Part shown: piece after piece, positions 1 through 55,008 of the stretch
Numbering within the stretch: position 1 is the first letter of the stretch
How the letters are laid out: each line of letters begins with the position of its first letter
Assembly (NCBI GenBank): GCA_035644415.1
Contig: DASQOP010000280.1
Coordinates: forward strand, 1-55,008
Origin: Burkholderiales bacterium
Lineage (GTDB): Bacteria; Pseudomonadota; Gammaproteobacteria; Burkholderiales; JACQAP01
Direction of reading: 5' to 3'
Length of the DNA stretch: 55,008 bases
Made by a program: the position numbers and the translations under genes
The notes under the pieces: generated by a model
What the model saw: only the letters and a program-made list of their open reading frames with translations
What the model was told of the DNA's origin: nothing
Databases searched by the model: none

Positions 1-1047
1 ATGCGCCTCAACCGCAAGGGGATCCTGACTCGCGCGGGCTTGGCCTGGTGGCGGGAATCGGTGACCCAGGTGCTGCGCAAAGCCGACCGCTACGCGGGCG
101 TCTATGTGGTCAGGCTGGGCATCGAGGCCGCCAAGCGCGATCATGAAGAACGCGTGAAGCTGATGGGCGGAAATGCGCAGCCTCTCGATCTGTCCGGAGT
201 GACAGAAGCGCGGCTGGATCTTCCCGTGATCATCGACGCAGAAACGGCCCGGCTGGCACGGGCTATCCAGACGCAGAACAAGACGAAGAGGGCGGGGCGG
301 CCGACCAAATACTTCCCCCTCAGCAAACTGGTCTATTGCTCCGTACCTAATGGAAACGGCCCCTGCGGCGGCGTTTGGTATTTCCGCAACAATGGCGAGG
401 CGCGGCATGGCATCGGCTATTGCTCCAAACACAACTACCAAGGCGGCGGCATCCGCCTGAAGTGTCACGCGAGCGAGATGGTCGCGGCAAAGCTGGAGGC
501 GATCGTGATCGATGCCATGAAGGAACACCTGCGCCAGCCCGAGGTAGCGCACGCCGCCGCCATACAGGCTTATCGGGCAGAGCACGGGGTGGATGCCCAC
601 CAGCGGCGGGCCGACTCCGAAGCCGCCCTGGAGGCTCTCCGGGAGCAGCAGGAGCACTACGGCACGATCATTCTCAATCCGGCCATGAAGAAGCTGCACG
701 GCAAGGCCAACACGCAGTTCGCGGCCCTGGAAATTCAGATCCAGGCCCTGGAGAGGGAACTGCGCCACGCCCCGGTCAGCATGATGTATTCTGAGGCTTC
801 CATCGTGGCGGCGTTCGGCGCAATGCTGGGCGATCTGGAAGAGGTCCAGACCTTCGAGGAAAAGCGGGAGTTCCTGCAATCGACCGTGGAGCGGATCGAG
901 ATGACCGGAGAGGAAGTCGTCATCAGGGGCGCGATCTCAATCCCGCAGGACGCGGTCAGCGGGGGGCAAAATTGGAATGGCTGTGGTCCCAGCGATTCCA
1001 ATTTTACCCCTTCGATTCCGTTTGTTATCAAGAGGCGGGTCGCATGA
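1..1047 (+). CDS. large serine recombinase, C-terminal portion (5' end cut by window edge)
   Basis: ORF open from base 1; RLNRKGILTRAG..W..SV..VL...RYAGVY fits the recombinase-domain motif that follows a resolvase catalytic domain; Cys-rich zinc-ribbon-like segment (CSVPNGNGPCGG..CSKH..C) then a long coiled-coil. Confidence 0.8.
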   Translation: MRLNRKGILTRAGLAWWRESVTQVLRKADRYAGVYVVRLGIEAAKRDHEERVKLMGGNAQPLDLSGVTEARLDLPVIIDAETARLARAIQTQNKTKRAGRPTKYFPLSKLVYCSVPNGNGPCGGVWYFRNNGEARHGIGYCSKHNYQGGGIRLKCHASEMVAAKLEAIVIDAMKEHLRQPEVAHAAAIQAYRAEHGVDAHQRRADSEAALEALREQQEHYGTIILNPAMKKLHGKANTQFAALEIQIQALERELRHAPVSMMYSEASIVAAFGAMLGDLEEVQTFEEKREFLQSTVERIEMTGEEVVIRGAISIPQDAVSGGQNWNGCGPSDSNFTPSIPFVIKRRVA

Positions 1048-1297
1048 CCCGCGAGCCCACACTCACCACTTTCTGCGCGGCCTGCGCAGCCTGCATAGCG
1101 GGACGCCGCCACGCACCAGAAGAGGTCCAGGCGCACCATCCGTTCTCCGGCCACGGCTTTTCGCCAGAGGTTGGCTGGACGGATCCACGCCTTGAGCCGA
1201 AGCCCACCACGTTGCACTCCTGGCCAATGGAATACGACCCCACGCCGTTCGCGCCAGGCGAAACCGCGGTTGTCCCCAGCACTAAGGGGCGGGTTGC

Positions 1298-1531
1298 GTG
1301 ACCGGCCCGGGCCCAACCCCCGCTGGAAACGGCGGGGGTTTTTCGTCTCCGCAGCGCTGGGCGCGGATTCAGTATTCAGGCGGGGCAAACCGCTGGCACG
1401 CAGTAGACGGCTTCCGGGCCATCTGCGGACATTTGGACTTCAACCATCCTCGGGCGGAATACCAAGAGTCCAAGCCGGATCGCGGCAAACTCTGCAAGAG
1501 CTGCGTGGCGAAGCTAGCGGAGGCCTCATGA
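1298..1531 (+). CDS. hypothetical small Cys-containing protein (doubtful)
   Basis: GTG ORF whose stop overlaps the next start (ATGA at 1528); C-terminal half is protein-like (CGH..KLCKSC) but the 5' part runs through the hairpin at 1317-1343. Confidence 0.3.
   Translation: MTGPGPTPAGNGGGFSSPQRWARIQYSGGANRWHAVDGFRAICGHLDFNHPRAEYQESKPDRGKLCKSCVAKLAEAS
1317..1343 (+). terminator. rho-independent terminator downstream of the recombinase gene
   Basis: CCCCCGC-tggaaacg-GCGGGGG followed by TTTTT. Confidence 0.55.
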
Positions 1532-1809
1532 GAGTGGCCTACCGGGACAACCCGGCAATCGCCGGCACGGTGAACCTGATCCGGTCCTGGGAGCGCGGCG
1601 AGATCGCGGAGCCGACGATGAGCACGTCGAGCGGCCCGAAGGCTACCATACGCAACCACATCTTCGCGATCTTCGAGCGCTATCCCCACGTCGGCCGCGT
1701 GCTCATGGTGATCGGCAAATATTCCCAGAGTGTTCCGTTCCTGCTGGTCGTCGACGAGGCTGGCCAATTCTTCGACATGGCGGGCAAAGAGGTAGTGGTC
1801 GATGGATAA
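1528..1809 (+). CDS. hypothetical protein
   Basis: ATG preceded by GGAGG (1519-1523); protein-like C-terminal part of track ORF 1171..1809, whose upstream part is Arg/Pro-rich junk. Confidence 0.6.
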   Translation: MRVAYRDNPAIAGTVNLIRSWERGEIAEPTMSTSSGPKATIRNHIFAIFERYPHVGRVLMVIGKYSQSVPFLLVVDEAGQFFDMAGKEVVVDG

Positions 1810-2005
1810 ACCTAAACGCTTGACGGTCGCGTATCTGGGGTGGCACCGTTCCGAGCAGAACCTGACTATTTGCGCTAATGACGGGCGCGCGATCGTGCGG
1901 ATAACGCGCGACGGCAAAGTAATCGTCAACCCCGATTTCACGATTGACGAAGCAGCCCGTGCCTTCTGGGAAGCGGTCCAAAAGCTGGCAGCAAAGGAGA
2001 AGTGA
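1802..2005 (+). CDS. hypothetical protein
   Basis: ORF overlapping the upstream stop by 8 nt; balanced amino-acid composition. Confidence 0.6.
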   Translation: MDKPKRLTVAYLGWHRSEQNLTICANDGRAIVRITRDGKVIVNPDFTIDEAARAFWEAVQKLAAKEK

Positions 2006-2383
2006 ATGGCAGAGAAGCGGTTGTATGAAGCGATCAAATACACCTTCGGGCCGACGGAGATGCGGGAGCTGGGCGAGAGCCTGGCTCACGAAAATCAAAA
2101 CTGTTTCAACCTTGAGGATCAGAAAGCGAACACGGTAGCGGCGCTGGCGGCGGCAATCAAAAGCGCCAAGTCCCGCGTTGTGGAACTGACCACCAAAATC
2201 AATAACGGCTACGAAATGCGCGAGGTCGAATGTCTCGCCATCCTAGAGACGCCGCGGCCGGGTATGAAACGGATCATCCGCCTCGATACTAACGAGATGG
2301 TCCGCGAAGAGGCCATGACGGTGAATGAAATGCAGTCGGGCTTCGGCTTCATCGCCCCGGGCCCGGAGGCACCAGGCGAATGA
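2006..2383 (+). CDS. hypothetical protein (coiled-coil)
   Basis: ATG one base after the upstream stop, GGAGAAG upstream; protein-like composition. Confidence 0.65.
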   Translation: MAEKRLYEAIKYTFGPTEMRELGESLAHENQNCFNLEDQKANTVAALAAAIKSAKSRVVELTTKINNGYEMREVECLAILETPRPGMKRIIRLDTNEMVREEAMTVNEMQSGFGFIAPGPEAPGE

Positions 2384-2592
2384 ATCCGGCCCTCGGCTAC
2401 GGCGTCTGTCCAGACTGCGGCGCCGTGTCCCACGGCAACCTCACCTGCAGAACCTGCCGCCAGCACATGCGGCAAACCGCCGGCTGTCCGGCGGACTTCC
2501 TGGACCAGCTGGATGCGGCCAATATCGCCACCGTTGCGCCGGTAGGACCAGCAGCGATCCGCGCGTTCCTGAAGCGGTTGGAGGGCGAGTGA
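2380..2592 (+). CDS. small zinc-ribbon protein
   Basis: ATGA overlap with upstream gene; CPDC..17 aa..CRTC motif. Confidence 0.6.
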   Translation: MNPALGYGVCPDCGAVSHGNLTCRTCRQHMRQTAGCPADFLDQLDAANIATVAPVGPAAIRAFLKRLEGE

Positions 2593-2954
2593 TGGCGAAG
2601 CGGCCGTTCCGGCTGACCCCGCCGCCGATTTCCGAGGACGACATAGAGGCTGGGTGTAAGACTGTCCTGGCGCTGCACAGCTATTTAGTGATTCGCCTGC
2701 ATGCCGGGGTTTACAAGACGCTGGATGGGGCGCGGCATGTTCACGGTGTTCCGAAAGGCACGCCCGATTACGCCTGCCTGCATGAGTTCCACCGCAATTT
2801 TCTGTTGGAGGTCAAGCGTCCTGGCGGAAAGCTGAACCCCGACCAGGAGACCCAGATCGCGGCGATCCGGCAGCAATACCGACTGCCGGTGGTGGTTGCG
2901 GAGGGAGTGGAAGAGTTCTGCAATTGGCTGGCGAGGCACGAACACCCGCCCTAA
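2592..2954 (+). CDS. VRR-NUC domain nuclease
   Basis: ATG overlaps the upstream TGA; ..GVPKGTPDYACL..FLLEVKRPGGKLNPDQ.. matches the PD-(D/E)xK core of VRR-NUC proteins. Confidence 0.75.
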   Translation: MAKRPFRLTPPPISEDDIEAGCKTVLALHSYLVIRLHAGVYKTLDGARHVHGVPKGTPDYACLHEFHRNFLLEVKRPGGKLNPDQETQIAAIRQQYRLPVVVAEGVEEFCNWLARHEHPP

Positions 2955-3055
2955 AAAATAAAGGGGCACGTTATCCGCGTGCCCCCACTGCAATCACATT
3001 GGTCCCAGCTGGAGAAGGTCCCCGACATGGAACACGGTTCCAAGGAGCGAACTCG

Positions 3056-3571
3056 ATGGAACGTAACTCTTTTTTGATTGTAGCCAAAGCGGTCCTGGCG
3101 GACAAGAGAATTTCCGCTACAGCCAAGTTACTTCTGGCGGTCCTCGCGGATCACTGGAACAAAAACACGGGGCAGTGTAATCCCCATGAAGCGACTCTGG
3201 CGGAGGAAATCGGCGTTTGCCGCCGCACCGTAATTCGCGCCTTGGCGGAGTTAAAGACGGCTGGGCTGATCCAGGTGCAACGGACCCAGCGGGGCAATCG
3301 GTACGAGTTCCCGAAGTGCCAAAATGTCACTTCCCAAGTGACAAATAGTCACTCTGCAGAGTGCCAAAATGTCACTTCGGAACCTCCGTATCCTTTATAT
3401 GAACCTTACTTAGGTGAACCTAGCGGCTTACGCGCGCAAAAACGGCGCGCTCCCGCCGCGTCTCCTCCTAATCCAAAACCTCTCCACGCCCCGCTGCCGC
3501 GCCGTAAATCGGTGCAGAGCGCAACGCTGGAAGCGTTCTACCGCGAAGAGCGAAGAAAGGCAGGAAGGTGA
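3056..3571 (+). CDS. winged-helix DNA-binding protein, replication-initiator-like
   Basis: AAGGAG 8 nt upstream of ATG; ..ATLAEEIGVCRRTVIRALAELKTAGLIQVQR.. wHTH typical for phage/plasmid initiator-type proteins; gene contains iterons (3315-3378). Confidence 0.65.
   Translation: MERNSFLIVAKAVLADKRISATAKLLLAVLADHWNKNTGQCNPHEATLAEEIGVCRRTVIRALAELKTAGLIQVQRTQRGNRYEFPKCQNVTSQVTNSHSAECQNVTSEPPYPLYEPYLGEPSGLRAQKRRAPAASPPNPKPLHAPLPRRKSVQSATLEAFYREERRKAGR
3315..3378. repeat. iteron cluster inside the wHTH gene (candidate origin)
   Basis: 19-nt direct repeat AGTGCCAAAATGTCACTTC at 3315-3333 and 3360-3378 (45-nt period), flanking the palindrome AGTGAC-aaata-GTCACT (3337-3353). Confidence 0.5.
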
Positions 3572-4429
3572 ATGTCTGCCAGCCTGATAGTGCAGCACAT
3601 AAAGACCTATCAAGATGATGATCGCGTGCGCGACACGGATCTAGCTGAGTGGCTTGGCTATGCTGACCCTCGCAAGATTCGGCAGACGATCAACAGGCAT
3701 CGAACGCAACTAGAAAAAGTCGGAGTTATTCACACGGTGGGAATAACCTCCGGGGATCTTGGGGGCCGCCCAGCCTCAGAGAATTGGCTCACAGTTAAAC
3801 AGTGCCTGCTTCTCTGTACCTATGCGGAGACGGCCAACGCCGATCAGGTTCGCATCGCTCTCGTGGAAGCCTTCGACCAGTACAGGAAAAGTAAGCTGGT
3901 TGCCGTCGAGCCGTCCTTGGAAATGTCAGTTCTCGATACTCAGGCCCGTCAAATTTGGGTGCCGCTCCAGCGCATGGTGCGCCAGGAGATCGAGCCTATG
4001 CAGAATGACGTTCGTGCCTTGCGCGGTGACGTCCAAGAGGTAAAACAGATCGTCCGCACGGAGGCAGACGATATCAAGCGCGAGATCCGGGAAAGCCGTC
4101 AGAAGTACAGATGGAAGCCGATTGACCAAGCCGACAAACTGCTCCATATCGATTGCTTATGGAGACGGCACGCCGGAATCTGCCCGCGCTGCAAGCGCAC
4201 CGTCATCGTAGATCAGGACGGAGTGCCGACCGCCGAGTTTGAGATCGATCACAATTTCGCCCCTTGGAAAAATGCCCTCACAGAAACGTGGCCATTGTGT
4301 TCGCGCTGCAATAAGGAGGTCAACGCCGCCGAAGAACGGCAGAAGTGCCAGGACGATTTCCACTCCTATCAGAAATCATTGCAAGCCCACCGCGAGGATT
4401 TGCACTTTCCCCTATTGAGGCATTTATGA
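3572..4429 (+). CDS. Rha-type phage regulatory domain fused to a C-terminal HNH-like zinc module
   Basis: N-terminus DLAEWLGY..IRQTI..H..LEK..WLTVKQCLLLCTYAETANADQVRIALVEAF resembles Rha/antirepressor proteins; C-terminus CPRCKRTV..EIDHNF..N..CSRCN is HNH-like. Confidence 0.65.
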   Translation: MSASLIVQHIKTYQDDDRVRDTDLAEWLGYADPRKIRQTINRHRTQLEKVGVIHTVGITSGDLGGRPASENWLTVKQCLLLCTYAETANADQVRIALVEAFDQYRKSKLVAVEPSLEMSVLDTQARQIWVPLQRMVRQEIEPMQNDVRALRGDVQEVKQIVRTEADDIKREIRESRQKYRWKPIDQADKLLHIDCLWRRHAGICPRCKRTVIVDQDGVPTAEFEIDHNFAPWKNALTETWPLCSRCNKEVNAAEERQKCQDDFHSYQKSLQAHREDLHFPLLRHL

Positions 4430-4836
4430 AAGCGTTGACTCCTGAAACCGCCGCCGCTGTCGTCGGCAAGCTCGCGTTGATGGCTTTCTTTCCTAGCGAC
4501 CCCGAGGTCCGCGCGGGGCTGGTCGCCATTTTCATAGAGATGGTTGAAACCGACGAGCAGATGGAGTGGCTGGGTAGCCGGGCGATGCGCATGTTTGCAC
4601 GCTGGCCTGGCGTGGCGGAAATCCGCGCGCTCTACTGTTCGCGGTACAAACCGAGGGACGGCCTCGAAAGTTACAGCGAGATTTACCCAGAGGGCTTCCC
4701 AACTGAACGAAAAGAGCCCGAGCCAGGCCGCGCTGCGCGTCGCGGCGAGCCGGTCACAGCGGACCCGGTCCTCGACCGTAAGATTCGGACAGTAGCAGCC
4801 AGCAAGAAGCTGAAGCCCGTCCGAAAGGGGCGATAA
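4426..4836 (+). CDS. hypothetical protein
   Basis: ATGA overlap with the upstream stop; in-frame part of track ORF 4345..4836. Confidence 0.6.
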   Translation: MKALTPETAAAVVGKLALMAFFPSDPEVRAGLVAIFIEMVETDEQMEWLGSRAMRMFARWPGVAEIRALYCSRYKPRDGLESYSEIYPEGFPTERKEPEPGRAARRGEPVTADPVLDRKIRTVAASKKLKPVRKGR

Positions 4837-4838
4837 AA

Positions 4839-5468
4839 GTGGAGCAACTTTGGCCAGCTGACAGCGTGGAGCGGTGGCCGCTGGCGCGGCTGATCCCCTA
4901 CGCGCGGAATGCGAGGACACATACTCCAGACCAGGTCAAGCAGATCGCGGCCTCGATGCGGGAATGGGGCTGGACGATTCCAGTGCTGGCCGACGAGGCC
5001 GGCGGAATTATTGCGGGCCACGCGCGTGTGATGGCGGCCGAGCTGAACCAGTATGCCGAAGCGCCGGTGATGATCGCGCGCGGCTGGTCGGACGCCAAGA
5101 AGCGGGCCTACGTGCTGGCCGATAACAAGCTGGCCATGAACGCGGGATGGAACGAGGAATTACTGGGAGTGGAGCTGCTCGAGTTGCGGGACGCGGGATT
5201 CGACATGCCGGTGATCGGCTTCGACGCCAGCGAATTGGACGGGCTGATGCGGGAGGTGGCCGAGGCCGGGTATCCAGTGCTGCCGGAAGGCGACCGGGCG
5301 CCCTACCAGCAGATCACCTTCCTGCTGCACGACGAGCAGGTGAAAATCGTGCAGGCCGCGGTGACCGCCGCCAAGCAGCGCGGGCCGTTCGTTGGCACTC
5401 ATAACGACAACGTAAACGGCAACGCCCTGGCGCGGATCTGCGCAGCGTACCTGGAGGAGGAGAACTAA
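4839..5468 (+). CDS. ParB-like nuclease domain protein
   Basis: ..LIPYARNARTHTPDQVKQIAASMREWGWTIPVL..IIAGHARVMAA.. is the ParB/Srx N-terminal domain signature. Confidence 0.8.
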   Translation: MEQLWPADSVERWPLARLIPYARNARTHTPDQVKQIAASMREWGWTIPVLADEAGGIIAGHARVMAAELNQYAEAPVMIARGWSDAKKRAYVLADNKLAMNAGWNEELLGVELLELRDAGFDMPVIGFDASELDGLMREVAEAGYPVLPEGDRAPYQQITFLLHDEQVKIVQAAVTAAKQRGPFVGTHNDNVNGNALARICAAYLEEEN

Positions 5469-5469
5469 C

Positions 5470-5727
5470 TTGCAGTCGCCATCAAGCTACGACCCGGATC
5501 TGCGCAGCGCGCGGCGGTCGGCACTTACTTCGGGCGTGCTCAACCTCGCCGTTGTGGGCTTCCATGTCTACCGGCACAGCTGGGCTGTCGTGGCGGCCTC
5601 GGCAGTTTGGACACTGTCGTCGTGGATTTGGCTGGTCACTATTCGCGCGCAACAGACTACGCGCGATTATAGCCGCGTGGTCGAGGCCGCAACTCGGCGG
5701 GAAATCGAAAGAAGGGAGTTTCGATGA
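5470..5727 (+). CDS. small membrane protein (two hydrophobic helices)
   Basis: TTG start after GGAGGAGGAG; hydrophobic stretches LNLAVVGFHVY and AVVAASAVWTLSSWIWLVTI. Confidence 0.5.
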   Translation: MQSPSSYDPDLRSARRSALTSGVLNLAVVGFHVYRHSWAVVAASAVWTLSSWIWLVTIRAQQTTRDYSRVVEAATRREIERREFR

Positions 5728-6092
5728 CGGATCGCTTGATCTGGGCGGAACTGTTCCCCGGCCAGCCGTGGCCGGGTGAAGAGGCAGTGCTGCGGGCGCT
5801 GGCCGCGGAAGTGCGGACACTAAGGAGCACGATTGTCAACGAGCCGCAGCTGCGGCGCACTCTCGACGAGATCCAGCGGGCGCACGATCTGGTGGGCCAA
5901 TACTGCTACGAGACCCAGGACGAGGCGACCTTCCAGTTCGTCTCGGCTCTCTGCTGGGTTCTGGGCCACGATCACAACCCCGCCTTTGCGGACACCCTTG
6001 CAACGATTGAGACGCTGCTGGAGGGGCTCGGAGTCCAGGTAGTGCGCCTGCCGCATCTGGTATATCCGACGCGGGGAGAGAGCGTAAAATAG
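5724..6092 (+). CDS. hypothetical protein
   Basis: ATGA overlap with the upstream gene; protein-like composition. Confidence 0.65.
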   Translation: MTDRLIWAELFPGQPWPGEEAVLRALAAEVRTLRSTIVNEPQLRRTLDEIQRAHDLVGQYCYETQDEATFQFVSALCWVLGHDHNPAFADTLATIETLLEGLGVQVVRLPHLVYPTRGESVK

Positions 6093-6097
6093 CGGCC

Positions 6098-6829
6098 ATG
6101 CAATCACAGAATGAGTACCCTGCGTCCGCCTCCCGGAGCTTTGCCACTGCGGCGATCGTTCAAGCATTCGCTAAGACCGCGCGGCCTTTCATGCGCCGGT
6201 TTATGAGTGCCAACTCGTGTATCGCGGCGGCGCGGACCACCATCGAGACCATGCGGCTCTACCGCCTGCGCGCGGTCGAGAAGCCGGTCTGTTACGTCTT
6301 TCAGGTGCCCGCGCGGAATTATGCGCGGCTGGCTGGATTCTCCGCAGAGGAGCGCGCGGAGATGAAAGCGAAAGCGGGAAATTGGGTAGATGCAACGCCG
6401 GACGGAGGCAGCTGGAACGGTCACCTGATCGTGGTGGTGGAGGACCGCTGGATTCTCGATCCATCAATCGATCAGGCCGACGCTCCCCAGTTCGGCGTCT
6501 CGGTTCCTGCGGAGGTGTTCGTCGCGGATACGCTTGGACAAACTTGGCATCCGAATATGAACTTCGAGATCGAACTCGGCTTGATCCTCGACAACGGCGA
6601 TGCGGCATCGCTGCTGTATCACAGCATCAGCGACCGCGGGTATCTCGAAACGGAAGCCTGGACCGATGAAGGGCTCCCGCTGCTGGCGCACGCCATCGCC
6701 AGCGAGATGAAAAACGCAGCGGCGGTGAGCATCGCCTGTCCCAAATGCGGCAGGGTCAGCCATAACGCGAACGACGTGCGCGAGCGCTACTGTGGCAACT
6801 GCCACTCCTTCCACGACGATGCGCGCTGA
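6098..6829 (+). CDS. hypothetical protein with C-terminal zinc ribbon
   Basis: 243-aa ORF; CPKCGRV..13 aa..CGNC at the C-terminus; starts with the shared ATGCAATCACA motif. Confidence 0.65.
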   Translation: MQSQNEYPASASRSFATAAIVQAFAKTARPFMRRFMSANSCIAAARTTIETMRLYRLRAVEKPVCYVFQVPARNYARLAGFSAEERAEMKAKAGNWVDATPDGGSWNGHLIVVVEDRWILDPSIDQADAPQFGVSVPAEVFVADTLGQTWHPNMNFEIELGLILDNGDAASLLYHSISDRGYLETEAWTDEGLPLLAHAIASEMKNAAAVSIACPKCGRVSHNANDVRERYCGNCHSFHDDAR

Positions 6830-7010
6830 AATTCTCGACAGAGCCGTGGCCTTTGAAGTCCAGCCGGAAGCTCGTCCGGACGGCAGCTGGGAGCCGCCGG
6901 CTGAAGTGACCCTGACGCTGCGGCCCTGCTGGCGAAAGCCGCCGGTTCGCTTGCGGGTAGCCTACCTGTACACCTACGAGCAAGTCGCTTATTACGCGGA
7001 GGAGCTATGA
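6819..7010 (+). CDS. hypothetical protein
   Basis: ATG overlapping the end of the upstream gene; in frame with track ORF 6792..7010. Confidence 0.5.
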   Translation: MRAEILDRAVAFEVQPEARPDGSWEPPAEVTLTLRPCWRKPPVRLRVAYLYTYEQVAYYAEEL

Positions 7011-7186
7011 TTCGCTGTGCCATTTGCCAAGACGATGGTTGGATCGCCTACCCGACGTTTGCCGATGCCGAAAAGCAAGTCATCCGCATTCGCAAAGTGG
7101 CCTGTCCGCGAGGATGCCCGCTGGCGAACCCGACCGAAGAGGGCGTGCTGGCTACGTTCCCGTCAGACCAGGAAGGCGAGGCATGA
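7007..7186 (+). CDS. small Cys-rich protein (59 aa, below the ORF-track cutoff)
   Basis: My translation: MIRCAICQDDGWIAYPTFADAEKQVIRIRKVACPRGCPLANPTEEGVLATFPSDQEGEA; ATGA overlaps at both ends (7007, 7183). Confidence 0.45.
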   Translation: MIRCAICQDDGWIAYPTFADAEKQVIRIRKVACPRGCPLANPTEEGVLATFPSDQEGEA

Positions 7187-7512
7187 GCACCAAAGAGTTT
7201 TGCAAACAATCCCGGCTGACCCCGCGCAAGGTGCAATGGTGGTGCGAGACGGGCGTCCTGCGATGCAGCCAGCGGGAGCGCGGTTTCCGCGACTTCGACG
7301 AGGCCGAGTTGCGGGTGGCGGCGCTGGTCGCGCAGCTGCGGCGCAAAGGGGTCGCGCTGACCAGGATCCGCCAGATGCGGATCCGAAACCCGCAGGGCGA
7401 TTTCCTGGTGGCGAACGGCGCGGCCTATTGGTGGTGCACGAGAGAGGAACTCCTGCCGGAACTCGCCAAAACCCGCGGGGCCTGTGTGGTGGTTTCCCTG
7501 AAAGGCCTATGA
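7183..7512 (+). CDS. MerR-type HTH DNA-binding protein
   Basis: MSTKEFCKQSRLTPRKVQWWCETGVL..RGFRDFDEAELRVAALVAQLRRKGVALTRI fits the MerR N-terminal HTH pattern. Confidence 0.65.
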   Translation: MSTKEFCKQSRLTPRKVQWWCETGVLRCSQRERGFRDFDEAELRVAALVAQLRRKGVALTRIRQMRIRNPQGDFLVANGAAYWWCTREELLPELAKTRGACVVVSLKGL

Positions 7513-7539
7513 ACGGTACGCTCAAGCAGAGGAGCTTCC

Positions 7540-7755
7540 ATGAGTCCCCGGCCTGCCGATCCTCCCCTCGACCGCGAATGGACGCAGGAAGAACTGCGGT
7601 CCTATCTCGAACCGCACGGCTTCACGTTCCGCGAGGGCGAGGTGATTCCACAGGGGTGCAAGTACATCTCGTTTCAGCCGGTGACTGAGAAGGAGATTCG
7701 GTGGGTTGAAGACCTTGCTCGGCGATTCGATTGGGCGAAGCGATTCGGTTGGTAG
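7540..7755 (+). CDS. hypothetical protein
   Basis: ATG with GGAG upstream; protein-like 71-aa ORF. Confidence 0.6.
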   Translation: MSPRPADPPLDREWTQEELRSYLEPHGFTFREGEVIPQGCKYISFQPVTEKEIRWVEDLARRFDWAKRFGW

Positions 7756-7868
7756 AGTAATAAGTGACCGACTAGGAAACGCCGGTGAAGCTCCGGCGGG
7801 TCCCTATAGGGGACTCTGGTGTAGAGAGGAACGGGATGCGCGCTAACCCCCGTGAACACACCTAGTGG

Positions 7869-7896
7869 CGCAACATGCGCGTTGCGTGCATTTTTT
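7869..7896 (+). terminator. hairpin plus T6: weak terminator/attenuator just upstream of the Mom-like gene
   Basis: CGCAAC-atgcgc-GTTGCG, then tgca, then TTTTTT. Confidence 0.4.
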
Positions 7897-7903
7897 CGGA
7901 GAA

Positions 7904-8695
7904 ATGATCCGGGAAATGACGACCGCCAAAGACATCCGCGTGGCCGCGATCAGCAGCCAGGCCGGCAACGCGCTGATCCGCAAACTGCACTACTCGCACA
8001 AGGTGGTGGTGAACTCCCAGCTGCACCTGGGCGTGTTCCTGGGCACGCGCCTGGAAGGGGCCATGCAGTTCGGCCCTTCGCTCGACCGGCGCAAATTGCT
8101 GGGGCTGGTGGAGGGCACCAGATGGAACGGCTTTCTGGAATTGAACCGGCTGGCCTTCAGCGAAAACCTGCCGCGCAATTCCGAGAGCCGCGCGCTGGGC
8201 GTGGCCATGCGGTTGATCCGCCGCCAGTATCCGTGGATCGAATGGATCGTCTCTTTCGCGGACGCCACGCAGTGCGGCGACGGCACCATCTACCGCGCGG
8301 CCGGCTTCGTGCTGACGCGCATCAAGCGCAACACGACGCTGTGGGCCGGGCCGGATGGAACGGTAATCAGTAACGTCGGGGAGCGGACCAGCATGAAGAA
8401 GATTCAGGCCACCGCGGCGCGCACCAGCTATCACGGTGGCGCCGACATGGACCATTACAAGGCGATGGGGTTCCAGCCGCTCGCCGGATACCAGTTGCGA
8501 TATATTTACTTCACGAATCGCGCGGCCCGTGCGCGGCTGACAGTTCCGATTCTCCCTTACACTGAAATTCACCGTGCGGGGGCCGCGATGGTTCGCGGCC
8601 AGCGCGTCGGTAGTATTCCGGCTGAAACAACGGTGTTCCACACCGAAGAGGGCGGTTCGACCCCGACCCCGACGCTCCAGCAACCCACCTCGTGA
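7904..8695 (+). CDS. Mom-like (GNAT-fold) DNA adenine modification enzyme with a C-terminal extension
   Basis: ..LIRKLHYSHK..HLGVF..LEGAMQFG..LELNRLAF..PRNSESRALG..WIVSFADATQCGDGTIYRAAGF.. follows the motif order I recall for Mom-family proteins; the start (7904 vs 7865/7916) is uncertain. Confidence 0.55.
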   Translation: MIREMTTAKDIRVAAISSQAGNALIRKLHYSHKVVVNSQLHLGVFLGTRLEGAMQFGPSLDRRKLLGLVEGTRWNGFLELNRLAFSENLPRNSESRALGVAMRLIRRQYPWIEWIVSFADATQCGDGTIYRAAGFVLTRIKRNTTLWAGPDGTVISNVGERTSMKKIQATAARTSYHGGADMDHYKAMGFQPLAGYQLRYIYFTNRAARARLTVPILPYTEIHRAGAAMVRGQRVGSIPAETTVFHTEEGGSTPTPTLQQPTS

Positions 8696-8833
8696 GAGAT
8701 TGGTAATCGCCCTATGACCCTCAACATTGGCTTTTCCACGCCCCTGGTAGTCCTTCACAAGCCGTGGTCTGATGAATCCTGGGGCGCAGTCTTCACGTTT
8801 CAGATAGGCAATTTCGTTTTCAAAGGAGAGCAC

Positions 8834-9181
8834 ATGGAAGCTACGATGCAAGTCGGCGCCCGCGCATCCGTCTCGGTCGAATGGAAGGACACGGGCGGCA
8901 ATATCGTCAAAGTAGACGGCCCCACCAAATGGGAATCGTCCGCTTCTGACATGGTGCAGGTAACCCCGTCCACCGGCAATCCGCAGATCGCCAATCTATT
9001 CGCGCCAGGCCCCATCGGCACGGCGCAGATCCACGCCACCGCAGACGCCGACCTGGGCGCCGGCGTCAAACCGGTCACCGCAACGATTGATGTGACCGTA
9101 ATTTCCGGTGAAGCCGTCGGCGGCGACATCACCTTCACGCCCACGCCCAGCGCAGCGGCCCAACAGCCCAAGCGGCGGTAA
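8834..9181 (+). CDS. bacterial Ig-like domain protein
   Basis: AAGGAG upstream of ATG 8834; beta-rich sequence ..IGTAQIHATADADLGAGVKPVTATIDVTVI.. typical for Big_2-like phage surface domains. Confidence 0.6.
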   Translation: MEATMQVGARASVSVEWKDTGGNIVKVDGPTKWESSASDMVQVTPSTGNPQIANLFAPGPIGTAQIHATADADLGAGVKPVTATIDVTVISGEAVGGDITFTPTPSAAAQQPKRR

Positions 9182-9190
9182 CCAAAAAAA

Positions 9191-9211
9191 GCGCCCCCAG
9201 TTAGAGGGCGC
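9191..9211. terminator. GC hairpin, A7 on one side: terminator strong on the - strand, weak on the + strand
   Basis: AAAAAAA GCGCCC-ccagttaga-GGGCGC; reads as hairpin plus T7 on the - strand. Confidence 0.4.
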
Positions 9212-9355
9212 GGAGTTTGCTCTTCCAAAAGAAAATTGGCTTTCAGTTTAGCGCACCCCTCTATTGTCCCGCCGCCGCACATTTGAGCGGCTCCCGTTAA
9301 AGAATTCCTCTTTTTCGACCGGAAATGAGGCTGCAACCCAGCCCATCCGAGCACC

Positions 9356-9384
9356 TGCACATAACATCCTGGCTGTTTTAAAAT
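9356..9384 (+). promoter_or_regulatory. sigma70-like promoter, copy A of a duplicated 32-nt element
   Basis: TGCACA-17 nt-TAAAAT, then 6 nt, then ATG 9391; GCACCTGCACATAACATCCYGGCTGTTT is shared with 16001-16028. Confidence 0.45.
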
Positions 9385-9390
9385 AAGGAT

Positions 9391-9630
9391 ATGAAAACAA
9401 AACAGCCTTTTCTACGTAAGGATAGGCAAAAAAAGAACTTCTCAATCATGGATCTACTCAAAGCGGAGAACATCCGGACTAACGCTGACCTCGCAGCTTG
9501 GTGCATCAAGAACGGGCGGAAGGGCGAGTCCAGATATTGTGTCCTGGTTCGGCAGTTCGGGGAAGTAAACGCGGATCGGATCGTGCGCCTTCTGGAGGTT
9601 GCGGAGTGGGACCTGAGGGAGGTCAATTAG
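9391..9630 (+). CDS. hypothetical protein (lower-GC gene)
   Basis: 79-aa ORF directly after promoter A; Lys/Arg-rich N-terminus. Confidence 0.55.
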   Translation: MKTKQPFLRKDRQKKNFSIMDLLKAENIRTNADLAAWCIKNGRKGESRYCVLVRQFGEVNADRIVRLLEVAEWDLREVN

Positions 9631-9632
9631 CC

Positions 9633-9896
9633 ATGACGAGACGATTTGTGGCACCCGGCGATGTGGTGCGGCTGGAGATCCCCTCTTCTGAGGTCTGCAT
9701 GTCCATGCATGTGGCGGGCGAGGTGATGAACGTGCGGTTCCAATCGCCGCACAGCTATCCCAACGCCCAGTTGCTCATGGACGATGGCCGCGAGTTCAGC
9801 GCGCCGATCACACCTGGCGAGGCGGGGTTCTACTACGAAGACGGGAAGTATTACTGCTACCCGGTCGATGCGCAGAACAACGGGGGGCGGCTATGA
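9633..9896 (+). CDS. hypothetical protein
   Basis: ATG 2 nt after the upstream stop; in frame with track ORF 9498..9896. Confidence 0.6.
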   Translation: MTRRFVAPGDVVRLEIPSSEVCMSMHVAGEVMNVRFQSPHSYPNAQLLMDDGREFSAPITPGEAGFYYEDGKYYCYPVDAQNNGGRL

Positions 9897-10096
9897 AACC
9901 CCCCGATCTCACTCTGATTCCTGACGCCGCGCTGCTCTCCGAAGTGCAGCGGCGCAGGAACGCCAAGCGGAAAACGTTCGGCGCGGGCCCGGGCCGGCCG
10001 AAGGTGATAAAGACCTGCGAGGCCTGCGGCGGCATCTTTTCCGCCCGCGAGTTCAGACAGCATCGGTGCACGGGAACAGGAAGGATCAACCAATGA
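9893..10096 (+). CDS. hypothetical protein (basic, CxxC)
   Basis: ATGA overlap with the upstream gene. Confidence 0.55.
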   Translation: MKPPDLTLIPDAALLSEVQRRRNAKRKTFGAGPGRPKVIKTCEACGGIFSAREFRQHRCTGTGRINQ

Positions 10097-10329
10097 GCAC
10101 ACCCATAATCATCGTCATCGGTGATGTCGGAACGGGCGGCTGGTGGTACGCCATCGAGGAACAGCAAATCTTCGGGGACGGCTTCCCCACGGAGACCGCC
10201 GCTATCGCCGCGGCGGCCACCGCCGCCGGAGCCGCACCGTACGAGATCTGGTATCGGTGCGAGGCTGAGGGCCGCACAGTGATGGTGCCGGGCGCGCGAT
10301 CCGCCAATCACCCAGAGGAAGGCTTATGA
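10093..10329 (+). CDS. hypothetical protein
   Basis: ATGA overlap (10093-10096); in frame with track ORF 10066..10329. Confidence 0.55.
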   Translation: MSTPIIIVIGDVGTGGWWYAIEEQQIFGDGFPTETAAIAAAATAAGAAPYEIWYRCEAEGRTVMVPGARSANHPEEGL

Positions 10330-10658
10330 GCCCGGATCCGAAGCGGATAGCCGCACTGAATGATCTGGCGCGCACCGCGATGGGGGTTTGCAGCCGGGTA
10401 CTGCAAACTCGCGGCATCTGCGCGCTGCCGCCAGCGGACCAATCCCGCATCCGGGAGAAGGTGGAATTGTTCAACGACTTCCATCCCGGCGACGATCCCT
10501 ACGGGGAGCACGATTTCGGCTCCTTCGAGCACAACGGGGTCGGGATCTTCTGGAAGATCGACTACTACGACACGAAGCTGGAGTTCGGCAGCGAAGATCC
10601 GAGCGATCCCGCCCAGACCACGCGGGTGCTGACCATCATGCTGCGGGAGGAATACTGA
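10326..10658 (+). CDS. DUF3768-like protein
   Basis: ..FNDFHPGDDPYGEHDFGSFEHNGVGIFWKIDYYD..GSEDPSDPAQTTRVLTIMLREEY matches the conserved core I recall for DUF3768. Confidence 0.7.
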   Translation: MSPDPKRIAALNDLARTAMGVCSRVLQTRGICALPPADQSRIREKVELFNDFHPGDDPYGEHDFGSFEHNGVGIFWKIDYYDTKLEFGSEDPSDPAQTTRVLTIMLREEY

Positions 10659-10969
10659 TGCAGCGAGGCACTCAGGTATTTGTGACCGGCGCTAAACGTT
10701 TTACCGGCACCGTGCTGGCGGCGGGTAAGGACAGTCTGGTGATCGAGGTCGCTCCGGGCGTCAGCGCCACCCTTCGCCGCGATATCGCCAGTACCAAGCC
10801 ATTGCAGTGGCGGTGCGCCGGCCTTCCGGTGGAGGTTTCTGCAAAACCCGCTAATAATATAAGCGGCGACTGCAAACCGGCCTCAATCGAGGGGCCAAAA
10901 CGTGTAGTCAATCTGAAGGAGTTTCGCAAGCGGCTATTCGCGCTGGAAAAGCGAACCCGCAAGTTGTAG
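10658..10969 (+). CDS. hypothetical protein
   Basis: ATG overlapping the upstream TGA; in frame with track ORF 10388..10969. Confidence 0.6.
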   Translation: MQRGTQVFVTGAKRFTGTVLAAGKDSLVIEVAPGVSATLRRDIASTKPLQWRCAGLPVEVSAKPANNISGDCKPASIEGPKRVVNLKEFRKRLFALEKRTRKL

Positions 10970-10979
10970 TATCTATCCC

Positions 10980-11007
10980 AACGCCCCGCCCGGTTTCGGC
11001 GGGCGTT
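10980..11007 (+). terminator. GC-rich hairpin at the operon end (no U-tract)
   Basis: AACGCCCCGCC-cggtttc-GGCGGGCGTT directly after the stop at 10969. Confidence 0.35.
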
Positions 11008-11063
11008 CGGGTCTGCACTGTAAGGTCCCTTCCCCTTTTCCCTCAACTACATGCCAAGTCCTG

Positions 11064-11092
11064 TTGACACAGCGCCAGCTATGCCGTAGTAT
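11064..11092 (+). promoter_or_regulatory. strong sigma70-type promoter, twin of 46991..47019
   Basis: TTGACA-17 nt-TAGTAT, then 6 nt, then ATG 11099. Confidence 0.6.
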
Positions 11093-11098
11093 GCGCCC

Positions 11099-11311
11099 AT
11101 GAAGCGCAAGAAAGCAGGGAAAGCGGGGACAGCCGCCGACCCTTTTGACAAGACCAAACGGGATGCGGCCGAGTTTCTCGGCGTGACAGTCTCGACCATC
11201 GACCGCTACGTGAGGAAGCGGAAAGTGCCACATATCAAACTGAACAACCATTTGGTGCGGTTCCGGATTTCCGACCTGGTCAAGTTCGCAGAAAAACAAA
11301 GGGTGGCTTAG
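11099..11311 (+). CDS. excisionase-family (HTH_17-type) DNA-binding protein
   Basis: ..AAEFLGVTVSTIDRYVRKRKVPHIKLNNHLVRFRISDLVKFAE.. is the classic Xis/MerR-like winged-helix pattern. Confidence 0.7.
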   Translation: MKRKKAGKAGTAADPFDKTKRDAAEFLGVTVSTIDRYVRKRKVPHIKLNNHLVRFRISDLVKFAEKQRVA

Positions 11312-11446
11312 ATGGCGAGGAGCATCCTACGGGTCCGCGAGGGCGGCGAAAGCTGTCCCTGGTGCGCCAGCACCGGCAGGTCGCCAAAAGGTGACGGTCC
11401 TTGCCCGCTCTGCGCTCGCGGGCGCACGGTCGGGAGAGTGCCGTGA
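11312..11446 (+). CDS. small zinc-finger protein (44 aa, below the track cutoff)
   Basis: My translation: MARSILRVREGGESCPWCASTGRSPKGDGPCPLCARGRTVGRVP; starts 1 nt after the upstream stop, ends in a GTGA overlap. Confidence 0.4.
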   Translation: MARSILRVREGGESCPWCASTGRSPKGDGPCPLCARGRTVGRVP

Positions 11447-11685
11447 ACATCTGCCAATACTGCGGCGAGCCGATCCTGCCGGAGGAAGAGGGCCACTCTC
11501 CCCGCGTTCCCGGTCACCATCGGGAATGCGCGTTTCGCGCCGTTGGCGGCTCGGTCGCTCACATCGAGCGCCGGTGCTCCTGTTTTGTGCCGGGCTCGAC
11601 CGAAAACGATCCGCCGGGCATGACACTCCGGCAGGCCGCCGAGGCCGCGATAACCGTCGCATGGAATCGGAGGCACTTGCAATGA
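11443..11685 (+). CDS. hypothetical Cys/His-rich protein
   Basis: GTG start overlapping the upstream stop; CQYC..HHREC..CSC. Confidence 0.5.
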   Translation: MNICQYCGEPILPEEEGHSPRVPGHHRECAFRAVGGSVAHIERRCSCFVPGSTENDPPGMTLRQAAEAAITVAWNRRHLQ

Positions 11686-11942
11686 CCAAACCAATTGACA
11701 TTTTCCCGACGCCGGTGTTGTCCGAGGATGAAGGGCAGCTTACCCTGTTGTTCCCTGGCAACGTCCTGGGCGTTTCGCTGATGACCGACAGCGCCCTGGA
11801 GGAGCGCGTCACACAGGCCCTGATTCGCGCCTGGAACTCCTCCCTGCTCGCGTTCCAGCGGGAGGCCTGGAATATCTTCACCAGCGGCACGCGCGTGCCA
11901 GGCGCAGGGTGGCTCCGGCGTTCCGAGGACGTTTCCGAATGA
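11682..11942 (+). CDS. hypothetical protein
   Basis: ATGA overlap; in frame with track ORF 11391..11942. Confidence 0.55.
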   Translation: MTKPIDIFPTPVLSEDEGQLTLLFPGNVLGVSLMTDSALEERVTQALIRAWNSSLLAFQREAWNIFTSGTRVPGAGWLRRSEDVSE

Positions 11943-11967
11943 CTAAGTTGGCTATGAAGGTGCGGCA

Positions 11968-12180
11968 ATGCCCCTATTAAACGCGGAACAAATCGCGGAG
12001 CTACTGATGATCGCGGAGCACAGCCGCAACTGCATGGAGTGCGGTCACCGCACGGCACAAGATTACTGCCGTTCGTGCGATGAATTTTATTGGCTTCACA
12101 AGCCGGGGTGCGGGATGTTTGAAAACCACTGCGGCCATAGACTCACCATCGTGCCGTTCGTGGAGGTGCGGGGTGCATAA
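11968..12180 (+). CDS. small zinc-binding protein
   Basis: CMECGH..CRSC..H..C..H motif. Confidence 0.55.
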   Translation: MPLLNAEQIAELLMIAEHSRNCMECGHRTAQDYCRSCDEFYWLHKPGCGMFENHCGHRLTIVPFVEVRGA

Positions 12181-12445
12181 ACAGGGGCCATACCGGGACG
12201 GCAAGATTCACGTGAATCAAAGAATGTGCGAGACGTGCATTTTTCGCCCGGGAAATCTGATGCAACTGGAGCCAGGGCGGCGGGAATCGCTGGAGCGGCA
12301 GGCGGTGCGGCGGGATGGCTGTATCCCCTGCCATGAAACCCTGGACGGTCCCCGGGTGATTTGCCGGGGGTTTTTTGATCGGCACAAGGATGACGTGGTG
12401 GGCCTCCGGCTGGCCCAGGTATTTAAGAAGTTGGAGTTCGTATGA
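12173..12445 (+). CDS. hypothetical Cys-rich protein
   Basis: GTG overlapping the upstream stop; CETC..CIPCH..C; start uncertain. Confidence 0.5.
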   Translation: MHKQGPYRDGKIHVNQRMCETCIFRPGNLMQLEPGRRESLERQAVRRDGCIPCHETLDGPRVICRGFFDRHKDDVVGLRLAQVFKKLEFV

Positions 12446-13044
12446 CAGAGACCCATCTACTCACTGATGCCGAACTGCAAGGCATCGCGTTGCAGGCGCT
12501 GAACATGGCGAAGCGCGACTTACTCCAGCACAAATTCAATTTCCTGGTCGGCGCCTATCACCACGGCGAAGGCCTGCACCGAATGAGAAAAATCGAGACG
12601 CTGCTGATCGAGACGCTGGGGGAGGACTGGCTCAACGGAGGCCGCACCAAAGATGCCGGTTTCGGTGTGCTGCGGTCGGCGGTCGAGCGGATGCCTCCCG
12701 ATGCGGTCGTATTTGTCAGCATCGTCAATCAATTTATGGCCGCCGAAAAGCTGCGGACGCTGGGCGAGGAAGAGGCCCGGGAGCTGCTGAACTCTACCCA
12801 CGATCGGCACCACCGGGCGGTGGCCGAGGGCCTGCTGACCGTCCACGACGCGCTCTACGCCATCGCGCAAGACCCGCGGCGCATTTGCATGTACGTGCAG
12901 ATGATCGACCGGCACCTCGGGTTTCTCGGTCCGCCGGACATCCAGTTTATGGACCAGGACAACTTCAGCGGGCGCATGAAAATGTACGGCCCCAAGTCCG
13001 GCTACACGGACGCGGTGCGGCCCGCGCGAAAGGCCGCCCAATAA
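12442..13044 (+). CDS. hypothetical protein
   Basis: ATGA overlap; 200-aa ORF with balanced composition. Confidence 0.65.
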   Translation: MTETHLLTDAELQGIALQALNMAKRDLLQHKFNFLVGAYHHGEGLHRMRKIETLLIETLGEDWLNGGRTKDAGFGVLRSAVERMPPDAVVFVSIVNQFMAAEKLRTLGEEEARELLNSTHDRHHRAVAEGLLTVHDALYAIAQDPRRICMYVQMIDRHLGFLGPPDIQFMDQDNFSGRMKMYGPKSGYTDAVRPARKAAQ

Positions 13045-13062
13045 TGAGGGAAGAGGTTGCCA

Positions 13063-13380
13063 ATGCTCTGGATAGCGACCATGTACTGCGAAAACGGCCA
13101 CCCCATCATCGGCGCGGTATGCGTGCTGGAGCGCGCCGGACTTCCCGACGAGCGGGAGTTGGATGAGTTCGTTCAATCGGCGCGGGCGTTCCTTGCCGAG
13201 GCTGCGGCGCAGCAGCGCGGCACCGCGCTCTGTGAGGACTGCGGGGCGGCATCGACGGCGCTACGTCTGGAACAAATCGACGATCCCGATTTCGAGAAGA
13301 CCGTTCATGAGTTCGCGGCGGATCTGAAAAAGCCGTCCGCCAAACGAAGAGAGGAGCAGTTATGGAAGCTGCGGAATTGA
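13063..13380 (+). CDS. hypothetical protein
   Basis: First ATG of track ORF 13057..13380. Confidence 0.55.
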   Translation: MLWIATMYCENGHPIIGAVCVLERAGLPDERELDEFVQSARAFLAEAAAQQRGTALCEDCGAASTALRLEQIDDPDFEKTVHEFAADLKKPSAKRREEQLWKLRN

Positions 13381-13396
13381 AGCTGGAGTTGATCGC

Positions 13397-13621
13397 ATGA
13401 GCGTCATGACGCGCGTCGAACACCTGGCTTGGGCGAAACAGCGCGCCTTGCAGTACCTCAATGCGGGGGATTTGATGAACGCCCTTGCGTCAATGGGTTC
13501 GGACCTGTCGAAGCATGAGGAGCTAAGCAAGATCGGAGACATGCTGTTTCCCCTCGGTATGCTGTACGTGCAAAACCACGATGTTGGCGGAATGCGCCGC
13601 TGGATTGAAGGTTTCAACTAG
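13397..13621 (+). CDS. hypothetical protein
   Basis: 74-aa ORF, protein-like composition. Confidence 0.55.
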   Translation: MSVMTRVEHLAWAKQRALQYLNAGDLMNALASMGSDLSKHEELSKIGDMLFPLGMLYVQNHDVGGMRRWIEGFN

Positions 13622-13623
13622 CC

Positions 13624-14313
13624 ATGACCTATGAGGAGAGGTTCCGTGGGCTGGCAGACGCGGCCCGCATGCTCCGCGTCATGATGGAGGCCCGCGAGGC
13701 TGCGGCCAAGACCGCGCGGTTCCGGCCAGACGGCAAATACAAGCCGCGCATTTCGCGCAACCGCGAAATAGCGGATAGGGCTTTGCTGCGGGAGCCGATT
13801 CCCGGCGGCGGCGGCGCCGAGTGGTGGATCGCCTACGGCGGGATGCGCGAGAACATTCTCGAACTGCGCAAGAGTCCGATATTGCCGCTGGTCGAAAGAA
13901 CTCTCGATCCCGAAGCGCTCAACGGCTACGTAGCGTTCCCTAAACGTCACGCACCCAAGCTGCCGACCAATTCGTATGGCGGCATCTTGCAGTACATCCC
14001 GGTCCACGGCGGCGTGACCTACGCCGTCAAGGACTCCTACATGGCCGTCTGGGGCTTCGATACGCTGCATTGCGATAGCGGCGAGGTGCCGCGCGCCGAC
14101 CGGGCGTGGATTCTCGGGCAATGCCGGTTGCTGCACACCGGACTCCTGATTGCCGCCAAGCTGTGGCCGGAGTGGCGTAAGGCGAGCCAGGCGCGCCGCA
14201 CCGAGATGGCGGACTGGATGCTCCAGTTGGTCGACGATGGGCGCGTGGGCCTCACTGGCCGCCTGAATTTGGGCAGCATGCTCGACCTGATGCGCGGGAG
14301 GATCGGAGAGTGA
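13624..14313 (+). CDS. hypothetical protein
   Basis: 229-aa ORF starting 2 nt after the upstream stop. Confidence 0.65.
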   Translation: MTYEERFRGLADAARMLRVMMEAREAAAKTARFRPDGKYKPRISRNREIADRALLREPIPGGGGAEWWIAYGGMRENILELRKSPILPLVERTLDPEALNGYVAFPKRHAPKLPTNSYGGILQYIPVHGGVTYAVKDSYMAVWGFDTLHCDSGEVPRADRAWILGQCRLLHTGLLIAAKLWPEWRKASQARRTEMADWMLQLVDDGRVGLTGRLNLGSMLDLMRGRIGE

Positions 14314-14702
14314 CGAAGGCAACGAAGAAAGCCGAGTTCAAGGGACGATTGGAAATGCTCGACCCGCTTTGGGTGCAGATCCTCGAAGCCAAGCCGAACC
14401 CGCTGTTTGGCGAGGACGCGCATGAATGGGTTCGCTTCCTAGGCCGGAGCATGAAAATCCGGCTGGCCATTCGCGGATACGTCGGCAAGCGGGTGATGTT
14501 CGAGGACCGGGTGGAGATGGAGGAGGCCGCGCTCGACCGCTTGCTGCCGCGACTGGCCGAGAAACACGCCCTGGCACTGGCGGAACACGCGCTGCACATG
14601 ATCGAGATCGAGTTCCTGGATGAGGCCAATCCGCTCGAACGGTTCTTTCGGTTCGGCACGGACCCGGCGGGAATGGTCCTGCCCATCGAGGTAAAGCTGT
14701 GA
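14310..14702 (+). CDS. hypothetical protein
   Basis: GTGA overlap with the upstream gene. Confidence 0.6.
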   Translation: MTKATKKAEFKGRLEMLDPLWVQILEAKPNPLFGEDAHEWVRFLGRSMKIRLAIRGYVGKRVMFEDRVEMEEAALDRLLPRLAEKHALALAEHALHMIEIEFLDEANPLERFFRFGTDPAGMVLPIEVKL

Positions 14703-14825
14703 CCGAAGGCGTATATTCTGGTCTGATGACGTTCGGGGTGGATTTGAAATGGCTCACCGTGTCGGATAAAGAGTCTCGGTACTTTGCGGTCGCGTTCGAC
14801 TAACAGGCAAAATAGGTGAAATGAA

Positions 14826-15128
14826 ATGTTTTCTGGACCTGCTTTCCCGTATCGTAGCTATCCATACGAAGGTGCATTGCACGAACACTTGACCAACCTT
14901 CAAAGCGATCGGATCGGTATCGACTGCGATAACTACGGCGTATTTATCTGGTGGCCGCAAGATTACTTTTATACCTACTATCAGTTATCTGGCGGCGTCA
15001 CTGAGGAGGATTGGTTGACTGGGGTGCATGAGTTCACGTTGTCCGAAATCGACGCGAAATGCAGTCGGAGATCCCGAACCCCTGGCGGAAAAGAAACTGA
15101 ACCACATGAGCATGAGCCTCAGCAGTGA
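14826..15128 (+). CDS. hypothetical protein (lower-GC, aromatic-rich)
   Basis: 100-aa ORF after a 120-nt AT-richer gap; its 3' end overlaps the next gene. Confidence 0.45.
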   Translation: MFSGPAFPYRSYPYEGALHEHLTNLQSDRIGIDCDNYGVFIWWPQDYFYTYYQLSGGVTEEDWLTGVHEFTLSEIDAKCSRRSRTPGGKETEPHEHEPQQ

Positions 15129-15339
15129 GCAATACATCCGCTTCGGATTCTACGTCGGGGCAGCGGGCCTCTGGCTCGGCGATTCGAGCTATGAGAAACG
15201 TTGGCGCGGCAAGGTCGAGGAACTGACCGAGGAGTTGTATTGGGAAATCGTCAGCGAGATACAACAGAGATTGGTGGCCGCCGGTAAGTGCCGCGCGGAC
15301 GAAGACATTTTCGAGACCAGTTTGTCGGAGGCAACCTAG
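15106..15339 (+). CDS. hypothetical protein
   Basis: In-frame ATG of track ORF 15028..15339. Confidence 0.5.
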   Translation: MSMSLSSEQYIRFGFYVGAAGLWLGDSSYEKRWRGKVEELTEELYWEIVSEIQQRLVAAGKCRADEDIFETSLSEAT

Positions 15340-15340
15340 T

Positions 15341-15670
15341 ATGTCCCCGTTACTCGATCCTGCCCATCCGCTCGCGCCGAAATTCTGGCGCAACGAAACG
15401 GGCGGTGAACTCCAGCCGGCAGTGATGGCCTATCTGACCGGCGAGCCAATGACCCTGCGCCAGATCGCGCTGATGCGGGCTTACCTGCAGCAGTGGATCG
15501 ATTCGCCGGTGTGGAACCCGCCCGGGCCGCCGGATGTACCCAAGGGCACCTGCACCGACGCGCGGTTGGAACTCGAATTTATCCGGGCGGCGCTCGCGGA
15601 GGTCCGCACGCGGGCTCAGATCAACGAGTGGCTCCACTCGGCACTAAGCATCGGCATCGATCCGCTATGA
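15341..15670 (+). CDS. hypothetical protein
   Basis: ATG 1 nt after the upstream stop. Confidence 0.6.
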   Translation: MSPLLDPAHPLAPKFWRNETGGELQPAVMAYLTGEPMTLRQIALMRAYLQQWIDSPVWNPPGPPDVPKGTCTDARLELEFIRAALAEVRTRAQINEWLHSALSIGIDPL

Positions 15671-15999
15671 GCGACGTCTATCTAAGCCAGAGCCGCACGC
15701 CCCTTCCGCATCTGCGCTGCCCGAAATGCGGCGGGCCTTGCGACGGCTGGAGCGGTCTCAGCATGGAGGAGTTTGCTCAACCGGAGCCGGGCTCGCGCAC
15801 GCTCTGTGGAACCTGTGGCGCGTTTTTGGTGTTCATCGAAAGCGCTGCGAGCTACCGCGCGCTCGCTCTGAGGATGGCGACCGCCGCCGAGATTGCCGCG
15901 ATCTGCGCGCATAAGGACCCCAAGGTCCGGCAACTCTGGACGCTCGCGCAGGAGTTCGTTGCGAAGCGCAACCAGCGGCAGCGCACCGGCCAGGGATAG
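15667..15999 (+). CDS. zinc-ribbon protein
   Basis: ATGA overlap; CPKCGGPC..CGTC. Confidence 0.6.
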   Translation: MSDVYLSQSRTPLPHLRCPKCGGPCDGWSGLSMEEFAQPEPGSRTLCGTCGAFLVFIESAASYRALALRMATAAEIAAICAHKDPKVRQLWTLAQEFVAKRNQRQRTGQG

Positions 16000-16004
16000 G
16001 CACC

Positions 16005-16033
16005 TGCACATAACATCCCGGCTGTTTAATAAT
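16005..16033 (+). promoter_or_regulatory. sigma70-like promoter, copy B of the duplicated 32-nt element
   Basis: TGCACA-17 nt-AATAAT, then 6 nt, then ATG 16040. Confidence 0.45.
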
Positions 16034-16039
16034 GGCCGC

Positions 16040-16600
16040 ATGCAATCACAAAAGAAGCCCGCTAAGGGCAAAGCAGAGCACTACCAGATCGGCACAGTTA
16101 CCTGCGCTCCTCTTGAGCAGGATCTCGTTCGGGATTTCCTATTGGCGGCCGAGAAGTTGACAGCCGATGATCCCAGCCAAAGGGAAGAGGTCGAGGAAAT
16201 CAGGGCGCGGGCCTCCAAGCGCGGGAAGTCCGGCTATTACACTTCCAAGGGGAAAAAACAGAGGAAGGAAGATCGGAAGGCGTTGTGGCAGATTCTCTGG
16301 AATTGCAGCGGGCCGTACTGCACTTTCGATGAGCATCCCGATGATCCGGGGAATTGGGGGTTCTGGCTTATCTCCCATTGGCGCGAAGAGTTGCTTGAGG
16401 GGCATGGAATCATTGTTTACGAGGTGCGGCAGATACCGAAGAACTTCGAGGGCGATTTCTTGCTCGTGACGAAATCGGGCAACCTGATTCGGAAGGTGGC
16501 CATGTGCTATCGCGGCGCGGCTCCTGCCCATGAGATGCAGACTTTTTGGGAGATGGAGGGTTCGCTGATCCCGAGGTCGTATCTGCCCCAATTGCAGTAA
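16040..16600 (+). CDS. hypothetical protein
   Basis: 186-aa in-frame part of track ORF 15893..16600; starts ATGCAATCACAAAAG. Confidence 0.65.
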   Translation: MQSQKKPAKGKAEHYQIGTVTCAPLEQDLVRDFLLAAEKLTADDPSQREEVEEIRARASKRGKSGYYTSKGKKQRKEDRKALWQILWNCSGPYCTFDEHPDDPGNWGFWLISHWREELLEGHGIIVYEVRQIPKNFEGDFLLVTKSGNLIRKVAMCYRGAAPAHEMQTFWEMEGSLIPRSYLPQLQ

Positions 16601-16623
16601 GCCGCGTCCGAATCCCCCTCAGC

Positions 16624-16652
16624 AAAGCCGCCCGTTCGAAGGCGGCTTTTTG
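16624..16652 (+). terminator. rho-independent terminator
   Basis: AAAGCCGCC-cgttcgaa-GGCGGCTTT followed by TT. Confidence 0.7.
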
Positions 16653-16864
16653 GTCTGCGCCGTTCGCCGCTGAAGTGAGAAGTTCCTGCTGATAAGTCAC
16701 GTGGAATCACCAATTTGCAGAGTTACTAGCGCGACTGTGCGGGCGGCGAGCCCGCGGGCGGCCAGACGCGGCGGAGTACCTTTAACTCTATGATTCTAAA
16801 GGGTCTAGGCGATTCGCGCGCACGTAGCGTTGGCGTGTTGATAACAAAGGGGTTCGCTCTGTGG

Positions 16865-17114
16865 GGGCTATGGGCTATGGCCTATGGCCTATGGGTACGG
16901 GCGGCTGGGCGGCTGTGGGGCGGTACGGGCGGCTGGGCAGCCTTGGGAGCGGCTGGGCGGCTGAAATGGGGCGGCTGGGCGGCTGTAGGGGATACGAGGC
17001 GATTCTAGGGCAGCTAGCGGGCGGCTGTAGGGGATTGTACGGGGCGGTACGGGCGGCTGGGCGGCTGTAGAGCAAAAAAAAGCCGCCCCGTAGGGCGGCC
17101 CGGCTGGGCGGCTG
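16865..17114 (+). repeat. G-rich iteron field (7-nt phased GGSCTAT x4, then CGGCTGGGCGGCTG x5 plus degenerate copies)
   Basis: Perfect 14-mers at 16902, 16950, 16972, 17054 and 17101; GGTACGGGCGGCTGGGC three times; lies between convergent terminators. Confidence 0.8.
17074..17099 (-). terminator. rho-independent terminator of the - strand gene
   Basis: On the - strand: GCCGCCC-tacg-GGGCGGC followed by TTTTTTTT. Confidence 0.75.
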
Positions 17115-17116
17115 TT

Positions 17117-17638
17117 TTAGGCGAATTTGAATTCAAATCCCGCGCTACCGTAGGGCTTTGCTTCGATGTCATACGGCCTTGAGCCATCGAATCCCAATGT
17201 TTTGAATTGCTTGGTAGCGGAGATGTACGGCCTACCCGAAGCATCGCGCACATCCAGCGCGCCTTCTACCTCTTTCGCTTGAGGCACAATCCGTACCATT
17301 CGCCCTTCGATGGTAAGCGTAGCGAATTTGGGCTTTGGCGTACCTAGCCGCTCTGCTGCATCCTTCCCGAAGCATACGCGCCCTGTCTTGTTGAGATGAA
17401 TCGCAAATTCTGTAGGCTTGTCGGCCTTGGGAGCGGCGGGAGCGGCGGGAGCGGGCTTGGCAGCGGCAGCGGGCTTGACAGCAGCAGCGGGCTTGACAGC
17501 AGCAGCGGGCTTGGCAGCAGCAGCGGGCTTGACAGCAGCAGCGGGCTTGACAGCGGCAGCGGGCTTGGCAGCGCTTTTCAGGGCAGTAGCTAAGGCCTTG
17601 CCTACGGTAGCGGTAACATTCAAATTCTTTTTTGCCAT
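17117..17638 (-). CDS. DNA-binding protein: histone-H1/AlgP-like (KPAAAV)n repeat N-terminus plus AbrB/SpoVT-like C-terminal domain
   Basis: AAKPAAAVKPAAAVKPAAAAKPAAAV.. repeat; C-terminal ..TGRVCFGKDAAERLGTPKPKFATLTIEGRMVRIVP.. fits the swapped-hairpin AbrB pattern. Confidence 0.7.
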   Translation of the reverse strand: MAKKNLNVTATVGKALATALKSAAKPAAAVKPAAAVKPAAAAKPAAAVKPAAAVKPAAAAKPAPAAPAAPKADKPTEFAIHLNKTGRVCFGKDAAERLGTPKPKFATLTIEGRMVRIVPQAKEVEGALDVRDASGRPYISATKQFKTLGFDGSRPYDIEAKPYGSAGFEFKFA

Positions 17639-17738
17639 TTGGAGTAAATTCCCTTATTTTTGTTCGATTTAGAGGCGGCATCTCCGCCACAATCCGAACG
17701 TAGCATGTTCCCACAAAAAAAGGGAAGCGCCGTGGTGC

Positions 17739-17766
17739 TGCACCTACTAAAGCCTTATGCTACAAT
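17739..17766 (+). promoter_or_regulatory. candidate promoter with extended -10
   Basis: TGCACC-16 nt-(TGc)TACAAT in the divergent intergenic region. Confidence 0.35.
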
Positions 17767-17850
17767 GATTTACATGGTTCGGATGGCAGAGCCAGAAAGC
17801 GCGGCAGGTATAGACATAGCCAACCCCACGCCATAGCCTAAGCCGTGGGC

Positions 17851-17895
17851 CAACGGTACGTGGTACAGGGGTACGTGGTACCCCCCAACGGTACC
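17851..17895. repeat. cluster of five GGTAC motifs
   Basis: CAACGGTAC GTGGTAC AGG GGTACGTGGTAC CCCC CAACGGTACC; GGTACGTGGTAC occurs twice (17855, 17870). Confidence 0.6.
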
Positions 17896-17950
17896 GCCAC
17901 GGGGGTTTCTATGCCAGAAGACGAAAACTCGATGCTGGGTCGAGTTGTTA

Positions 17951-17983
17951 CCGTCCACTTCACCGACTCGCCGTCCACTTCAC
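17951..17983. repeat. 13-nt direct repeat, 20-nt period
   Basis: CCGTCCACTTCAC at 17951-17963 and 17971-17983. Confidence 0.6.
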
Positions 17984-18046
17984 GATTTGAAAGTTAGGCT
18001 CTCCCTTTCCGCTGCCGTGAGGATCTCCCGGCGGTATGCTGGTGCG

Positions 18047-18253
18047 ATGCCAATCACTGAAGAAAGGAGGGCGCGGAACGTAGCCAGAGCAATCGTCCGG
18101 GCACGGCCCATACGGAGCGCACTTCATCTGGCCGATGCAGTGTTGCGGGCCGTGCCGAGGACGGAACGCCTGAGCCGCATGGGCCTGATGGAGCGTTTTC
18201 TGCTGGTGGCCGCCGCATTCGTGGCCGGCCTGCTGATCCGAGCGGTGCTATGA
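18047..18253 (+). CDS. small protein with a C-terminal hydrophobic helix
   Basis: In-frame ATG of track ORF 17945..18253; ..FLLVAAAFVAGLLIRAVL at the end. Confidence 0.45.
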   Translation: MPITEERRARNVARAIVRARPIRSALHLADAVLRAVPRTERLSRMGLMERFLLVAAAFVAGLLIRAVL

Positions 18254-18570
18254 TCTGCCCCGAGTGCGGCATCGAGGTGAAACGCCATGTCTGCCGCGCC
18301 TGCCAAGCCAAGCGCACTCGCGCGGGGATGCTGCGGCACCAGCGGCGCTTCCTGCAAACGTGGCTGGCCGGTCAGATCGAATTGCGCGTGAAGCGCGTCG
18401 CAGGCGTGCTGCACTTGGAGCTATTCGACGACCGCTGGCACAGCTACTGTGACACCGAGATGTTCTCCGTTCACCAGCGCGATTTCGTGCGCGAACTCCC
18501 GGCCGACCTGTGTCCGGCGTGCATTACCATCTTCCATGAACAGGTGGCCGCAGCCAAGGAGGTCCGATGA
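18250..18570 (+). CDS. zinc-finger protein
   Basis: ATGA overlap; CPECG..CRAC at the N-terminus, CPAC at the C-terminus. Confidence 0.6.
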   Translation: MICPECGIEVKRHVCRACQAKRTRAGMLRHQRRFLQTWLAGQIELRVKRVAGVLHLELFDDRWHSYCDTEMFSVHQRDFVRELPADLCPACITIFHEQVAAAKEVR

Positions 18571-18707
18571 TTAAGCTCAAACTCCTGCTCATGATTCTGG
18601 CGGTGCTCTGCTTTGCTCTGGGCGCATCTGAAGTCAAGCCGCCGCGCGGTAATTTCGTGGCCGCGGGCCTGTGCCTGTGGGCTCTGGCGACGGTCGTGGC
18701 AGGCTAG
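18567..18707 (+). CDS. small two-helix membrane protein (46 aa, below the track cutoff; holin-like size)
   Basis: My translation: MIKLKLLLMILAVLCFALGASEVKPPRGNFVAAGLCLWALATVVAG; ATGA overlap with the upstream gene. Confidence 0.45.
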   Translation: MIKLKLLLMILAVLCFALGASEVKPPRGNFVAAGLCLWALATVVAG

Positions 18708-18755
18708 CGGTGCTATGCTCGCGGAGTAACACTTTGTTTTCTGCCATGCTTAAAC

Positions 18756-18802
18756 AGCCCGCGCTTCCTGCCAACTGGTGAGCGTGGGCTTTGTTTGTTT
18801 TT
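18756..18802 (+). terminator. rho-independent terminator before the packaging module
   Basis: AGCCCGCGCT-15 nt loop-AGCGTGGGCT (one G-U pair) followed by TTGTTTGTTTTT. Confidence 0.6.
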
Positions 18803-18919
18803 CGCAGGATCTCCCGTGACAAGAGCGACTTCCGGGTTTAGAATGGCCGCAGGCCGTCGCCGGGACTAGGCCTTGAAAGCAAGTGATAACATCCCGCACC
18901 TCCGAGGGATGGAATCACA

Positions 18920-19426
18920 ATGCCCCTGGTCACCGAACTCGAGCTGGCGCGCCACCTTAAAAGAGACCGCAAAGCTGTGCGCCTGGCCGCGCAAAGCGGC
19001 CGGCTGACGACTCGAGCAGACGGTCTGTTCGATCTCGACGTAGCGGTCAGGGAATGGGCCGAGACCACTCACCACGAGAAGGGTCACAACAACCGCAGCC
19101 TCGCCGAGATTCCGTCGCCCGACATTCCACTGCGACCTGAAACCAAGAGCACCGACTATGCCAAGGCGCGGGCCGGGACGCAGATTTACGAAGCCCTGCT
19201 GAAGAAACTGCGTTACGAGGAGCGCGCCAAGAACCTGACTCCAACCGCGGATGTAGAAACCGCGCGTTTCACCGAGTTCCGCATCCTGCGTGAGGCTTGC
19301 TTCAACATTCCGGCGCGGATCGCGGCGCTGATCGCCGGGGAGACGCAAGTGGAGCGGTGCCAGCAGCTGCTCGAAAGCGAACTGAACAGCGTGTTCAACG
19401 CCTTCGCCGACGGCAGGCTCTCATGA
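18920..19426 (+). CDS. terS: terminase small subunit (Nu1-like)
   Basis: Directly upstream of and ATGA-coupled to the GpA-type large terminase; N-terminal HTH-like LELARHLKRDRKAVRLAAQSG; C-terminal pattern typical of small terminases. Confidence 0.7.
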   Translation: MPLVTELELARHLKRDRKAVRLAAQSGRLTTRADGLFDLDVAVREWAETTHHEKGHNNRSLAEIPSPDIPLRPETKSTDYAKARAGTQIYEALLKKLRYEERAKNLTPTADVETARFTEFRILREACFNIPARIAALIAGETQVERCQQLLESELNSVFNAFADGRLS

Positions 19427-21357
19427 CGCCCGCACTGACGCTGCACGCTTCGCTGCCCGGTCTGGCCGACGCCTACGAAGTCAGCCGGCAGGCCTGCCGT
19501 GCCGGGGCGCGGCCGGACCCCAAGCTGCGCATCTCGGAGTGGGCAGACCAATACCGGGTTCTCACGACACGCTCGTCGCCGGAGCCCGGGATGTGGCGCA
19601 CTGAGCGCACTCCATTTCTGCGCGACATCATGGACTCCTTGATGCCCGAGGCTCCGTGGGAGCGGGTGGTGTTCATGAAGGGGTCGCAGGTCGGCGCAAC
19701 GGAATCGGGCAACAACTGGATCGGGTACGTGATCCATCTCGCGCCAGGCCCGATGCTGGTGGTGCAGCCGACCGAGATGATGGCCAAGCGCAACTCGAAA
19801 CAGCGCATTGGTCCGCTGATCGAGGACTCGCCGGTCCTGCGCACCCTGGTACGGACGGCGCGGTCGCGCGACTCGGGCAACACGATTCTGGCCAAAGAGT
19901 TTCTGGGCGGCATCCTGGTGCTGGCCGGCGCGAACAGTGCCAAGCAGCTGCGTTCGATGGCCGCGCGCTATCTGTTCCTGGACGAGGTGGACGCCTATCC
20001 GCCCAACGTGGACCGCGAGGGCGAGCCCTGCGATCTGGCGATTGCGCGCACCAGCAACTTCCGGCGCAAGAAGATTTTCATCACCTCGACGCCCACGATT
20101 GCGGGCCGCAGCCGCATCTGCACCTTCTTCGAGCAGAGCGACCAGAATTTCTATTTCGTGCCCTGCCCGCGCTGCGGCGTTTTGATCACCTTACTGCCCG
20201 AGCAGCTGGGCTGGTCGCCCACCCTGAAGCATCAGGCCAGCTACCGGTGTCAGGAGTGCGAGGGCGAGATCTTCGATCACGAGAAAACGGGGATGCTGGA
20301 GTTGGGCGAATGGCGCGCGACCGCCGCGGGCGACGGCGTGACGCGCGGCTACCACTTGTCCAGCTATTACTCGCCGGTGGGCTGGCTGTCCTGGACGCAG
20401 ATCATGCGCAACCACGACAAGAGCACGGCGTCTCCCGAGAAGTTGCAGGCGTTCTACAACACCGTGCTCGGCCTGCCGTGGGCGGACCAGGGCGAAGTGC
20501 CGGACGTGGACCGGCTCTACGAGCGCAGGGAATCCTACGTGATCGGCGAAGTGCCCGAGGGCGGGCTGGTGCTGACCGCAGGCGCCGACGTGCAGCTCAA
20601 CCGCATCGAGGTCGAGATCGTGGCCTGGGGCCGCGACCGCATTTCCTGGAGTGTCGACTATCGCGTGCTCGAAGGCAACAGCAACCAGCCCCAGGTGTGG
20701 GAGCAGCTGGCCCGGCTGATGGACGAAGAGTTCCCCACCTTCTACGGCGGCGCGCTGCGAATTCAGAAACTAGCCGTCGATTCCGGTTTCAACACCATGC
20801 GGGTGTATGAGTGGGTGCGCACGATGCTCGCGCAGCGCGTGATGGCGGTCAAAGGCGAGAGCCACGTGCCCGCATTGGTCGGCTCTCCGAACCTGATCGA
20901 ACGCGGCCCGGCCGGACGCCTGATTCGAGGCGGCGTGCGCCTGTGGCCGGTCAATTCCTCTATCGGCAAGGAAGAACTGTACCGCTGCCTGAAACTGTCG
21001 GCCCCAGACCTCGCGGCCGGCGAAGAGTGGCCAGCGGGCTATTGCCACTTCCCGTCCTACTCTAAGGAGTTTTTCGAGCAGCTGTGCGGCGAGCAGCTGA
21101 TTACGCGCACGCTGGCGGGCCGCACCACCAGCCGTTGGGAAAAGCGGCGCGACCGCAACGAAGCGCTGGACGTCAGGATCTATGCGCGAGCCGCAGCCGC
21201 CACTCTGCGCATGGAGACGTGGCAGCCGAAGCGGTGGAACGACATCGAGACCGCGCTGCGCGGCGGCAGGGCCATCGGCGGCAGCGTCGCCAAAGGCGTG
21301 CAGTCCCCGATTCCGCAGTTTCGCCCGCTCAGAGCCAACGAAGGATTTCTGGAATGA
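19423..21357 (+). CDS. terL: terminase large subunit, lambda GpA family
   Basis: ..ISEWADQYRVL....PG.W...RTPFLRDIMD..S......VVFMKGSQVGATE..NW.GY.I...PGPMLVVQPT.. is the GpA N-terminal signature; 644 aa. Confidence 0.95.
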   Translation: MTPALTLHASLPGLADAYEVSRQACRAGARPDPKLRISEWADQYRVLTTRSSPEPGMWRTERTPFLRDIMDSLMPEAPWERVVFMKGSQVGATESGNNWIGYVIHLAPGPMLVVQPTEMMAKRNSKQRIGPLIEDSPVLRTLVRTARSRDSGNTILAKEFLGGILVLAGANSAKQLRSMAARYLFLDEVDAYPPNVDREGEPCDLAIARTSNFRRKKIFITSTPTIAGRSRICTFFEQSDQNFYFVPCPRCGVLITLLPEQLGWSPTLKHQASYRCQECEGEIFDHEKTGMLELGEWRATAAGDGVTRGYHLSSYYSPVGWLSWTQIMRNHDKSTASPEKLQAFYNTVLGLPWADQGEVPDVDRLYERRESYVIGEVPEGGLVLTAGADVQLNRIEVEIVAWGRDRISWSVDYRVLEGNSNQPQVWEQLARLMDEEFPTFYGGALRIQKLAVDSGFNTMRVYEWVRTMLAQRVMAVKGESHVPALVGSPNLIERGPAGRLIRGGVRLWPVNSSIGKEELYRCLKLSAPDLAAGEEWPAGYCHFPSYSKEFFEQLCGEQLITRTLAGRTTSRWEKRRDRNEALDVRIYARAAAATLRMETWQPKRWNDIETALRGGRAIGGSVAKGVQSPIPQFRPLRANEGFLE

Positions 21358-21668
21358 CACCGAACGGCAGGCTTCCCTTCCAACCCAAGCCGATGGCCGC
21401 GAACGTCCGCTTCAAGCTGCCCAAGGTGACCGATCCGGCGACTGCCGCCACTATGCTGGAGCAGGCGCAGCAGGCGATGTTCAACCTGGTCACCGGGCAG
21501 CTGCCGAGCGGCGTCGAAACCCCGCAGCTGGGCCGGGTGACCTTCAACGCCACCAACACCGCCGATTTGCAGCGGCTGATTGATTACCTGAGCGGGGTGG
21601 TCGCCAGCGGTGACGGCAGCGGCAACACCAACCGGCGCATCCCGATTAGTTTCCTGGCTTGGCCATGA
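21354..21668 (+). CDS. gpW-like head-tail joining protein
   Basis: Sits between terminase and portal as in lambda; ..LEQAQQAMFNLVTGQ....GRVTFNATNTADLQRLIDYL.. fits the gpW pattern. Confidence 0.6.
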   Translation: MTPNGRLPFQPKPMAANVRFKLPKVTDPATAATMLEQAQQAMFNLVTGQLPSGVETPQLGRVTFNATNTADLQRLIDYLSGVVASGDGSGNTNRRIPISFLAWP

Positions 21669-23344
21669 CAGCGACGCCCGAATCCAACCCGACGAGCTCC
21701 ACCACGGTCCCCGCGATCCGCAAGCCGGGGCTATTGAAGCGTCTCTTCGGCGGCGACCGGAGCGCGGCCCAATTCCAGGCGCAGTCGCCGGACGGCGGTT
21801 CCAACTACGGGGCGGGCACCGGCTACGGCGCACTGGGCGGCCGCGACACGCCCTATACCGGCGCGTCCTGGATTCGCAAGCAGATGTCCAACTGGTTTCC
21901 CACGCGCGCCTCAGCCGACGCCGAACTGTTGGGCGACATGGGCACGCTGGTGGCCCGGTCGCGCGATCTCGACCGCAACACCGGCATCGCCGCAGGCGCG
22001 ATCCAGACCACCGTGGATAACGTGGTCGGCGCCAATCTCCGTCTGTCCTGCTGGCCCGACTACCGGGCTTTGGGCCGCGACCCACAGTGGGCCGAAAGCT
22101 GGGGCAGGAGTGTGGAAAGCCTCTGGAAAAGCGTGGCGGATACCACGGCTTTCGATGTTGCGAACAAGCTCACCTTTACCGGGTTGACTACCCTGGTCTT
22201 CCGGTCGGTGTTGCAGAACGGGGAAGCTCTGGCGCTGGCCTTGTGGATGGCGCGGGCCGACGCGAAATTCAAGACCTGCGTGCAGCTGGTCGATACCGAC
22301 CGGCTCTCTAATCCGGGGAACATGACACCCACGCTGACCCTACGCGGCGGCGTGGAGACCAACGATTACGGCCGTCCGCTGGCCTACCACGTCCGCAAGA
22401 TTTCCAACTGGCCCGCCATGTTCTTTCCCGCCATCGGCGGTATCGGCGGCGAGTGGGAACGCATCCCGGCGGCCACCGAATGGGGCCGCAAGCGCGTGCT
22501 GCACGTCTACACCCAGGACCGCGTGGACCAGACGCGCGGCAAGCCAATCCTGGCTCCGGTGATCGAGCAGTTCCGCATGCTCGACTCCTACATGCGCGCG
22601 GAGCTGCAATCGGCGATTGTGAACGCCCTGGTGGCGGGCGTGATTGAAACCCCGCTCGACCCCGGCACGCTGGCCGAGATGGTGGGCGGGGATGCCAACG
22701 GCTACCTGGCCGCCAAGAACGAGTACCGCATCCAGCTGGAAGCCGGCACCTTCATTCCGCTGTATCCCGGCGACAAGATGACGCCCTTCATGCCTGCGCG
22801 GCCCGCGCCTCAGTTCGCGCAGTTCTCGGAATTCGTCATGCGCCAGATCGGCGTCAGCATGGGCCTGCCGTACGAGCAGCTGATGAAGGATTACTCGAAG
22901 ACCAACTATTCGAGTGCCCGCGCGGCGTTGCTCGAATCCTGGCGCTATTTCACCACCCGGCGGTCCTGGCTGTGCACCTACTGGGCGCAGCCATTGTACG
23001 AATTGTGGTTCGAGGAAGCCGTCAACGAGGGCCTCATCGACGCGCCCGACTTCTACAACCAGCGGACCCTGTACACGCGCGCCAAATGGATCGGACCAGG
23101 CCGGGGATGGATCGACCCGGTGAAGGAAGCTGAGGCCGCCCAAGTCCGCATGTCGAGCGGCATTTCCACACTCGAAGCTGAGTGCGCCGAGCAAGGCCTG
23201 GACTACAACGACGTGATCGACCAGCGGCAGATCGAGAAGCAACGCCTCCAGGAAGCGGGGTTGTGGGTGGAGCCGGCGCCGCCGACCAAACCCTTGGGAT
23301 TCCCAGCGCAACCGGAAGAGACGCCGGTTAGAGAGCAGGTATAA
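21665..23344 (+). CDS. portal protein, lambda (gpB) family
   Basis: 559 aa, position and motifs (..SRDLDRNTGIAAGAIQTTVDNVVG.., ..YSSARAALLE.W..) typical of lambda-type portals. Confidence 0.9.
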   Translation: MTATPESNPTSSTTVPAIRKPGLLKRLFGGDRSAAQFQAQSPDGGSNYGAGTGYGALGGRDTPYTGASWIRKQMSNWFPTRASADAELLGDMGTLVARSRDLDRNTGIAAGAIQTTVDNVVGANLRLSCWPDYRALGRDPQWAESWGRSVESLWKSVADTTAFDVANKLTFTGLTTLVFRSVLQNGEALALALWMARADAKFKTCVQLVDTDRLSNPGNMTPTLTLRGGVETNDYGRPLAYHVRKISNWPAMFFPAIGGIGGEWERIPAATEWGRKRVLHVYTQDRVDQTRGKPILAPVIEQFRMLDSYMRAELQSAIVNALVAGVIETPLDPGTLAEMVGGDANGYLAAKNEYRIQLEAGTFIPLYPGDKMTPFMPARPAPQFAQFSEFVMRQIGVSMGLPYEQLMKDYSKTNYSSARAALLESWRYFTTRRSWLCTYWAQPLYELWFEEAVNEGLIDAPDFYNQRTLYTRAKWIGPGRGWIDPVKEAEAAQVRMSSGISTLEAECAEQGLDYNDVIDQRQIEKQRLQEAGLWVEPAPPTKPLGFPAQPEETPVREQV

Positions 23345-23347
23345 GTT

Positions 23348-24721
23348 ATGGCTACAGACGAACTCCTTACCGGCGAAGCACCGCTGGCGTTCCAGCTGCT
23401 ATCCCTCAACGACCGCCCCTGGGCCATGAGCCTCACGGCCCTACGGTCGCTGGTGGCGGCCTGCGGCGCGCTCGACTTCGAGGCTGTGGCCGCGCGCGCG
23501 GGACAGCCGCTCGATAATGGCAGCGGGGTGATGAATTACCACGGCACCGCGGTAGTCAACATTCGCGGTCCTTTGTTCCGCTATCGCTCGATTTGGACGT
23601 GGCTCCTGGGCGGCACCTCCGTCGAGCAGACGGCGCTGGCCCTGCATGCAGCTGTGGACGACCCCACAGTGCAGCGCATCGTGCTGGCCATCAATTCGCC
23701 TGGCGGCCAGATCGACGGTATCAATGAACTGGCCAACATGATCCGCACGGCCAACCAGACCAAACCCATCACCGCGTACGTGGATGGCCAGGGGGCGTCG
23801 GCCGCGTACTGGCTGGCTTCAGCAGCTGGCACAATCGTGGCCGACGAAACCGCGCGCCTTGGCTCCATCGGCGTGCGGGCCACTGTGTTCGATGAGCGGG
23901 CGGCGGAAGAGAAGCAGGGCGTGAAGCGGTACGAGATCATTTCCAGCCAGAGTCCGCTCAAGCGGACCGACCCCGGCACCGACCAGGGGCGGGCGCAGCT
24001 GCAACAGATGGTGGACGCGATGGCGGCGGTCTTCATCGCAAAGGTGGCGGAGTTCCGGGGGACCAGCGAAGAGAAGGTGGTAAGCGACTTTGGCCAAGGC
24101 GCGGAGCTGTCGGCTCGCGACGCCGTCTCGGTCGGGATGGCGGAAGCGCTCGGTTCCCTGGAGGGCCTGCTGGGCGCTGGCAACGGCGACCCAGTGCGGG
24201 TGGTGCGCGATCAGCCCGCGCTGCGCGTCGGCCTGGGGACGACCGTGCCGGCCGCCGTGCTGCATATAGGGGCGGCGGCCACGGAGCCGGAGGCGGCGGA
24301 GGAGACCGACGACGAGGAATGCGACTGCCCGCCGGGCGAAGACTGCGAATGTGACGAGGAAGAACAGGAGCCGCTCGATAGCTCGGCTTCAGAAGGAGAT
24401 GGAGACTTGATTACGCCAACCGAAGAACGGCAGCGGATCGCTGCAATTTTAACCTGCGAGGAAGCGCGCGGCCGCGAAGAGTTGGCCCGCACGCTGGCAC
24501 TTGAAACCAACCACACCCTGGAAGCCGCCCAGAAACTCTTGAAGGCGTGTCCGCTGGCGGTCGCTACCAAGCCGGTCAATGCGCTCGAAGTCCGCATGGG
24601 CCAGATCCAAAACCCCAACGTGGGAGTAAGCGGCGATGCGGTCGCCGACGATTCGCCGGCCGCCGAGGTGCAGCGCATCCTGGCGTTCGTTCCGAAGTCC
24701 CGCAGGCACGCGGTGCAGTAA
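23348..24721 (+). CDS. S49-family prohead protease / scaffold (gpC-like)
   Basis: ..VLAINSPGGQIDGINELANMIR....KPITAYVDGQGASAAYWLASAAGTIVADETARLGSIGV.. is the SppA/ClpP-fold serine protease core; acidic Cys-rich linker and helical C-terminus. Confidence 0.9.
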   Translation: MATDELLTGEAPLAFQLLSLNDRPWAMSLTALRSLVAACGALDFEAVAARAGQPLDNGSGVMNYHGTAVVNIRGPLFRYRSIWTWLLGGTSVEQTALALHAAVDDPTVQRIVLAINSPGGQIDGINELANMIRTANQTKPITAYVDGQGASAAYWLASAAGTIVADETARLGSIGVRATVFDERAAEEKQGVKRYEIISSQSPLKRTDPGTDQGRAQLQQMVDAMAAVFIAKVAEFRGTSEEKVVSDFGQGAELSARDAVSVGMAEALGSLEGLLGAGNGDPVRVVRDQPALRVGLGTTVPAAVLHIGAAATEPEAAEETDDEECDCPPGEDCECDEEEQEPLDSSASEGDGDLITPTEERQRIAAILTCEEARGREELARTLALETNHTLEAAQKLLKACPLAVATKPVNALEVRMGQIQNPNVGVSGDAVADDSPAAEVQRILAFVPKSRRHAVQ

Positions 24722-24730
24722 GGAGAAACT

Positions 24731-25555
24731 ATGGCAACACCAAGTGTGAACCCGATTAACGTTGCGTCTTTCCGGTCGGACATCTTCAACTACGACTCGC
24801 TCCTCGCGGGCGAGTGTCTTTCCAAAAGCGCCAAGATCGGCGCAAGTCAGGGCATCCTGAAACGCGGCACCGTCCTCGGCGGTGTGGCCGCAGGCGTGCC
24901 GCCAACGGGCGTTACGCCGTTCGTCTATGGCAACGCGCCAGCGGGCGCGATCCTGGCGGCGGACATCGACACCGGCACCGGGGCCGCCGTCACCGGCCTG
25001 GTTTATACGCAGGGAAAATTCCTGGACACTGCCATGATTTTCTCGGCCAACGGAGCCGCCACCGACGTAGCGCAGCTGTGGAACGTCGGCATCTACGTCC
25101 TGACCGTCGAACAGCGCAGCGGCCAACTCGTGCCGCTGATGAACCTGCCCACGTCGGGCGCAGGCCCGCTGCCGCAAGCCATGTCAGCGAAAGACGCAGC
25201 CGAAGCCACCAAGGAGGAAGTGGAGGCGATCCGGGCCGCGCAAGGGCAGAGCCCAGTGGCGATCCCTGGCCCGGCCAGCGCCAAAGACCCGGCGTGGTAT
25301 ACCGCAGCCTTCGGGGAGCGTGAACTGACCAAGGAGGAGCAGGCCCGCGAGAAAACCGTGGAGCAGGTTGCCGACCTCGACGAGAAACAGCAGAAAGCGC
25401 GCGAGGAGCTGACCGCCAAGCAGAACAAGGAAGCCTCCGAGTTGGCGAAGAAGCAGCGCGACGAGCGTGCCCAGCTGGCAAAGCAGGAAGCAGCCGCCAT
25501 GCAGCACGGCCGCCAAGCCAACCCACCGGTGCCGACTACGGCACCGAAGAAATAA
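24731..25555 (+). CDS. head decoration protein (gpD-like) with a long Lys/Glu-rich C-terminal extension
   Basis: AGGAGA RBS; ..YDSLLAGE...SAKIGASQGILKRGTVLG....AILAADIDTGTGAAVTGLVYTQGKF.. fits the decoration-protein pattern; position between protease and capsid. Confidence 0.8.
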   Translation: MATPSVNPINVASFRSDIFNYDSLLAGECLSKSAKIGASQGILKRGTVLGGVAAGVPPTGVTPFVYGNAPAGAILAADIDTGTGAAVTGLVYTQGKFLDTAMIFSANGAATDVAQLWNVGIYVLTVEQRSGQLVPLMNLPTSGAGPLPQAMSAKDAAEATKEEVEAIRAAQGQSPVAIPGPASAKDPAWYTAAFGERELTKEEQAREKTVEQVADLDEKQQKAREELTAKQNKEASELAKKQRDERAQLAKQEAAAMQHGRQANPPVPTTAPKK

Positions 25556-25638
25556 CCCCCCTGCGGCCCGTCGTCTTGGCACCAGACAGCGGGTCGCCTG
25601 ATTTCTAACCCACCCAGTACACCGGGAGGCAAGCCAAC

Positions 25639-26661
25639 ATGGCCGACGTTTTTAGTACAGATGTTCTGACCGCTGTGCTCCAAAGTTTACTGGGCAACCC
25701 TCAGTTCCTGCTGGACCGCTTCTTCGGCATCACGCAGGCCGAGGCCAGCGAACAGATCCACTTCGACGTGATGCAGGGCAAGCGGCGCGTTTCGCCCTTC
25801 GTCTCGCCGCTGGTGGAAGGACAGGTGGTCGCTTCGCAGGGATTCGTCACCAACACCTTCACGCCAGCCTACATCAAGGACAAGCGGGTGTTCGATATGA
25901 ACCGGCCCTTGAAGCGCGGGCCAGGCGAGCAGATCGGCGGCACGATGGTCCCTGCGGATCGCCTGCGCGCGCTGATCGCCTTCGATATGCAGGACCAGCT
26001 GAATATGCTGCGCCGCCGTCTGGAGGTGATGTGCGGCGAAGTCCTGGCCAGCGGCAAGAGCACGATCAGCGGCGACAAGTACCCCACGCAGGTAGTGGAC
26101 TTCCAGCGCTCGGCCACCCACCAGATCGTGGCCGCTCCGCTGTGGAGCACGGCCAGCCCGCCGATTCTAAACAACCTCCAGGACTGGGCCCAGATCTGTC
26201 TCGAAGACACCGGCGTCTTTCCTAATGACGTCATCATGACCGTGGATGTTTGGAAAGTCTTCCGCGCCGACCCGGCGATTGTCAACGTGCTCAATATCTT
26301 CCGCCGCAACACGGACACCCCGAGTGTCATGCCGATGGCGCAAGTGACCGAGGGCGGCGTGCTGATGGGCAATATCGAAGGGTTCAACATCTGGGTCTAT
26401 TCGGGCTGGTATGTGGACCCGGCAGACGGCGTGGAGAAACCCATCATCCCGGCGGGCACGGTGATCATGTGCTCTCCGTCGCTCGAAGGGGTGCAGGCCT
26501 ATGGCGCGATCCGCGACGAGGAGATCGGCTTGCAGCCGGTGCCGTATTACGTCAAGTCCTGGATCCAGTACGACCCCAGCGTGCGCTACGTGATGCTGCA
26601 AAGCGCACCGATCATGGTTCCGTTCCGTCCCAACGCCTCGCTGGCCGCGAAGGTGCTTTAA
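25639..26661 (+). CDS. major capsid protein, lambda E family
   Basis: MADVFSTDVLTAVL....FLLDRFF......SEQIHFDV....RRVSPFVSP..G.VV...GF...TFTPAYIK is the Phage_cap_E N-terminal signature. Confidence 0.9.
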   Translation: MADVFSTDVLTAVLQSLLGNPQFLLDRFFGITQAEASEQIHFDVMQGKRRVSPFVSPLVEGQVVASQGFVTNTFTPAYIKDKRVFDMNRPLKRGPGEQIGGTMVPADRLRALIAFDMQDQLNMLRRRLEVMCGEVLASGKSTISGDKYPTQVVDFQRSATHQIVAAPLWSTASPPILNNLQDWAQICLEDTGVFPNDVIMTVDVWKVFRADPAIVNVLNIFRRNTDTPSVMPMAQVTEGGVLMGNIEGFNIWVYSGWYVDPADGVEKPIIPAGTVIMCSPSLEGVQAYGAIRDEEIGLQPVPYYVKSWIQYDPSVRYVMLQSAPIMVPFRPNASLAAKVL

Positions 26662-26765
26662 ATGCGGGACGGCGAAGATCCGCGGTGCCAGCGGAAAGCG
26701 CCTAGCGCGCCTTCAAATCTTTACTGGGGGTTTGGGGGCGCGGGCGCGCTGACGAGGAGGGTTTG

Positions 26766-27101
26766 ATGAGCAGCTTTATCAATCCGTTCCTCTCCGACTA
26801 CCTGCCGAACCTGTTCTGGCCGGCGGAACTGGCCACCTTCGGGAGGCAGGTCCAATACCTGCCGCAAGGCGACGCGGGGCAAGCGGTCGCGGTGACCATC
26901 CTGTGGAAAGAGGGCGCGAGCGACGAGGAAGTGTCGCCGGGCCGCTACAGCCATATCGACCTGCAGAACGCGGATCTGCCGGTCGCGCCCGCCCTGGGCG
27001 ACATTGTGCAGAAGGACGGCAAGGAATACGACGTGGTGCGGGTGAACGCTCTCGCGGTCGGCTACTCCACGATCGTGCTGCAAGAAGGGGGAACACTCTA
27101 A
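26766..27101 (+). CDS. head-tail connector/head completion protein (positional)
   Basis: First gene after the capsid gene; 111 aa. Confidence 0.55.
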   Translation: MSSFINPFLSDYLPNLFWPAELATFGRQVQYLPQGDAGQAVAVTILWKEGASDEEVSPGRYSHIDLQNADLPVAPALGDIVQKDGKEYDVVRVNALAVGYSTIVLQEGGTL

Positions 27102-27619
27102 TGGCGCAAGGAATCCTGGCTGGTCCCATCGCCGCCACGCAAGCCTCGATGAACATTCAGGTGAAGCGCACCGGCAGGGTGCGCGCGCCCAAGCTCGACG
27201 ATCCGCAGCTCGCGGCGATTGGCTTGAAGATGGTCGCGGAACAGAAAGCGCGGTGGGCCAGAGGCATGGATGCGGCCGGGCAGACCGCGAAGAAGCTCAC
27301 CGTCCGCTACGCCATCATCAAACAGGCCGTGCTGCATAAACGGCCCGTGCGCGACATGCACCTGACCGGCGCCACGATCAAGAATTTCCAGCTGCGCAAG
27401 GCCACGCTGGGGACCATCCGCGCCGAGAACACCACGCGCCTGGAGCGGTCGAAGGCGCGGCGGTGCCAGGGTTACGACCAGATGATCGGCTTTGCGCTCA
27501 CCGACACCAAAGTGGTGTTCGATGCGGCGCAGAACGAATTTGGCCAGTACGTGAACAAGGCCTGGATCCCGCTCGACGGCACTAACCGCCGCCCAGGGAC
27601 GCTGAACATGCTGCCGTGA
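27101..27619 (+). CDS. virion morphogenesis / tail completion protein (positional)
   Basis: ATG overlapping the upstream TAA; in frame with track ORF 26903..27619. Confidence 0.55.
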   Translation: MAQGILAGPIAATQASMNIQVKRTGRVRAPKLDDPQLAAIGLKMVAEQKARWARGMDAAGQTAKKLTVRYAIIKQAVLHKRPVRDMHLTGATIKNFQLRKATLGTIRAENTTRLERSKARRCQGYDQMIGFALTDTKVVFDAAQNEFGQYVNKAWIPLDGTNRRPGTLNMLP

Positions 27620-27626
27620 GAACCGG

Positions 27627-28088
27627 ATGATCAAGCTGGCCGATCTGGTGAATGCGATGGCGCAAACGTTGACCAACATCCCGGAACTGGTGGCCCAGCT
27701 GGCGCCCACCGATCCGGTGAAGGCGTATATCGACTTCAATCCCACCAGCAATTCCGTGGATAACGCCATCTATCAGATGCAGCCGGGCCAGCTGCTGGTC
27801 ATGTGGGTGGAGACCGCGCTGGTGACCGAAGCCATGAGCAAGTGGAGCCACCGCGTGGAGATTTGCGTGCGCGCCATGCGCGACCATTCCGACCTCGATC
27901 TGGTAGACCAGATCCTGAACGGCGTCCCGGTCCCCGGTGACGGCCAGATCTGGCGCATGTGTCCTATCCTCGCGGGCGTGCTTCCCACCGACGTGTTAGG
28001 CATTGCCCGCCGCACCGATACCGAAGGCGTGGACTACGCCGTAATTCTGACCGAGACGGCCGAGACAGGCGACTGGCCTCTGCCTTAA
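27627..28088 (+). CDS. tail terminator/completion protein (positional)
   Basis: 153-aa ORF immediately before the putative tube gene. Confidence 0.5.
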   Translation: MIKLADLVNAMAQTLTNIPELVAQLAPTDPVKAYIDFNPTSNSVDNAIYQMQPGQLLVMWVETALVTEAMSKWSHRVEICVRAMRDHSDLDLVDQILNGVPVPGDGQIWRMCPILAGVLPTDVLGIARRTDTEGVDYAVILTETAETGDWPLP

Positions 28089-28110
28089 ACCCTTGGAGGT
28101 GATTCGACCG

Positions 28111-29202
28111 ATGGCAACCTTAACCGCTCCCGCGCCGCTGGCAGGAGGACCGATCTCCTGCCCGGCGAATATTCAGGAGACCAGAATCGCGTTCGGCTAC
28201 AAGCCGCAGACGGACGTGCCGACGATCAACGCGCTTGCCGACATGTGGGCGCTGACCAAGGTGAATCCGGCCCTGTCGGTGGTCAATCCGGTCAACGAAA
28301 CCAACGCGCTCGATATCGGCAAGGGTAACGAGTTCCCCAGCCAGACGTTCCCGTCGCATCAGGACACCAGCGTGGCTCTCGAAAAGTACGTCTCGAGTGA
28401 GTTCCTCGCCTGGCTGTTCTGTTTCACAACCGGCCAAGCCACCAAGACCGTGGCCGGAACCGGCTTCGCCTATGCGGCCGTGCCCAACGATCCCGCGGTT
28501 ACCTGCATCAATCTGCCGTGCTTCACCTGGGACGAGCAGATCCGGCCTTCCCCGAATTCGGTAGTAGACCGGGCGCTGATCGGCTGTGTGGTGGGCGACT
28601 GGGCGCTGACCATGTCCAGCGGGCCGGGGCGCGCCAACTGCCGGGTGGCCTGCACGCTTCCCGGGTCGGGGCGCGTGCAGAGTCCCGGCCTGTCGCCGCT
28701 GCCCGCGCTCACGCCGGAGCACTTCCTGAACGCCTCGGGTGCTTTCATTACCATCAACGGCATTGATTACGTGCTTCAGCAGACCTTCATGAGCCTGGAG
28801 TTTCGCTACAACAACAACGTGCGGCTCGACACCGGGCTATATCCCGGCTCGGGCACCCAAAACGGTTTCGGCGTGCGAGGCCGCATGGAATACGGCGTCC
28901 GCGAAATGAGTTTGAATTTCGTGGCCCGCGCGCAGAAAGGCAGCATAGAGTACAACAACTTGATCAATCAGGTGGAAGGGCCGGTGAGCTTCGGGGTGAA
29001 GGGGGCGCTAATCGACACCACCTTCTACCACAATTTCACGATCTCGATGCCGCGCACCATCATGCAGGCGGTGGTCAATGGCGACGACGCCAACATCGTC
29101 ACCGTGCAGTGCGGGGTCACGGCGCTGCAACCGACCGACGGGATCACGCCCATCATCACCATGAGCGCCACCACCACGAAGGACGGAATCCTGGGGCTAT
29201 GA
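28111..29202 (+). CDS. major tail (tube) protein (positional)
   Basis: GGAGGTGAT RBS 7 nt upstream of ATG 28111; large beta-rich protein preceding chaperone and tape measure. Confidence 0.55.
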   Translation: MATLTAPAPLAGGPISCPANIQETRIAFGYKPQTDVPTINALADMWALTKVNPALSVVNPVNETNALDIGKGNEFPSQTFPSHQDTSVALEKYVSSEFLAWLFCFTTGQATKTVAGTGFAYAAVPNDPAVTCINLPCFTWDEQIRPSPNSVVDRALIGCVVGDWALTMSSGPGRANCRVACTLPGSGRVQSPGLSPLPALTPEHFLNASGAFITINGIDYVLQQTFMSLEFRYNNNVRLDTGLYPGSGTQNGFGVRGRMEYGVREMSLNFVARAQKGSIEYNNLINQVEGPVSFGVKGALIDTTFYHNFTISMPRTIMQAVVNGDDANIVTVQCGVTALQPTDGITPIITMSATTTKDGILGL

Positions 29203-29204
29203 GG

Positions 29205-29795
29205 CTAGAAGGGAAATTCGTCCCAATGAAAGTCGAGGGTCACGTTCGCCGCCTCAAAGTAGTGCGCTTGAATGCGTACCCGCTTTGCAGTCTGCAATTG
29301 AGCGATCAATTCCGATTGCCCGGTCCAGGCCGCGTTGGTCTGGTCATCGAATCGGAGCATCGTGAAATTCTGGACCGGCCCTTCATCGAAGCGAACGCGC
29401 AAAGGGCACACTATGCCGTAGCTTTTCCAATCCCCAATGAACTGGCCACGCTCCAGATGCAGGGACAAGATAAAGAGGCCCGGTTTCTCTTCGCTCACTC
29501 GCAATGTGCCATGCTGCGGCCCGTTGTAAGGGAAAGGAAACTCGACAAGATTGGTAGACCGCAGCGTGGCGAACCGCTGTTCGGTCCCATCCAGATCGTC
29601 GCGGGCGCCCCCGTGTTTCCACTGCTCCGGTTCTGGCTGCGCAGCCTCTTGATCCGGTTCCTTGGCAGCGGGCAGAGGAGCGGCGGGAACAGGAACCATA
29701 GCCGCTCGGCCGGAGTTGTAGGCAGTTGGGCGCTCCAGCCGGAACCAGTAACCCGCGCCTGCGGCGATCAGGACAATAAATATGAATCTGTGCAT
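29205..29795 (-). CDS. membrane-anchored moron protein of unknown function
   Basis: Opposite strand inside the tail operon; starts MHRFIFIVLIAAGAGYWF (signal-anchor), then a Pro/Glu-rich linker and a beta-rich domain; TACAAT lies 9 nt upstream. Confidence 0.6.
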   Translation of the reverse strand: MHRFIFIVLIAAGAGYWFRLERPTAYNSGRAAMVPVPAAPLPAAKEPDQEAAQPEPEQWKHGGARDDLDGTEQRFATLRSTNLVEFPFPYNGPQHGTLRVSEEKPGLFILSLHLERGQFIGDWKSYGIVCPLRVRFDEGPVQNFTMLRFDDQTNAAWTGQSELIAQLQTAKRVRIQAHYFEAANVTLDFHWDEFPF

Positions 29796-29869
29796 ACCAG
29801 TACCATTGTACCGGAATACGCTAAGTGCAGCCGGATGAAGGGGATACGCCGATGCAAAACGCAATCTGC

Positions 29870-29908
29870 AAAAATGGAAGGCGCGGTGGGTTATTTCTCG
29901 CGCCTTCC
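29870..29908 (-). terminator. intrinsic terminator on the - strand, directly after the array/palindrome
   Basis: GGAAGGCGCG-13 nt loop-CGCGCCTTCC followed by ATTTTT (read on the - strand). Confidence 0.6.
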
Positions 29909-29911
29909 TGT

Positions 29912-30013
29912 GTGCCATTGGCACCCTCGCCTTGCCGCACCGCGCCAAACCCAGCCATGGCTAGCCATGCCCAGCCGTGCCGAGCCTTGCCACGCCAGGC
30001 CCAGCCAAGCCCT
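29912..30013 (-). repeat. pentamer-phased G-rich array plus GTGCCAATGGCAC cap (copy A, inverted)
   Basis: On the - strand, 20 in-phase pentamers GGCTT GGCTG GGCCT GGCGT GGCAA ... GGCGA GGGTG CCAAT GGCAC. Confidence 0.85.
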
Positions 30014-30036
30014 AATGGACTTCACAATTATAGAGG

Positions 30037-30645
30037 ATGAAATCGATGTTTGATACCGCTGCAACCATTACCATCGGGCTGCGCGTGGCTGGCGCAGGGA
30101 AGACCGACATTACCGTGCGCTGGCCTTCCGACGAGGAATGGGCCATGCACCGCAAGCGCAGCAAGTTGATGATGCGCCAGATGGGCCGGGGCGCTTCGGA
30201 AATGGAGACCGACTCCAGCGCTGCCGACCAGAAGATGTATGAAGCCATCAAGCTCAACGGCGCGCCTCCCTTGACTGCGGGTGAAGCCACGACCATTATC
30301 CAGGCCATTGGCAAGTGCGACGTGCTGCGGGTGGATCTAGGTGCGGACGAGGCGGAGGCCGAGCTGCAAATCCTGACGGGCCGGGTGACGCACACCGTGC
30401 GCATCCCGACCCTCGACGAGGTGCGCAAGCTGCACCGTACGACGCGCTACCTAAACCTACCGTACAACTGCCAGGAGGTCCGCACCAGCATGGAAGCGGC
30501 GGCGGCGCTGTGGGATGCCTGCGGCGGGAAAGCGGACGGGTACGCCGGCGCGGTGCCGATTCTCCACAAGGATTCGGTGATCCGCCAGGTCATTATCGAA
30601 ATCGAGCGGGAAACAGCGGCGAGTTATGGCGAAGAAAATTTTTAG
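30037..30645 (+). CDS. tail assembly chaperone (gpG-like)
   Basis: Immediately upstream of the tape measure; ends in the slippery site A-AAT-TTT; alternative start ATG 30046 has better spacing to GAGGA. Confidence 0.65.
   Translation: MKSMFDTAATITIGLRVAGAGKTDITVRWPSDEEWAMHRKRSKLMMRQMGRGASEMETDSSAADQKMYEAIKLNGAPPLTAGEATTIIQAIGKCDVLRVDLGADEAEAELQILTGRVTHTVRIPTLDEVRKLHRTTRYLNLPYNCQEVRTSMEAAAALWDACGGKADGYAGAVPILHKDSVIRQVIIEIERETAASYGEENF
30636..30642 (+). promoter_or_regulatory. candidate -1 programmed frameshift site
   Basis: Heptamer A AAT TTT (X XXY YYZ) in the zero frame, one codon before the TAG stop. Confidence 0.5.
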
Positions 30646-31004
30646 CGGGCGGGGGTTGGCCGGCTCAACCTTCGCCGAGGTTTATCCTCCACCGAATGCT
30701 CCGCCGCGACCAACTGTGCCCCGGTTCTGGCGAATGCCCCGAGGCACTGATGCGCGATCCTTTCGCGGACGCCAACTCCCCGCCGTGCGACGAATGCCCG
30801 CTGGCGCTGCTGGACGAATATCTAGCGACCCCAGCAGGCCGGTTGATAGGCCTCACCATCGACCTGGATTTCGCAATGCAAGCGGGGGTGACCGTTAGCC
30901 TCCAAGACATCACCTACCCGGAGTTTTTGTTGCTCCGCTTCCTGAGCGAGGAGCGGAACCGCTTCCACGCGGAAGCGGCGGAGAGGGCGGCGCGTGGCCA
31001 GTAA
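30642..31004 (+). CDS. -1 frame extension of the chaperone (gpGT-like); could alternatively start independently at ATG 30696
   Basis: The -1 frame is open from the slippery site to 31004 and ends overlapping the tape-measure start; the C-terminal part is protein-like (..LLDEYLATPAGRLIGLTIDLDFAMQAGV..). Confidence 0.5.
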   Translation, partial: LAGGGWPAQPSPRFILHRMLRRDQLCPGSGECPEALMRDPFADANSPPCDECPLALLDEYLATPAGRLIGLTIDLDFAMQAGVTVSLQDITYPEFLLLRFLSEERNRFHAEAAERAARGQ

Positions 31005-34000
31005 CACGATTTACCTCCAAGTCGATTTCAACAGCGAGACCGCGCAGCAGAACGTCAACGCCCTCAATCAGTCGATTGCCACGACCGGCCCCACCGCAGA
31101 GAAAAGTTCCAAACAGGCCACCGCTGGCTTCCAGTCCATCGGCGTCTCGATTCAGAGCGTCAACCGGGAGTTCTCGCAGCTGACCTCTGCCCTGGCAGGA
31201 CTGGGGATCGCGCGCGTGATCGCCGGCATGGTGCAGATGTCTGCCGAGTTGAGCCGCACGCAGTTGGCTATGCAGTCGTTCACGGGGAGCGCGGCAGAGG
31301 CTAACAAGGTCTTCGAGCAGGTGCGCGCGATCGCGGCGACCAGCCCGTTCCGGTTCAAGGATCTGGAAGAGACGGCGCGCCAGTTGCTCGGCTTCGGCAT
31401 GGCCGCCAAAAACGTGCCCGACACGCTGCGCGTGATCACCGACCAGGTGGGCCGCATGGGCGGCTCGATTGAGAACGTCAACAACGTGGTGCGCCTCTTC
31501 GGTCGCATCATGGAAAAGGATTTCGTCGGAGCAATGGACCTGATGCGGGCGCTGCCGCAGCAGGGCGTGCAGGTGATGACCGCGCTGCGCGAGGCCATGT
31601 CGAAGCAGCTGGGCCGCGCCATCGACGTGGAGGGAGTTCGGGACGCGATTAAGGAAGGCATTCTGGACCCGCTGCAAACCATCCGCGTGGTGCTCGACTC
31701 CATGCGGAAGGCCGGCGGCTTCGGTGCTTCGCTGGCCGACGCCGCGCTGGCGTTCAAGAATATGGCCGACGCGGCTCAGAACGCGGTCAGCCAGCTGTTC
31801 GGGCCACAGGGCTTTGGACCGGCGCTTAGGAAGTTGGGCACTGAGATCGGCAACCTGCTGGCGCCGCTCGGCGGTCTGCTCGACTATCTGATGAAACTGC
31901 CGGATCCCACGAAGCTGGTGATCCTCCAAGTCTTGGCTGGGGCGGCGGCGGTCGCGGCCCTTGGCACTGCGCTCGCCATTGTCACTAGTCTAGCCAGCCC
32001 GCTGCTCAGTCTCACCGCGGCGATTTTCAAGTTCACGGTGGGACTGGCGACCATGAACCCGCAACTGGCCATTACGGTGGTGTTGCTCGGCACGTTGGCC
32101 TTTGCCGCCTATAAGCTGATCCCGCAATTCCAAGGGATGGTGGATACCCTGGTCGGCGGGGTGGCCGGCAAGATTAAAACGGCCCTGACCGGCCTGGCGG
32201 AACAGGGCAAGAAGTTCATGGCCGGGATTTTCAAGGGCGGGGGCCAGATCGAACCGGGCGATATCCTCGACACCGCCAAGCTGTTCGAGAAACTCCGTCT
32301 GGAGGAACAGAAACACGCTGATGCGGCGCAGCGCAGTTTACTCGAAGCGCTGGCCTCGCCGGTCGAGGCGGTGCGCCTGAAATACGCGACCCTCTTCAGC
32401 GAACTGGAGGAAAAGATCAAACTCCTTCCGCAGGCCCAGCAGCAGGCACTGCGCGCCATCCTGGTCGGTGCCGAAGTGACCGAGACGGCGGGGGCGAAAT
32501 TCAAGGAGCAGAAAAAGCAGGAGGACGAATTCACCCGCTATCAGGTGGAGCGCGCCAAGGGAGCGGCCGACGCGCAGGTGGCCTACATCGAGGCGCAGGA
32601 CGCTCAGGATCTGCGCAGCAAGGTGCGCAACATCGACCGCATCACCCAGATCCGCATGGACGCCGCGAAGCAGGTTGCGGACATCGAAAACAACAACCTG
32701 GAGGATCAATTCCACCGCTTCGAGAAGATGGCCAACGACTACCGCAAGCAGTTCGCCGCAGCGGGCGTGGACGTGGACAAGATGATCGAGGCCCACCGCA
32801 AAGAAACCGACGATAAGGAAGCGGCGGTGACCAGGAAGCAATTCGACGAGGGGCAGAAATACCGGCTGGAAGGGTGGAAGAAGGCTAACGATCTGATCAT
32901 CGAAGACCAGAAGCGGGTGTACGACGCCTTCAAGGATCAGTTCAGCCAACTGTTCGACGTGTTCACCGATAAGACCAAGAGCCTCGGTCAGGCACTGGGG
33001 GACTTCTTCAAAAAACTGGTGCTGGGCGAGGCCAAGGAGCTATTCGCCAGCCAACTGGCAGGGGTGGCCACCGCAGCGGCAGGTTATGGGCAGCCGCAGG
33101 AAAGCTTGGGCAGGGGTGGGCAGGGGATCCTGGGAACCCTGCTGCGTCGCGGGATGCCGCCGCGGCCACCCCTGCCGCCGCCAGACGTGCAGCAGATCAA
33201 CGCGACGCAGAGCGACATCTCGTTCCCGGTAGCCAGCGCGTTTCAGAACAGCACGCACAGCTACGAGATCGCTACCAACGCCTACTCCGACGCCACCATC
33301 CGTTTCGCGGAGGCGGTCAACAACTTCGCCGGCGCCACCGTGCAGCATGAGGGCAGCGCCGACCGCATGGCGGATACCACCACCACCATGAAGGAGGCCT
33401 TTCAGACAGCCAGCGGGGCCACCGGCGTGCCGCAGACTCTCTTGCGGGCCGTGGCGCAAGCCGAGTCCAGTATGAGACCGGGGGCCGTCTCGTCCGCAGG
33501 CGCAATGGGCCTCATGCAGTTGATGCCCGGGACGGCCCGCGAACACGGCGTGACCGACGTGTTCAATGTCGGGCAAAACGTGATGGGCGGCGCACAACAC
33601 CTGCAGGAGATGCTCACCCGCTACCACGGCAATGTGCCGCTGGCGCTGGCGGCTTACAACATGGGCGCGCACGCTTTAGACCAACGGTTGGCTTCCGGTC
33701 GTGCGCTGCCCGCGGAGACTAAGGCCTACGTCGCCCGCATCACGCAGCTGATGGCAGCGGCACCCGAAGCGGCTGGTGGCGGTGGCGCCGATCTCCTTCC
33801 TGGCGGTGAGGACGCCCGCTATCTCGCGGCCACTGGCGGCGGGGGCGCTCCCGCGGTTACGATGGCTCAACTGGCAGCGTTGCCGCAGCGCGCCCAGCCA
33901 CTGTTTCTGCCAGGTGTGCCCAGCTTTCAGGCGGAAGGCGCGGGAGCCGTCACCGGGCCCAGCGTGGCGGAACTGGCCAACCTGCCGATGGGTCTCACGG

Positions 34001-35154
34001 CACTGCAAAGGTTGAGTCCGTCCCTCTTGCCCCTGCTAACCGGCGCGTTGAAGGCGGGAGGAGCCACCACGGGCGCGGGCGGAGTGAATCTGGCGGGTCT
34101 GAACATACAGAATCTCTCGAAGCTCGGGCAGTTCTTCGGCATCTACGGCAAGGGAGTCACGTCGGCCGGCAGCATCCTGACCTCCCCGGCAGCGGGCACG
34201 CTGGCGCTAATGGCAGGCATGGGACTGGCCAGCAAAGGGTTGCAGCAGCACTACGCACCCGCGACGGTGGCGGGCGGCGCGCTGGCGGGCGCGGGGATGT
34301 TTCTGACCAATCCGAGTATGATCGCGCGCGCCAGTGAGATGCCCGGCGGGGTCGGCCTTGGCATCGGCGCGGCGGCGGCGACCGGCGCAGGCCTGGGGTT
34401 GTTCGCCAGCGGGTTCCAGCGCGGCGGCGGCACTGGCCTCGCAATGGATATCGGCGGCGGCGCACTGGCGGGCGCGGGCATCGGCACCATGATCCTGCCC
34501 GGACTCGGCACCGCCATCGGCGCGGCTATCGGAGCCGGGGTGGGCGCGATCACAGGCATTGTGCGCCTGTTCGTGCATACCGAGCAAGAGCGGATCCGCA
34601 CCGGCATCAAGCAGGTCTACGGCATCGACATCTCCAACCGCCAGATCCTCACCCAGATCCAGCAGATCGTGGATCAGAAGTACGGCGGCAGCGTGACGAT
34701 CGGTATCCGGTCCCAGGACGTGCAAGACATCGTGCGGCTGTATGCCCTCTCGACCGGGCAAGCGGCGAACCTGCCGCGGCCCATGTATGCCGCCACCATC
34801 GCGCAGTCGCAGGCGGGAGGCCTCGCCACCCAGCCGGTCTATCAGGGCGGCGTGCTGGTGCAGAATCCCTACACCGGCCCGACCACCTACCAATACCAGA
34901 CCGCCGTCACCGCCGCGCAGGGGCTGATGGCGGGCACCAGCCAGGGCGTGCCGGGAGCCGGCGGGCAGGTGAGCAGTATTTTCATGCAGCTGAATCCGCA
35001 GCAGGCCAACGATCTATTCACGGGCCGGGTGGTACAGGCGGTGCAGCAGAACCCCGCGGCGGTTGCTTCCGCCAACGCTTCCGCCACCCGGGCGGGAGAC
35101 AGCCGGGTGTCGCAAGCCTCGAACATGTTGGAGCCGTTGACGAGTTTAAGTTGA
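30994..35154 (+). CDS. tape measure protein with an internal SLT lytic transglycosylase domain
   Basis: 1386 aa, helical N-terminal half, Gly/Ala-rich hydrophobic C-terminal segments; ..AQAESSMRPGAVSSAGAMGLMQLMPGTAREHGV..AAYNMG.. (about 33430-33690) is an SLT catalytic motif. Confidence 0.9.
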   Translation: MASNTIYLQVDFNSETAQQNVNALNQSIATTGPTAEKSSKQATAGFQSIGVSIQSVNREFSQLTSALAGLGIARVIAGMVQMSAELSRTQLAMQSFTGSAAEANKVFEQVRAIAATSPFRFKDLEETARQLLGFGMAAKNVPDTLRVITDQVGRMGGSIENVNNVVRLFGRIMEKDFVGAMDLMRALPQQGVQVMTALREAMSKQLGRAIDVEGVRDAIKEGILDPLQTIRVVLDSMRKAGGFGASLADAALAFKNMADAAQNAVSQLFGPQGFGPALRKLGTEIGNLLAPLGGLLDYLMKLPDPTKLVILQVLAGAAAVAALGTALAIVTSLASPLLSLTAAIFKFTVGLATMNPQLAITVVLLGTLAFAAYKLIPQFQGMVDTLVGGVAGKIKTALTGLAEQGKKFMAGIFKGGGQIEPGDILDTAKLFEKLRLEEQKHADAAQRSLLEALASPVEAVRLKYATLFSELEEKIKLLPQAQQQALRAILVGAEVTETAGAKFKEQKKQEDEFTRYQVERAKGAADAQVAYIEAQDAQDLRSKVRNIDRITQIRMDAAKQVADIENNNLEDQFHRFEKMANDYRKQFAAAGVDVDKMIEAHRKETDDKEAAVTRKQFDEGQKYRLEGWKKANDLIIEDQKRVYDAFKDQFSQLFDVFTDKTKSLGQALGDFFKKLVLGEAKELFASQLAGVATAAAGYGQPQESLGRGGQGILGTLLRRGMPPRPPLPPPDVQQINATQSDISFPVASAFQNSTHSYEIATNAYSDATIRFAEAVNNFAGATVQHEGSADRMADTTTTMKEAFQTASGATGVPQTLLRAVAQAESSMRPGAVSSAGAMGLMQLMPGTAREHGVTDVFNVGQNVMGGAQHLQEMLTRYHGNVPLALAAYNMGAHALDQRLASGRALPAETKAYVARITQLMAAAPEAAGGGGADLLPGGEDARYLAATGGGGAPAVTMAQLAALPQRAQPLFLPGVPSFQAEGAGAVTGPSVAELANLPMGLTALQRLSPSLLPLLTGALKAGGATTGAGGVNLAGLNIQNLSKLGQFFGIYGKGVTSAGSILTSPAAGTLALMAGMGLASKGLQQHYAPATVAGGALAGAGMFLTNPSMIARASEMPGGVGLGIGAAAATGAGLGLFASGFQRGGGTGLAMDIGGGALAGAGIGTMILPGLGTAIGAAIGAGVGAITGIVRLFVHTEQERIRTGIKQVYGIDISNRQILTQIQQIVDQKYGGSVTIGIRSQDVQDIVRLYALSTGQAANLPRPMYAATIAQSQAGGLATQPVYQGGVLVQNPYTGPTTYQYQTAVTAAQGLMAGTSQGVPGAGGQVSSIFMQLNPQQANDLFTGRVVQAVQQNPAAVASANASATRAGDSRVSQASNMLEPLTSLS

Positions 35155-35171
35155 GAAGGAGAAGCACCTAA

Positions 35172-35384
35172 GTGAAACCAACAATCGGCAGAATCGTGCT
35201 GTATAACCATCCGGGTAGCGCGGACGGCAGGTACCCGCCAACGCAATCCCCGGCCATCATTCAAAACGTTGCTGAAGACGGAACGGTACGTTTGTTCGTC
35301 TTCGGTCCCAAAGGCCAGCACATGGATGACGGACTGACGCAAGGCGACGGGCCTTGTCAGTGGAATTGGCCACCGAGAGTGTAG
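35172..35384 (+). CDS. hypothetical small protein
   Basis: GTG ORF, 70 aa, between the tape measure and distal tail genes. Confidence 0.5.
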   Translation: MKPTIGRIVLYNHPGSADGRYPPTQSPAIIQNVAEDGTVRLFVFGPKGQHMDDGLTQGDGPCQWNWPPRV

Positions 35385-35385
35385 G

Positions 35386-35781
35386 GTGCCGCAGAATCTC
35401 AATTCCGCCAACCCGCAGGGTGTGATGCCGAAGCAGCTGTGCCGGTCCTTTCAGGAGGAGTTGCGCCTGGAAGCGCTGCTGAACCAATACGCGGACGGCA
35501 GTAGCGACCGCAATGCGCTGGCACAGAACGTGCGGCACTTCTTCCGCTTGGTGCCCGGGGTGAACGGCGCCGACTGGGCCGCCCTGTGGCAGTTCTATAT
35601 CCAGCACCAGGGTCCGGCTTTCTATTTTTACAACCTGCGCGAAACCGTGCCGCCGTTTAGCTACGACCCCAGCGGGCAAAACACCATCGGCCGCTACACG
35701 GTGGTCTTCGACGGCCAATGGTCGGACACCTACAACGTCGCGCGCACGGACGTCGCCCTGCAGCTGCGCGAGGTGGCCTGA
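35386..35781 (+). CDS. minor/distal tail protein (positional)
   Basis: 131 aa; ..RHFFRLV..ADWAALWQFY..HQGPAFYFYN.. pattern resembles small distal-tail proteins of GTA-like tails. Confidence 0.5.
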   Translation: MPQNLNSANPQGVMPKQLCRSFQEELRLEALLNQYADGSSDRNALAQNVRHFFRLVPGVNGADWAALWQFYIQHQGPAFYFYNLRETVPPFSYDPSGQNTIGRYTVVFDGQWSDTYNVARTDVALQLREVA

Positions 35782-38700
35782 TGGTCCGGGTCGAAGTCAG
35801 AGACAGCCTGGGGCCAGTGCCCATACCAAGCCCTCCGGTAATTTCCGCCTTCCCTCTTCGGCCCGACTTCGGCGGCGGCATCGACTACAATCCGGCGGTC
35901 GTGGTCCACACCTTCGATCAGCCAGGCCTGAAGACGGAGCAGCGGTTCCTGCTGACGCCGATGGGCGCGCGGCGCTTCAAGTTCGCCAAACACCATCTGT
36001 CGTGCCGGGAGTACGACGACCTCAAAGCCCACTTCGAGCAGGCGCAGGGCAGCTATGCGCAGTTCCCCTACACGGTGTGGGAGCCGGGGCCGGGGCACGG
36101 CGTGCCGCGTCCAACGCAGCCGGTGTATGCCACCGAGACAGTCACAGCCCGCTACGAGAATCCGAATCTGACCTTCGACTACATGGTGGCGCTGTTGATG
36201 AACGGCCCCGGCCTGAGCTTTCTCGAAGTCCCGCAGACCACCCCGCAATATTATTCGGCGCAGCGGTTGACCCGATTCCCCGACGCGACCTTGACCGCCG
36301 CCTTGCAAGTCCAGTTTCAGCAGATCATTCCGCTGATCACGGTGGTGCCGCGTTCGAATCCAACCGCGGCGGTTTATCTTTCCAACCAGCACTTCGCGCT
36401 CGACAGCCAGTCCTACCTGCCCAGGCTGCTCGACTGGTCCGGGATCTCGCAGAGTATCGGCGAAAATTCCGATTCCGCCAGCTTCACCTTCGGCAACGCA
36501 GACGGGGTGTGGCAGACCTACGTCAATCAGGTCAATCTGTACGCGGCTTCGGTTCAGGTCAGCCTCTACCATGTGGGGAGCCGCTACATCCTGGACCTCT
36601 GGAAGGGTGCGCTGTTGAATTGGGGCTTCGACACCAGCGGGCGCTTCCAGGTGAACGCCGCCGACGGCGTGTTCAATCTGAGTCTGGCCTACCCGTCGCG
36701 CAAGATTCTGCGCACCTGCTGGAAGGTGTACAAAGGCCGCTGGTGCCCATCGACCGCGGATCCGGGGACTTTCCCCGACTGTCCAAAGGACTACGACAGC
36801 TGCGTGGCGCGCGGCGTGCCGCATTCCTTCGGCGGGCTGGTGGTGCCGCCGCAGAGCGTGCATATCAAGGACAACTCGACCGGCGTGTTCGGCTTTGGCC
36901 GGTCCAGCATGACCTCGGTGACGGTGACGCAGGATACCGTCTACCAGCGTCCCTTGCAGGAGATATTCACCGACACGCCGATGAACGTAACCGTGGACGT
37001 GGCGGCCGGCCGCGACGAGAGTGACTTCTATGCGGCGCTGGGCATTGTGGGCGAAGGCCCGATCTCGGCGTACAACGGCAACCTGATCTTGCAGACGCTG
37101 GACGGCCAGCCGCCGCAGGACCCCTTGCGCTTCAGCGGTTGGCGCGCCTTCACCGGCACCGATCCTTCGGGGCCATACGACTTCGTCGGCATCAGCCAGG
37201 CCAATCCGCTCACCGGCAAGTGGGCCAACCCGGACGGTTCTCCGTATGTCCCGGTTGGCTCCACGTATGCGGGCGGGATCGCCCTGGCGGAGATCCGCCG
37301 CACCGACCAGAAGGGCTTGCAGCTCGCGCCCGTGGCCGACCGCGCCATGACGGTGAATGTGACAGGCGGAATCGGCGGCTGGGTGTGGAATGGGCCGGGG
37401 CAGCGCACCTGGTTGAACTCGCTGCACAACGCGGTGTGGGTGGCGGTGAACGTGTATCTGCGCGGCATCGGGCTGCGCGTCGATCCGAGCAATGCCGCCC
37501 AAGTGCCCCCCTCGGTCATGGAGCAGTATGTGGACGTGGATCAGGCCGGGATCGCGGCGGCGATCTGCGACACCATGGTGCCCAAGATCATCGGCGCGGG
37601 GAACGAATTGCAATTCCCTTTCCGTGGCGTGCTCAAAGAGCAGAAGCCGCTGCGCGACTGGCTGCGCGAAATTCTGAACTGCTGCCTGGGCTACTTCACC
37701 TTCGTCAACGGCAAGCTCTGGATCGGCATCCGCTCCAACTCAAGTGTGCTCGCGGGCAATGCCTTCACGCGAGCGAGCGTGCTTTTTAAGAGCCTGACCG
37801 CTTCGCCCTTGCAGCCGCAGTTCAACTGGCTGGTGGGAAATTTCGGGGACGAGGAGTTCGGCTGGCAGCTGAATAATGTCACCATCTACGACATCGACCA
37901 CGCCAGCTTCCTGGGCACGCCCGACTCGCCCCAGTACCTCACCAACACCGTGAGCTTCGCGGGCGTCAGCAACAAGAGCCAGTGCGCCCGCGTCATCATC
38001 ACCAAGCTGCGCGAGGAGATTGGCGGTCTGAAGAGTGGCAGCGGCCCGCACGGGACCGGCTCCGGCATCGACGAGCAGATGAATGCGCGCAACTTCCAGT
38101 TCCGCACCACGGTGCTGGCGCTTGGGACGCTGGTGGGCGATATCGTCTCCATAGCCCACGACACCATGCCCAATAGCGGCTATGCCGAGGGCCGGGTGGC
38201 TAAGTGGACCCTAAACCCGGATTTGTCCATCGATATGCAGGCAACCTCGACCACCGAGGATATGTACGATCTGGTGGTCGGTCCCAAACCGGAGGACGTA
38301 TCCGCGCCCATGGTGCCGCCCGAGGTGCTGCAAGCGGCCACCGGCCTGGCGTGGATGCCCAACGAGGTGGCGCCCTCGGCCGGCGATCCGGTCTATCCGC
38401 CGTGGGAGCGCACCTTCGATCTCTGGCAGGAATACGAGATTTCGCGCGACGCGGTGTGGGAGCCGACCATCTGGGTGCAAGGCGAGATGGCGATCAATCA
38501 GTTCGCCATTCTGAAGCAGCCGCGCATCCTGGAAATTGAGGTCCAAAGCGGCGGCAACCTGACCGGCCCGCTGACGGTTTACGCGGCGGTCACCCAGAAG
38601 AACGCGGGCGGGGAGCCGGCTGTGCCGTCGAATCTGACGGCCATCTACATCCCCACCGGAATGAGCAATCAGAAGGTGACGCTTACGGTGGTGCCCGCCG

Positions 38701-39863
38701 TCGACGCCACCCTGACGGACTACGACGTCTGGGCCGGCCTTGACCGGCGGCGGATGGCCTGGCAATTCGGCGGCAGCGGCCAACCGCCCGGAACGATCGA
38801 CATCCCCGGTCCCATCCACGACATGACCAGAGGCCTGCCCGAGGGCGCCGCGGTGGGTGTGCGGATCGCCGCCAAGCACGTCTGGCACGCCGGGGTGGCG
38901 GGCCTGCTGGTCAACGGGGTCACCTCGCCCAACAAGATCCTGTGCAACGACTTCCTCCACTCGACCGATGACTGGGTCGGCCAGATGGTGTTCGTGTGCT
39001 CCAACAAGGACGGGCAGGTGCCGCTCTGGAACTTTGAGATCACGGCATTCGACCCGGCGACCGGCGTACTTACAGTGAGCCCCGATTGCGCGACCGCCGA
39101 TCCCACCCAGTCCGTGCAGCAGGGCGATGTGCTGATCGTCTACGCGCGGCCGACCTCCGCCGACGCCAACAGCATCAGCAACTCCCTGTGGGATAACAGC
39201 GTCAACCGCCAGCAGTTTCCGGGGACCGCCGGCATGACTCCCGGCGAAGAGAAGGGCAGGATCGTCCGCATCCTGCGCAATACGGGCGCGGGGCAATGGC
39301 GCTTCGTCACCGACAATACCGCGCTCTCCCATTCGATCTCTCCTCCGTGGGATGTGATCCCCGACAGCACCTCGCTCTATATCGTCGAGGCCGCCGACTG
39401 GCCCAGCATCAGCCCGACCAACCAGCTGATCGTTTCGCACTCCGGCATCTCTACCGCGCTGCACCTGCAGGTGCCTAATCTGACCGACGAGGTGGCGCTG
39501 GTGGGAGGCTTCCTGGTGGACACGGAGGGCCGGCAAACCGACGATAGCGTGGCCGCCTTCCGCATGATCTTTGTGTTCGGCCAGCCGCCCACGGTGCGTG
39601 TGGTGGGGCCTGACCGCGGCCCCTTCGATGTCGCCGTGACCGACCAGACCATCCGCGCGGATACCTCGCAGAACGACGTCACTGTCAACCTGCCGCCTCT
39701 CGCCGTGCTCCAAGGGCGCAGCCTGCTGTTCGTGACGGACGGGCCGAATACCACCATGATCAACACCTCGCCTCCGGATAAGTTCCCGGACGGCTCCGTG
39801 CGGATCGCGCTTGGGGCTGGAGCCACCGTTCGTATCACCGCAGGAGGGATTTACACCACATGA
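35781..39863 (+). CDS. tail tip: distal-tail/hub/host-specificity fusion protein
   Basis: 1360 aa from ATG 35781 (overlaps the upstream TGA); the N-terminus and the ..CWKVYKGRWCPS....CPKDYDSCVARGVPHSFGG.. Cys motif resemble GTA-type g12/g13 (DUF2460 / DUF2163-BR0599-like) proteins, from memory. Confidence 0.75.
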   Translation: MVRVEVRDSLGPVPIPSPPVISAFPLRPDFGGGIDYNPAVVVHTFDQPGLKTEQRFLLTPMGARRFKFAKHHLSCREYDDLKAHFEQAQGSYAQFPYTVWEPGPGHGVPRPTQPVYATETVTARYENPNLTFDYMVALLMNGPGLSFLEVPQTTPQYYSAQRLTRFPDATLTAALQVQFQQIIPLITVVPRSNPTAAVYLSNQHFALDSQSYLPRLLDWSGISQSIGENSDSASFTFGNADGVWQTYVNQVNLYAASVQVSLYHVGSRYILDLWKGALLNWGFDTSGRFQVNAADGVFNLSLAYPSRKILRTCWKVYKGRWCPSTADPGTFPDCPKDYDSCVARGVPHSFGGLVVPPQSVHIKDNSTGVFGFGRSSMTSVTVTQDTVYQRPLQEIFTDTPMNVTVDVAAGRDESDFYAALGIVGEGPISAYNGNLILQTLDGQPPQDPLRFSGWRAFTGTDPSGPYDFVGISQANPLTGKWANPDGSPYVPVGSTYAGGIALAEIRRTDQKGLQLAPVADRAMTVNVTGGIGGWVWNGPGQRTWLNSLHNAVWVAVNVYLRGIGLRVDPSNAAQVPPSVMEQYVDVDQAGIAAAICDTMVPKIIGAGNELQFPFRGVLKEQKPLRDWLREILNCCLGYFTFVNGKLWIGIRSNSSVLAGNAFTRASVLFKSLTASPLQPQFNWLVGNFGDEEFGWQLNNVTIYDIDHASFLGTPDSPQYLTNTVSFAGVSNKSQCARVIITKLREEIGGLKSGSGPHGTGSGIDEQMNARNFQFRTTVLALGTLVGDIVSIAHDTMPNSGYAEGRVAKWTLNPDLSIDMQATSTTEDMYDLVVGPKPEDVSAPMVPPEVLQAATGLAWMPNEVAPSAGDPVYPPWERTFDLWQEYEISRDAVWEPTIWVQGEMAINQFAILKQPRILEIEVQSGGNLTGPLTVYAAVTQKNAGGEPAVPSNLTAIYIPTGMSNQKVTLTVVPAVDATLTDYDVWAGLDRRRMAWQFGGSGQPPGTIDIPGPIHDMTRGLPEGAAVGVRIAAKHVWHAGVAGLLVNGVTSPNKILCNDFLHSTDDWVGQMVFVCSNKDGQVPLWNFEITAFDPATGVLTVSPDCATADPTQSVQQGDVLIVYARPTSADANSISNSLWDNSVNRQQFPGTAGMTPGEEKGRIVRILRNTGAGQWRFVTDNTALSHSISPPWDVIPDSTSLYIVEAADWPSISPTNQLIVSHSGISTALHLQVPNLTDEVALVGGFLVDTEGRQTDDSVAAFRMIFVFGQPPTVRVVGPDRGPFDVAVTDQTIRADTSQNDVTVNLPPLAVLQGRSLLFVTDGPNTTMINTSPPDKFPDGSVRIALGAGATVRITAGGIYTT

Positions 39864-42800
39864 ACGGTCCCCTTCGGCCACTAAGGAACGCCCGCGTCTC
39901 GAGACCGCACGTGCCCAAGGCATCGCCTACTACCGGCTCCTGGATTGTGGAGACCGACGGGACCGGCAGCAGCGGGGGCTACATCCCACCGGATGCTCCA
40001 CCGGTCTCGGTCGGCATACCAGAAGTGAACCCGCTTTACGATGGCCGCTTCGAAGTGCGCGTTCCCTGGACGCCGGACCCGACCGCCGGCAGCGGCAACT
40101 TCCAGGGCGTCTCGGTCTACGTCGAAGACCCCGACATGAGCGAGACCACGACCGCGCCGATGGATGGCACGGTGCCGATGGACGGCACGATTCAAATGGC
40201 CGGCAAGTGGATTTGGCAGCACGTCACCGAAAACACTGAATCTCCGGCCGACTTGTTCGTAAACGGCAAGGTCAGCGATCGCTACATCCGGGTGTATTTG
40301 CAGGCTTACAACTTCGTCGTCAACTCCACGTTGATCCGGGCCAACAAGCCCAACGCCACTCCGAACGTGCGGGTTCCGATCCCGGCCGCGGCGGGCCACT
40401 ATGTGAGCGGCCAGGAATACGCCTGGCTGGTCTCGAATCCCATCGTCACCGTAATCGACAATTTCGATAACCCGGAAGACCCTACTTACAGCCTCGTGTT
40501 CTCGTTCATTGAACCGGACGACACCATTCCCCTGCCGCCCGGGTTGAAGCCCTACGCCGGGGTGCAGACGGTCTACGAGTACCCATCCCAGAACAACCGG
40601 CGCGCGCAGGCCCGTTTCCTGACGGCGCACAAGCCCGAGACCTGGATCTCGGACGAATACTACGCAACCACCATCACCTTCCTGGTGTGGTTCTGTTCGG
40701 TCGATTCCGAGGGCCACGTCAACACCATCGTGAAGGGCGTCACCCCGATGGTGCAGGTGTCGGTCACTTACCCGCCCGCAGGCCAGACCATTTCGCCCGA
40801 GGTCACCGGCCTTGCCATTGGGCCGACGACTTACCTGCCGACGCCCGACGGCTCCATCCTGGCGCAAGCGCAGCTCACCTGGACCAACCCGGCGACGTTG
40901 AACCGATTCAGCGGGATTCATATCTACCGCGTCGGGATCACGCCGCCGCGCAGCTTCGGAGTGGGCGGAAACAACGCCACCAGCTTTACCCTCGAAGCGC
41001 TCGACTGGCCACCCGTCACCGCGGAGAGCTGGACTATCGCCGCCATCTCGCTCGACGACAAGGGACGCCTCGCGGACGACCCTGCGTCGATCTCTGCGGC
41101 TACGCCGACGGCAATCTGGCACATCGGGCCGCCTTCCATTTCGAACGGCCAGTACGCGCCCGTGGTGGTCGCCACCGCGGCCACAGTAGTGGCGGAACAG
41201 CAACTCAATTCCGATGGCGTAGTGATGGTCCGCTTCGTCATCTCGGGGTGGGTGAACTCGACTGATAACAAATTCGGCGGCGTCTCCATCGCGCGGCTGC
41301 TGGCCAACGATTCCTTGACCACCGGCAAAACCACCTGGTGGGACGCTCCCAAAAATCAGACCTCCTTTACCACCGACTGGGAGCCCGCGCCCGCTGCGAC
41401 CTCCTGGGATTTCTGGTTTGTGTCGCGCGATCAGCAGGGTAACCGCAACCAGATCCTGCCGGGGATCACGCCCAAGGTGACGGTCAACTTCACCCCGCAA
41501 GCGGGCGACGTGCTGGCATCGCGCCTGCCCAAAGACTGGTTCGATACCTCGGAATTTCAATGGCCCGATGGTTTCGATTTTTCGGTCAAGCTGATTCACG
41601 CCGAGAAGATTTTTGTGGACAAGGTCCTGCGCGTCGGCGGCGGCACCGGCACGCTGGCGTCCTCCTTCGCCGGAAATCAGAATGGGCAAATCGGCGTCTT
41701 TAATTTTCAGAACACGCTGGTCGGATGGATCGGCCAGCAGGACGGCACGTCGACTGGCGACAATCCCACGCCGCACAGCATTTACGGCGCATGGTTCGCT
41801 CAGGTCTACATCGGCGGCGGCAACCCCACCACCGCGCCCATCTATATCAACGACCAGGGTGTGGCGATCTTCGGCGGCTTCGATACGCAGATTGCCAACG
41901 GCGCAACACGGTACCCGTACATCTCGATCCGGGACGCCTCCAACGTTGAGAAGGGCCGTATCGGAGCGCGGATTGGCGACGGTCTGGTGACGCCGGCCGA
42001 TCCGGCCTATATTGCGGGCGCGTGGTTCACCGAGTTCGCCGTCGGCGGTCAGTCGCTCGCCGACTGGCGCATCCTCGCCAAGCGCTCAGCCACCACGGAT
42101 CCGACCGAGGGCAGTCTGGTCCAGCTGCGGAACATCAATATGTTCCAGATCAATTACGTGCAGAACTACCACTACCCATCGGGCGGCAGCAATCATCCGA
42201 ACGCGGCCTACACTTTCCAACTCGGGTACGACGCCTATGTGACGGACGGAACCACTAGCGCCTATTCCAAATTCCCCGGCCTCACGCTGGTGCGCGATGG
42301 AACCTCGCACGGCATCAGCCTGATCAATCGCGGCCTGATCTGCTACATGCCAAACGGAGCGCGGGCGGCGGCGCTGGTGACCTACAACGGCGATCCCAAC
42401 GGCGGCGACGGCGGGCAGTTCTGGGCGGAAATGACTCTGTACTCGCAGGCGAATAGCGCGATCAACGTCGAGCTTTCCTCCGGGACCTCGGGAAGCGGCG
42501 CTTCGTTTTTCAAGCTCTGGGATGCGGGGAGCAACCTAAATTTCTCGGTAGATGGGGCGGGGACGGTGTTCTGCCGGAGCGGACTGACCTGCGCCAGCTT
42601 GACGGTCAACGGCGCTCTGACGGTTAACAGCCTGACCGTAAACTCGGCCATGATCGCACAGTCTTACAAGGTGGGCTCCACCGAGGTCATCACTGCGGGC
42701 GGGCAGTTCGATGGACCGGGCGGCGTCAACACGACCGGCGACATCCGCACGGGCGGGCAAGTGGTGGGCGCTTCCTTCTACCTGCCGGGAGGAAGCCAGC

Positions 42801-42997
42801 CGCTGATTACCAACGCGGGTGGGGGGCAGTGGAATGGAGCAGGCGGCGTTTACACCAACGGCGAAATCGAGAGCACATCGGTAGTGAAGTGCAGGACAGG
42901 CTTTTATGTGAACGGAGTAGGAGGGGCGAACGGATCTTTCGTGGCTGGCGCGAAAACGGTCACCGTGTCGGGTGGCATCATCACATCGATTGTTTAA
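39860..42997 (+). CDS. tail fibre / central fibre protein
   Basis: 1045 aa, ATGA overlap with the hub gene, beta-rich, Gly/Thr/Asn-rich C-terminus. Confidence 0.7.
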   Translation: MNGPLRPLRNARVSRPHVPKASPTTGSWIVETDGTGSSGGYIPPDAPPVSVGIPEVNPLYDGRFEVRVPWTPDPTAGSGNFQGVSVYVEDPDMSETTTAPMDGTVPMDGTIQMAGKWIWQHVTENTESPADLFVNGKVSDRYIRVYLQAYNFVVNSTLIRANKPNATPNVRVPIPAAAGHYVSGQEYAWLVSNPIVTVIDNFDNPEDPTYSLVFSFIEPDDTIPLPPGLKPYAGVQTVYEYPSQNNRRAQARFLTAHKPETWISDEYYATTITFLVWFCSVDSEGHVNTIVKGVTPMVQVSVTYPPAGQTISPEVTGLAIGPTTYLPTPDGSILAQAQLTWTNPATLNRFSGIHIYRVGITPPRSFGVGGNNATSFTLEALDWPPVTAESWTIAAISLDDKGRLADDPASISAATPTAIWHIGPPSISNGQYAPVVVATAATVVAEQQLNSDGVVMVRFVISGWVNSTDNKFGGVSIARLLANDSLTTGKTTWWDAPKNQTSFTTDWEPAPAATSWDFWFVSRDQQGNRNQILPGITPKVTVNFTPQAGDVLASRLPKDWFDTSEFQWPDGFDFSVKLIHAEKIFVDKVLRVGGGTGTLASSFAGNQNGQIGVFNFQNTLVGWIGQQDGTSTGDNPTPHSIYGAWFAQVYIGGGNPTTAPIYINDQGVAIFGGFDTQIANGATRYPYISIRDASNVEKGRIGARIGDGLVTPADPAYIAGAWFTEFAVGGQSLADWRILAKRSATTDPTEGSLVQLRNINMFQINYVQNYHYPSGGSNHPNAAYTFQLGYDAYVTDGTTSAYSKFPGLTLVRDGTSHGISLINRGLICYMPNGARAAALVTYNGDPNGGDGGQFWAEMTLYSQANSAINVELSSGTSGSGASFFKLWDAGSNLNFSVDGAGTVFCRSGLTCASLTVNGALTVNSLTVNSAMIAQSYKVGSTEVITAGGQFDGPGGVNTTGDIRTGGQVVGASFYLPGGSQPLITNAGGGQWNGAGGVYTNGEIESTSVVKCRTGFYVNGVGGANGSFVAGAKTVTVSGGIITSIV

Positions 42998-43011
42998 GGA
43001 AGAGGAGAAAC

Positions 43012-43404
43012 ATGGAACGAAGTTTTCGGTTACTGGATTACGAAGCGGAGCAACAAACGCGCATGGAGCAGGAGTTGCAGAACACGCTTGCCAACTATGG
43101 CGCTCTCACTCTGCAACTGGAAGCGGTCAAGGCCCGCATCCCGCAGGTCGAGGAACGGCAGCGGACCTTTGTGGGGCAGGTGGCGGCGCGGGCCAACGCG
43201 GGGCAGTTTCAGAGCGCCAGGATTGCGAACGGCCATCTGATCTGCACGGTGCCCGATGAGCCGATGGGGCTGCCGAACCCGGTGCCGGCGGGGCTACCAG
43301 TGCTGGATAGCGCGGGTGGCCCGGTGGCAGTTCCCGAACATCGTGCCGCCGAAGGCCGCAAGCCGCGCGTCAATGGGCCGGATCAGATAAGCGCAAAGGA
43401 GTAA
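43012..43404 (+). CDS. hypothetical coiled-coil protein
   Basis: AGGAAGAGGAG RBS; in-frame ATG of track ORF 42829..43404. Confidence 0.55.
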   Translation: MERSFRLLDYEAEQQTRMEQELQNTLANYGALTLQLEAVKARIPQVEERQRTFVGQVAARANAGQFQSARIANGHLICTVPDEPMGLPNPVPAGLPVLDSAGGPVAVPEHRAAEGRKPRVNGPDQISAKE

Positions 43405-43408
43405 GTCG

Positions 43409-43678
43409 ATGGCTTCCGATTGCAGCGATGTTATCCGGCGGACGATAGAAGTCATCGGCAACCGGCGCGAAGCAATGCAATGGCTGGGCACGCCGGTTCG
43501 CGCCCTCGGGTACGCCACGCCGATTGCGCGACTGGCAAGCGAGGCCGGAACAGAAGAAGTCCTGAATCTGCTGACCGCACTGGAGCATGGCGTTCTGGAG
43601 CCCGTGGGCATTACGGGCACGGTGGGCGTTATCACACTCGTGGGCGGAATCGTCGTTGAATATCGGCTGAAGGAGTAG
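43409..43678 (+). CDS. DUF2384 (MbcA/ParS/Xre-antitoxin C-terminal domain)-like protein
   Basis: ..IGNRREAMQWLGTPVRALGYATPIARLASEAGTEEVLNLLTALEHGV.. matches the antitoxin toxin-binding domain consensus as I recall it; no RES/toxin partner is adjacent. Confidence 0.6.
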   Translation: MASDCSDVIRRTIEVIGNRREAMQWLGTPVRALGYATPIARLASEAGTEEVLNLLTALEHGVLEPVGITGTVGVITLVGGIVVEYRLKE

Positions 43679-43684
43679 ATCACC

Positions 43685-45922
43685 ATGCCGTGGCTGTCGC
43701 TCAATACCTACGTTCCGACTGACAAGGTTCGGAACGATATGTTCAATAGTTTGGCCAACGATGACCGCAACTGGGGCGGCAACGTGAACGGCGGCGGCAA
43801 CCGGCTGAGCAACGTCATCCTCGACGGCACAGGCGGCTTTCAGTTCTACGCTTCGCCGCTCCAGGTCACCCCGGGCGCGGATGGCCAGGGCGTCGTGCAG
43901 ATGGATCAGACCGTCGGGGCCAACCAGATCGCGCGATGGACAGCGGGCAAAACCGCCACCGCCGAGAGCGGGGCAAACGCCGGTTCCGACTATGCCATCG
44001 TCCGCTACGACGATGCCGGCGCTCTGCTGGGCACTCCCTTCCAGATCGCCCGCTCGACCGGGCTGATTACGATGGGCGCTCAGAAGTGGACCGGCGCGAT
44101 TGACGGCGGCGGGCAGACGCTCTCGAACATCACCATCGCCGGAGTGGCCTCCGATCCAACCACCACCAAGGGCGACCTGATCGCGCGGGGCGCGGCGGTG
44201 CTAGGGCGGTTGGCGGTCGGCACCAATGGGCAGGCGCTCGTAGCGGACTCTGCACAGACTCTCGGCATGAAGTGGGCCACCACCGATCCCACTACGACGC
44301 TCGGAGATCTGATCGTGCGCGGGGCGGCGGCGGTCGGGCGGCTCGGCGTCGGCACCAACGGGCAGGTGCTTCAGGCCGATTCCACGCAGACGTTCGGCGT
44401 GAAGTGGGCAGCGGCGGCGACCACGGCATCCTACTCGAAGGACGGCACGCTGGTTGGGACACGTCCCGGCTTCAACGTCATCACTGGCGCGAACGTGGTG
44501 CTGACGATGGCGGATGACTCGGCCAACAACCGCGTCAACCTCACCATCGCGGCGGCGGGCGGCGGCTCGGGCGGGATGGTCGACCCGACCACAACGCTCG
44601 GGGACCTGATTGTGCGCGGCTCCGCTGCGCCGGTGCGGTTCGCGGTCGGCAGCAACGGGCAGGTGCTCACGGCGGATTCGTCGGCGGCGCTCGGCGTCAA
44701 GTGGGCGGTGGGCGGCGGCGGGCAAACGCCGTGGACAAGCGATATCAATGCGGCGAATTTTGGGTTGTGGAACTTACGCTACCTCGCTATTGGTGCAGCC
44801 TCTTTGCAGCCATCGCCCACTGTCGGCTTTGGGGTTGCAGGAAGCAGTGGTCTTACGTCAGTGGTTATTACAGAAACGCTGAGCACCGGGCAGGCAGGCT
44901 TCACTCTCAACGCCAACGTTGCCCAAGCCACTTTCATGTTGAGCGGGAGCGCGGCGAGTGTCCCGAATCATCTGGCGCTGAGTAATAACACCGGAGGTAT
45001 TTCATTCTGGACAGGGACCGAGCGCCTGCGCATCACGGCGACGGGGAATGTCGGCATCAATATCACAACTCCAGGTTCCCTGCTCCATCTCGCGGGAAAT
45101 GGCGCTGTAGATACGCCTCAAGGCGTGATCACAATGTCCCGGTTTTGGCCTGATGCCTCAAACGTGCGGGCAAGCGCCCTTTTCCACTATTACAATTCCG
45201 CAGCGGCTACGGATTTGCTCGCCTTCGGAGTTTCCGGGGACGGCGGTGGCTCAACTACCGCACCCGGACAAATCAGCAACGCCAAGATGGTTATCACGGC
45301 GGGCGGTTATGCTGGCATCGGCACGACGACTCCGACGCTTGAGGCCGCAATGGCCAGACTTGTGGTAACTGGCATAGCAGCGCAGGTGGCCTCGAATCTT
45401 GCCACAAGCAACACAAAAGCGCTGGCTTCTTTCCGGGCTAATAGCAGTTCCGGTTATACACTCGCCATCGGGGCCGAGAGCGGCAATTCTTTCCCGTACT
45501 TACAGGCCGTCAATTGGAATGGCGGTAGCTCGGCGGCGTCTCTGCTGCTAAATCCATTCGGCGGCAACATTGGCATGCTCAAAATCAACCCAGCTTACGC
45601 GCTCGACGTCGCGGGCGACGTGAATTGCACGGGCGCGTTCCGCGTCAACGGCGTGGCCATTGGCGGCGCTCAAACACCGTGGACAGGAGACGTGGATGCG
45701 GCGGGGCACGCATTGAACAATGTCAGCGCGGTCTACAGCAACATCGCATCCGTAGGCGGCACGGGTAAATATTTAATATTTGGCTGTCCACTGGCCACGG
45801 GTGATCCTGGCACAATGGCAGCGGACACCATTGCCTTTTGGCGTGACTCATCCAATCAACTACACATTGTGTGTTCTTACAGCGATCTAACACGCCACCG
45901 CGCAACCATAGGTCTGGCCTAG
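43685..45922 (+). CDS. tail fibre protein with internal repeats
   Basis: 745 aa; DPTTT.GDLI.RG.A...RL.VG.NGQ.L.ADS...G.KWA repeated three times (44153-44710). Confidence 0.8.
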   Translation: MPWLSLNTYVPTDKVRNDMFNSLANDDRNWGGNVNGGGNRLSNVILDGTGGFQFYASPLQVTPGADGQGVVQMDQTVGANQIARWTAGKTATAESGANAGSDYAIVRYDDAGALLGTPFQIARSTGLITMGAQKWTGAIDGGGQTLSNITIAGVASDPTTTKGDLIARGAAVLGRLAVGTNGQALVADSAQTLGMKWATTDPTTTLGDLIVRGAAAVGRLGVGTNGQVLQADSTQTFGVKWAAAATTASYSKDGTLVGTRPGFNVITGANVVLTMADDSANNRVNLTIAAAGGGSGGMVDPTTTLGDLIVRGSAAPVRFAVGSNGQVLTADSSAALGVKWAVGGGGQTPWTSDINAANFGLWNLRYLAIGAASLQPSPTVGFGVAGSSGLTSVVITETLSTGQAGFTLNANVAQATFMLSGSAASVPNHLALSNNTGGISFWTGTERLRITATGNVGINITTPGSLLHLAGNGAVDTPQGVITMSRFWPDASNVRASALFHYYNSAAATDLLAFGVSGDGGGSTTAPGQISNAKMVITAGGYAGIGTTTPTLEAAMARLVVTGIAAQVASNLATSNTKALASFRANSSSGYTLAIGAESGNSFPYLQAVNWNGGSSAASLLLNPFGGNIGMLKINPAYALDVAGDVNCTGAFRVNGVAIGGAQTPWTGDVDAAGHALNNVSAVYSNIASVGGTGKYLIFGCPLATGDPGTMAADTIAFWRDSSNQLHIVCSYSDLTRHRATIGLA

Positions 45923-45944
45923 AGCGAATAGGAGAGAAACTAAC

Positions 45945-46238
45945 ATGGCACTTACTTACGATCAATCCAACACCCTGATGCAGGACGCGGCTTTCCGCGG
46001 CCGCGTCAAGGTGGCTTGCTTAAAATACGCGGACTCGATTCTCAACGAAGCGCCGACCGTGCCGGCGCACAACACGCGGTATCGCTGGGCGCAGCAGTGC
46101 GACCAACAGCCGGACCAGACCGCGCTGACCATCACGCCGCCGACCGTGATGGACCCGGCGGTGCAGCAAGACGGCTCCAACATCACCGATACGGCCTTGC
46201 AGGGGTCGGTCGAGACCGTCATCAACAAACTGCTCTAA
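45945..46238 (+). CDS. hypothetical protein (end of the tail module)
   Basis: AGGAGAG RBS, 97 aa. Confidence 0.55.
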   Translation: MALTYDQSNTLMQDAAFRGRVKVACLKYADSILNEAPTVPAHNTRYRWAQQCDQQPDQTALTITPPTVMDPAVQQDGSNITDTALQGSVETVINKLL

Positions 46239-46516
46239 GGCTTCGGGCGGGAGCGCTTGAGGCGTTTGAGTTCCCGTTCGAACACGATGGCGAACTCCAC
46301 GAAGCTGATATCCAGCTTCCAGAGCAGCTTCAAAACCGTGTCCAGCGTGGGCGAGTGCAGGCCGCGTTCGAGCCCGCTCATGTAGCCGCGGTCCACGTCG
46401 GAGTCGAAGGCCAGGCGCTCCTGCGCGACCTGAGCGGTGGCGCGTAACGCGCGGATGGCGCGGCCGAAGGCCAACCGAACCGATGGCAAATCGCCCGTTG
46501 CTGGCTTCCGGGGCAT
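46235..46516 (-). CDS. XRE-family HTH repressor (CI-like)
   Basis: ..FGRAIRALRATAQVAQERLAFDSDVDRGYMSGLERGLHSPTLDTVLKLLWKLDISFVEF.. is a canonical HTH_XRE domain; on the - strand, divergent from the early promoter. Confidence 0.75.
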   Translation of the reverse strand: MPRKPATGDLPSVRLAFGRAIRALRATAQVAQERLAFDSDVDRGYMSGLERGLHSPTLDTVLKLLWKLDISFVEFAIVFERELKRLKRSRPKP

Positions 46517-46549
46517 ATAGGCATAGTGCAAGGAACTGCACAAAAACTA

Positions 46550-46576
46550 CCACGCGATAGATGCCACGGGATAGAT
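46550..46576. promoter_or_regulatory. tandem 13-nt repeats upstream of the repressor gene (operator candidates)
   Basis: CCACGCGATAGAT (46550-46562) and CCACGGGATAGAT (46564-46576). Confidence 0.4.
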
Positions 46577-46879
46577 CAGACTAGCCGCAACCATATTGTG
46601 TAACAACTGTACTATCCCTATGGGCCGTGCGCCCTTACTCACAGTACCGATGTGAGTCCTAGGAAAGTTTGGTTGCAATTTCGCGGTAGAGGGTCATACT
46701 TCTTAACAACATATCTTTCAGCAAACGTTTGATGGATGGGCGAGCTTCTTCGGCACCTGTTAACGGGCGGGTCCGCGCGGCCCCACAGCTTTGGAATACT
46801 TCGATGGTTCCGAGTCGCAGTCCGCCCGCCTACCCACTAGAGCCACCGTACTGCCTCGATATTGCAACCGTACTTTCGC

Positions 46880-46963
46880 AGCACCGTGGCGACACCACAG
46901 CAGCACTGTGGGAGCACCGCAGATGTGCCGCCATCGTGCGCGCGAGAGCACCGCGGCGGTGCT
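46880..46963. promoter_or_regulatory. phased AGCACCG half-sites plus perfect palindrome (operator candidates)
   Basis: AGCACCG at 46880, 46913 and 46947 (33/34-nt spacing); AGCACCGC-G-GCGGTGCT at 46947-46963; CCACAG-cagca-CTGTGG at 46895-46911. Confidence 0.4.
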
Positions 46964-46990
46964 AACCGCTGTGTTGCCTATAATTTACGC

Positions 46991-47019
46991 TTGACACAGC
47001 GCAAGTGCTGCGTTAGTAT
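46991..47019 (+). promoter_or_regulatory. early rightward promoter (PR-like)
   Basis: TTGACA-17 nt-TAGTAT; 24 of 29 positions identical to the promoter at 11064-11092. Confidence 0.6.
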
Positions 47020-47072
47020 TCTGCGTGTTGATCGCACCCCGACCGGGCGACAGCACGCGGAGCCAAAAAACA

Positions 47073-47375
47073 ATGCCCAAACACTTACGGGAGAGAACTG
47101 TGCCCAAAATCACGAAGTCCGCAGAGTTACGGCCCGCTGGGTTTTCCAGAACCAATATGCAGCTGCCGGTTGGTCTGATCGATGCGATGAGAAAACTCCG
47201 GCATATCCGGCACCAGCAGGAGGGCGTGGACCCCAAGCTCTGCCGGATCTACAAGGAAGCCGTGGAGCAGTACGTCAACGCGAAACCGCAGCAGCAACTG
47301 CTGCAGGAGTGGTACGGAGATGGACCTGGAAAGCCGGCCAGAGCCTCTGGCGACCGCGCTGCCGCGCGGGTGTGA
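47073..47375 (+). CDS. ribbon-helix-helix-like early regulator (Cro-position)
   Basis: First gene after PR; ..FSRTNMQLPVGLIDAMRKL.. looks like an RHH strand-helix; alternative leaderless GTG start at 47025. Confidence 0.5.
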   Translation: MPKHLRERTVPKITKSAELRPAGFSRTNMQLPVGLIDAMRKLRHIRHQQEGVDPKLCRIYKEAVEQYVNAKPQQQLLQEWYGDGPGKPARASGDRAAARV

Positions 47376-47478
47376 TGTCTGTCACCAGCAGGCCGCCGTG
47401 CGCTGGCTGGATTACGACCTCTGGGCGTGCGCCGACTGCGCACGCCTCTATCTGACACAGCTGCAACTGAAAGGCTGA
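47320..47478 (+). CDS. small zinc-ribbon protein (52 aa, below the track cutoff)
   Basis: My translation: MDLESRPEPLATALPRGCDVCHQQAAVRWLDYDLWACADCARLYLTQLQLKG; overlaps the 3' end of the previous gene by 56 nt. Confidence 0.35.
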   Translation: MDLESRPEPLATALPRGCDVCHQQAAVRWLDYDLWACADCARLYLTQLQLKG

Positions 47479-47484
47479 ACCGTC

Positions 47485-48039
47485 ATGCAAACAGCAACCA
47501 TTGAAATCGACCGTTCGCAAGCGATGACCCTGTACCGCCAGTACAAGGAGCACCGCGACTGCTTCACCAAGATGGACGCGGAGATCGAGCGTGCCTACCG
47601 GCAGATCGCGCGCGGCCACAAGGTGATTCAGGCGCTCGAAAGCATCCGTCACGCCGGCCTCGACGCCCTGAGCCGCCCGCGTCTGGGGATCGTCCGGGCG
47701 GATGCCGAGTGGTGTTATCTGACACGCGGCAACGGGCAGGTGTTGTTCTCGATGGACCGATGGGTGCGTGCTCGCGCGCCACGCCGCTCGGTGATCGTGC
47801 GCTGGCCCGGCATGATCTGGAACATCGACAACGGAGGCGCCAAGGCGCGTGTGCCGCTGATCCCGGTGCATCTCCGGCCGCGCGTGAGCCTGGACCGGTA
47901 CCACCTTCTGTTTGAAGCGGACTGGGTGGGGGTGCCGCCCGACCCGATGTTGTTGCGGCGCTGCGGCAACGACCTTTGGGTGGTGGTGGCAGCGTGGGAT
48001 TTGACGCCGGTAGAGCGCGCCGTCATGGGCGCGGAGTAA
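47485..48039 (+). CDS. hypothetical protein
   Basis: 184-aa ORF with protein-like composition. Confidence 0.65.
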   Translation: MQTATIEIDRSQAMTLYRQYKEHRDCFTKMDAEIERAYRQIARGHKVIQALESIRHAGLDALSRPRLGIVRADAEWCYLTRGNGQVLFSMDRWVRARAPRRSVIVRWPGMIWNIDNGGAKARVPLIPVHLRPRVSLDRYHLLFEADWVGVPPDPMLLRRCGNDLWVVVAAWDLTPVERAVMGAE

Positions 48040-48043
48040 TGCC

Positions 48044-49027
48044 ATGATCGACCACCAACTCAGGAACGCGTGCATCACCTCGACGGATGTGGGGCCGATC
48101 TTCGGGGTGGACGCCTACCGGGGAGCCTTCGACGTGTGGGCCGTGAAGCACGGACACGCGCCGCGGTGGAACCCAACTCCGCGGATGCTCCTGGGCAAGG
48201 ACCTGGAGCAGGGCATCTTGCAGGCCTACAGCCGGATCACCGGCAGGCCGGTGGAGTGGTTCGACAAGACCATGCGGCATCCCGAGCGGCCGTGGATGGC
48301 GGCCAGCCCCGACGCGCTGGTAACCAGCGATCCGCTGGAGCGCGGGGTGGACGCCAAGCTGGTCTTCTGGGACCAGCGGCGTAAGTGGGGCGCGAACTCC
48401 AACGACATCCCCGAAGGCATCCAGATGCAGATGTGGTGGTTCATGGCGGTCCTCGAATGCGACGTCTGGGACGTGGCGGCCTGGGTGGGCGAGGATGAGC
48501 CGCGCATCTACGAGATCGAGCGCGACCGCGAAGCCGAGCGGGTGGTGATTGCCAAGTGCGAGGAATGGCACCGCCGCTATGTGGTGGGCGACGAGGTCCC
48601 GCCGATCTCTGGCAGTGAAACGTCGTCGGCCTGGCTCCAGCAGGCGTTTCCGCACGACCATCGGCCGGACATGCGCGACGCGACCGATGCTGAGATCGCC
48701 TACCTGGAGGAGTACGCGCTGGCTCGGATCGACCAGCAAGAAGCCACCGAACGCCGCGGGGAGATGGAGAATCAGATCAAACTGGCGATTGGCGACCGCG
48801 AGGGCCTGCAATGGCCGGGCGGTAAGTTCACATGGCGGCGCACCAAGGACCAGGAAAAGATCAACTGGAAAGCGCTGGGCACATACCTGCTAAATACCCG
48901 CATTCGGGAAGAGCAGGAACGCGAGGCGATGCGCGTCGAGTACACGAATACCAAAGCCGGGGTGCGGCGGATTCATTTCGTCTGCGACACGCATGATATC
49001 TCCGACGCTGTGGGAGTGACGGGGTGA
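48044..49027 (+). CDS. YqaJ-type (lambda Exo-like) recombination exonuclease
   Basis: ..CITSTDVGPIFGVDAYRGAFDVW..K......N..M..G..LE..I...Y....G........M.H...PWMAASPDALV....GVDAKLV.. fits the PD-(D/E)xK YqaJ pattern. Confidence 0.85.
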   Translation: MIDHQLRNACITSTDVGPIFGVDAYRGAFDVWAVKHGHAPRWNPTPRMLLGKDLEQGILQAYSRITGRPVEWFDKTMRHPERPWMAASPDALVTSDPLERGVDAKLVFWDQRRKWGANSNDIPEGIQMQMWWFMAVLECDVWDVAAWVGEDEPRIYEIERDREAERVVIAKCEEWHRRYVVGDEVPPISGSETSSAWLQQAFPHDHRPDMRDATDAEIAYLEEYALARIDQQEATERRGEMENQIKLAIGDREGLQWPGGKFTWRRTKDQEKINWKALGTYLLNTRIREEQEREAMRVEYTNTKAGVRRIHFVCDTHDISDAVGVTG

Positions 49028-49272
49028 AGATCGAGCAACTCAGTCCGGAGGCGCAGGACGGCCTGCGCAAGTGGGCCGCGTTCCAGCACGATGATTTGCT
49101 CTTCGACGCCATCAGCAGTGTGCCGCAGGAGCGGGCCTGGATCTGGTTTCAGCTATGCGCGGCGGAAGACAGGCCCGAGTGGTTTCCCAAGGGGAAGTGG
49201 GCAACCATCCAGCACATCGCCACGATTCTGGACGAGGAAGCGGATGCGACGAGAATACGACCCTCAATGTGA
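49024..49272 (+). CDS. hypothetical protein
   Basis: GTGA overlap with the exonuclease gene. Confidence 0.5.
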   Translation: MKIEQLSPEAQDGLRKWAAFQHDDLLFDAISSVPQERAWIWFQLCAAEDRPEWFPKGKWATIQHIATILDEEADATRIRPSM

Positions 49273-49429
49273 AGCCCTCGCCCGCTATTTCCTGGGCCAA
49301 CCCGCGCGCGATGAAGCCCTCGTGGTGGAGCTGGCCGGGGTGATTCAGGAGGCCATCGAGGACTGGGAACAGAACCGACAGAAGGAGAAAACAAGCGATG
49401 CAACCGACACCAAGCAACACAACCGTTGA
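49244..49429 (+). CDS. hypothetical protein
   Basis: In-frame ATG of track ORF 49091..49429. Confidence 0.45.
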   Translation: MRREYDPQCEALARYFLGQPARDEALVVELAGVIQEAIEDWEQNRQKEKTSDATDTKQHNR

Positions 49430-50321
49430 CGTAGCGGTGACCCCGCCAACCGCGCCGCCGCCGGCGCCGGGAGCTATACCCACCGAGGCGCGCTCTCGGG
49501 TAACAGTCGAGCAGTTGGCCACGTTGCCCGACAGCGAACGGCGCACCAATTGGATCAACTCGCTGGTCGACGCCGAGGTCGCGCGGCAGAACTACGCGCA
49601 AGACCGTGCGATGGCGAGGGAGTTCGCCCTGTGCGGGCAGTTCGACGATCTCAAAGGAGTGAGCACCGAGCAGGCCGTCGCCACGGCGATGGTGAAAATC
49701 AACCTGGGCCGCTCGTGGGGATTCAACTGCGCTGACTCCATGCGGAATATTTATTTCGTGAACGGCAAGCCCGCGCTGGAGCAAGATATCGTAGCGAGTA
49801 AGTTGCAACAGGCGGGAATCGCTTGGGACCCCGAGTTCGCCTATGAGGAAGTGCCCGCAACTAAGACCGGGCGCGCGTGGCGCAAATGCGTAGGATGCAC
49901 CTTGTGGCTGAAGGAGTGGAACAAGATCGAGCAGCGCTACCAGCCAATCAAAGATCGCAAGGGCGAACAGGTGGCGGTGTCGTTCACCCTGGCCGACGCG
50001 GAGAACGCGAAGTACTGGGAAAAGGGTCAGGAAAAGCCGCTCTCCGAGAAGTTCAACTACCGCAGTTATCCAGGGGACATGTTCTATTGGAGGTGCATCA
50101 GCCGGGTGCGCAAATACTACGCGCCGCACGTCCTGCGCGGCGGCATGCTGCGTGAAGAGGCGCTGGAGATGATGCCCGCCGATCTGCCGCCCGACCAGCT
50201 GCCGCGCGAATTGCAACCGCCGGAAGTGCTACCGGCCGAGCGGAAAACCTTGGCGGAGAGAGTGAAGGCCAACGAAGTCGGGCCGGACGTAGGCACGCAG
50301 AACGCCATGTTTCCCGAGTAG
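49398..50321 (+). CDS. RecT-like single-strand annealing protein
   Basis: GAAGGAG RBS; paired with the YqaJ exonuclease; ..NIYFVNGKPALEQDIVASKLQ.. and ..SYPGDMFYWRCISRVRKYYAPHVL.. resemble RecT-family motifs. Confidence 0.65.
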   Translation: MQPTPSNTTVDVAVTPPTAPPPAPGAIPTEARSRVTVEQLATLPDSERRTNWINSLVDAEVARQNYAQDRAMAREFALCGQFDDLKGVSTEQAVATAMVKINLGRSWGFNCADSMRNIYFVNGKPALEQDIVASKLQQAGIAWDPEFAYEEVPATKTGRAWRKCVGCTLWLKEWNKIEQRYQPIKDRKGEQVAVSFTLADAENAKYWEKGQEKPLSEKFNYRSYPGDMFYWRCISRVRKYYAPHVLRGGMLREEALEMMPADLPPDQLPRELQPPEVLPAERKTLAERVKANEVGPDVGTQNAMFPE

Positions 50322-50325
50322 TGCC

Positions 50326-50541
50326 ATGACCCCGGAGCCAGAGCACGACTGTCTGCAATACCTGCAATATCGGGAGCATAGCTGGGTCGAGACGCACGGC
50401 CTCGATGCGCCACCCTACGAGGCCTGCTGGCAGGAATGGTGGGAGTGCGCTGTCTGTGGGTCGCGGTTTACCTCAAAGGAGTTGAGAGAGATTTATGAGT
50501 CGCAAACGACAGTGGGGCGAGGATTCGACGACGAAGATTGA
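50326..50541 (+). CDS. hypothetical protein
   Basis: 71-aa ORF with a CAVCG motif. Confidence 0.55.
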   Translation: MTPEPEHDCLQYLQYREHSWVETHGLDAPPYEACWQEWWECAVCGSRFTSKELREIYESQTTVGRGFDDED

Positions 50542-50698
50542 TCTTTCCGGGGGCGCGTCCATCACGGTGTCGTTCCTCGGAAACCTCTTCACTCTGGAGC
50601 CGGCTGAGCGGCAGCTGATGAGCGACCTTTCCGCCGTCCTCCAGAGCTATCAGGACAGCAAAGCATCGGGCCAGGCGAAGGCGGCGGCATTAAAATGA
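50495..50698 (+). CDS. hypothetical protein
   Basis: 67-aa ORF, ATGA-coupled to the next gene. Confidence 0.5.
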   Translation: MSRKRQWGEDSTTKIDLSGGASITVSFLGNLFTLEPAERQLMSDLSAVLQSYQDSKASGQAKAAALK

Positions 50699-51282
50699 CC
50701 ACGGCATCCACAACTCGTAAATGCGCCTGCGGCCGCACGATCAGTGGCAACAAACTGACGTGTGCCGCTTGCTCGAAGCCGGTCGCGACTGGCGATGGCG
50801 TGCTGGAAATCTTGAACGTGGGAGCGGGGGACGTGAAGATCACATTCAACACCGGCGACGTATCCGATACGATTCGTGCGCGCCGCATTGTCACCGACAT
50901 GCTGCGCCGTGGCTTCGCACTGCTAGTCGAGATCGAGCGTGACGGCGAGCGGAAATACGAGCGCGTGCAGGCCTTCGATGAAAAGACCGGCGAGTATCTG
51001 ATTGCCGACTTCGATCCGCTGGACGCGCGGCAAGCCGATCTAGAAGACGCTGCTACAGCCCGCCGGCTGGAGACGGCCCAACGGCATGGGGAAGCACCAA
51101 CCGGACTTCAGCCCCCGGGCAGTAGCAGCGACCTTGGGATCACGGTGAAGGATATTCCTTTGTGCGCCTGCGGGCGACCGCTGCACCATCGCGGCTCGTG
51201 TAAGGGCCAGAAGCGCGGCTATCGCCGGGTGCCGATGGAAGGCGCGAAGGCCACGGCAGTGGGGAGGTCAAGCGGTGGCTAG
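50695..51282 (+). CDS. hypothetical protein with N- and C-terminal Cys pairs
   Basis: 195 aa; CACG..CAAC at the N-terminus, CACG..H..C at the C-terminus. Confidence 0.6.
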   Translation: MTTASTTRKCACGRTISGNKLTCAACSKPVATGDGVLEILNVGAGDVKITFNTGDVSDTIRARRIVTDMLRRGFALLVEIERDGERKYERVQAFDEKTGEYLIADFDPLDARQADLEDAATARRLETAQRHGEAPTGLQPPGSSSDLGITVKDIPLCACGRPLHHRGSCKGQKRGYRRVPMEGAKATAVGRSSGG

Positions 51283-52003
51283 GCCTACACCGTCTTGGGC
51301 GGACGTTCGCAAGGGGATGGCGCGGATGGCCGAGAAGCAGCACGAGTGGGCCGGCTTCCCGATGCCGGTCGAGGGCATGTCGATGCAGATCCATCCGAGC
51401 TATCCGTTCGCGGAGAACCTCAGCAAGACCTTTCTGCCGAAACCGTCCCTGCGCATGTGCCGCGATTCGGACGTGTGCGAAGAGACGCGCCTACGGAACC
51501 GCTGGAACTCCTACCGCGACGGTAAGGAGATCCTGATCGTCCAGGAGCGCGGGAAGTTTTTCTTTCTCTACTCGCCGGTGCAGAACAGCGGGCCGATGCT
51601 GCTGCAAACGGTGAGCGCCGCGCGGGCGTGGGATTTCGAGGCCGAGCTTCGCGCGATGGAGACACTCAAGCGGCACGTTACCGAGTGGGCGTTTCAGTGC
51701 TACGTGATGACCGGCTCGTTCCTTGAAACCTCGAAGCGCTCGGGGGTGGTGTACCTGTTCCGGCGGTTGCGGCCTACGATTGCCTTGACTGGCAAGCCCG
51801 ACAAGAACCGCCGCGATGTCGGGATGCGGATCCTCTGCACGCTCTGCGCTCACCCCATCGGTTACTACCGCGATTCGTGGGCCGGCGCCCTGGTGCCGAC
51901 CGACGATGTGCTGAGTCACCTCTTGCTCATGAGGGCCGATGAAAAGTTTTTTTGGCGCAATAGCAATCAACATCCGGCGTGGGCGCCGGAGTCGGGGTTA
52001 TAA
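51275..52003 (+). CDS. hypothetical protein
   Basis: GTG start 7 nt after GGAGG; 242 aa. Confidence 0.65.
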   Translation: MARPTPSWADVRKGMARMAEKQHEWAGFPMPVEGMSMQIHPSYPFAENLSKTFLPKPSLRMCRDSDVCEETRLRNRWNSYRDGKEILIVQERGKFFFLYSPVQNSGPMLLQTVSAARAWDFEAELRAMETLKRHVTEWAFQCYVMTGSFLETSKRSGVVYLFRRLRPTIALTGKPDKNRRDVGMRILCTLCAHPIGYYRDSWAGALVPTDDVLSHLLLMRADEKFFWRNSNQHPAWAPESGL

Positions 52004-52093
52004 AACCGCGATGGCGATGACACCAGCGCGGCGAGGTCAGGCGGAGGCAGGGCTCGGCAGGGTTTTTTGAAAAGAAGGTTTTTAATTTGCCGG

Positions 52094-52183
52094 GGCAGGG
52101 TGTGGCACGGCTGGGCACGGCACGGCCGGGCAGGGCAGGGCAGGGCAGGGCAGGGTACGGCGAGGCGAGGGTGCCAATGGCAC
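52094..52183 (+). repeat. pentamer-phased G-rich array plus GTGCCAATGGCAC cap (copy B)
   Basis: 18 in-phase pentamers including (GGCAG)x5; palindrome at 52171-52183; a shorter array remnant lies at 52030-52063. Confidence 0.9.
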
Positions 52184-52214
52184 AAATCAACTAAGAAGGG
52201 CAGAAACAACAACT

Positions 52215-52883
52215 ATGAGAACCATTGAAGTGGAACTTACCAGCGAAATGCCGCTCTTAATGCACGCGGATAACATCGACTGGGCAGACAAGATGGAAGA
52301 CTGGAAGAACGATCCCAAGAACAAGAGTAAGTCAAAGCCAGGAGACGATAGAACTCCCGCCTGGAGGTGGCTCGGGTGCCTAAACTACGATGATCCGAAG
52401 ACCGGCGTCGTGACCGTTCCATCCGAATACATCATGCGGTGCCTCATGGGAGGCGCAGCGGAAGTACCGACCGGCAAGGGCCGGAAGACCTTTAAGGAAC
52501 TGAGCCAGAGCGGCATTCTATGCGAAAAATTTCACTGGCCTTTGCTAATCAATGGGGAAAAGAAGCCGGTGCGAATGGAGGATATCAATCAATTATTGAA
52601 GGTCCCCCGTTTCCCGGACCAGGTCGAGGGCGCTAAGGCGCTGGGCTTCTCTCTCTTTGTCAAACGCGCAAGAGTCGGCAATAACAAACATATCCGAGTC
52701 CGGCCGCGTTTTGACGATTGGAGTACGAGAGGTGAACTGATGATCATCGACGATCAGATCACCAATGATGTGGTCGCTAGTATTCTCGACATCTCGGGAA
52801 GGTTGAAGGGTCTTGGAGATTGGAGGCCGAGCGCTAAGACTCCGGGACCGTTCGGGACGTTCAAGGCGAAGATTGTGAGTTAA
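52215..52883 (+). CDS. accessory (cargo) protein of unknown function
   Basis: 222-aa ORF, visibly lower GC than its surroundings, 31 nt downstream of the palindrome. Confidence 0.7.
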   Translation: MRTIEVELTSEMPLLMHADNIDWADKMEDWKNDPKNKSKSKPGDDRTPAWRWLGCLNYDDPKTGVVTVPSEYIMRCLMGGAAEVPTGKGRKTFKELSQSGILCEKFHWPLLINGEKKPVRMEDINQLLKVPRFPDQVEGAKALGFSLFVKRARVGNNKHIRVRPRFDDWSTRGELMIIDDQITNDVVASILDISGRLKGLGDWRPSAKTPGPFGTFKAKIVS

Positions 52884-52978
52884 GGCATGGCTCGGCGCGG
52901 TAGGGTCGGGCTGGGCCTGGCCTGGCAAGGCCGGGCGCGGTGCGGCATGGTTGGGCAGGGCGAGGGTGCCAATGGCAC
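52884..52978 (+). repeat. pentamer-phased G-rich array plus cap (copy C)
   Basis: 19 in-phase pentamers starting the base after the stop codon; palindrome at 52966-52978. Confidence 0.9.
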
Positions 52979-52996
52979 AAATGAAAGGAGGAAGTT

Positions 52997-53491
52997 ATGA
53001 GTCATGGATTTCGCGGCGGCATTCCCTACGCGGTTGACGTGAACCGCCTGAAGGATGCTTTCCCGGTGCCGATGCTCGCCGAAGGGCGAGTCATTGAACA
53101 TGCCGACTTAGAAGAAATCGTGAAGGCGAAGAGGGGCGGGCAGCGCTACTACGGAGTCATCAACTCCTGGATCAATAGCATGAAAAACACCAACGGAATT
53201 TTCATGACCTGGGAGACGTCGGTGGGCGTAAAGGTTCTGGGCCCGGCGGAAATTCTAGCTCACGCTGAGATCAGGACCCGGCAGAAGATCAAGCAGACCG
53301 GCAATGCGGTGAAGACCTTCGTATGGGTCGACCGAACGAGATTGGACAGCACGGGGCAGCAGCGTTTGGATCACCAGGAGCGCGTCGCCAACGCGATCAG
53401 GGATGCGCTGAACACTGCCAGAAAAGATTTGGCGATAGACCTGGCGCCGGTAAAGTCTCTGCCAAAACCGAAAATGATTCGGGAGGCCTGA
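52997..53491 (+). CDS. accessory (cargo) protein of unknown function
   Basis: AGGAGG RBS; ATG 18 nt after the palindrome; 164 aa, lower GC. Confidence 0.7.
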   Translation: MSHGFRGGIPYAVDVNRLKDAFPVPMLAEGRVIEHADLEEIVKAKRGGQRYYGVINSWINSMKNTNGIFMTWETSVGVKVLGPAEILAHAEIRTRQKIKQTGNAVKTFVWVDRTRLDSTGQQRLDHQERVANAIRDALNTARKDLAIDLAPVKSLPKPKMIREA

Positions 53492-53498
53492 AGAAGTT

Positions 53499-53599
53499 TG
53501 GTCCGGTCGGGCTCGGCAAGGCCCGGTGGGGCTAGGCGTGGCGGGGTGCGGCTAGGCAAGGTTGGGTATGGTACGGCGAGGCAAGGGTGCCAATGGCAC
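53499..53599 (+). repeat. pentamer-phased G-rich array plus cap (copy D)
   Basis: 20 in-phase pentamers; palindrome at 53587-53599. Confidence 0.9.
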
Positions 53600-53615
53600 A
53601 CGGGATTGTGATTTC

Positions 53616-53701
53616 GGTACGGCGAGGCGAGGCCTGGCAGGGTGTGGGCATGGTGTGGCGAGGCGAGGCGAGGTATGGCAGGGCGAGGGTGCCAATGGCA
53701 C
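53616..53701 (+). repeat. pentamer-phased G-rich array plus cap (copy E)
   Basis: 6 + 11 pentamers with a single 1-nt phase slip; palindrome at 53689-53701. Confidence 0.9.
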
Positions 53702-53726
53702 ATGAGAATTCATTTCGTAAGGTTTG

Positions 53727-53873
53727 CGGCGAGGGCAGGGCAAGGTCGGGTCAGGCTCGGCTCGGTCAGGCAGGCCAAGGCTGGGTCAGGTCAGGTGGGG
53801 TGGGGCATGGTCGGGCTCGGTCAGGCAAGGCCGGGCAGGGCAGGGTACGGCGAGGCGAGGGTGCCAATGGCAC
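53727..53873 (+). repeat. pentamer-phased G-rich array plus cap (copy F)
   Basis: 28 pentamers in one phase; palindrome at 53861-53873; a 6-7 unit remnant lies at 53906-53940. Confidence 0.9.
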
Positions 53874-53982
53874 GAACGGGATGTTTGCAAGTTCCGGCAA
53901 TGCGCGGCTGGGCTGGGCGCGGCGAGGCACGGCAGGCCAGGAGGAACCAGCGGGTTTCCAATGGGAAATGTCAAAATGAGCC

Positions 53983-54351
53983 ATGCAATCACAAAAGCCT
54001 AGTACAGAACAACAGGAGCGCCCGCAGCTTCCGTGGGGCATGGGCAGCGCCAGGATCAAGGGCCGCGTCTGGTGGATTACGTACCGAGATCCGAAAGGCA
54101 AGATACACCTCGAAAATTCCGGCACCGGGGATCCCGCCGAGGCCCAACGGATCATGGCACAGAAGGCTTTGCCACGAGCGTGGGCAATGGTCGCGGCCTT
54201 GGAGAAGTTAGCCAATGCAGAACCCCAAGGTCCCAACAGTAAGGGTGGTAAGCGGCCACGATCTGGATCTGTCGCGCCGGTCGGCACTGCGGCTGCTGCG
54301 GCTGCTCGAAAGGCTGGCGGCAAAGCGACTCGCAAGGGAGGCAAAGCGTGA
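53983..54351 (+). CDS. small protein with an integrase Arm-type DNA-binding-like domain and a Lys/Ala-rich tail
   Basis: ..KGRVWWITYRDPKGKIHLENSGTGDPAEAQRIMAQK.. resembles the N-terminal arm-binding domain of tyrosine integrases; stop overlaps the recombinase start (GTGA). Confidence 0.55.
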   Translation: MQSQKPSTEQQERPQLPWGMGSARIKGRVWWITYRDPKGKIHLENSGTGDPAEAQRIMAQKALPRAWAMVAALEKLANAEPQGPNSKGGKRPRSGSVAPVGTAAAAAARKAGGKATRKGGKA

Positions 54352-55008
54352 CGCGAAAGACTGATCTCCCTTGGTTCGTCTATATCCGGGTAAGCTCCAA
54401 AGACCAAGGCGACAAGTACGGGCCGTCGAGACAGATCGAGGCCATTCGGAACTGGCTGCAGGTCAATGTGCCCCATGTCCGCGTGCCGGGACTGGATACC
54501 TGCATCGCTGGGCCGCGCGATGTGCGGCAGTGCGAGTATGTTGGATTCGACAAGCAGAGCGGCAAGACCGACGAGCGGCCCGACTTTCAGCGCGGCTGCG
54601 AGTTAGCGAAGGCAGGCAGGATCGGCGGGTTCATTGCCCTCCGGTTGGATCGAGTGGCGCGCAATGCGGGAGACGCCTACCTGCTTCGCTCCAGGATGAA
54701 GCGCATGGGCGTGCGGCTGGAATTCGCCACCCAGACGTTCGACGCCACGCCGACCGGCGACCTGATGTATCAGGTGTACGCGAGTTTCGCGGAGTTAGAA
54801 GGGAAGCTGATTTTGGAGCGCACCGCGGATGGCCGCATGGGCCGTCTGTGCGGCGACAAGTTATTCCACAACCCCAACGCGATGCCTTACGGTTACCTCT
54901 ACGTGGATGAAGCGGTCGCGAAAAAGAATCCGGGCGCGGTCATCGGCAGGGCGATCATCAACGAGCAAGAGGCCAAGATCGTGCGCCTGATCTTCCGCTG
55001 GTACGTGG
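54348..55008 (+). CDS. large serine recombinase, N-terminal catalytic (resolvase) domain (3' end cut by window edge)
   Basis: My translation: VTRKTDLPWFVYIRVSSKDQ...GGFIALRLDRVARN...MYQVYASFAELEGKLILERT..; catalytic Ser motif, RxDR and the E-helix are all present; open to the last base. Confidence 0.9.
   Translation, partial: MTRKTDLPWFVYIRVSSKDQGDKYGPSRQIEAIRNWLQVNVPHVRVPGLDTCIAGPRDVRQCEYVGFDKQSGKTDERPDFQRGCELAKAGRIGGFIALRLDRVARNAGDAYLLRSRMKRMGVRLEFATQTFDATPTGDLMYQVYASFAELEGKLILERTADGRMGRLCGDKLFHNPNAMPYGYLYVDEAVAKKNPGAVIGRAIINEQEAKIVRLIFRWYV

Follow-up and report, generated by a model that had tools for sequence, protein, structure and literature searches.

A lineage-variable G-rich repeat field beside a putative lambda-type cos core in phages of Bryobacterales

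The 55,008-nt stretch analysed here, hereafter the window, is phage DNA. The upstream gene on the + strand stops at 16600, and its operon is closed by an intrinsic terminator (16624..16652, +; stem 16632-16645 plus T-run) whose stem sits within AAAGCCGCCCGTTCGAAGGCGGCTTTTT. Along the + strand there follow a ~95-nt unique non-coding core (16692-16786), a CCTTTGTT-type element, short GGSCTAT repeats and a G-rich array, and beyond the array an H1-like gene on the opposite strand, two copies of CGTCCACTTCAC, small genes, terS and terL. The terminase small subunit, TerS (18920..19426, +; PHROG 57, E = 5e-24), is the presumed reader of the repeats; its N-terminal ~45 aa are its most variable part and may be read as a helix-turn-helix (HTH) by analogy with lambda Nu1. 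The large subunit, TerL, is of the lambda gpA type (ORF listed at 19297..21357, +; Pfam GpA_ATPase 2e-86, GpA_nuclease 2e-83; PHROG 15), with a true start probably near 19423, and portal and head genes lie downstream of it. The two CGTCCACTTCAC copies form a direct repeat, 20 nt apart, at 17952-17983, just ahead of the small genes that precede terS; CCACTTCA repeats occupy the equivalent place in L036, L038, L129, L131, L132 and L137, and the 17952-17983 repeat may be a late promoter or activator site. Relatives' loci (L-numbers) were retrieved via the 173-aa product of the H1-like gene and via TerS. Homologues of the 173-aa protein were found in Solibacter/Bryobacterales (Acidobacteriota) prophages and in soil metagenomes, and to judge from sequence the phage group is acidobacterial, with Bryobacterales/Solibacter as host.

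The original prediction had described a G-rich iteron field at 16865-17114, lying between two convergent terminators. Both terminators were found again (+ at 16624-16652, − at 17101..17080), and every claim about the sequence of the field matched on recount. Positions 16865-16892 read GGGCTAT GGGCTAT GGCCTAT GGCCTAT, within a tract of GGSCTAT repeats (16865..16895, +) to which TRF assigned a period of 7 and 4.4 copies. The 14-mer CGGCTGGGCGGCTG occurs five times without mismatch (16902, 16950, 16972, 17054 and 17101), on the + strand every time, and nowhere else in the 55-kb window even with up to one mismatch tolerated; 0.09 copies were expected by chance, and five were reached in none of 100 shuffles. 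The 9-mer GGGCGGCTG has 12 copies in the window, where 1.8 were expected, and 10 of the 12 lie inside the field; GGTACGGGCGGCTGGGC is present at 16894, 16922 and 17046. Nine GGGCGGCTG units, mainly arranged as GGGCGGCTGGGCGGCTG doublets and all in one orientation, make up the G-rich array (16894..17073, +), and the iteron spacing is irregular (8, 20, 28, 14, 42, 32 and 47 nt). The repeats of the field lie on a single strand only, with a terminator on each flank. On the right this is the intrinsic terminator of the H1-like gene cassette (17080..17101, −), with a 9-bp stem in which 7 of 9 pairs are G-C, followed by T8. A final iteron copy (17101..17114, +) is located between that terminator and the stop codon of the H1-like gene, likewise in L123.

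Related elements lie on both sides of the field. To its left, the AACCCCTTTGTTATCAAC element (16838..16858, −) is a candidate site for an architectural or bending protein; CCTTTGTT is kept near the core, in variable orientation, in L036, L040, L042, L125, L129, L130 (three copies) and L133 (a palindromic pair). To its right, beyond the H1-like gene, a second repeat cluster (17810..17900) consists of ATAGACATAGCC..CCATAGCC, which is the inverse of GGCTATG, and of five GGTAC units. This cluster is homologous to the GGCATAGG run that directly adjoins the G-rich array in L129 and, as far as sequence can tell, is what remains of the repeat field to the right of the H1-like cassette.

The core just left of the field, overlooked in the original prediction together with its lambda-like cosN, is kept in relatives while the repeats change. 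Searches with the core using nhmmer gave E = 1.6e-25 for the window, 3e-26 for L042, 2e-25 for L036, 5e-17 for L040, 4e-17 for L059 and 1e-16 for L133, with weaker matches in L038, L124 and L125; the core is present in at least eight distinct relatives. In L059 and L036 a terminator equivalent to that at 16624..16652 stands ahead of it. According to alignments and nhmmer, the candidate cos core comprises cosN and its flanks up to GGAGTACCTTT (16692..16786, +). Its centre reads TGTGC GGGCGGCGAGCC CGCGGG, and the left end of lambda is GGGCGGCGACCT CGCGGG. The core segment GGGCGGCGAGCCCGCGGG is identical to the lambda cohesive end plus flank at 16 of 18 positions, and the 12-nt cohesive end alone at 10 of 12: the mismatches fall at bp 10 and 12, and the CGCGGG flank is identical. 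The cohesive end's right half (bp 7-12) is the variable part among lambda-like phages (Feiss et al., PMC4669245). The putative cohesive end GGGCGGCGAGCC, that is, the cosN nick region, would lie at 16741..16752 (+), with nick positions uncertain by ~1 nt.

By itself the match to lambda is statistically weak, with 0.42 hits of up to three mismatches expected per window. When the lambda cos junction was aligned locally with the whole window, another segment scored equally high (27 versus 26), and the similarity was therefore a lead alone until it was joined with the conservation of the core and with contig ends. Scanning IMG/VR for GGGCGGCGN{1,2}GCCCGCGGG was uninformative, because the 64 hits were mostly chance matches in GC-rich DNA and none of them started a contig. 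The lambda cosQ (GGGTCCT), expected ~30 bp upstream of cosN, was not found in 16650-16740; an upstream GTGGAATCAC..TTACTAGCG segment is conserved among the acidobacterial relatives and could stand in for it. With blastn, the region had no match among 50,697 GenBank phages.

Contig ends, which bear on virion ends indirectly, supplied the independent mark of position. The IMG/VR contig L059 (sample 3300036846) ends ...TGTGCGGGCGGCGAAGCC / ...TTACTAGCGATATTGTGCGGGCGGCGAAGCC, right before the expected CGCGGG; its terminus is the right end, overhang included. The JGI contig L123 (sample 3300086452), the closest relative and identical to the window in synteny, begins in window orientation with GGCGGCGAGCCCGCGG...GGAGTACCTTT, and the IMG/VR contig L041 (sample 3300036832) begins with GGCGGCCTGCCCGCCGG...GTAGTACCTTT; both termini are left ends. 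These three contigs, from three metagenome samples, terminate within ~1 nt of the predicted nicks, and a fourth, the ENA contig L128, starts 35 nt inside the predicted site. All four break points are outside repeats; in the same group, L043, L044 and L129-L132 do break inside the arrays. Three contigs ending within ~1 nt of one aligned position would be very unlikely unless a physical DNA end lies there, and since shared termini of this kind are so improbable by chance, we place cosN at about 16741-16752. That the core is a cos site with cosN at this position thus appears highly probable.

Given a lambda-like cosN, a gpA-type TerL and the order and polarity of the elements, the repeat field falls in the position of cosB, between cosN and terS/terL. 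It occupies 124-373 bp to the right of the putative cosN, on the terS/terL side and ~1.8 kb from terS. The same order and polarity (core, array, terS, terL) were found in the window, L036, L042, L123 and L128. Of the four roles that the original prediction had offered, namely replication origin, partition site, packaging recognition site and nucleoprotein nucleation site, the last two are the ones backed by the evidence, because of this placement beside a lambda-like cosN.

The prediction had also proposed looking for the field in relatives, and results showed that its position is conserved while unit sequence and copy number differ, the array being sometimes absent. Arrays stand at the position of the window's in L036, L041, L042, L044, L123 and L128, and across the relatives the units range from 14 to 30 nt in 3-25 copies. 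L042 combines CGCATCC-type 7-mers with 13.9 copies of a 20-mer, L041 has 8.4 copies of a 20-mer, L044 at least 6 copies of an 18-mer, and L123 has about nine GGGCGGC(GGC)AGGCAGGGCCGGGA units (~24-mer) after about nine CACTnnCACACC units. Copies of GGCGGCTG, the iteron family of the window, number 11-19 across L036 and L128, and 15-19 in L128 alone. Further variants occur in L129-L132, 0.7-1 kb upstream of terS, and runs of GGCCTAT, GGCATAGG or AGGCAT, related to GGSCTAT, occur in L036, L040, L041, L128, L129 and L132. What the arrays share is a single orientation, a positive G-C skew and, mostly, a GGCGGC core, which is strongly biased to one strand (11:1, 20:2, 19:1, 12:1 and 13:0 in the fields) and which also forms the first bases of the cohesive end. 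Taken across the group, a field has 10-25 sites spread over 250-800 bp and begins more than 100 bp away from cosN. Large arrays are not indispensable, because L133, L038/L124 and L125 keep the cos core with a minimal array or none.

Several other arrangements were noted in passing. In L038, a Bryobacterales chromosomal prophage, a TIR-domain gene (6727-7608; also in L039) separates the cos-like core from the terminase genes; the H1-like gene there runs in the same direction as TerL, and the repeat field measures only ~90 nt. The unrelated phage L027 has at least four copies of a 40-nt unit containing GGGCGGCTGGGCGGCTGGGCGGCT at 7590-7752, preceded by GGGCCTATGG motifs; this GGGCGGCT array, in which the contig ends, is situated 325 nt upstream of a gene for a Terminase_2 TerS. 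L011, an IMG/VR contig of 55,555 nt, begins with (GGGCGGCT)x4 at 1-32, followed by ~700 nt of non-coding DNA rich in CACAACC and ACTACAACC; a cos core of the present type was not detected in L011.

The reading that we favour, at a probability of roughly 50%, is that the field is an expanded cosB-like site for terminase assembly, and the lineage-variable part of the cos packaging region. cosB consists of TerS binding sites that differ in complexity and specificity among lambda-like phages (PMC4669245), and we infer that the protein sitting on the repeats is TerS, or terminase. The unidirectional GGGCGGCTG sites, with their GGCGGC core, would recruit the N-terminal DNA-binding domains of an oligomeric TerS, possibly joined by an architectural protein at the CCTTTGTT or GGSCTAT elements; TerS on the array would then position the gpA-type TerL to nick cosN; and the array would keep terminase anchored on the left chromosome end, which would be packaged first. 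In lambda, terminase stays bound to the chromosome end carrying cosB, and this end is the first to enter the capsid (PMC4669245). In phages that have it, the H1-tailed protein may serve as an accessory architectural factor. The reading is also favoured by L129-L132, where arrays accompany cos and terS with no H1-like gene between them, and by the GGGCGGCT array upstream of the TerS gene in the unrelated phage L027. Several observations count against an expanded cosB. Some relatives do without arrays, the size and copy number of the arrays go far beyond those of the lambda R sites, iteron spacing in the window is irregular, and the cosQ of lambda is missing upstream. Nor is there clean covariation of the repeat unit with the recognition helix of TerS: the window and L123 share the helix RDRKAVRLAAQSGRL while their arrays have GGGCGGC alone in common, and GGCGGCTG iterons are common to the window, L036 and L128, which have three different helices. 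TerS of L123 is 88% identical to that of the window, with a different array, and TerS of L129 is 83% identical.

A bolder version of the cosB-like reading takes the long, fast-evolving, unidirectional GGCGGC array as a multivalent landing pad for terminase and the phage-encoded H1-tailed protein, whose gene is inserted in the array in some lineages, as a dedicated architectural or protective factor of the cos end that substitutes for IHF. We hold this version to be doubtful; if true, it would amount to a packaging accessory protein of a new class and to a new construction of cosB. The GGCGGC-core repeats resemble the first 7 nt of the cohesive end.

The product of the H1-like gene itself (17117..17638, −), 173 aa long, has an N-terminus of AAVKPA repeats and a conserved C-terminal domain of 95 aa; the gene is an optional cassette. 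The C-domain is modelled as two beta-beta-alpha-beta-beta repeats (pLDDT 95) and the AAVKPA tail as disordered. Within the coding sequence, a tandem repeat at 17450-17573 (18-nt unit, 6.8 copies, or 54-nt unit, 2.3 copies) encodes the AAVKPA units, and among homologues the N-terminal tails are highly variable in both length and sequence. The neighbour had been called H1-like or AbrB-like. The first label holds for composition, because the N-terminus is built of AAVKPA repeats; the second was not confirmed, hhalign against AbrB giving a non-significant E of 0.22, in the expected register, with TGRVCFGKDAAERLG over AbrB LGRVVIPIELRRTLG. The protein had no match in Pfam or among the PHROGs, and neither Foldseek against the PDB, with the full-length protein and with the C-domain, nor a profile search of PDB sequences returned anything significant; the best PDB folds were B3 DNA-binding pseudobarrels, in B3-DNA complexes (TM 0.43, E = 0.3). 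The only significant structural matches were uncharacterised phage proteins, such as Gp105 of Lactococcus phage KSY1 (TM 0.78, E = 5e-6). The model of the C-domain (17120-17413, −) also matches models predicted for uncharacterised proteins of Bacillus Mgbh1, Erwinia phiEa2809 and Klebsiella FBKp24, and the models indicate that the domain, and with it the H1-tailed neighbour, appears to belong to a widespread fold family found in many unrelated phages.

How this gene came to lie next to the repeats can be read from its surroundings. In L129 the G-rich array is followed by GGCATAGG repeats and directly by the late-gene leader, with no H1-like gene, and L129-L132 as a group keep arrays without it; in the window repeats are also found beyond the gene, and in L036 iterons lie on both of its flanks. 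Because of these three observations, the simplest reading of the sequences is that the H1-like gene forms a self-contained cassette, equipped with a promoter and a terminator of its own, which would have been inserted into a pre-existing repeat field. Such an insertion would explain the convergent terminators: the supposed insulation of the field, for which the terminators themselves are real, has a simpler cause in the end of the right-arm operon before cos and in the inserted cassette's own terminator.

An alternative to the cosB-like reading is that the repeats are a binding array for this adjacent H1-like, duplicated-hairpin protein, which would coat or condense the chromosome end independently of terminase, in order to protect that end, in silencing or in autoregulation. 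Gene and field are immediate neighbours, the gene has iterons or related repeats to its left and right in the window and L036, one iteron stands between its stop codon and its terminator in the window and L123, and the gene is linked to cos in ~10 loci of two clades. A gene for an unrelated AKP-rich protein lies beside a GGGCGGCTGG array in L030 and L034, and the best PDB folds of the C-domain, at a non-significant level, are the DNA-binding B3 pseudobarrels. The original prediction had named the H1-like protein as an obvious candidate partner. It is, however, not an obligate one, because the arrays of L129-L132 lie upstream of terS without that gene in between, and the same loci indicate that arrays travel with cos and terS. 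Moreover, identity of the C-domain stays at 60-80% between phages with arrays of unrelated sequence, and, as given above, neither the Pfam and PHROG searches nor the comparisons with the PDB and AbrB were significant. We therefore regard a terminase-independent coat of H1-like protein as unlikely. The lineage of L030, L034 and L020, which is unrelated and of higher GC content, has 88-nt-period arrays that contain GGGCGGCTGGGCGGCTG (L030, 3140-3450; L034, 4860-5090; L020, ~11060-11260); here too a gene just upstream of the array encodes an AKP-rich (H1-like) protein, of 142 aa and without the conserved C-domain.

The arrays could also be largely neutral, a slippage-prone filler in an untranscribed non-coding gap next to cos that adjusts the cos-to-cos length and has no sequence-specific partner. 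Unit and copy number do differ between relatives as close as the window and L123, arrays are missing in some relatives, and they break assemblies (L043, L044, L027 and L129-L132), as is typical of hypervariable tandem repeats. Against this, arrays recur at one location in many lineages, with constant orientation and a strand-biased GGCGGC core. In addition, the copies in the window are dispersed rather than purely tandem and yet five of them are perfectly conserved, which suggests selection on the unit. We consider a neutral filler to be quite improbable.

A role at the level of DNA, which had been predicted, was supported by the lack of an Rfam family in the field region (at E ≤ 1 noise alone was returned), by the position between terminators and by the constant place of the repeats despite their changing sequence. 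Two such roles fare poorly. Direct repeats in a non-coding region would suit an iteron-type replication origin or a plasmid-style partition centromere, but better-phased iterons exist 13 kb away: three partly palindromic 19-nt iterons (AGTGCCAAAATGTCACTTC), spaced by 22-23 nt, lie at 3308-3378 inside an HTH_36/RP-C-like (RepC-like) ORF (2924-3571), and this set is the likely replication origin on sequence grounds, arranged like the lambda ori in gene O. With phased iterons in an initiator-like gene, no par genes nearby and relatives integrated in a Bryobacterales chromosome, an origin or centromere at the field is disfavoured to the point of being very improbable. For an origin, the irregular spacing, the lack of a marked AT-rich unwinding element and of an adjoining initiator gene led us to reject the field; for a parS/parC centromere, no parA/parB or parM/parR was found nearby, and the ORF at 4839-5468, earlier called ParB-like, had no match in a Pfam search. 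A circular genome with the window's ends joined in a serine-recombinase gene was dropped as well, ORF 1-1047 having no Pfam hit and the ends no terminal overlap.

The G-rich strand might instead fold into G-quadruplexes (G4) acting structurally, for example in replication or transcription pausing or in end marking. Three of the six G4 motifs of the window are in the field, as is its top G4Hunter score (1.35 per 100 nt), so that the predicted fit to the motif is real in this phage; but the motif (G3+N1-7 x 4) is missing from five of seven homologous fields (L036, L128, L041, L042 and L125), the region is duplex DNA between terminators, and, with G4 motifs confined to few members, a conserved G4 function was rejected and this explanation is hardly credible. 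Chi-like or telomere-like end protection seems unlikely, because the repeats vary among phages whose hosts are apparently alike and because the polarity of the G-rich strand is the reverse of a telomere's.

Other features of the window were recorded beside this locus. The ORF at 7865-8695 strongly matches the Mom protein family (Pfam PF25680, E = 1e-49), pointing to a DNA base modification encoded by the phage. Further tandem repeats are found at 29950-30012 (CCCAGCCATG, 6.3 copies), at 52093-52161 (GGGCA, 12.6 copies, or GGCACGGCAG, 5.8 copies) and at 53503-53596 (a 20-mer in three copies plus a 25-mer in two), and the 52-54 kb region has the strongest GC skew of the window.

Taken together, these results locate predicted genome ends and a packaging signal for a group of uncultured Bryobacterales/Solibacter phages, for which, to our knowledge, no experimental system exists. 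The lambda cosN sequence would then be recognisably conserved far outside enterobacteria. The position of cos helps to orient and complete metagenomic phage genomes, in which the arrays repeatedly break assemblies. If the arrays are landing pads, they would provide a natural series in which site number, from 0 to ~25, and sequence vary while TerS changes little; such a series would lend itself to studies of how DNA is read by TerS oligomers.

Among known systems, the AbrB/SpoVT/MraZ swapped-hairpin proteins and the plant B3 domains share with the neighbour protein a duplicated beta-beta-alpha-beta-beta unit and GR(V/P) loop motifs, whereas its matches to them are non-significant (E 0.2-0.3, TM 0.43). 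The lambda ori in gene O resembles the field in having direct repeats of 14-20 nt; unlike that origin, the field lies neither in nor beside an initiator gene, its spacing is irregular, and a separate, typical iteron set exists elsewhere. In phage SPP1, pacL and pacR form a multi-site TerS recognition region, in which the DNA has been proposed to wrap around the TerS oligomer. The present field would be similar in offering many repeated sites for an oligomeric TerS, and the units of L041, L042 and L044 recur every 18-20 nt, about two helical turns; however, the present phage apparently packages by cos, with defined ends, and homology to SPP1 G1P is lacking at both the sequence and the protein level. 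The closest parallel is the cos region of lambda and lambda-like phages (cosQ-cosN-cosB; Nu1/gpA), and the sequences plausibly describe a cos region of lambda type whose repeat field is unusually large and evolves fast, in phages of a phylum that has been little studied. In its 120 bp, lambda cosB has three R sites and a single IHF site, whereas here at least 10 unidirectional G-rich sites extend over 250 bp, and up to ~25 sites over 450-800 bp in relatives. In contrast to lambda, 124 bp lie between cosN and the start of the field, terS is ~1.8 kb away from the field, an inserted opposite-strand gene included, no GGGTCCT cosQ is present, no site with the IHF consensus stood out, and the host is an acidobacterium (Bryobacterales/Solibacter). 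As in lambda, TerL is of the gpA family, and repeats lie between cosN and terS with the same polarity (cosN-cosB-Nu1-A in lambda). The cohesive end differs in its right half, as in N15 and gifsy-1, and the repeat region varies between relatives as cosB does among lambda, 21 and N15 (PMC4669245).

What the first reader, a model, noticed from the sequence alone, without database searches (positions are those of the whole stretch)
29870..30036. The inverted array copy inside the tail operon looks like a self-contained ~150-nt antisense ncRNA gene
On the - strand the order is: TATAAT (30032-30027), 20 in-phase pentamers (30013-29925), the palindrome (29924-29912), a 10-bp GC hairpin GGAAGGCGCG/CGCGCCTTCC (29908-29876), then ATTTTT (29875-29870). 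That gives a -10 box, a body and an intrinsic terminator, antisense to the late operon between the tube gene/moron and the chaperone gene. I found no convincing -35. On the + strand the same stretch gives the late mRNA a ~90-nt C-rich, G-poor (rut-like) segment just before the chaperone RBS, so it could also modulate late-operon read-through.
Basis: partly seen in the sequence, partly recalled or inferred. Interest (0 to 1): 0.65.

Follow-up and report, generated by a model that had tools for sequence, protein, structure and literature searches.

The report
Detached VIPR guide RNA gene
The element is a stand-alone gene for a VIPR guide RNA (vrRNA), a recently described phage RNA-guided DNA-silencing system, and its code points at the start of the tape-measure gene of sibling phages, not at its own tail operon.

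Summary

It is not an antisense regulator. It is one of seven copies of one element. The other six flank a gene at 52215-52883 that is a full-length homolog of the phiSUSP1 Vipr protein and has a Cas7-like fold. This matches the VIPR system in bioRxiv 10.64898/2026.04.26.720920 and .720927, where vrRNAs of 9-16 GGY/NN repeats plus a 3' tail guide a Vipr filament to DNA.

Decoded by the published 1-nt-skip rule, the 16 guide dinucleotides match codons 1-16 of the tape-measure gene in related IMG/VR phages. The best match is 29/32, with skip bases at wobble positions. Twelve distinct contigs reach 80% or more. Controls reach at most 24/32. The phage's own tape-measure start matches only 23/32.

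Best reading: a detached, self-transcribed vrRNA used against sibling phages. What is new is the placement: 22 kb from vipr, inverted in the tail operon, about 1 kb from its own resistant allele. Expression, binding and repression were not tested.

The parts
30027..30032 (-). -10-like TATAAT. Predicted transcription start is near 30020, 8-10 nt before the first repeat unit. No -35 was found.
   Evidence: One of only 3 TATAAT in 110 kb of both strands. On the + strand it overlaps the chaperone RBS region.
29932..30011 (-). Guide region of the vrRNA: 16 GGY-NN units with NN = TT TG CT GT AA TC AC TG AT TA AT TG TT GC GC AA.
   Evidence: register. (1-nt-skip match to the tape-measure start of sibling phages, 29/32).
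29912..29931 (-). Conserved 3' tail: unit GGCGA, then GG, then the hairpin GUGCC-AAU-GGCAC (29924-29912).
   Evidence: The hairpin and preceding GG are identical in the five main-locus copies, and the preceding unit is GGCGA in four of them and GGCAA in one. The stem covaries in relatives: 4 of 5 pairs show double changes.
29870..29908 (-). Intrinsic-terminator-like hairpin: 10-bp GC stem, 13-nt loop, then A+T5. It lies between the vrRNA and the moron ORF.
   Evidence: -19.8 kcal/mol, z = -6.3. Not called by the consensus scan because the loop exceeds 8 nt.
29205..29795 (-). Moron ORF (196 aa, N-terminal hydrophobic segment, no family hit). It lies downstream of the vrRNA in the same inverted cassette.
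   Evidence: Most relatives have only 2-76 nt between tube and chaperone (the largest group, 17 loci, has at most 27), or other 420-540-nt morons.
52215..52883 (+). vipr gene: Cas7-like RAMP protein, the predicted protein partner of the vrRNA.
   Evidence: phiSUSP1 Vipr gene, full length, E 7e-9. (pairwise E 1e-18). (AF2 pLDDT 88.9; top PDB fold matches are Csm3, Cas7-11 and type VII Cas7). (H17, R163, D202-W203-R204 conserved).
52997..53491 (+). Probable vipr-accessory gene (vap), 164 aa.
   Evidence: A protein of about 162-172 aa follows vipr in several relatives. Similarity to SUSP1 vap1 is weak (E 0.002 pairwise).
52094..52183 (+). vrRNA 1 (15 units plus tail), upstream of vipr.
52884..52978 (+). 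vrRNA 2 (16 units plus tail), between vipr and vap.
53500..53599 (+). vrRNA 3 (17 units plus tail).
53616..53701 (+). vrRNA 4 (6 + 8 units with a 1-nt register slip, plus tail).
53734..53873 (+). vrRNA 5 (25 units plus tail).
53896..53975 (+). Short array (8 units) with a variant hairpin UUUCC-AAU-GGGAA.
30994..31041 (+). The phage's own tape-measure codons 1-16, the homolog of the predicted target. It matches the guide at only 23/32 and so is predicted not to be targeted.

Best explanation
The element is a detached, self-transcribed vrRNA gene of the phage's VIPR system.

Inferred steps:
1. Transcription starts at its own -10 box near 30020 and ends at the hairpin/T-run at 29870.
2. That gives a primary RNA of about 150 nt, or about 100-110 nt if it is trimmed after the tail hairpin.

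Steps taken from the SUSP1 work, not shown here:
3. One Vipr protomer (gene at 52215-52883) binds each GGY-NN unit, hides the GGY and presents the NN dinucleotides.
4. The filament reads double-stranded DNA with one skipped base per unit.
5. It blocks transcription at the bound site.

Shown here by computation: the 16 NN dinucleotides match the first 16 codons of the tape-measure gene of closely related phages, pairing with the sense strand, with the skip base at the wobble position.

Predicted outcome: a sibling phage in the same cell cannot express its tape-measure and downstream tail genes. The phage's own diverged tape-measure start escapes.
For: Element identity:
- 17 in-phase units, 16 of them perfect GGY-NN, with the same GG + GUGCCAAUGGCAC tail as the five vrRNAs around the vipr gene and different NN.
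- The tail stem covaries in relatives.

Protein partner:
- The window protein is a full-length homolog of the phiSUSP1 Vipr gene (E 7e-9, E 1e-18).
- That SUSP1 gene is flanked by GGTNN arrays.
- The AF2 model (pLDDT 88.9) matches Csm3, Cas7-11 and type VII Cas7.
- The published GGY-contact residues are conserved: H17, a thumb arginine and the G-loop DWR.

Family association:
- An IMG/VR scan for 10 perfect GGCNN units returned more than 120 contigs.
- 66 of 122 array-bearing loci (120 from this scan, 2 from the tail-specific scan) encode a Vipr-family protein. In those 66, 230 arrays lie on the gene's strand and none on the opposite strand.

Published description and mechanism: bioRxiv 10.64898/2026.04.26.720920 and 10.64898/2026.04.26.720927.

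Target:
- 15 loci, from 12 distinct contigs, reach 80% or more, all at the tape-measure start, with skip equal to wobble.
- Skip 0, 2 and 4 give at most 21/32. Two hundred shuffles of unit order give at most 24/32.
- These loci were fetched by tube-protein similarity, independently of the guide.
- The best self-match is 23/32, below the paper's 80% cut-off.

Transcription signals.
Against: - No expression data exist. Only a -10 box was found, with no -35.
- The terminator loop is unusually long at 13 nt.
- The element is 22 kb from vipr and on the opposite strand. All 230 arrays seen near vipr genes elsewhere are co-oriented with the gene and adjacent to it.
- None of 31 tube-gene relatives carries an array at this position.
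- 17 units is one more than the published range of 9-16.
- The skip rule and transcriptional repression were shown only for the SUSP1 and P. fulva clades, which share 26% protein identity with this one.
- The tail here is a simple hairpin, not the SUSP1 pseudoknot.
Confidence: 0.85

Rival explanations
1. First reader's model. The RNA, or its C-rich complement in the late mRNA, regulates the phage's own tail operon by antisense pairing, transcriptional interference or Rho loading.
For: - The element is antisense to the late operon, between the tube and chaperone genes.
- The + strand segment is 48% C and lies in an 835-nt untranslated stretch.
- A - strand promoter facing the late operon could cause polymerase collisions.
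Against: - Six paralogs lie in sense orientation elsewhere in the window, and hundreds in other phages flank vipr genes.
- The conserved parts are GGY and the tail hairpin, not sequence complementary to a regulatory site.
- The + strand is not G-poor (24% G).
- The NN code has a highly significant external target.
Confidence: 0.05
2. Self-regulation. The vrRNA-Vipr complex binds the phage's own tape-measure start (72% NN match) to delay or silence tail genes, for example in lysogeny.
For: The best 1-nt-skip match anywhere in the window is the phage's own tape-measure start, 23/32, about 980 nt from the vrRNA gene.
Against: - Homology to the true sibling target explains that match.
- It is below the 80% cut-off, and the published work found no self-targets.
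- Disrupting NN pairing abolished silencing in the published assays.
- The own site carries 9 mismatches, including three fully mismatched units.
Confidence: 0.05
3. The array plus hairpin is a 5' leader or attenuator of the moron gene, or a decayed and non-functional copy left by a rearrangement.
For: - It lies immediately upstream of the moron ORF on the same strand, with a terminator between them.
- It is absent from 31 relatives.
Against: - 16 of 17 units are perfect GGY, and the tail is identical to the functional-looking copies.
- A 29/32 target match is not expected of a decaying copy.
- The moron homolog in L154 has no array.
Confidence: 0.05

Closest known systems
VIPR vrRNAs of Escherichia phage SUSP1 and the Pseudomonas fulva prophage (bioRxiv 10.64898/2026.04.26.720920 and 10.64898/2026.04.26.720927)
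   Same: - GGY/NN pentamer tract followed by a conserved structured 3' tail.
- Homologous Vipr RAMP protein in the same genome.
- NN code matches a coding-sequence target under the 1-nt-skip rule, with the skip at the wobble position.
- The target belongs to a competing phage.
- No self-target at 80% or more.
   Different: - 22 kb from vipr, on the opposite strand, inside the tail operon, with its own -10 box and terminator.
- 17 units rather than 9-16.
- The tail is a 5-bp, 3-nt-loop hairpin instead of a pseudoknot.
- The host is probably an Acidobacteriota bacterium.
- The target is a structural gene start (tape measure) rather than lysis-lysogeny regulators or a satellite.
- Nothing here was tested experimentally.
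Class 1 CRISPR crRNA with a Cas7 backbone (Csm3/Cmr4, Cas7-11, type VII)
   Same: - RAMP-fold protomers polymerise along a guide RNA, and a thumb breaks pairing periodically.
- The closest solved folds to the window protein are these proteins.
   Different: - 5-nt guide period with only 2 reading bases per unit, against 6-nt with 5 reading bases.
- No CRISPR repeats, no cas1/cas2 and no other cas genes in the window.
- No Pfam RAMP hit.
Virus-borne mini-CRISPR arrays and solitary repeat units (Racr RNAs, PMC10651486)
   Same: Small phage-encoded guide-like RNAs, detached from effector genes, used in conflicts between mobile elements. That mini-arrays target close relatives of the virus carrying them is from my own knowledge, not tested here.
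   Different: Those depend on host CRISPR-Cas proteins or inhibit them. This RNA has its own phage-encoded effector and a non-contiguous code.
Phage morons (autonomous promoter-gene-terminator cassettes in late operons; established phage genetics, from my own knowledge)
   Same: An inverted cassette between the tube and chaperone genes with its own -10 box and terminator. The same junction holds other 420-540-nt inserts in relatives.
   Different: The first product of this cassette is a guide RNA rather than a protein.

Membership tests
VIPR vrRNA | Tandem YNNGG (GGY/NN) pentamers: at least 4 for detection, typically 9-16. | tested here: met
   17 in-phase units at 30011-29927, 16 of them perfect GGY. 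No array of 8 or more units in 50 shuffles. One unit above the published range.
VIPR vrRNA | GGY conserved while NN is hypervariable between copies. | tested here: met
   The seven window copies and copies in relatives share GGY but differ in NN.
VIPR vrRNA | An invariable, structured 3' tail follows the repeat tract. | tested here: met
   GG + GUGCCAAUGGCAC is identical to five main-locus copies; the unit before it is GGCGA in four of them and GGCAA in one. In 33 tails from relatives, 4 of 5 stem pairs show compensatory changes. Caveat: rows were selected for pairing of at least 4 of 5, so the percentage paired is circular.
VIPR vrRNA | A cognate vipr (RAMP) gene in the same genome. | tested here: met
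   Gene at 52215-52883: homolog of SUSP1 Vipr, Cas7-like fold, H17 / thumb R / G-loop DWR conserved.
VIPR vrRNA | Lies in the intergenic DNA flanking vipr, co-oriented with it. This is typical architecture and not clearly defining, since the paper says satellites carry their own vrRNAs. | tested here: not met
   22 kb away on the opposite strand. All 230 arrays in 66 other Vipr loci are co-oriented and adjacent.
VIPR vrRNA | The NN string matches a natural DNA target at 80% or more under the 1-nt-skip rule, gapless, with the skip at codon wobble. | tested here: met
   29/32 (91%) at the tape-measure start in L139 and L146. 12 distinct contigs reach 80% or more. Other skip values give at most 21/32, and shuffles at most 24/32.
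VIPR vrRNA | No self-target at 80% or more in the source contig. | tested here: met
   The best self-match is 23/32 = 72%, at the own tape-measure start.
VIPR vrRNA | Expressed as an RNA of about 100 nt that co-purifies with Vipr and represses targets. | not testable with these tools
   Only a -10 box and a terminator hairpin are predicted.
VIPR system (locus) | A vipr-accessory (vap) gene next to vipr. | tested here: inconclusive
   A 164-aa ORF at 52997-53491 is conserved in position among relatives. Similarity to SUSP1 vap1 is weak, with no Pfam or PHROG hit.
CRISPR-Cas (Class 1) | CRISPR repeat-spacer array and cas genes. RAMP detectable by Pfam models. | tested here: not met
   No Pfam hit for the RAMP-fold protein. 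Repeats have a 5-nt period and there is no repeat-spacer array. No Rfam hit.
Intrinsic terminator | GC-rich stem, short loop, then a U-run. | tested here: inconclusive
   10-bp GC stem, -19.8 kcal/mol, z = -6.3, followed by A+U5. The loop is 13 nt, so the consensus scan rejects it.
Sigma-70 promoter | -35 and -10 hexamers 16-18 bp apart. | tested here: inconclusive
   A perfect -10 TATAAT at 30032-30027, but no -35 by the scan.

The most novel reading that the evidence does not exclude
Detached vrRNA genes are placed deliberately next to the phage's own resistant allele of the gene they attack. Guide (weapon) and diverged target (immunity) are then inherited together when sibling phages recombine.

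Two independent cases fit this:
- The window orphan lies about 980 nt from its own tape-measure start. That start matches at 23/32, against 29/32 in siblings, and carries 5 amino-acid changes (plus a GTG start) in an otherwise nearly invariant MAANNIYIQVDFNSQ.
- L134 carries a different inverted orphan about 190 nt from its own copy of its target. Its first 11 units match 17/22 there, against 22/22 in sibling L133.

The proximity could instead reflect how new guides are made. Neither point is described in the two VIPR preprints as far as I read them.
Probability: 0.3. Interest if true: 0.8.

Novelty: new member of a known kind. Interest (0 to 1): 0.6.

Why it matters
VIPR was described only in 2026 preprints, with experiments limited to E. 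coli and Pseudomonas elements. This case extends it in several ways:
- It applies the published decoding rule to a distant clade (26% Vipr identity, probably an Acidobacteriota soil phage) and recovers a highly significant natural target.
- It shows a vrRNA can be a free-standing moron-like gene, far from vipr and inside a late operon.
- It identifies a structural-gene start, the tape measure, of sibling phages as a target.
- It suggests a testable linkage between guide and resistant allele.

It also gives a concrete guide and target pair for biochemical tests, with the phage's own site as the mismatch control.

Tried and rejected
- Early ideas dropped once the fold and the literature were in: a TRAP-like RNA-binding leader (5-nt period), an N4-type hairpin promoter (5-bp stem, 3-nt loop), and G-quadruplex or R-loop DNA.
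- Rfam at gathering thresholds: no hit in the window.
- Megablast of 27-33 kb against GenBank phages: no match.
- Pfam: no hit for Vipr, vap or the moron.
- Literature search for 'GGCNN': irrelevant results only.
- Exact sub-pattern scans for the orphan's target in IMG/VR, metagenome and genome collections: only chance hits. L125 gave 27/34 in an AT-rich contig, and L177 gave 28/34 in a TA-repeat region with no ORF. The scans failed because the true target has three mismatches that leave a longest perfect run of 7 units. The target appeared only when I scored relatives fetched by tube protein with mismatches allowed.
vr2 at 24/30 is borderline.
- Consensus promoter scan of the vipr locus: nothing.
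- tRNA search after the T-arm-like tails in L013 and L017: none.

Full report
**The observation**

Reading both strands confirms the layout on the - strand:
- TATAAT at 30032-30027.
- In-phase pentamers from 30011 to 29927.
- GG, then the palindrome GTGCCAATGGCAC at 29924-29912.
- The stem GGAAGGCGCG / CGCGCCTTCC at 29908-29876, followed by ATTTTT at 29875-29870.

My register gives 17 units, not 20: GGCTT GGCTG GGCCT GGCGT GGCAA GGCTC GGCAC GGCTG GGCAT GGCTA GCCAT GGCTG GGTTT GGCGC GGTGC GGCAA GGCGA. No array of 8 or more units appears in 50 shuffles of the window. TATAAT occurs only three times in the window on both strands. The hairpin before the T-run folds at -19.8 kcal/mol, z = -6.3. Its 13-nt loop keeps it out of the consensus terminator scan, and no -35 is found. 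The + strand complement is 48% C but 24% G, so it is C-rich but not G-poor.

**It is one member of a repeat family in the window**

The palindrome occurs five more times, at 52171, 52966, 53587, 53689 and 53861. All five are on the + strand, and each follows a GGY-NN array. A sixth short array at 53896 ends in a variant hairpin. These copies flank two genes, 52215-52883 and 52997-53491, just upstream of a serine integrase. The copies share GGY and the tail but differ in the NN dinucleotides.

The copy in the finding lies upstream of a - strand ORF at 29795-29205 (196 aa, hydrophobic N-terminus, no family hit). Together they form an inverted cassette between the tail tube gene (28093-29202, PF18906) and the chaperone gene.

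**The family is widespread and tied to one protein**

Arrays are mostly 9-16 units long.
- An HMM of the 52215-52883 protein family finds a homolog in 66 of the 122 array-bearing loci (the 120 above plus 2 from the tail-specific scan). That family has 1362 homologs at E < 1e-5, one of them labelled an Acidobacteriota MAG.
- In those 66 loci, all 230 arrays lie on the gene's strand and none on the other, usually within 100 nt of the gene.

**What the protein is**

- An AlphaFold2 model (pLDDT 88.9) matches Cas7-family RAMPs in the PDB: Csm3, Cas7-11/gRAMP and type VII Cas7. Foldseek gives E of about 2e-4, probability 1.0 and TM 0.41-0.47. Pfam finds nothing.
- tblastn against GenBank phages finds a full-length match (26% identity, E 7e-9) to a hypothetical protein of Escherichia phage phiSUSP1 (pairwise E 1e-18).
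- That SUSP1 gene is flanked by GGTNN arrays: one upstream, and at least two downstream of the next gene.

**The literature**

A full-text search led to bioRxiv 10.64898/2026.04.26.720920 and its companion 10.64898/2026.04.26.720927. These describe VIPR systems:
- A phage-encoded ancestral RAMP (Vipr) works with vrRNAs of 9-16 GGY/NN repeats followed by an invariable structured tail.
- The vrRNAs are about 100 nt long, flank vipr and co-purify with the protein.
- One protomer binds each repeat and hides the GGY.
- The NN dinucleotides read double-stranded DNA with one skipped base per unit, usually the codon wobble base.
- Recognition works on either strand and needs no PAM.
- The outcome is transcriptional repression of competing phages, satellites or prophages.

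The published GGY-contact residues H17, thumb R138 and G-loop D177-W178-R179 align with H17, R163 and D202-W203-R204 of the window protein. These positions are invariant or nearly invariant in its family.

**The tail**

Loci encoding close Vipr relatives (60-75% identity) were fetched through the encoding-contig index. They carry the same architecture. The hairpin keeps a CCAAUGG-like core while its outer pairs change in a compensatory way, for example GUGCC/GGCAC, GCACC/GGUGC, GCGCC/GGCGC, ACGCC/GGCGU, AAGCC/GGCUU and GGGCC/GGCCC. On 33 tails, four of five pairs show double changes. I picked rows that already paired at four or more positions, so the 100% pairing figure is circular. The diversity of pair types is not. 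The orphan's tail is identical to the main-locus tails, so the same Vipr should recognise it.

**The target**

I decoded the orphan's 16 guide units by the published rule as nTTnTGnCTnGTnAAnTCnACnTGnATnTAnATnTGnTTnGCnGCnAA.

Thirty-one IMG/VR relatives had been fetched by tube-protein similarity, independently of the guide. In these, the pattern matches the antisense strand of the first 16 codons of the gene after the chaperone:
- 29/32 in L139 (ATG GCC GCT AAC AAC ATT TAC ATC CAG GTC GAC TTC AAC AGC CAG AAC) and in L146.
- 28/32 in L128.
- 26/32 or more in 15 loci, which come from 12 distinct contigs.
- Every skip base falls on a codon third position.

The window homolog of that gene (30994-35154) matches tape-measure PHROGs and carries a transglycosylase domain.

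Controls:
- Skip lengths 0, 2 and 4 give at most 21/32.
- Two hundred shuffles of unit order give at most 24/32, and that only once.
- Reversed unit order gives 22/32.

The phage's own tape-measure start matches only 23/32 (72%). Its peptide VASNTIYLQVDFNSET departs at five positions, plus a GTG start, from the near-invariant MAANNIYIQVDFNSQ of its relatives. There is no other self-match.

**Placement**

None of the 31 relatives has an array between the tube and chaperone genes. The gap there is 2-76 nt without an insert (17 loci have at most 27 nt), or 420-540 nt with other inserts. L154 carries a homolog of the window's moron but no array. So the cassette is an insertion at a moron hot spot.

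One relative, L134, carries a different inverted array in another intergenic gap of the structural module. It has a TAAAAT upstream and a different tail hairpin. Its first 11 units match 22/22 to codons LSVKYAIIKQK of the neighbouring gene's homolog in L133, again with skip equal to wobble. L134's own copy matches 17/22 and lies about 190 nt away.

**Interpretation**

Computation supports the following:
- Identity as a vrRNA.
- Presence of the cognate Vipr.
- The target match.
- The lack of self-targeting.

Inferred from sequence signals only: autonomous transcription from the -10 box to the terminator.

Inferred from the SUSP1 and P. fulva experiments: RNP assembly, DNA binding and a transcriptional roadblock.

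The antisense or rut-like role is not supported.

**Limits**

- Exact-pattern scans of the big collections could not find the target, because the true target carries mismatches.
- The main-locus vrRNAs have no identified target in the DNA I could hold.
- The window is a metagenomic contig (ENA ERZ27253147, 55,012 bp), so the host and the lysogenic state are unknown.

Noticed in passing
L134 1002-1071 (-); own copy of target at L134 1261-1302; target at L133 1159-1191 (+): A related phage carries a different inverted orphan array in its structural module, with a different tail hairpin and TAAAAT upstream. Its first 11 units match 22/22 (1-nt skip, skip = wobble) to the sibling allele of the adjacent gene. 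Its own allele, about 190 nt away, matches 17/22.
   Followed up: partly
window 53734-53873 (+), 53616-53701 (+), 53896-53975 (+): Irregular main-locus vrRNAs. One has 25 units, well above the published 9-16, and may be two fused or staggered guides. One has a 1-nt register slip (GGTGTG) splitting it into 6 + 8 units. One short array ends in a variant hairpin UUUCC-AAU-GGGAA.
   Followed up: no
window 52030-52075 (+): A degenerate GGY-like stretch (GGCGA GGTCA GGCGG AGGCA GGGCT CGGCA GGG) followed by TTTTTTG lies just upstream of vrRNA 1. It may be a decayed array or part of a promoter or terminator region.
   Followed up: no
window 30033-30048 (+): The chaperone probably starts at ATG 30046, not 30037. 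GAGG at 30033-30036 is correctly spaced only for 30046, and relatives align from residue 3-4. The - strand TATAAT overlaps this RBS region, which marks the edge of the inserted cassette.
   Followed up: partly
L006 6301-7000 (+): An IMG/VR contig carries one uninterrupted run of about 140 GGY-NN units (700 nt), far longer than any described vrRNA.
   Followed up: no
L013 (- strand arrays) and L017 5408-5467 (+): Some arrays are followed by tails with tRNA-like T-arm sequences (GGTTCGACTCC). ARAGORN calls no tRNA there, so this may be another tail type.
   Followed up: partly
spacers between vrRNAs: window 52060-52093, 53700-53733; L157, L160, L164: A recurrent G/A-GTTT-(N)4-8 motif (for example AGGTTTTTAATTT, AAGTTTGATAAC, AGGTTTAGACGC) lies 0-12 nt before the first unit of many vrRNAs in this clade. 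It could be a promoter element or a processing signal. The orphan lacks it and has TATAAT instead.
   Followed up: no
window 3308-3378 (+): Three tandem copies of a 22-23-bp unit (TTCCCAAGTGCCAAAATGTCAC), iteron- or operator-like, in the early region.
   Followed up: no
window 16865-17067 and 17429-17573: Dense G-rich tandem repeats with periods of 7-9, 18, 28 and 54 nt (for example AGCGGGCTTGACAGCAGC x6.8). They are not pentameric and are unrelated to the vrRNAs by period.
   Followed up: no
window 34749-34841 (-): ARAGORN reports an odd tRNA-??? with a 4-base anticodon inside the tape-measure gene. It is probably a false positive.
   Followed up: no

What the first reader, a model, noticed from the sequence alone, without database searches (positions are those of the whole stretch)
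52027..53945. Six copies of a strictly 5-nt-phased G-rich array, (GGYNN)17-29, each capped by the invariant 20-mer GGCGAGGGTGCCAATGGCAC
Read directly: 52094-52183, 52884-52978, 53499-53599, 53616-53701 and 53727-53873 (+ strand) and 29912-30013 (inverted) are runs of 17-29 consecutive pentamers that almost all begin GG (GGCAG GGCGA GGCTC GGTAC GGCAA ...). The phase holds without a slip for up to 28 units. It runs straight through the terminal palindrome (GGGTG CCAAT GGCAC = GTGCCA-A-TGGCAC). Unit sequences differ between copies, but the phase, the strand polarity and the last ~20 nt are conserved, so selection seems to act on the periodicity and the cap. Period 5 cannot be coding: it leaves all frames open and generates the artefactual track ORFs 53587..53979, 53642..54211 and 53724..54002. 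I know of no described phage or bacterial element with this architecture. It is not a CRISPR array, not a simple tandem duplication and not a canonical REP/BIME. Every copy sits at the edge of an accessory gene. Candidate roles are: (a) an RNA leader or intercistronic element wrapped by an oligomeric protein that reads one GG per 5 nt (TRAP-like logic); (b) G-quadruplex-forming DNA or RNA; (c) recombination or cassette-junction sites for moron exchange.
Basis: partly seen in the sequence, partly recalled or inferred. Interest (0 to 1): 0.85.

Follow-up and report, generated by a model that had tools for sequence, protein, structure and literature searches.

The report
Phage VIPR locus: GGYNN guide RNAs
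The G-rich five-base repeat arrays are real and are almost certainly the guide RNAs (vrRNAs) of a phage-encoded VIPR system, a CRISPR-like RNA-guided DNA-silencing system first described in two 2026 preprints, so this is a new example of a very recently described kind, not an unknown element.

Summary
Six arrays of in-phase GGYNN pentamers sit at the stated places, each ending in GGCGAGGGTGCCAATGGCAC (one has a single mismatch). No dinucleotide shuffle reproduces the phasing.

They match the vrRNAs of VIPR systems (bioRxiv 10.64898/2026.04.26.720920 and .720927): tandem GGY/NN repeats plus an invariant structured 3' tail, flanking a small RAMP-like gene (vipr) and an accessory gene (vap).

- **vipr:** ORF 52215..52883 is a full-length homolog of SUSP1 Vipr (pairwise E 1e-18). 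A profile of its clade hits the PDB chain "SUSP1 Vipr protein" at 7.7e-15. Its AlphaFold model matches only Cas7-type RAMPs, and the published GGY-binding residues are conserved.
- **vap:** ORF 52997..53491 weakly resembles SUSP1 vap1 (hhalign 71%).
- **Repeats and tail:** GGY is fixed and NN is near-random. The tail is a 5-bp hairpin with strong covariation.
- **Association:** 77 of 120 viral contigs picked by the DNA pattern alone carry a Vipr homolog beside the arrays.

I found no natural targets of the six guides. One guide from a related phage does match the start of this phage's vap gene under the published 1-nt-skip rule.

Ideas (b) and (c) are not supported. Verdict: new member of a known kind.

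The parts
52030..52062 (+). Short degenerate GG-phased remnant (GGCGA GGTCA GGCGG A GGCAG GGCTC GGCAG GG), followed by a T-run at 52063-52068. No tail. Probably a decayed vrRNA.
   Evidence: Read from the sequence. It does not reach the 8-of-10 in-phase GG threshold on its own.
52094..52183 (+). vrRNA1: 15 GGYNN units (52094-52168) plus the 15-nt tail GGGTGCCAATGGCAC (52169-52183). It lies 31 nt upstream of the vipr start codon.
   Evidence: This is the same position as vrRNA1 of phage SUSP1 (paper read).
52215..52883 (+). vipr: a 222-aa minimal RAMP (Cas7-like) protein, predicted to polymerise along the vrRNA with one protomer per repeat.
   Evidence: tblastn to the SUSP1 locus gives 100% coverage and E 7e-9. 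Pairwise BLASTP to SUSP1 Vipr gives E 1e-18. Clade profile A1 against PDB chain 36pp_D 'SUSP1 Vipr protein' gives E 7.7e-15. The AF2 model has pLDDT 84.7, and its top 50 Foldseek PDB hits are all CRISPR effector-complex entries, led by type III-A Csm chains (6ifn_E is the preprint's own Cas7 query) and Cas7-11/gRAMP. Residues H17, E71, R163, D202, W203 and R204 align with SUSP1 H17, E71, R138, D177, W178 and R179 (residue roles). Also matches phrog_4652 at 5e-22.
52884..52978 (+). vrRNA2: 16 units plus tail. It starts on the base after the vipr stop codon and ends 18 nt before the vap start.
52997..53491 (+). vap-like accessory gene (164 aa). The model shows a probable winged-helix domain followed by long helices.
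   Evidence: A conserved gene next to vipr in 8 related loci: downstream in six, upstream in L135/L136. Profile A4 against SUSP1 vap1: hhalign probability 71%, E 3.7e-5 over 74 columns. The AF2 model has pLDDT 89. Foldseek hits are weak (E >= 0.04) and mostly winged-helix DNA-binding regulators. No Pfam, PHROG, NCBIfam or PADLOC family.
53500..53599 (+). vrRNA3: 17 units plus tail. Its last unit is GGCAA, which is the one mismatch to the 20-mer.
53616..53701 (+). vrRNA4: 6 units (53616-53645), a 1-nt phase slip (53646), 8 units (53647-53686), then the tail (53687-53701).
53734..53873 (+). vrRNA5: 25 units plus tail, the longest in the window. It contains one non-GG unit (GCCAA).
53906..53967 (+). 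Degenerate seventh copy: 6 units (53906-53935), a 17-nt out-of-phase gap, then a tail-like hairpin GGTTTCCAATGGGAA (53953-53967).
   Evidence: Read from the sequence.
29912..30011 (-). Orphan vrRNA6: 17 units (30011-29927) plus tail (29926-29912). It lies on the opposite strand, 22 kb from vipr, among + strand genes between the head genes and the tape-measure gene.
30027..30032 (-). TATAAT box 15 nt upstream of the first unit of vrRNA6. This is a candidate -10 element of a promoter of its own; no good -35 is present.
   Evidence: Read from the sequence. The consensus scan, which needs both hexamers, did not call it.
29870..29908 (-). Terminator-like hairpin just 3' of vrRNA6: GGAAGGCGCG, a 13-nt loop, CGCGCCUUCC, then AUUUUU.
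   Evidence: The RNA fold of 29862-29931(-) is -29.3 kcal/mol, z = -4.1, and shows both the tail hairpin and the 10-bp stem. The scan tool missed it because it allows loops of at most 8 nt.
52991..53028 (-). Candidate site targeted by a vrRNA of a related phage (L139 1047-1111). It covers the vap start codon and the first 10 codons. The skipped bases fall on codon third positions.
   Evidence: 21 of 26 NN positions match under the 1-nt-skip rule, against 16-17 under the other skip rules. None of 4000 order-shuffles reaches 21.

Best explanation
Region 52.0-54.0 kb is a VIPR (Viral Interference Programmable Repeat) locus of a temperate tailed phage from an uncultured Burkholderiales MAG.

**Parts.** It holds vipr (52215..52883), a vap-like gene (52997..53491), five vrRNA genes around them, and a sixth vrRNA gene at 29.9 kb on the other strand.

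**Mechanism, taken from the two preprints and inferred here by homology.**
- Each array is transcribed in the G-rich sense.
- Vipr protomers polymerise along it, one per GGYNN unit. Each buries GGY, using the conserved H17, R163 and D202-W203-R204 residues, and exposes the NN dinucleotide.
- The 3' hairpin GUGCC-AAU-GGCAC, with the semi-conserved last GGCGA unit, acts as the invariant handle that caps the filament.
- The exposed NN dinucleotides pair with double-stranded DNA that reads NNxNNx..., skipping one base each time. The bound filament then blocks transcription of the target.
- Targets are expected in competing phages or other mobile elements.
- The vap-like protein probably assists at the DNA.

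**Shown here:** the anatomy, the homology, the covariation and the arrays-to-vipr association.

**Inferred:** expression, filament formation, the pairing rule for this clade, and the biological targets.
For: **Literature match.** GGY/NN repeats plus an invariant structured tail, flanking vipr and vap in phages.

**Protein.** Homology to the experimentally characterised SUSP1 Vipr. Cas7-like fold. Conserved GGY-contact residues.

**Locus layout.** Searches confirm that the SUSP1 locus has one array upstream of vipr and three downstream of vap, like this one.

**RNA features.**
- GGY is fixed and NN is near-random.
- The tail hairpin pairs in 100% of 155 cells across 31 distinct tails. All three unconstrained pairs covary, with 24 double changes and one G-U; 0 of 500 shuffles reach this.

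**Association.**
- In 8 related loci the arrays lie on the vipr strand and flank vipr and the vap-like gene.
- Of 120 viral contigs fetched by the DNA pattern alone, 77 hold a Vipr-HMM hit. In 76 of these it is on the array strand, at a median distance of 32 nt. A 155-kb control gave only the window's own gene.

**Consistency with the published rules.**
- No self-target in the window, as the paper reports for other systems.
- A related phage's vrRNA matches this phage's vap start only under the 1-nt-skip rule, in wobble register.

**Phage context.** Large terminase, portal, protease, major head protein, tape measure and serine recombinase are all present.
Against: **No target found for this phage's six guides.**
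- Five exact 11-unit patterns gave 0 hits in IMG/VR.
- One 10-unit pattern in JGI metagenomes gave only 4 chance hits.
- Nothing exceeded the null in 1.2 Mb of held loci, or among 196 Vipr and vap homolog proteins.
- Only exact matches could be searched in the big collections, so this is weak negative evidence.

**Other gaps.**
- No expression data. No sigma-70-type promoter is predicted in 51.8-54.4 kb.
- The link from the vap-like gene to vap1 is only moderate, with no hit to the LESphi2 neighbour.
- The arrays of 17 and 25 units (17 and 25 here, up to 28 in relatives) are longer than the 9-16 units described. The tail is a bare hairpin, not the ~40-nt pseudoknotted tail of SUSP1.
- Covariation in the tail fits a DNA palindrome as well as an RNA hairpin. 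Only one G-U pair speaks specifically for RNA.
Confidence: 0.92

Rival explanations
1. The arrays are cis-acting leader or intercistronic RNA elements. An oligomeric protein wraps them and controls translation or termination of the gene immediately downstream (TRAP-like or autoregulatory logic). They have no trans-acting guide function.
For: vrRNA1 and vrRNA2 end 31 and 18 nt before the vipr and vap start codons, next to their ribosome-binding sites. Vipr binding there could also affect their translation. An added autoregulatory role is not excluded.
Against: Three arrays (53500-53873) stand in tandem with no gene directly after each. The orphan at 29.9 kb has its own terminator-like hairpin and no adjacent start codon. 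The NN positions are near-random while GGY is fixed, which is what a programmable guide predicts and a fixed operator does not. No TRAP homolog is present. The homologous SUSP1 system was shown to act in trans on DNA.
Confidence: 0.04
2. The arrays work as G-quadruplex-forming DNA or RNA, for example as pause sites, as R-loop promoters or as blocks to exonucleases.
For: The arrays are G-rich on the sense strand. vrRNA1 contains GGGCAGGGCAGGGCAGGG. Two-tetrad quadruplexes are formally possible in all of them.
Against: Only 1 of 6 arrays has a canonical four-run G3 motif. The strict pyrimidine at position 3 and the exact 5-nt phase over 25 units are not needed for G4 formation. The tight linkage to a RAMP-like gene across 77 of 120 independent contigs is unexplained by this idea.
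Confidence: 0.02
3. The arrays are recombination or cassette-junction sites, or a decaying pentanucleotide microsatellite or host REP-like repeat, with no RNA function.
For: They lie between genes near the integrase end of the genome. Slippage of whole units would preserve the phase. Unit numbers vary from 4 to 28 among relatives.
Against: The exact cap is absent from 185,579 species-representative genomes except for chance coding hits. A decaying microsatellite would not keep GGY fixed while randomising NN, and would not keep a covarying hairpin at one end only. The flanking genes are the same two conserved genes in every related locus, not variable cassettes.
Confidence: 0.02

Closest known systems
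VIPR systems (Viral Interference Programmable Repeat): Vipr + vap + vrRNAs, as in Escherichia phage SUSP1 and Pseudomonas prophages (bioRxiv 10.64898/2026.04.26.720920 and 10.64898/2026.04.26.720927)
   Same: - A Vipr homolog with conserved GGY-contact residues.
- GGY/NN tandem repeats with an invariant structured 3' tail.
- Arrays on the vipr strand, upstream and downstream of a vipr-vap gene pair.
- Phage-encoded, with no self-target.
- The P. aeruginosa LESphi2 homolog also has a GGG-plus-hairpin directly after each array.
   Different: - Only 26-28% protein identity to SUSP1 and LESphi2 Vipr, with about 25 extra residues.
- Arrays of 14-25 units here and up to 28 in relatives, against the 9-16 reported.
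- The tail is a 15-nt hairpin that stays in the 5-nt phase (GGnnn CCnnn GGnnn), not a ~40-nt pseudoknotted tail.
- One vrRNA lies between vipr and vap.
- One orphan vrRNA lies 22 kb away on the other strand, with its own -10 box and terminator.
- The VIPR type (I-VII) could not be assigned, because the paper's tables are not held.
Class 1 CRISPR effector backbones (Cas7/Csm3/Cmr4 filaments on crRNA)
   Same: RAMP fold: the best structural matches are Csm3, Cas7-11 and type VII Cas7. One protomer binds per fixed RNA interval, a thumb flips out bases periodically, and a conserved structured handle sits at one end of the guide.
   Different: - No CRISPR repeat-spacer array and no other cas genes.
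- The period is 5 nt with 3 bases sequestered, not 6 nt with 1 flipped.
- The guide information is non-contiguous.
- There is no sign of an acquisition module.
TRAP-trp leader RNA (11 (G/U)AG triplets spaced 2-3 nt, wrapped around an 11-mer ring)
   Same: A protein oligomer reads a short G-containing motif at a period of about 5 nt on single-stranded RNA.
   Different: TRAP is a closed ring that acts in cis on attenuation and translation. Its motif is (G/U)AG, and its spacers carry no information. No TRAP-family protein is present here.
TIGR-Tas (tandem interspaced guide RNA systems of phages). Comparison from my own knowledge, not tested here.
   Same: Phage-associated, compact, RNA-guided DNA-targeting systems with unusual repeat-based guide arrays outside CRISPR.
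   Different: TIGR arrays encode guides read by a Nop-domain Tas protein, with two spacer halves pairing to both DNA strands. They have no GGYNN pentamer code and no RAMP protein.

Membership tests
VIPR system | Encodes a Vipr protein homologous to characterised Vipr (SUSP1) | tested here: met
   tblastn gives 100% coverage and E 7e-9 to the SUSP1 gene that its vrRNAs flank. Pairwise BLASTP gives E 1e-18. A clade-only profile hits PDB chain 36pp_D 'SUSP1 Vipr protein' at E 7.7e-15, the only significant PDB hit.
VIPR system | Vipr has a minimal RAMP fold (RRM core, glycine-rich loop, thumb) | tested here: met
   The AF2 model has pLDDT 84.7 and pTM 0.82. The top 50 Foldseek PDB matches are all CRISPR effector-complex entries, led by type III-A Csm chains (6ifn_E, the preprint's own Cas7 query, and 6ifn_F) and Cas7-11/gRAMP, plus type VII and Cmr entries. 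Best E is 9e-5 and TM is 0.37-0.49. The G-loop motif G-L-G-D-W-R-P is invariant or nearly so in the clade. TM scores are modest, so this shows fold-level similarity, not a detailed superposition.
VIPR system | Residues that bind G1, G2 and Y3 of each repeat are conserved (SUSP1 H17, R138, D177, W178, R179, E71) | tested here: met
   Alignment A5 pairs window H17, R163, D202, W203, R204 and E71 with them. H17, R163, D202 and R204 are invariant columns. SUSP1 K33 has no clear counterpart; it aligns to N32, next to K31.
VIPR system | vrRNAs made of tandem GGY/NN pentamers, with conserved GGY and hypervariable NN | tested here: met
   98 units: G 100%, G 98%, Y 100%, with entropies of 1.93 and 1.96 bits at N4 and N5. 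The phasing is absent from shuffles. Unit numbers of 14-25 exceed the 9-16 reported for the two characterised clades.
VIPR system | Invariant, structured 3' tail after the repeat tract | tested here: met
   The 15-nt tail is identical in all six copies. The 5-bp hairpin is 100% paired across 31 distinct tails from 9 loci. Three pairs covary, and 0 of 500 shuffles reach this. The tail is shorter and simpler than the SUSP1 tail.
VIPR system | vrRNA genes flank vipr on the same strand; the locus is minimal (vipr + vap) and phage-borne | tested here: met
   Window layout. The same layout holds in L132-L139. 76 of 77 Vipr hits in pattern-selected viral contigs are on the array strand. The phage structural genes are in the window.
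VIPR system | Accessory gene vap next to vipr, with a predicted DNA-interacting product | tested here: inconclusive
   The conserved 164-aa neighbour scores hhalign probability 71% and E 3.7e-5 against SUSP1 vap1. BLASTP gives only E 0.002, and there is no hit to the LESphi2 neighbour. The model resembles winged-helix regulators only weakly, with E >= 0.04.
VIPR system | Guides specify DNA targets by the 1-nt-skip rule; natural targets lie in competing mobile elements; no self-targeting | tested here: inconclusive
   No self-target. No target was found for the six guides with the exact-match tools available. A related phage's guide matches this phage's vap start at 21 of 26 positions only under the 1-nt-skip rule, in wobble register, with 0 of 4000 shuffles reaching that score.
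VIPR system | vrRNAs are expressed as RNAs of about 100 nt and co-purify with Vipr | not testable with these tools
   Needs RNA-seq and a pull-down. Indirect support only: the sense polarity, a -10 box and a terminator-like hairpin around the orphan copy, and one G-U pair in the tail stem.
CRISPR-Cas | Array of identical direct repeats separated by unique spacers, with cas genes (Cas1/Cas2 and effector genes) | tested here: not met
   No repeat-spacer organisation; the units are contiguous 5-mers. The neighbouring proteins have no Pfam, NCBIfam or PADLOC Cas family hits.
TRAP-regulated leader | About 11 (G/U)AG triplets spaced 2-3 nt, plus a TRAP (MtrB) protein | tested here: not met
   The motif is GGY, not (G/U)AG, and there are 14-25 units. 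No TRAP family hit among the six locus and neighbouring ORFs searched against Pfam.
REP/BIME-type host intergenic repeats | Many copies dispersed through the host chromosome | tested here: not met
   The exact cap is found in none of the 185,579 species-representative genomes except for 8 coding-sequence coincidences. The host species itself may not be represented.

The most novel reading that the evidence does not exclude
This Burkholderiales/soil-metagenome clade (over 1300 homologs at E <= 1e-3) may be a distinct VIPR variant with four features:
- a minimal tail, a 15-nt hairpin that stays in the pentamer phase and may be read as three pseudo-repeats;
- extended guides of up to 25-28 units, which would specify targets of about 75-84 bp;
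- guide genes dispersed in the genome as independent transcription units, like the orphan at 29.9 kb with its own -10 box and terminator;
- guides used by related phages to silence each other's vap genes at the start codon (L139 against window 52991-53028).
Probability: 0.4. Interest if true: 0.5.

Novelty: new member of a known kind. Interest (0 to 1): 0.45.

Why it matters
VIPR is a months-old discovery: a phage-borne, RAMP-based, RNA-guided DNA-silencing system proposed to predate CRISPR.

This locus shows that a reader working from sequence alone can find such systems, and that a plain DNA pattern, (GGYNN)n, retrieves them. 64% of the viral contigs picked by that pattern carry a recognisable vipr gene.

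It also adds an environmental clade with longer guides, a much simpler hairpin handle and a dispersed orphan guide. Those features are useful for defining the minimal requirements of the guide scaffold.

The candidate cross-phage hit on the vap start codon gives a concrete, testable case of VIPR-against-VIPR conflict. It also gives independent bioinformatic support for the 1-nt-skip, wobble-register rule outside the two clades studied experimentally.

Tried and rejected
**Annotation libraries that returned nothing useful**
- Rfam at gathering threshold, on the window and on seven related loci: no family, including no hammerhead.
- Pfam, NCBIfam and PADLOC on Vipr, vap and neighbours: nothing.
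- The paper's supplementary tables are not held, so I could not check whether HZF24049.1 is already in their set or assign a VIPR type.

**Host-repeat test**
- The exact 20-mer in GTDB representative genomes gave only chance coding matches, EGEGANGT in coding sequence of mostly Rhodobacteraceae genomes.

**Target searches for this phage's own guides**
- Five 11-unit NNx patterns (from vr2, vr3, vr5 twice, and vr6) in IMG/VR: 0 hits.
- One 10-unit vr6 pattern in JGI metagenomes: 4 hits that do not extend, at 22-23 of 34 positions.
- Mismatch-tolerant scans of the window and of 1.2 Mb of held loci under 0, 1 and 2-nt skips: null level.
- Peptide-level scan of 196 Vipr and vap homologs: null level.

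**Promoters and terminators**
- The consensus promoter scan found nothing in the locus.
- It missed the orphan's terminator-like hairpin because the loop is 13 nt.

**Ideas considered early and dropped once the protein link was clear**
- Antisense Rho-loading sites (the YC-rich complement).
- CsrA or Hfq sponge.
- Chi-like protection sites.
- Stoperator-like repressor sites at the palindrome.
- Analogy to immunoglobulin switch-region R-loops.

**Idea not generalised**
- The two non-GG units might mark fused vrRNAs. Relatives do not show this pattern generally.


Full report
**1. The observation**

I read 51800-55008 and the reverse strand of 29700-30300. The 20-mer GGCGAGGGTGCCAATGGCAC occurs six times, one copy with a single mismatch, against 0.01 expected. 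A scan for 50-nt windows with at least 8 of 10 in-phase GG dinucleotides picks out exactly the six places named and nothing else in 55 kb on either strand. There are 82 such windows, against none in 30 dinucleotide-preserving shuffles. The autocorrelation of G in the region is 0.22 at lag 5 and 0.16 at lag 10, with a shuffle sd of 0.02.

Written in register from the cap, the arrays have 15, 16, 17, 6+8 (a 1-nt slip at 53646), 25 and 17 GGYNN units. Each is followed by the 15-nt tail GGGTG CCAAT GGCAC, which stays in phase. Over 98 units, positions 1 and 2 are G (100% and 98%) and position 3 is always a pyrimidine. Positions 4 and 5 are close to random, at 1.93 and 1.96 bits.

There are two further degenerate pieces. 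One is 6 units at 53906-53935 with a tail-like hairpin at 53953-53967. The other is a remnant at 52030-52062.

**2. What surrounds the arrays**

The window is a whole contig of a Burkholderiales MAG; the two proteins are HZF24049.1 and HZF24050.1. It is a tailed phage genome:
- large terminase, portal, protease, major head protein and tape measure;
- RecE/RecT-like genes;
- a large serine recombinase whose gene is split over the contig ends.

Five arrays surround two + strand genes, 52215..52883 (222 aa) and 52997..53491 (164 aa). One array is upstream, one lies between them and three are downstream.

The sixth array is on the - strand at 29.9 kb. It has a TATAAT box 15 nt before it. Directly after it come a 10-bp hairpin and a U-run.

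**3. Is it a host repeat?**

No. The exact cap is not in any of 185,579 species-representative genomes, apart from eight coincidental coding matches.

In IMG/VR it occurs in one contig, L009. That contig carries six arrays with variant caps (GCGCC-UAU-GGCGC), which gave the first sign of compensatory change.

Arrays were almost always on one strand per contig and often lay directly before a ribosome-binding site.

**4. Identification**

[quoted passage not shown] I also found its cryo-EM companion (10.64898/2026.04.26.720927). Together they describe VIPR systems:
- a small phage-encoded RAMP homolog (Vipr) and an accessory gene (vap);
- vrRNAs of about 100 nt, made of 9-16 GGY/NN repeats followed by an invariant structured tail;
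- one Vipr protomer per repeat, which sequesters GGY;
- NN dinucleotides that pair with double-stranded DNA while skipping one base per unit, which silences transcription of competing phages.

**5. Testing membership**

*Vipr protein.*
- The 222-aa protein aligns end to end with a hypothetical protein of phage SUSP1 (tblastn E 7e-9; BLASTP E 1e-18).
- I checked that this SUSP1 gene is the one flanked by one upstream and three downstream GGTNN arrays, as the paper describes.
- A profile built only from the window's clade hits PDB chain 36pp_D, named 'SUSP1 Vipr protein', at E 7.7e-15. It hits nothing else.
- The AlphaFold model (pLDDT 84.7) matches CRISPR effector-complex entries throughout its top 50 PDB hits. 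These are led by type III-A Csm chains (including 6ifn_E, which the authors used as their Cas7 query) and Cas7-11/gRAMP, with type VII and Cmr entries. The best E is 9e-5 and TM is 0.37-0.49.
- The residues that hold G1, G2 and Y3 in the SUSP1 structure (H17, R138, D177, W178, R179, E71) align with H17, R163, D202, W203, R204 and E71 of the window protein.

*vap-like protein.*
- The 164-aa neighbour is conserved next to vipr in eight related contigs; in L135/L136 it lies upstream of vipr.
- It resembles SUSP1 vap1 only moderately: hhalign 71% probability, E 3.7e-5.
- Its model (pLDDT 89) weakly resembles winged-helix DNA-binding regulators. I rate this feature inconclusive.

*The tail.*
- I anchored 31 distinct tails from nine loci on GG-NNN-CC-NNN-GG-NNN, which leaves three stem pairs unconstrained.
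- All 155 cells pair and all three free pairs covary. There are ten stem types, 24 double changes and one G-U, and 0 of 500 shuffles reach this.
- The two inner pairs were fixed by the anchor. A DNA palindrome would covary in the same way.

*Association.*
- Of the 120 viral contigs selected by DNA pattern alone, 77 encode an ORF that matches a Vipr HMM.
- 76 of those are on the array strand, at a median of 32 nt from an array.
- A 155-kb control of unrelated loci plus the window returned only the window's own gene.

**6. Targets**

None of the six guides has a site in its own genome under any skip rule, as the paper reports for other systems.

I could search the large collections only for exact patterns:
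- five 11-unit blocks gave nothing in IMG/VR;
- a 10-unit block gave four hits in JGI metagenomes that do not extend;
- scans of the held loci and of homolog proteins stayed at null level.

The reverse test gave one notable result. A 13-unit vrRNA of related locus L139 matches window 52991-53028 at 21 of 26 NN positions, or 20 of 22 without the two handle-proximal units.
- This happens only under the 1-nt-skip rule; other rules give 16-17.
- None of 4000 order-shuffles reaches 21.
- The site covers the start codon and first ten codons of the vap-like gene, and every skipped base falls on a codon third position.
- At peptide level, the same guide fits the N-termini of vap homologs.
- Given 327 arrays tested, this is suggestive, not proven. 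[quoted passage not shown]

**7. Rivals**

- *TRAP-like cis leader.* It does not explain the tandem downstream arrays, the orphan with its own terminator, or the random NN.
- *G-quadruplex.* Only one of six arrays has a canonical motif, and the fixed pyrimidine is unexplained.
- *Cassette junction, microsatellite or REP.* The conserved flanking genes, the fixed GGY with random NN, and the one-sided covarying hairpin all argue against these.

**8. How this locus differs from the described examples**

- Longer arrays: up to 25 units here and 28 in relatives, with a clade median of 15.
- A bare in-phase hairpin tail instead of a pseudoknotted tail of about 40 nt.
- A vrRNA between vipr and vap.
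- An orphan vrRNA far from the locus on the other strand.

**9. Verdict**

The element is real and functional-looking. With high confidence it is a VIPR locus. It is a new member of a kind described only months ago, so it is not categorically new.

Noticed in passing
window 52991-53028 (match to the - strand); L139 1047-1111: [quoted passage not shown] L139's own vap start differs, so it would not hit itself.
   Followed up: partly
window 54348-55008 and 1-1047: A large serine recombinase gene is split across the contig ends. The N-terminal resolvase part is at the 3' end and the C-terminal part at the 5' end, with roughly 10 residues missing between them. Another public copy of the contig is 55,208 bp. 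The sequence is probably a circular or circularly permuted phage genome.
   Followed up: partly
window 29205-29798 (-): A - strand ORF of 197 aa, hydrophobic near its N-terminus when read by eye, lies downstream of the orphan vrRNA and its terminator-like hairpin, among + strand genes between the head genes and the tape-measure gene. It has no PHROG hit. It may be a moron carried together with the orphan guide.
   Followed up: partly
window 34749-34841 (-): ARAGORN reports a 93-nt 'tRNA-???' with a 4-base anticodon inside the tape-measure ORF (30994..35154). This is probably a false positive.
   Followed up: no
window 53734-53873 and 29912-30011(-): The only two non-GG units among 98 (GCCAA in vrRNA5, GCCAT in vrRNA6) are each followed by GGCTG. 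Together they resemble a tail hairpin that lost one loop base. The long arrays may have arisen by fusion of two vrRNAs. Relatives do not show this generally.
   Followed up: partly
L096 1400-1811; L112 around 4719-4787 (its - strand): In other viral contigs picked by the (GGYNN) pattern, arrays are followed by a tRNA-like T-arm (GGTTCGAnnCC), and ARAGORN calls atypical tRNAs there. These may be vrRNA arrays interspersed with tRNA-like processing elements. The preprint mentions hammerhead-interspersed arrays but not these.
   Followed up: partly
L124 3221-3510; L098 2217-3406: Extreme array forms occur elsewhere: a single in-phase run of 55 units (L124), and 14 tandem GGTNN arrays sharing the tail GGAATGGTTTAATGAATTTAAT in an AT-rich contig (L098).
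   Followed up: no
window 53600-53615 and 53874-53890: The spacers after vrRNA3 and vrRNA5 share ACGGGATnGT directly after the tail. This could be an extension of the handle or a processing site.
   Followed up: no

What the first reader, a model, noticed from the sequence alone, without database searches (positions are those of the whole stretch)
52215..53491. Two lower-GC cargo genes, each delivered behind an array: cassette-like layout next to the recombinase
52215..52883 (222 aa) and 52997..53491 (164 aa) are visibly AT-richer than the phage backbone and belong to no family I can name. They occupy the classic moron/defence slot between the recombination module and the integrase. Each is immediately preceded by an array plus palindrome (palindrome-to-ATG distance 31 and 18 nt). 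The only accessory-looking gene in the virion module (29205..29795) carries the same element 5' of it, in its own orientation. Repeated element-gene units beside a site-specific recombinase recall integron attC-cassette logic, but here with a serine recombinase and an unrelated repeat. This is the best candidate in the window for an undescribed lysogen-expressed system such as defence or superinfection exclusion.
Basis: inference. Interest (0 to 1): 0.65.

Follow-up and report, generated by a model that had tools for sequence, protein, structure and literature searches.

The report
Phage VIPR RNA-guided silencing locus
The two "cargo" genes and the repeat arrays around them form one known system, a phage-borne VIPR locus (a Cas7-like protein, an accessory protein and several GGYNN-repeat guide RNAs) of the kind first described in 2026, and one guide matches the terminase gene of another phage almost perfectly.

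Summary
The sequence features are real, but the integron-like cassette reading is wrong.

- **Arrays.** They are runs of 15-25 pentamers GGYNN (G 99%, G 98%, Y 99%, NN free; 113 units). Each ends in an invariant tail, GGCGAGGGTGCCAATGGCAC, which forms a 5-bp hairpin.
- **Array distribution.** Eight arrays exist. Four have no gene directly behind them (A3-A5 and A7), so the arrays do not deliver genes.
- **Protein 52215-52883.** It is a Vipr protein. Its family profile hits PDB 36pp "SUSP1 Vipr protein" at E 6.6e-15. Its model folds like Csm3/Cas7, and the GGY-contacting residues are conserved.
- **Protein 52997-53491.** It is Vap1-like.
- **Layout.** The order guide - vipr - guide - vap - three guides mirrors phage SUSP1.
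- **Known system.** It matches VIPR (bioRxiv 10.64898/2026.04.26.720920 and .720927). There, Vipr polymerises on the guide, one protomer per pentamer, and the NN bases read DNA while skipping every third base.
- **Targets.** Under that rule guide A2 matches a foreign viral contig at 31/32 positions. The site lies inside its large terminase gene, and every skipped base is a codon wobble position. Guide A3 matches the portal gene of the same contig at 24/34. There is no self-target.

Verdict: a new member of a known kind, most like type II VIPR. It has longer guides, a simple hairpin tail and one orphan guide 22 kb away.

The parts
52030..52064 (+). Short tail-less GGYNN remnant (about 5-7 units with a register break), followed by a T-run and an AT-rich stretch. 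It may be a decayed guide and/or the promoter region of the locus.
52094..52183 (+). vrRNA A1: 15 GGYNN units plus the invariant tail GGGTGCCAATGGCAC. Its NN content is low in complexity (GGCAG x5). It ends 31 nt before the vipr ATG.
52215..52883 (+). vipr: a 222-aa RAMP (Cas7/Csm3-like) protein that should coat vrRNA, one protomer per pentamer.
   Evidence: PDB 36pp_D 'SUSP1 Vipr protein' E 6.6e-15. tblastn to the phiSUSP1 gene is full length, E 7e-9. AF2 pLDDT 81, and the top Foldseek hits are Csm3/Cas7. H17, E71, R163 and D202-W203-R204 align with the SUSP1 GGY-contact residues. PHROG 4652.
52884..52978 (+). vrRNA A2: 16 units plus tail. It starts directly after the vipr stop codon and ends 18 nt before the vap ATG. 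Its guide matches a foreign TerL gene at 31/32 NN positions.
52997..53491 (+). vap1-like accessory gene, 164 aa: a winged-helix-like N-terminal half followed by a long helical hairpin.
   Evidence: The family HMM hits the SUSP1 vap1 ORF at E 2.6e-5. hhalign gives 72% probability, E 3e-5. AF2 pLDDT 89. Foldseek hits are weak but nearly all winged-helix DNA binders. The gene is adjacent to vipr in relatives.
53500..53599 (+). vrRNA A3: 17 units plus tail, with no ORF behind it. Best match is 24/34 in the portal gene of the contig that A2 targets.
53616..53701 (+). vrRNA A4: 7 + 8 units with a 1-nt register shift, plus tail. NN content is low in complexity and there is no ORF behind it. It may be decaying.
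53734..53873 (+). vrRNA A5: 25 units (one degenerate unit, GCCAA) plus tail, with no ORF behind it.
53896..53967 (+). A6: 8 units, then a 15-nt non-repeat insert and a variant hairpin, TTTCC-AAT-GGGAA (with one G.U pair). It is a degenerate or divergent vrRNA and lies upstream of the 122-aa ORF 53983-54351.
29912..30011 (-). Orphan vrRNA A7: 17 units (one degenerate unit, GCCAT) plus the identical tail. It lies 22 kb from vipr, on the opposite strand, inside the virion module.
29870..29908 (-). Terminator-like 10-bp GC hairpin followed by five U, directly after the A7 tail. It separates A7 from ORF 29795-29205.
   Evidence: MFE -33 kcal/mol, z = -3.9. The simple terminator scan missed it because the loop is 13 nt.

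Best explanation
The region 52030-53967, together with a remote guide at 30011-29912, is a VIPR (Viral Interference Programmable Repeat) system carried by a roughly 55-kb temperate phage.

**Shown here**
- A Vipr RAMP gene.
- An adjacent Vap1-like gene.
- Six to eight vrRNA genes built from GGYNN pentamers and capped by a conserved hairpin tail.
- One guide that matches a foreign phage terminase gene under the published pairing rule.

**Inferred from the published SUSP1 work**
- The arrays are transcribed into guide RNAs of about 100-150 nt.
- Vipr protomers polymerise along each guide, one per pentamer. They bury every GGY and present the two NN bases.
- The filament reads double-stranded DNA by pairing NN with two target bases and skipping the third, forming an R-loop/triplex that blocks transcription.
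- Vap1 enhances the effect.

**Inferred for this phage**
- The system silences packaging genes (large terminase, probably portal) of a distantly related competing phage.
- Its own terminase is spared.
For: - **Arrays.** 113 units with G 99% / G 98% / Y 99% / N / N. The 20-nt tail is exact in six copies. The tail stem co-varies across 9 loci: 13 of 14 distinct tails keep all three variable pairs.
- **Link between arrays and Vipr.** A protein-blind (GGYNN)12 scan of viral contigs hit at least 120 contigs, with arrays always on one strand per locus. Of 120 such loci, 66 encode a homologue of the 222-aa protein.
- **Vipr identity.** The family profile hits PDB 36pp_D 'SUSP1 Vipr protein' at E 6.6e-15. 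tblastn to phiSUSP1 is full length. The model's top structural matches are Csm3/Cas7, including 6ifn_E, the query that the discoverers used. The GGY-contact residues are conserved.
- **Vap.** It is Vap1-like and lies adjacent to vipr in relatives.
- **Layout.** The order is the same as in SUSP1: one guide upstream and three downstream.
- **Targets under the 1-nt skip rule.**
  - A2 matches L126 458-505 at 31/32. The scan fixed only 18 of those bases, and 13 of the other 14 also match.
  - That site lies inside a GpA-type TerL ORF, and every skipped base falls on codon position 3.
  - A3 reaches 24/34 in the portal ORF of the same 4.5-kb contig, again in wobble phase. This beats all 2000 unit-order shuffles, whose maximum was 22.
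  - No guide matches the window itself above shuffle level. The window's own TerL site scores 15/32.
Against: - There are no expression data for this phage. The simple sigma-70 scan finds no promoter in the locus.
- Exact 9-12-unit scans found no credible target for A1, A5 or A7. No better target was found for A3 either.
- A1 and A4 have low-complexity NN content. A4 has a register shift. A6 is degenerate. Some guides may therefore be inactive.
- Guide lengths of 15-25 units exceed the 9-16 reported.
- The tail is a plain hairpin, not the SUSP1-clade pseudoknot.
- Vap1 homology is modest (E about 1e-5), and its winged-helix assignment rests on weak structural matches.
Confidence: 0.9

Rival explanations
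1. Integron-like cassette system. Each array plus palindrome would be a recombination or delivery element that mobilises the gene behind it, using the neighbouring serine recombinase.
For: Three ORFs do have an array upstream in their own orientation. A serine recombinase gene starts at 54351. The number of array units differs between relatives.
Against: - A3-A5 have no gene behind them.
- L001 carries a tandem run of at least nine array-hairpin units ahead of a single gene.
- vipr and vap are syntenic and adjacent in all relatives, while the arrays vary.
- The relatives' loci are not next to a recombinase.
- The array's sequence logic (conserved GGY, free NN) is that of a protein-bound guide, not of a recombination site.
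- One array's NN code matches a foreign gene at 31/32.
Confidence: 0.02
2. The arrays are cis-acting 5'-UTR regulators or protein sponges. A ring or filament RNA-binding protein would bind period-5 triplets, as TRAP does on the trp leader or CsrA on CsrB, to control translation of the downstream genes. No trans DNA targeting would be involved.
For: The period-5 triplet-plus-spacer layout is the TRAP-site pattern (established knowledge). A1 and A2 end 31 and 18 nt before start codons, and the arrays always run in the sense of the genes.
Against: - Most arrays are not in front of a gene.
- A7 ends in its own terminator-like hairpin.
- The associated protein is a RAMP homologous to the characterised Vipr.
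- The NN positions of A2 spell a foreign gene under the 1-nt skip rule. A pure sponge or attenuator would not do that.
- Vipr binding to the A1 and A2 leaders could still autoregulate vipr and vap as a side effect.
Confidence: 0.03
3. The locus is a decaying or inactive VIPR remnant that no longer functions.
For: A4 has a frameshifted register. A6 is degenerate. A1 and A4 have low-complexity NN content. A tail-less remnant sits at 52030. Most guides have no detectable target.
Against: - Both ORFs are intact and full length relative to dozens of homologues.
- The GGY-contact residues are conserved in all five aligned sequences, apart from W203, which is Y in one.
- Six tails are identical over 20 nt.
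- A2 retains a 31/32 match to a natural target.
Confidence: 0.05

Closest known systems
Type II VIPR systems (Escherichia phage SUSP1, Pseudomonas fulva prophage); bioRxiv 10.64898/2026.04.26.720920 and 10.64898/2026.04.26.720927
   Same: - A Vipr RAMP of about 200 aa with conserved GGY-contact residues.
- An adjacent Vap1-like gene.
- GGY/NN pentamer guides with an invariant structured 3' tail that starts GGGTR.
- One guide upstream and three downstream of the coding genes.
- Carried by a phage.
- A natural target in another phage's coding sequence, with skipped bases at wobble positions.
- No self-target.
   Different: - Only 26-28% protein identity to the SUSP1 and LESphi2 Vipr proteins.
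- Guides of 15-25 units rather than 9-16.
- The tail is a 5-bp hairpin with a conserved CCAAUGG apex, not a pseudoknot.
- An extra guide lies between vipr and vap.
- One orphan guide with its own terminator-like hairpin lies 22 kb away on the other strand.
- The host is probably an Acidobacteriota-type soil bacterium. This rests only on the name of homologue P0004.
- The type assignment rests on architecture and Vap1 similarity, not on the authors' phylogeny.
Class 1 CRISPR-Cas backbone proteins (Cas7/Csm3, e.g. 6ifn_E, 9no4_G)
   Same: RAMP fold with an RRM core, a thumb and a glycine-rich loop. The protein polymerises on a guide RNA with periodic base flipping.
   Different: - There is no repeat-spacer array and no other cas gene.
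- The period is 5 nt with 3 bases sequestered, rather than 6 nt with 1 flipped.
- The guide information is non-contiguous.
- No PADLOC, Pfam or NCBIfam Cas model is hit.
Integron attC gene cassettes
   Same: Repeated structured elements in one orientation, next to a site-specific recombinase gene.
   Different: - The recombinase is a serine recombinase, not an IntI tyrosine recombinase.
- The elements are not one per gene.
- The elements are periodic GGYNN runs, not imperfect attC inverted repeats.
- The gene pair is syntenic in relatives, not shuffled.
TRAP binding sites in Bacillus trp leaders
   Same: A conserved triplet plus a 2-nt spacer (period 5), repeated many times on RNA and bound by a protein oligomer, one subunit per repeat.
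   Different: - The triplet is GGY, not (G/U)AG.
- The partner is a RAMP filament, not an 11-mer ring.
- The spacers carry targeting information.

Membership tests
VIPR system | A Vipr protein: a RAMP homologue related to the characterised SUSP1 Vipr. | tested here: met
   The profile of 40 homologues hits PDB 36pp_D 'SUSP1 Vipr protein' at E 6.6e-15. tblastn to phiSUSP1 28489-29061 is full length, E 7e-9. The AF2 model's top 15 Foldseek hits are all CRISPR RAMPs, mainly chains of type III Csm complexes plus Cas7-11.
VIPR system | The residues that read GGY in SUSP1 Vipr (H17, R138, D177, W178, R179, E71) are conserved. | tested here: met
   The alignment places window H17, R163, D202, W203, R204 and E71 at these positions. 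In the five-sequence alignment H17, R163, D202 and R204 are invariant; E71 is Q and W203 is Y in LESphi2. In the 40-member family alignment E71, R163, W203 and R204 are invariant, and H17 and D202 are at least 90% conserved. SUSP1 M72 is Y72 here.
VIPR system | vrRNAs: tandem YNNGG/GGYNN repeats (at least 4 units) with conserved GGY and hypervariable NN. | tested here: met
   113 units with G 0.99, G 0.98, Y 0.99, and positions 4-5 not fixed (all four bases at each). There are 8 arrays of 8-25 units. They are longer than the reported 9-16.
VIPR system | An invariant, structured 3' tail capping each repeat tract. | tested here: met
   GGCGAGGGTGCCAATGGCAC is exact in six copies. It forms a 5-bp hairpin whose three outer pairs co-vary in relatives, 13 of 14 distinct tails. 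The structure differs from the SUSP1 pseudoknot.
VIPR system | A minimal locus of vipr plus one vap gene, flanked by long non-coding regions, with no CRISPR array or other cas genes, and usually viral. | tested here: met
   The order is vrRNA-vipr-vrRNA-vap-vrRNA x3. The Vap family HMM hits SUSP1 vap1 at E 2.6e-5. There are no PADLOC or NCBIfam hits. The window carries phage terminase, portal, RecE/RecT and integrase genes.
VIPR system | Guides specify DNA targets by the 1-nt skip rule. Natural targets lie in other mobile elements, skipped bases fall at the wobble position, and there is no self-targeting at 80% or more. | tested here: met
   A2 matches 31/32 in the TerL ORF of viral contig L126, with the skipped base at codon position 3. 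A3 matches 24/34 in the portal of the same contig, above 2000 of 2000 shuffles. There is no self-hit above the null. No targets were found for A1, A5 or A7.
VIPR system | vrRNAs are expressed as small RNAs of about 100 nt, co-purify with Vipr, and the complex represses target transcription. | not testable with these tools
   This needs small-RNA sequencing, pull-down and reporter assays. The only indirect support is the terminator-like hairpin after A7.
VIPR type II (SUSP1 / P. fulva type) | Placement in the type II clade of the authors' Vipr phylogeny, with vap1 as the accessory gene and plain arrays without ribozymes. | tested here: inconclusive
   Vap1-like. No hammerhead or other Rfam family is found in the window. 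The array layout is like SUSP1. The authors' tree and data S4 are not available here.
Integron gene cassettes | One recombination element per promoterless gene, captured by an IntI tyrosine integrase at attI. | tested here: not met
   Three consecutive arrays have no ORF. The recombinase is the serine (resolvase) type. The gene pair is syntenic in relatives.
CRISPR-Cas | A repeat-spacer array plus a cas operon (adaptation and effector genes). | tested here: not met
   There are no identical direct repeats separated by unique spacers. The only RAMP is Vipr, and there are no PADLOC hits.

The most novel reading that the evidence does not exclude
Guide units (GGYNN tract plus CCAAUGG hairpin) may behave as duplicable, relocatable modules within and between phage genomes.

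The evidence that leaves this open:
- An orphan guide with an identical 20-nt tail and its own terminator sits 22 kb away on the other strand.
- Guide number and position vary freely among relatives.
- Tail-less and frameshifted remnants lie beside intact units.

If the conserved hairpin were also the site at which new guides are copied or recombined, this locus would bear on how VIPR acquires new specificities. The discovery papers leave that question open.

A second non-excluded twist concerns A1 and A2. They end 31 and 18 nt before the vipr and vap start codons, so Vipr coating of its own leaders could autoregulate the system.
Probability: 0.12. Interest if true: 0.6.

Novelty: new member of a known kind. 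Interest (0 to 1): 0.35.

Why it matters
VIPR was described only in 2026, and only in E. coli and Pseudomonas phages. This locus is an independent, divergent instance: about 26% Vipr identity, GC-rich, and probably from a soil Acidobacteriota-type phage.

It obeys the same rules:
- Conserved GGY-reading residues.
- A GGY/NN guide code.
- A natural target read with the 1-nt skip in wobble phase.

It therefore supports the generality of the published code. It gives a concrete, testable guide-target pair: A2 against a GpA-type terminase gene, with the phage's own terminase site as a built-in negative control. It also documents variants that the papers held here do not mention: 15-25-unit guides, a minimal hairpin tail, and a dispersed orphan guide. 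It does not reveal a new kind of system.

Tried and rejected
**Readings considered and dropped**
- *TRAP-like attenuator or CsrB-like sponge.* This was my first reading of the period-5 triplet pattern. I dropped it once the partner protein proved to be a RAMP/Vipr and the NN code of A2 matched a foreign gene.
- *G-quadruplex, RecT-filament, primase-site or centromere/iteron ideas.* The strict strand-sense orientation, Y at position 3 and free NN argue for a protein-read RNA. None of these ideas explains the target match.

**Searches that gave nothing**
- Rfam gathering search of the whole window: no family.
- Pfam, NCBIfam and PADLOC for both proteins: nothing above threshold.
- Self-targeting with skip 0, 1 or 2: nothing above shuffle level. 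Skip 3 returns only each array itself.
- Promoter scan: no sigma-70 consensus in either region. A TATAAT hexamer 15 nt upstream of A7 has no usable -35, so I do not claim it as a promoter.

**Target scans for other guides**
- Exact 9-10-unit patterns for A1, A3 (two windows), A5 and A7 were run in viral contigs.
- A7 was run in metagenome contigs, and A5 and A2 in genome contigs.
- The results were either nothing or hits that matched only the bases searched (L125, L127, L134-L137). I regard those as chance.

**Comparison that could not be made**
- Homologues of the 196-aa ORF 29205-29795: none found, so it is an ORFan. I could not test whether relatives carry it with or without A7.
Full report
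**Observation.**
- The two ORFs are present exactly as described: 52215-52883 (222 aa) and 52997-53491 (164 aa).
- Their GC content is 0.526 and 0.564, against 0.622 for the window. Only 1.7% of 600-bp windows fall below 0.55.
- The exact 14-mer GGTGCCAATGGCAC occurs six times. Five copies are on the plus strand (52170, 52965, 53586, 53688, 53860) and one on the minus strand (29912-29925).

**What the arrays are.**
- Each palindrome is the in-register end of a long run of pentamers. Parsing all arrays gives 113 units with G 0.99, G 0.98, pyrimidine 0.99, and two free positions in which all four bases occur.
- The arrays are:
  - A1, 52094-52183, 15 units;
  - A2, 52884-52978, 16 units;
  - A3, 53500-53599, 17 units;
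  - A4, 53616-53701, 7+8 units with a 1-nt register slip;
  - A5, 53734-53873, 25 units;
  - A6, 53896-53935, 8 units, followed by a variant hairpin TTTCC-AAT-GGGAA;
  - A7, 30011-29912 on the minus strand, 17 units.
- A short tail-less remnant lies at 52030-52064.
- Elsewhere in the 55 kb only 5-6-unit GG-phased chance runs occur, in a scan that did not require Y at position 3.
- The last 20 nt, GGCGAGGGTGCCAATGGCAC, are identical in six arrays.
- In related loci the three outer stem pairs change in a compensatory way around a fixed CCAATGG-type core (CC[A/T]A[T/C]GG). Examples are GGCACCAATGGTGC, GACGCCAATGGCGT, GAAGCCAATGGCTT and GTCCCCAATGGGGA. Of 14 distinct tails, 13 keep all three variable pairs.
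- The tail is therefore a selected 5-bp hairpin with a 3-nt loop.

**Arrays are not gene leaders.**
- A3, A4 and A5 follow each other with no ORF between or behind them.
- A7 is followed at once by a 10-bp GC hairpin and five U. The minimum free energy is -33 kcal/mol, z = -3.9, and 0 of 200 shuffles fold as well.
- ORF 29795-29205 starts 116 nt after the A7 tail. That ORF has no homologue in the protein collection.

**Distribution and the partner protein.**
- A scan of viral contigs for the tail found two loci. L001 has a tandem run of at least nine array-hairpin units. L002 has three arrays with co-varying tails.
In every locus all arrays lie on one strand.
- tblastn with the window's proteins showed that the 222-aa protein recurs in 43 of these loci. 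No other window protein recurs in more than two of them.
- With a family HMM, 66 of the 120 pattern-selected loci encode a homologue.
- The arrays and this protein are therefore one conserved module.

**Identification.**
- The 222-aa protein matches no Pfam, NCBIfam or PADLOC model. It is PHROG 4652, of unknown function, at E 5e-22.
- It has more than 1,300 detectable homologues, all unnamed. One comes from an Acidobacteriota MAG.
- A profile of 40 homologues hits PDB 36pp_D, 'SUSP1 Vipr protein', at E 6.6e-15.
- tblastn finds the phiSUSP1 gene over its full length.
- The AlphaFold model has pLDDT 81 and pTM 0.80. Its top 15 structural neighbours are CRISPR RAMPs, mainly chains of type III Csm complexes plus Cas7-11. 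They include 6ifn_E, the Cas7 query that the discoverers used.
- A literature search returned two 2026 preprints that define VIPR systems. In summary:
  - a small RAMP protein (Vipr) polymerises on vrRNAs made of alternating GGY/NN motifs, one protomer per repeat;
  - GGY is sequestered, and the NN bases pair with DNA while every third target base is skipped;
  - the complex forms an R-loop/triplex and silences transcription;
  - natural targets lie in competing phages and satellites.
- The residues reported to read GGY in SUSP1 Vipr are H17, R138, D177, W178, R179 and E71. They align with window H17, R163, D202, W203, R204 and E71.

**The second gene.**
- The 164-aa protein has 76 detectable homologues. 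Many are on the same contigs as Vipr homologues.
- Its family profile matches the SUSP1 vap1 product (hhalign 72%, E 3e-5). Its HMM hits the vap1 ORF at E 2.6e-5. It also hits the ORF next to vipr in L002, L012 and L108-L110 (coordinates), and ORFs in four further loci.
- Its model has pLDDT 89. It shows a helix-strand-helix-helix-hairpin N-terminal half followed by two long helices.
- Structural matches are weak (E at least 0.02), but almost all are winged-helix DNA binders. This agrees with the paper's description of type II Vap proteins.

**Architecture.**
- phiSUSP1 has one guide upstream of vipr, vap1 directly after vipr, and three guides downstream. Its tails also begin GGGT(G/A)G.
- The window has the same plan with an extra guide between vipr and vap.
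- Close relatives of the window's Vipr (62-68% identity) keep vipr and vap adjacent. They carry 3+3, 0+3 or 1+2 guides, and they sit among early genes or terminase genes, not next to a recombinase.

**Targets.** I converted each guide to the published query form (GGY replaced by n).
- No site in the window exceeds the shuffle level for skip 0, 1 or 2.
- An exact scan of viral contigs with nine units of A2 (18 fixed bases) gave two loci.
  - In L125 nothing else matched (20/32).
  - In L126 (IMGVR_UViG_3300047160_026011) 13 of the remaining 14 bases also match, giving 31/32.
- The L126 site (458-505, minus-sense) lies in a 604-aa GpA-type large terminase ORF (146-1960). All skipped bases fall on codon position 3.
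- A3 has its best match anywhere in my 1.1 Mb of loci in the same 4.5-kb contig: 24/34 in the portal ORF, again in wobble phase. This is above all 2000 unit-order shuffles, whose maximum was 22.
- The window's own terminase is 39% identical to the L126 protein, and its homologous site scores 15/32.
- Scans for A1, A5, A7 and other parts of A3 found nothing credible.

**How it most likely works.**
- *Shown:* the components and the code match.
- *Inferred from SUSP1:* the arrays are transcribed, Vipr coats them one protomer per pentamer, and the filaments bind matching DNA of an incoming or co-resident phage. They block transcription of packaging genes, with Vap1 assisting.
- *Unknown here:* promoters (no sigma-70 consensus was found), processing, and whether A1, A4 and A6 are active.

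**Comparison and novelty.**
- The locus meets every VIPR criterion that can be tested in silico. It is best described as type II-like.
- Differences from the characterised systems are:
  - longer guides;
  - a plain hairpin tail;
  - an intergenic guide between vipr and vap;
  - an orphan guide 22 kb away.
- It is a new member of a known kind. However, the cassette/integron mechanism is refuted, and the system is no longer undescribed.

Noticed in passing
window 54351-55008 and 1-~1000: The serine recombinase ORF runs off the window end (...IVRLIFRWYV). It resumes in frame 0 at the window start (MRLNRKGILTRAGLAWW...). The source contigs are 55,012 and 55,208 bp. The window is therefore probably a circularly permuted, essentially complete phage genome, with the integrase split at the junction.
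   Followed up: partly
window 53983-54351: A 122-aa ORF lies directly upstream of the serine recombinase, with a 1-nt overlap. It contains GRVWWITYRDPKGKIHLENSGTGDPAEAQRI, which resembles the arm-type N-terminal DNA-binding domain of tyrosine integrases. It has no Pfam, PHROG, NCBIfam or PADLOC hit. It may be a directionality or regulatory factor.
   Followed up: partly
window 29205-29795 (minus): A 196-aa ORF with a hydrophobic N-terminus (MHRFIFIVLIAAGAGYWF) sits antisense inside the virion module, next to the orphan guide. It has no homologue among 5.8 billion protein clusters and no family hit.
   Followed up: partly
window 3308-3378: Three tandem copies of a 22-23-nt unit (TTCCCAAGTGCCAAAATGTCAC) lie in a low-GC patch (3001-4500, GC about 0.55), not far from where the wrapped recombinase gene should end. 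They may be operator, iteron or attachment-site repeats.
   Followed up: no
window 16865-17067 and 17450-17573: G-rich tandem repeats: GGGCGGCT-type units, and an 18-nt unit AGCGGGCTTGACAGCAGC repeated 6.8 times at 94% identity. They are probably coding repeats and are unrelated to the GGYNN arrays.
   Followed up: no
window 53600-53615 and 30031-30012 (minus): The spacers just before A4 and A7 share ATTGTGA(t/a)(t/g)TC. The spacers before A1, A3, A5 and A6 contain TTTG(C/G). These may be a vrRNA 5' leader, promoter or processing motif.
   Followed up: no
L001 2300-3290: A 388-kb IMG/VR contig carries a run of at least nine consecutive units of the form GGYNN array - GGGTGCCAATGGCAC - ATTTACAAATCAAGAG, before a gene whose product looks Vap-like by eye (the Vap family HMM did not hit L001). 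Many units are degenerate (GTNNN in place of GGYNN). This is a much larger guide array than in the window or in SUSP1.
   Followed up: partly
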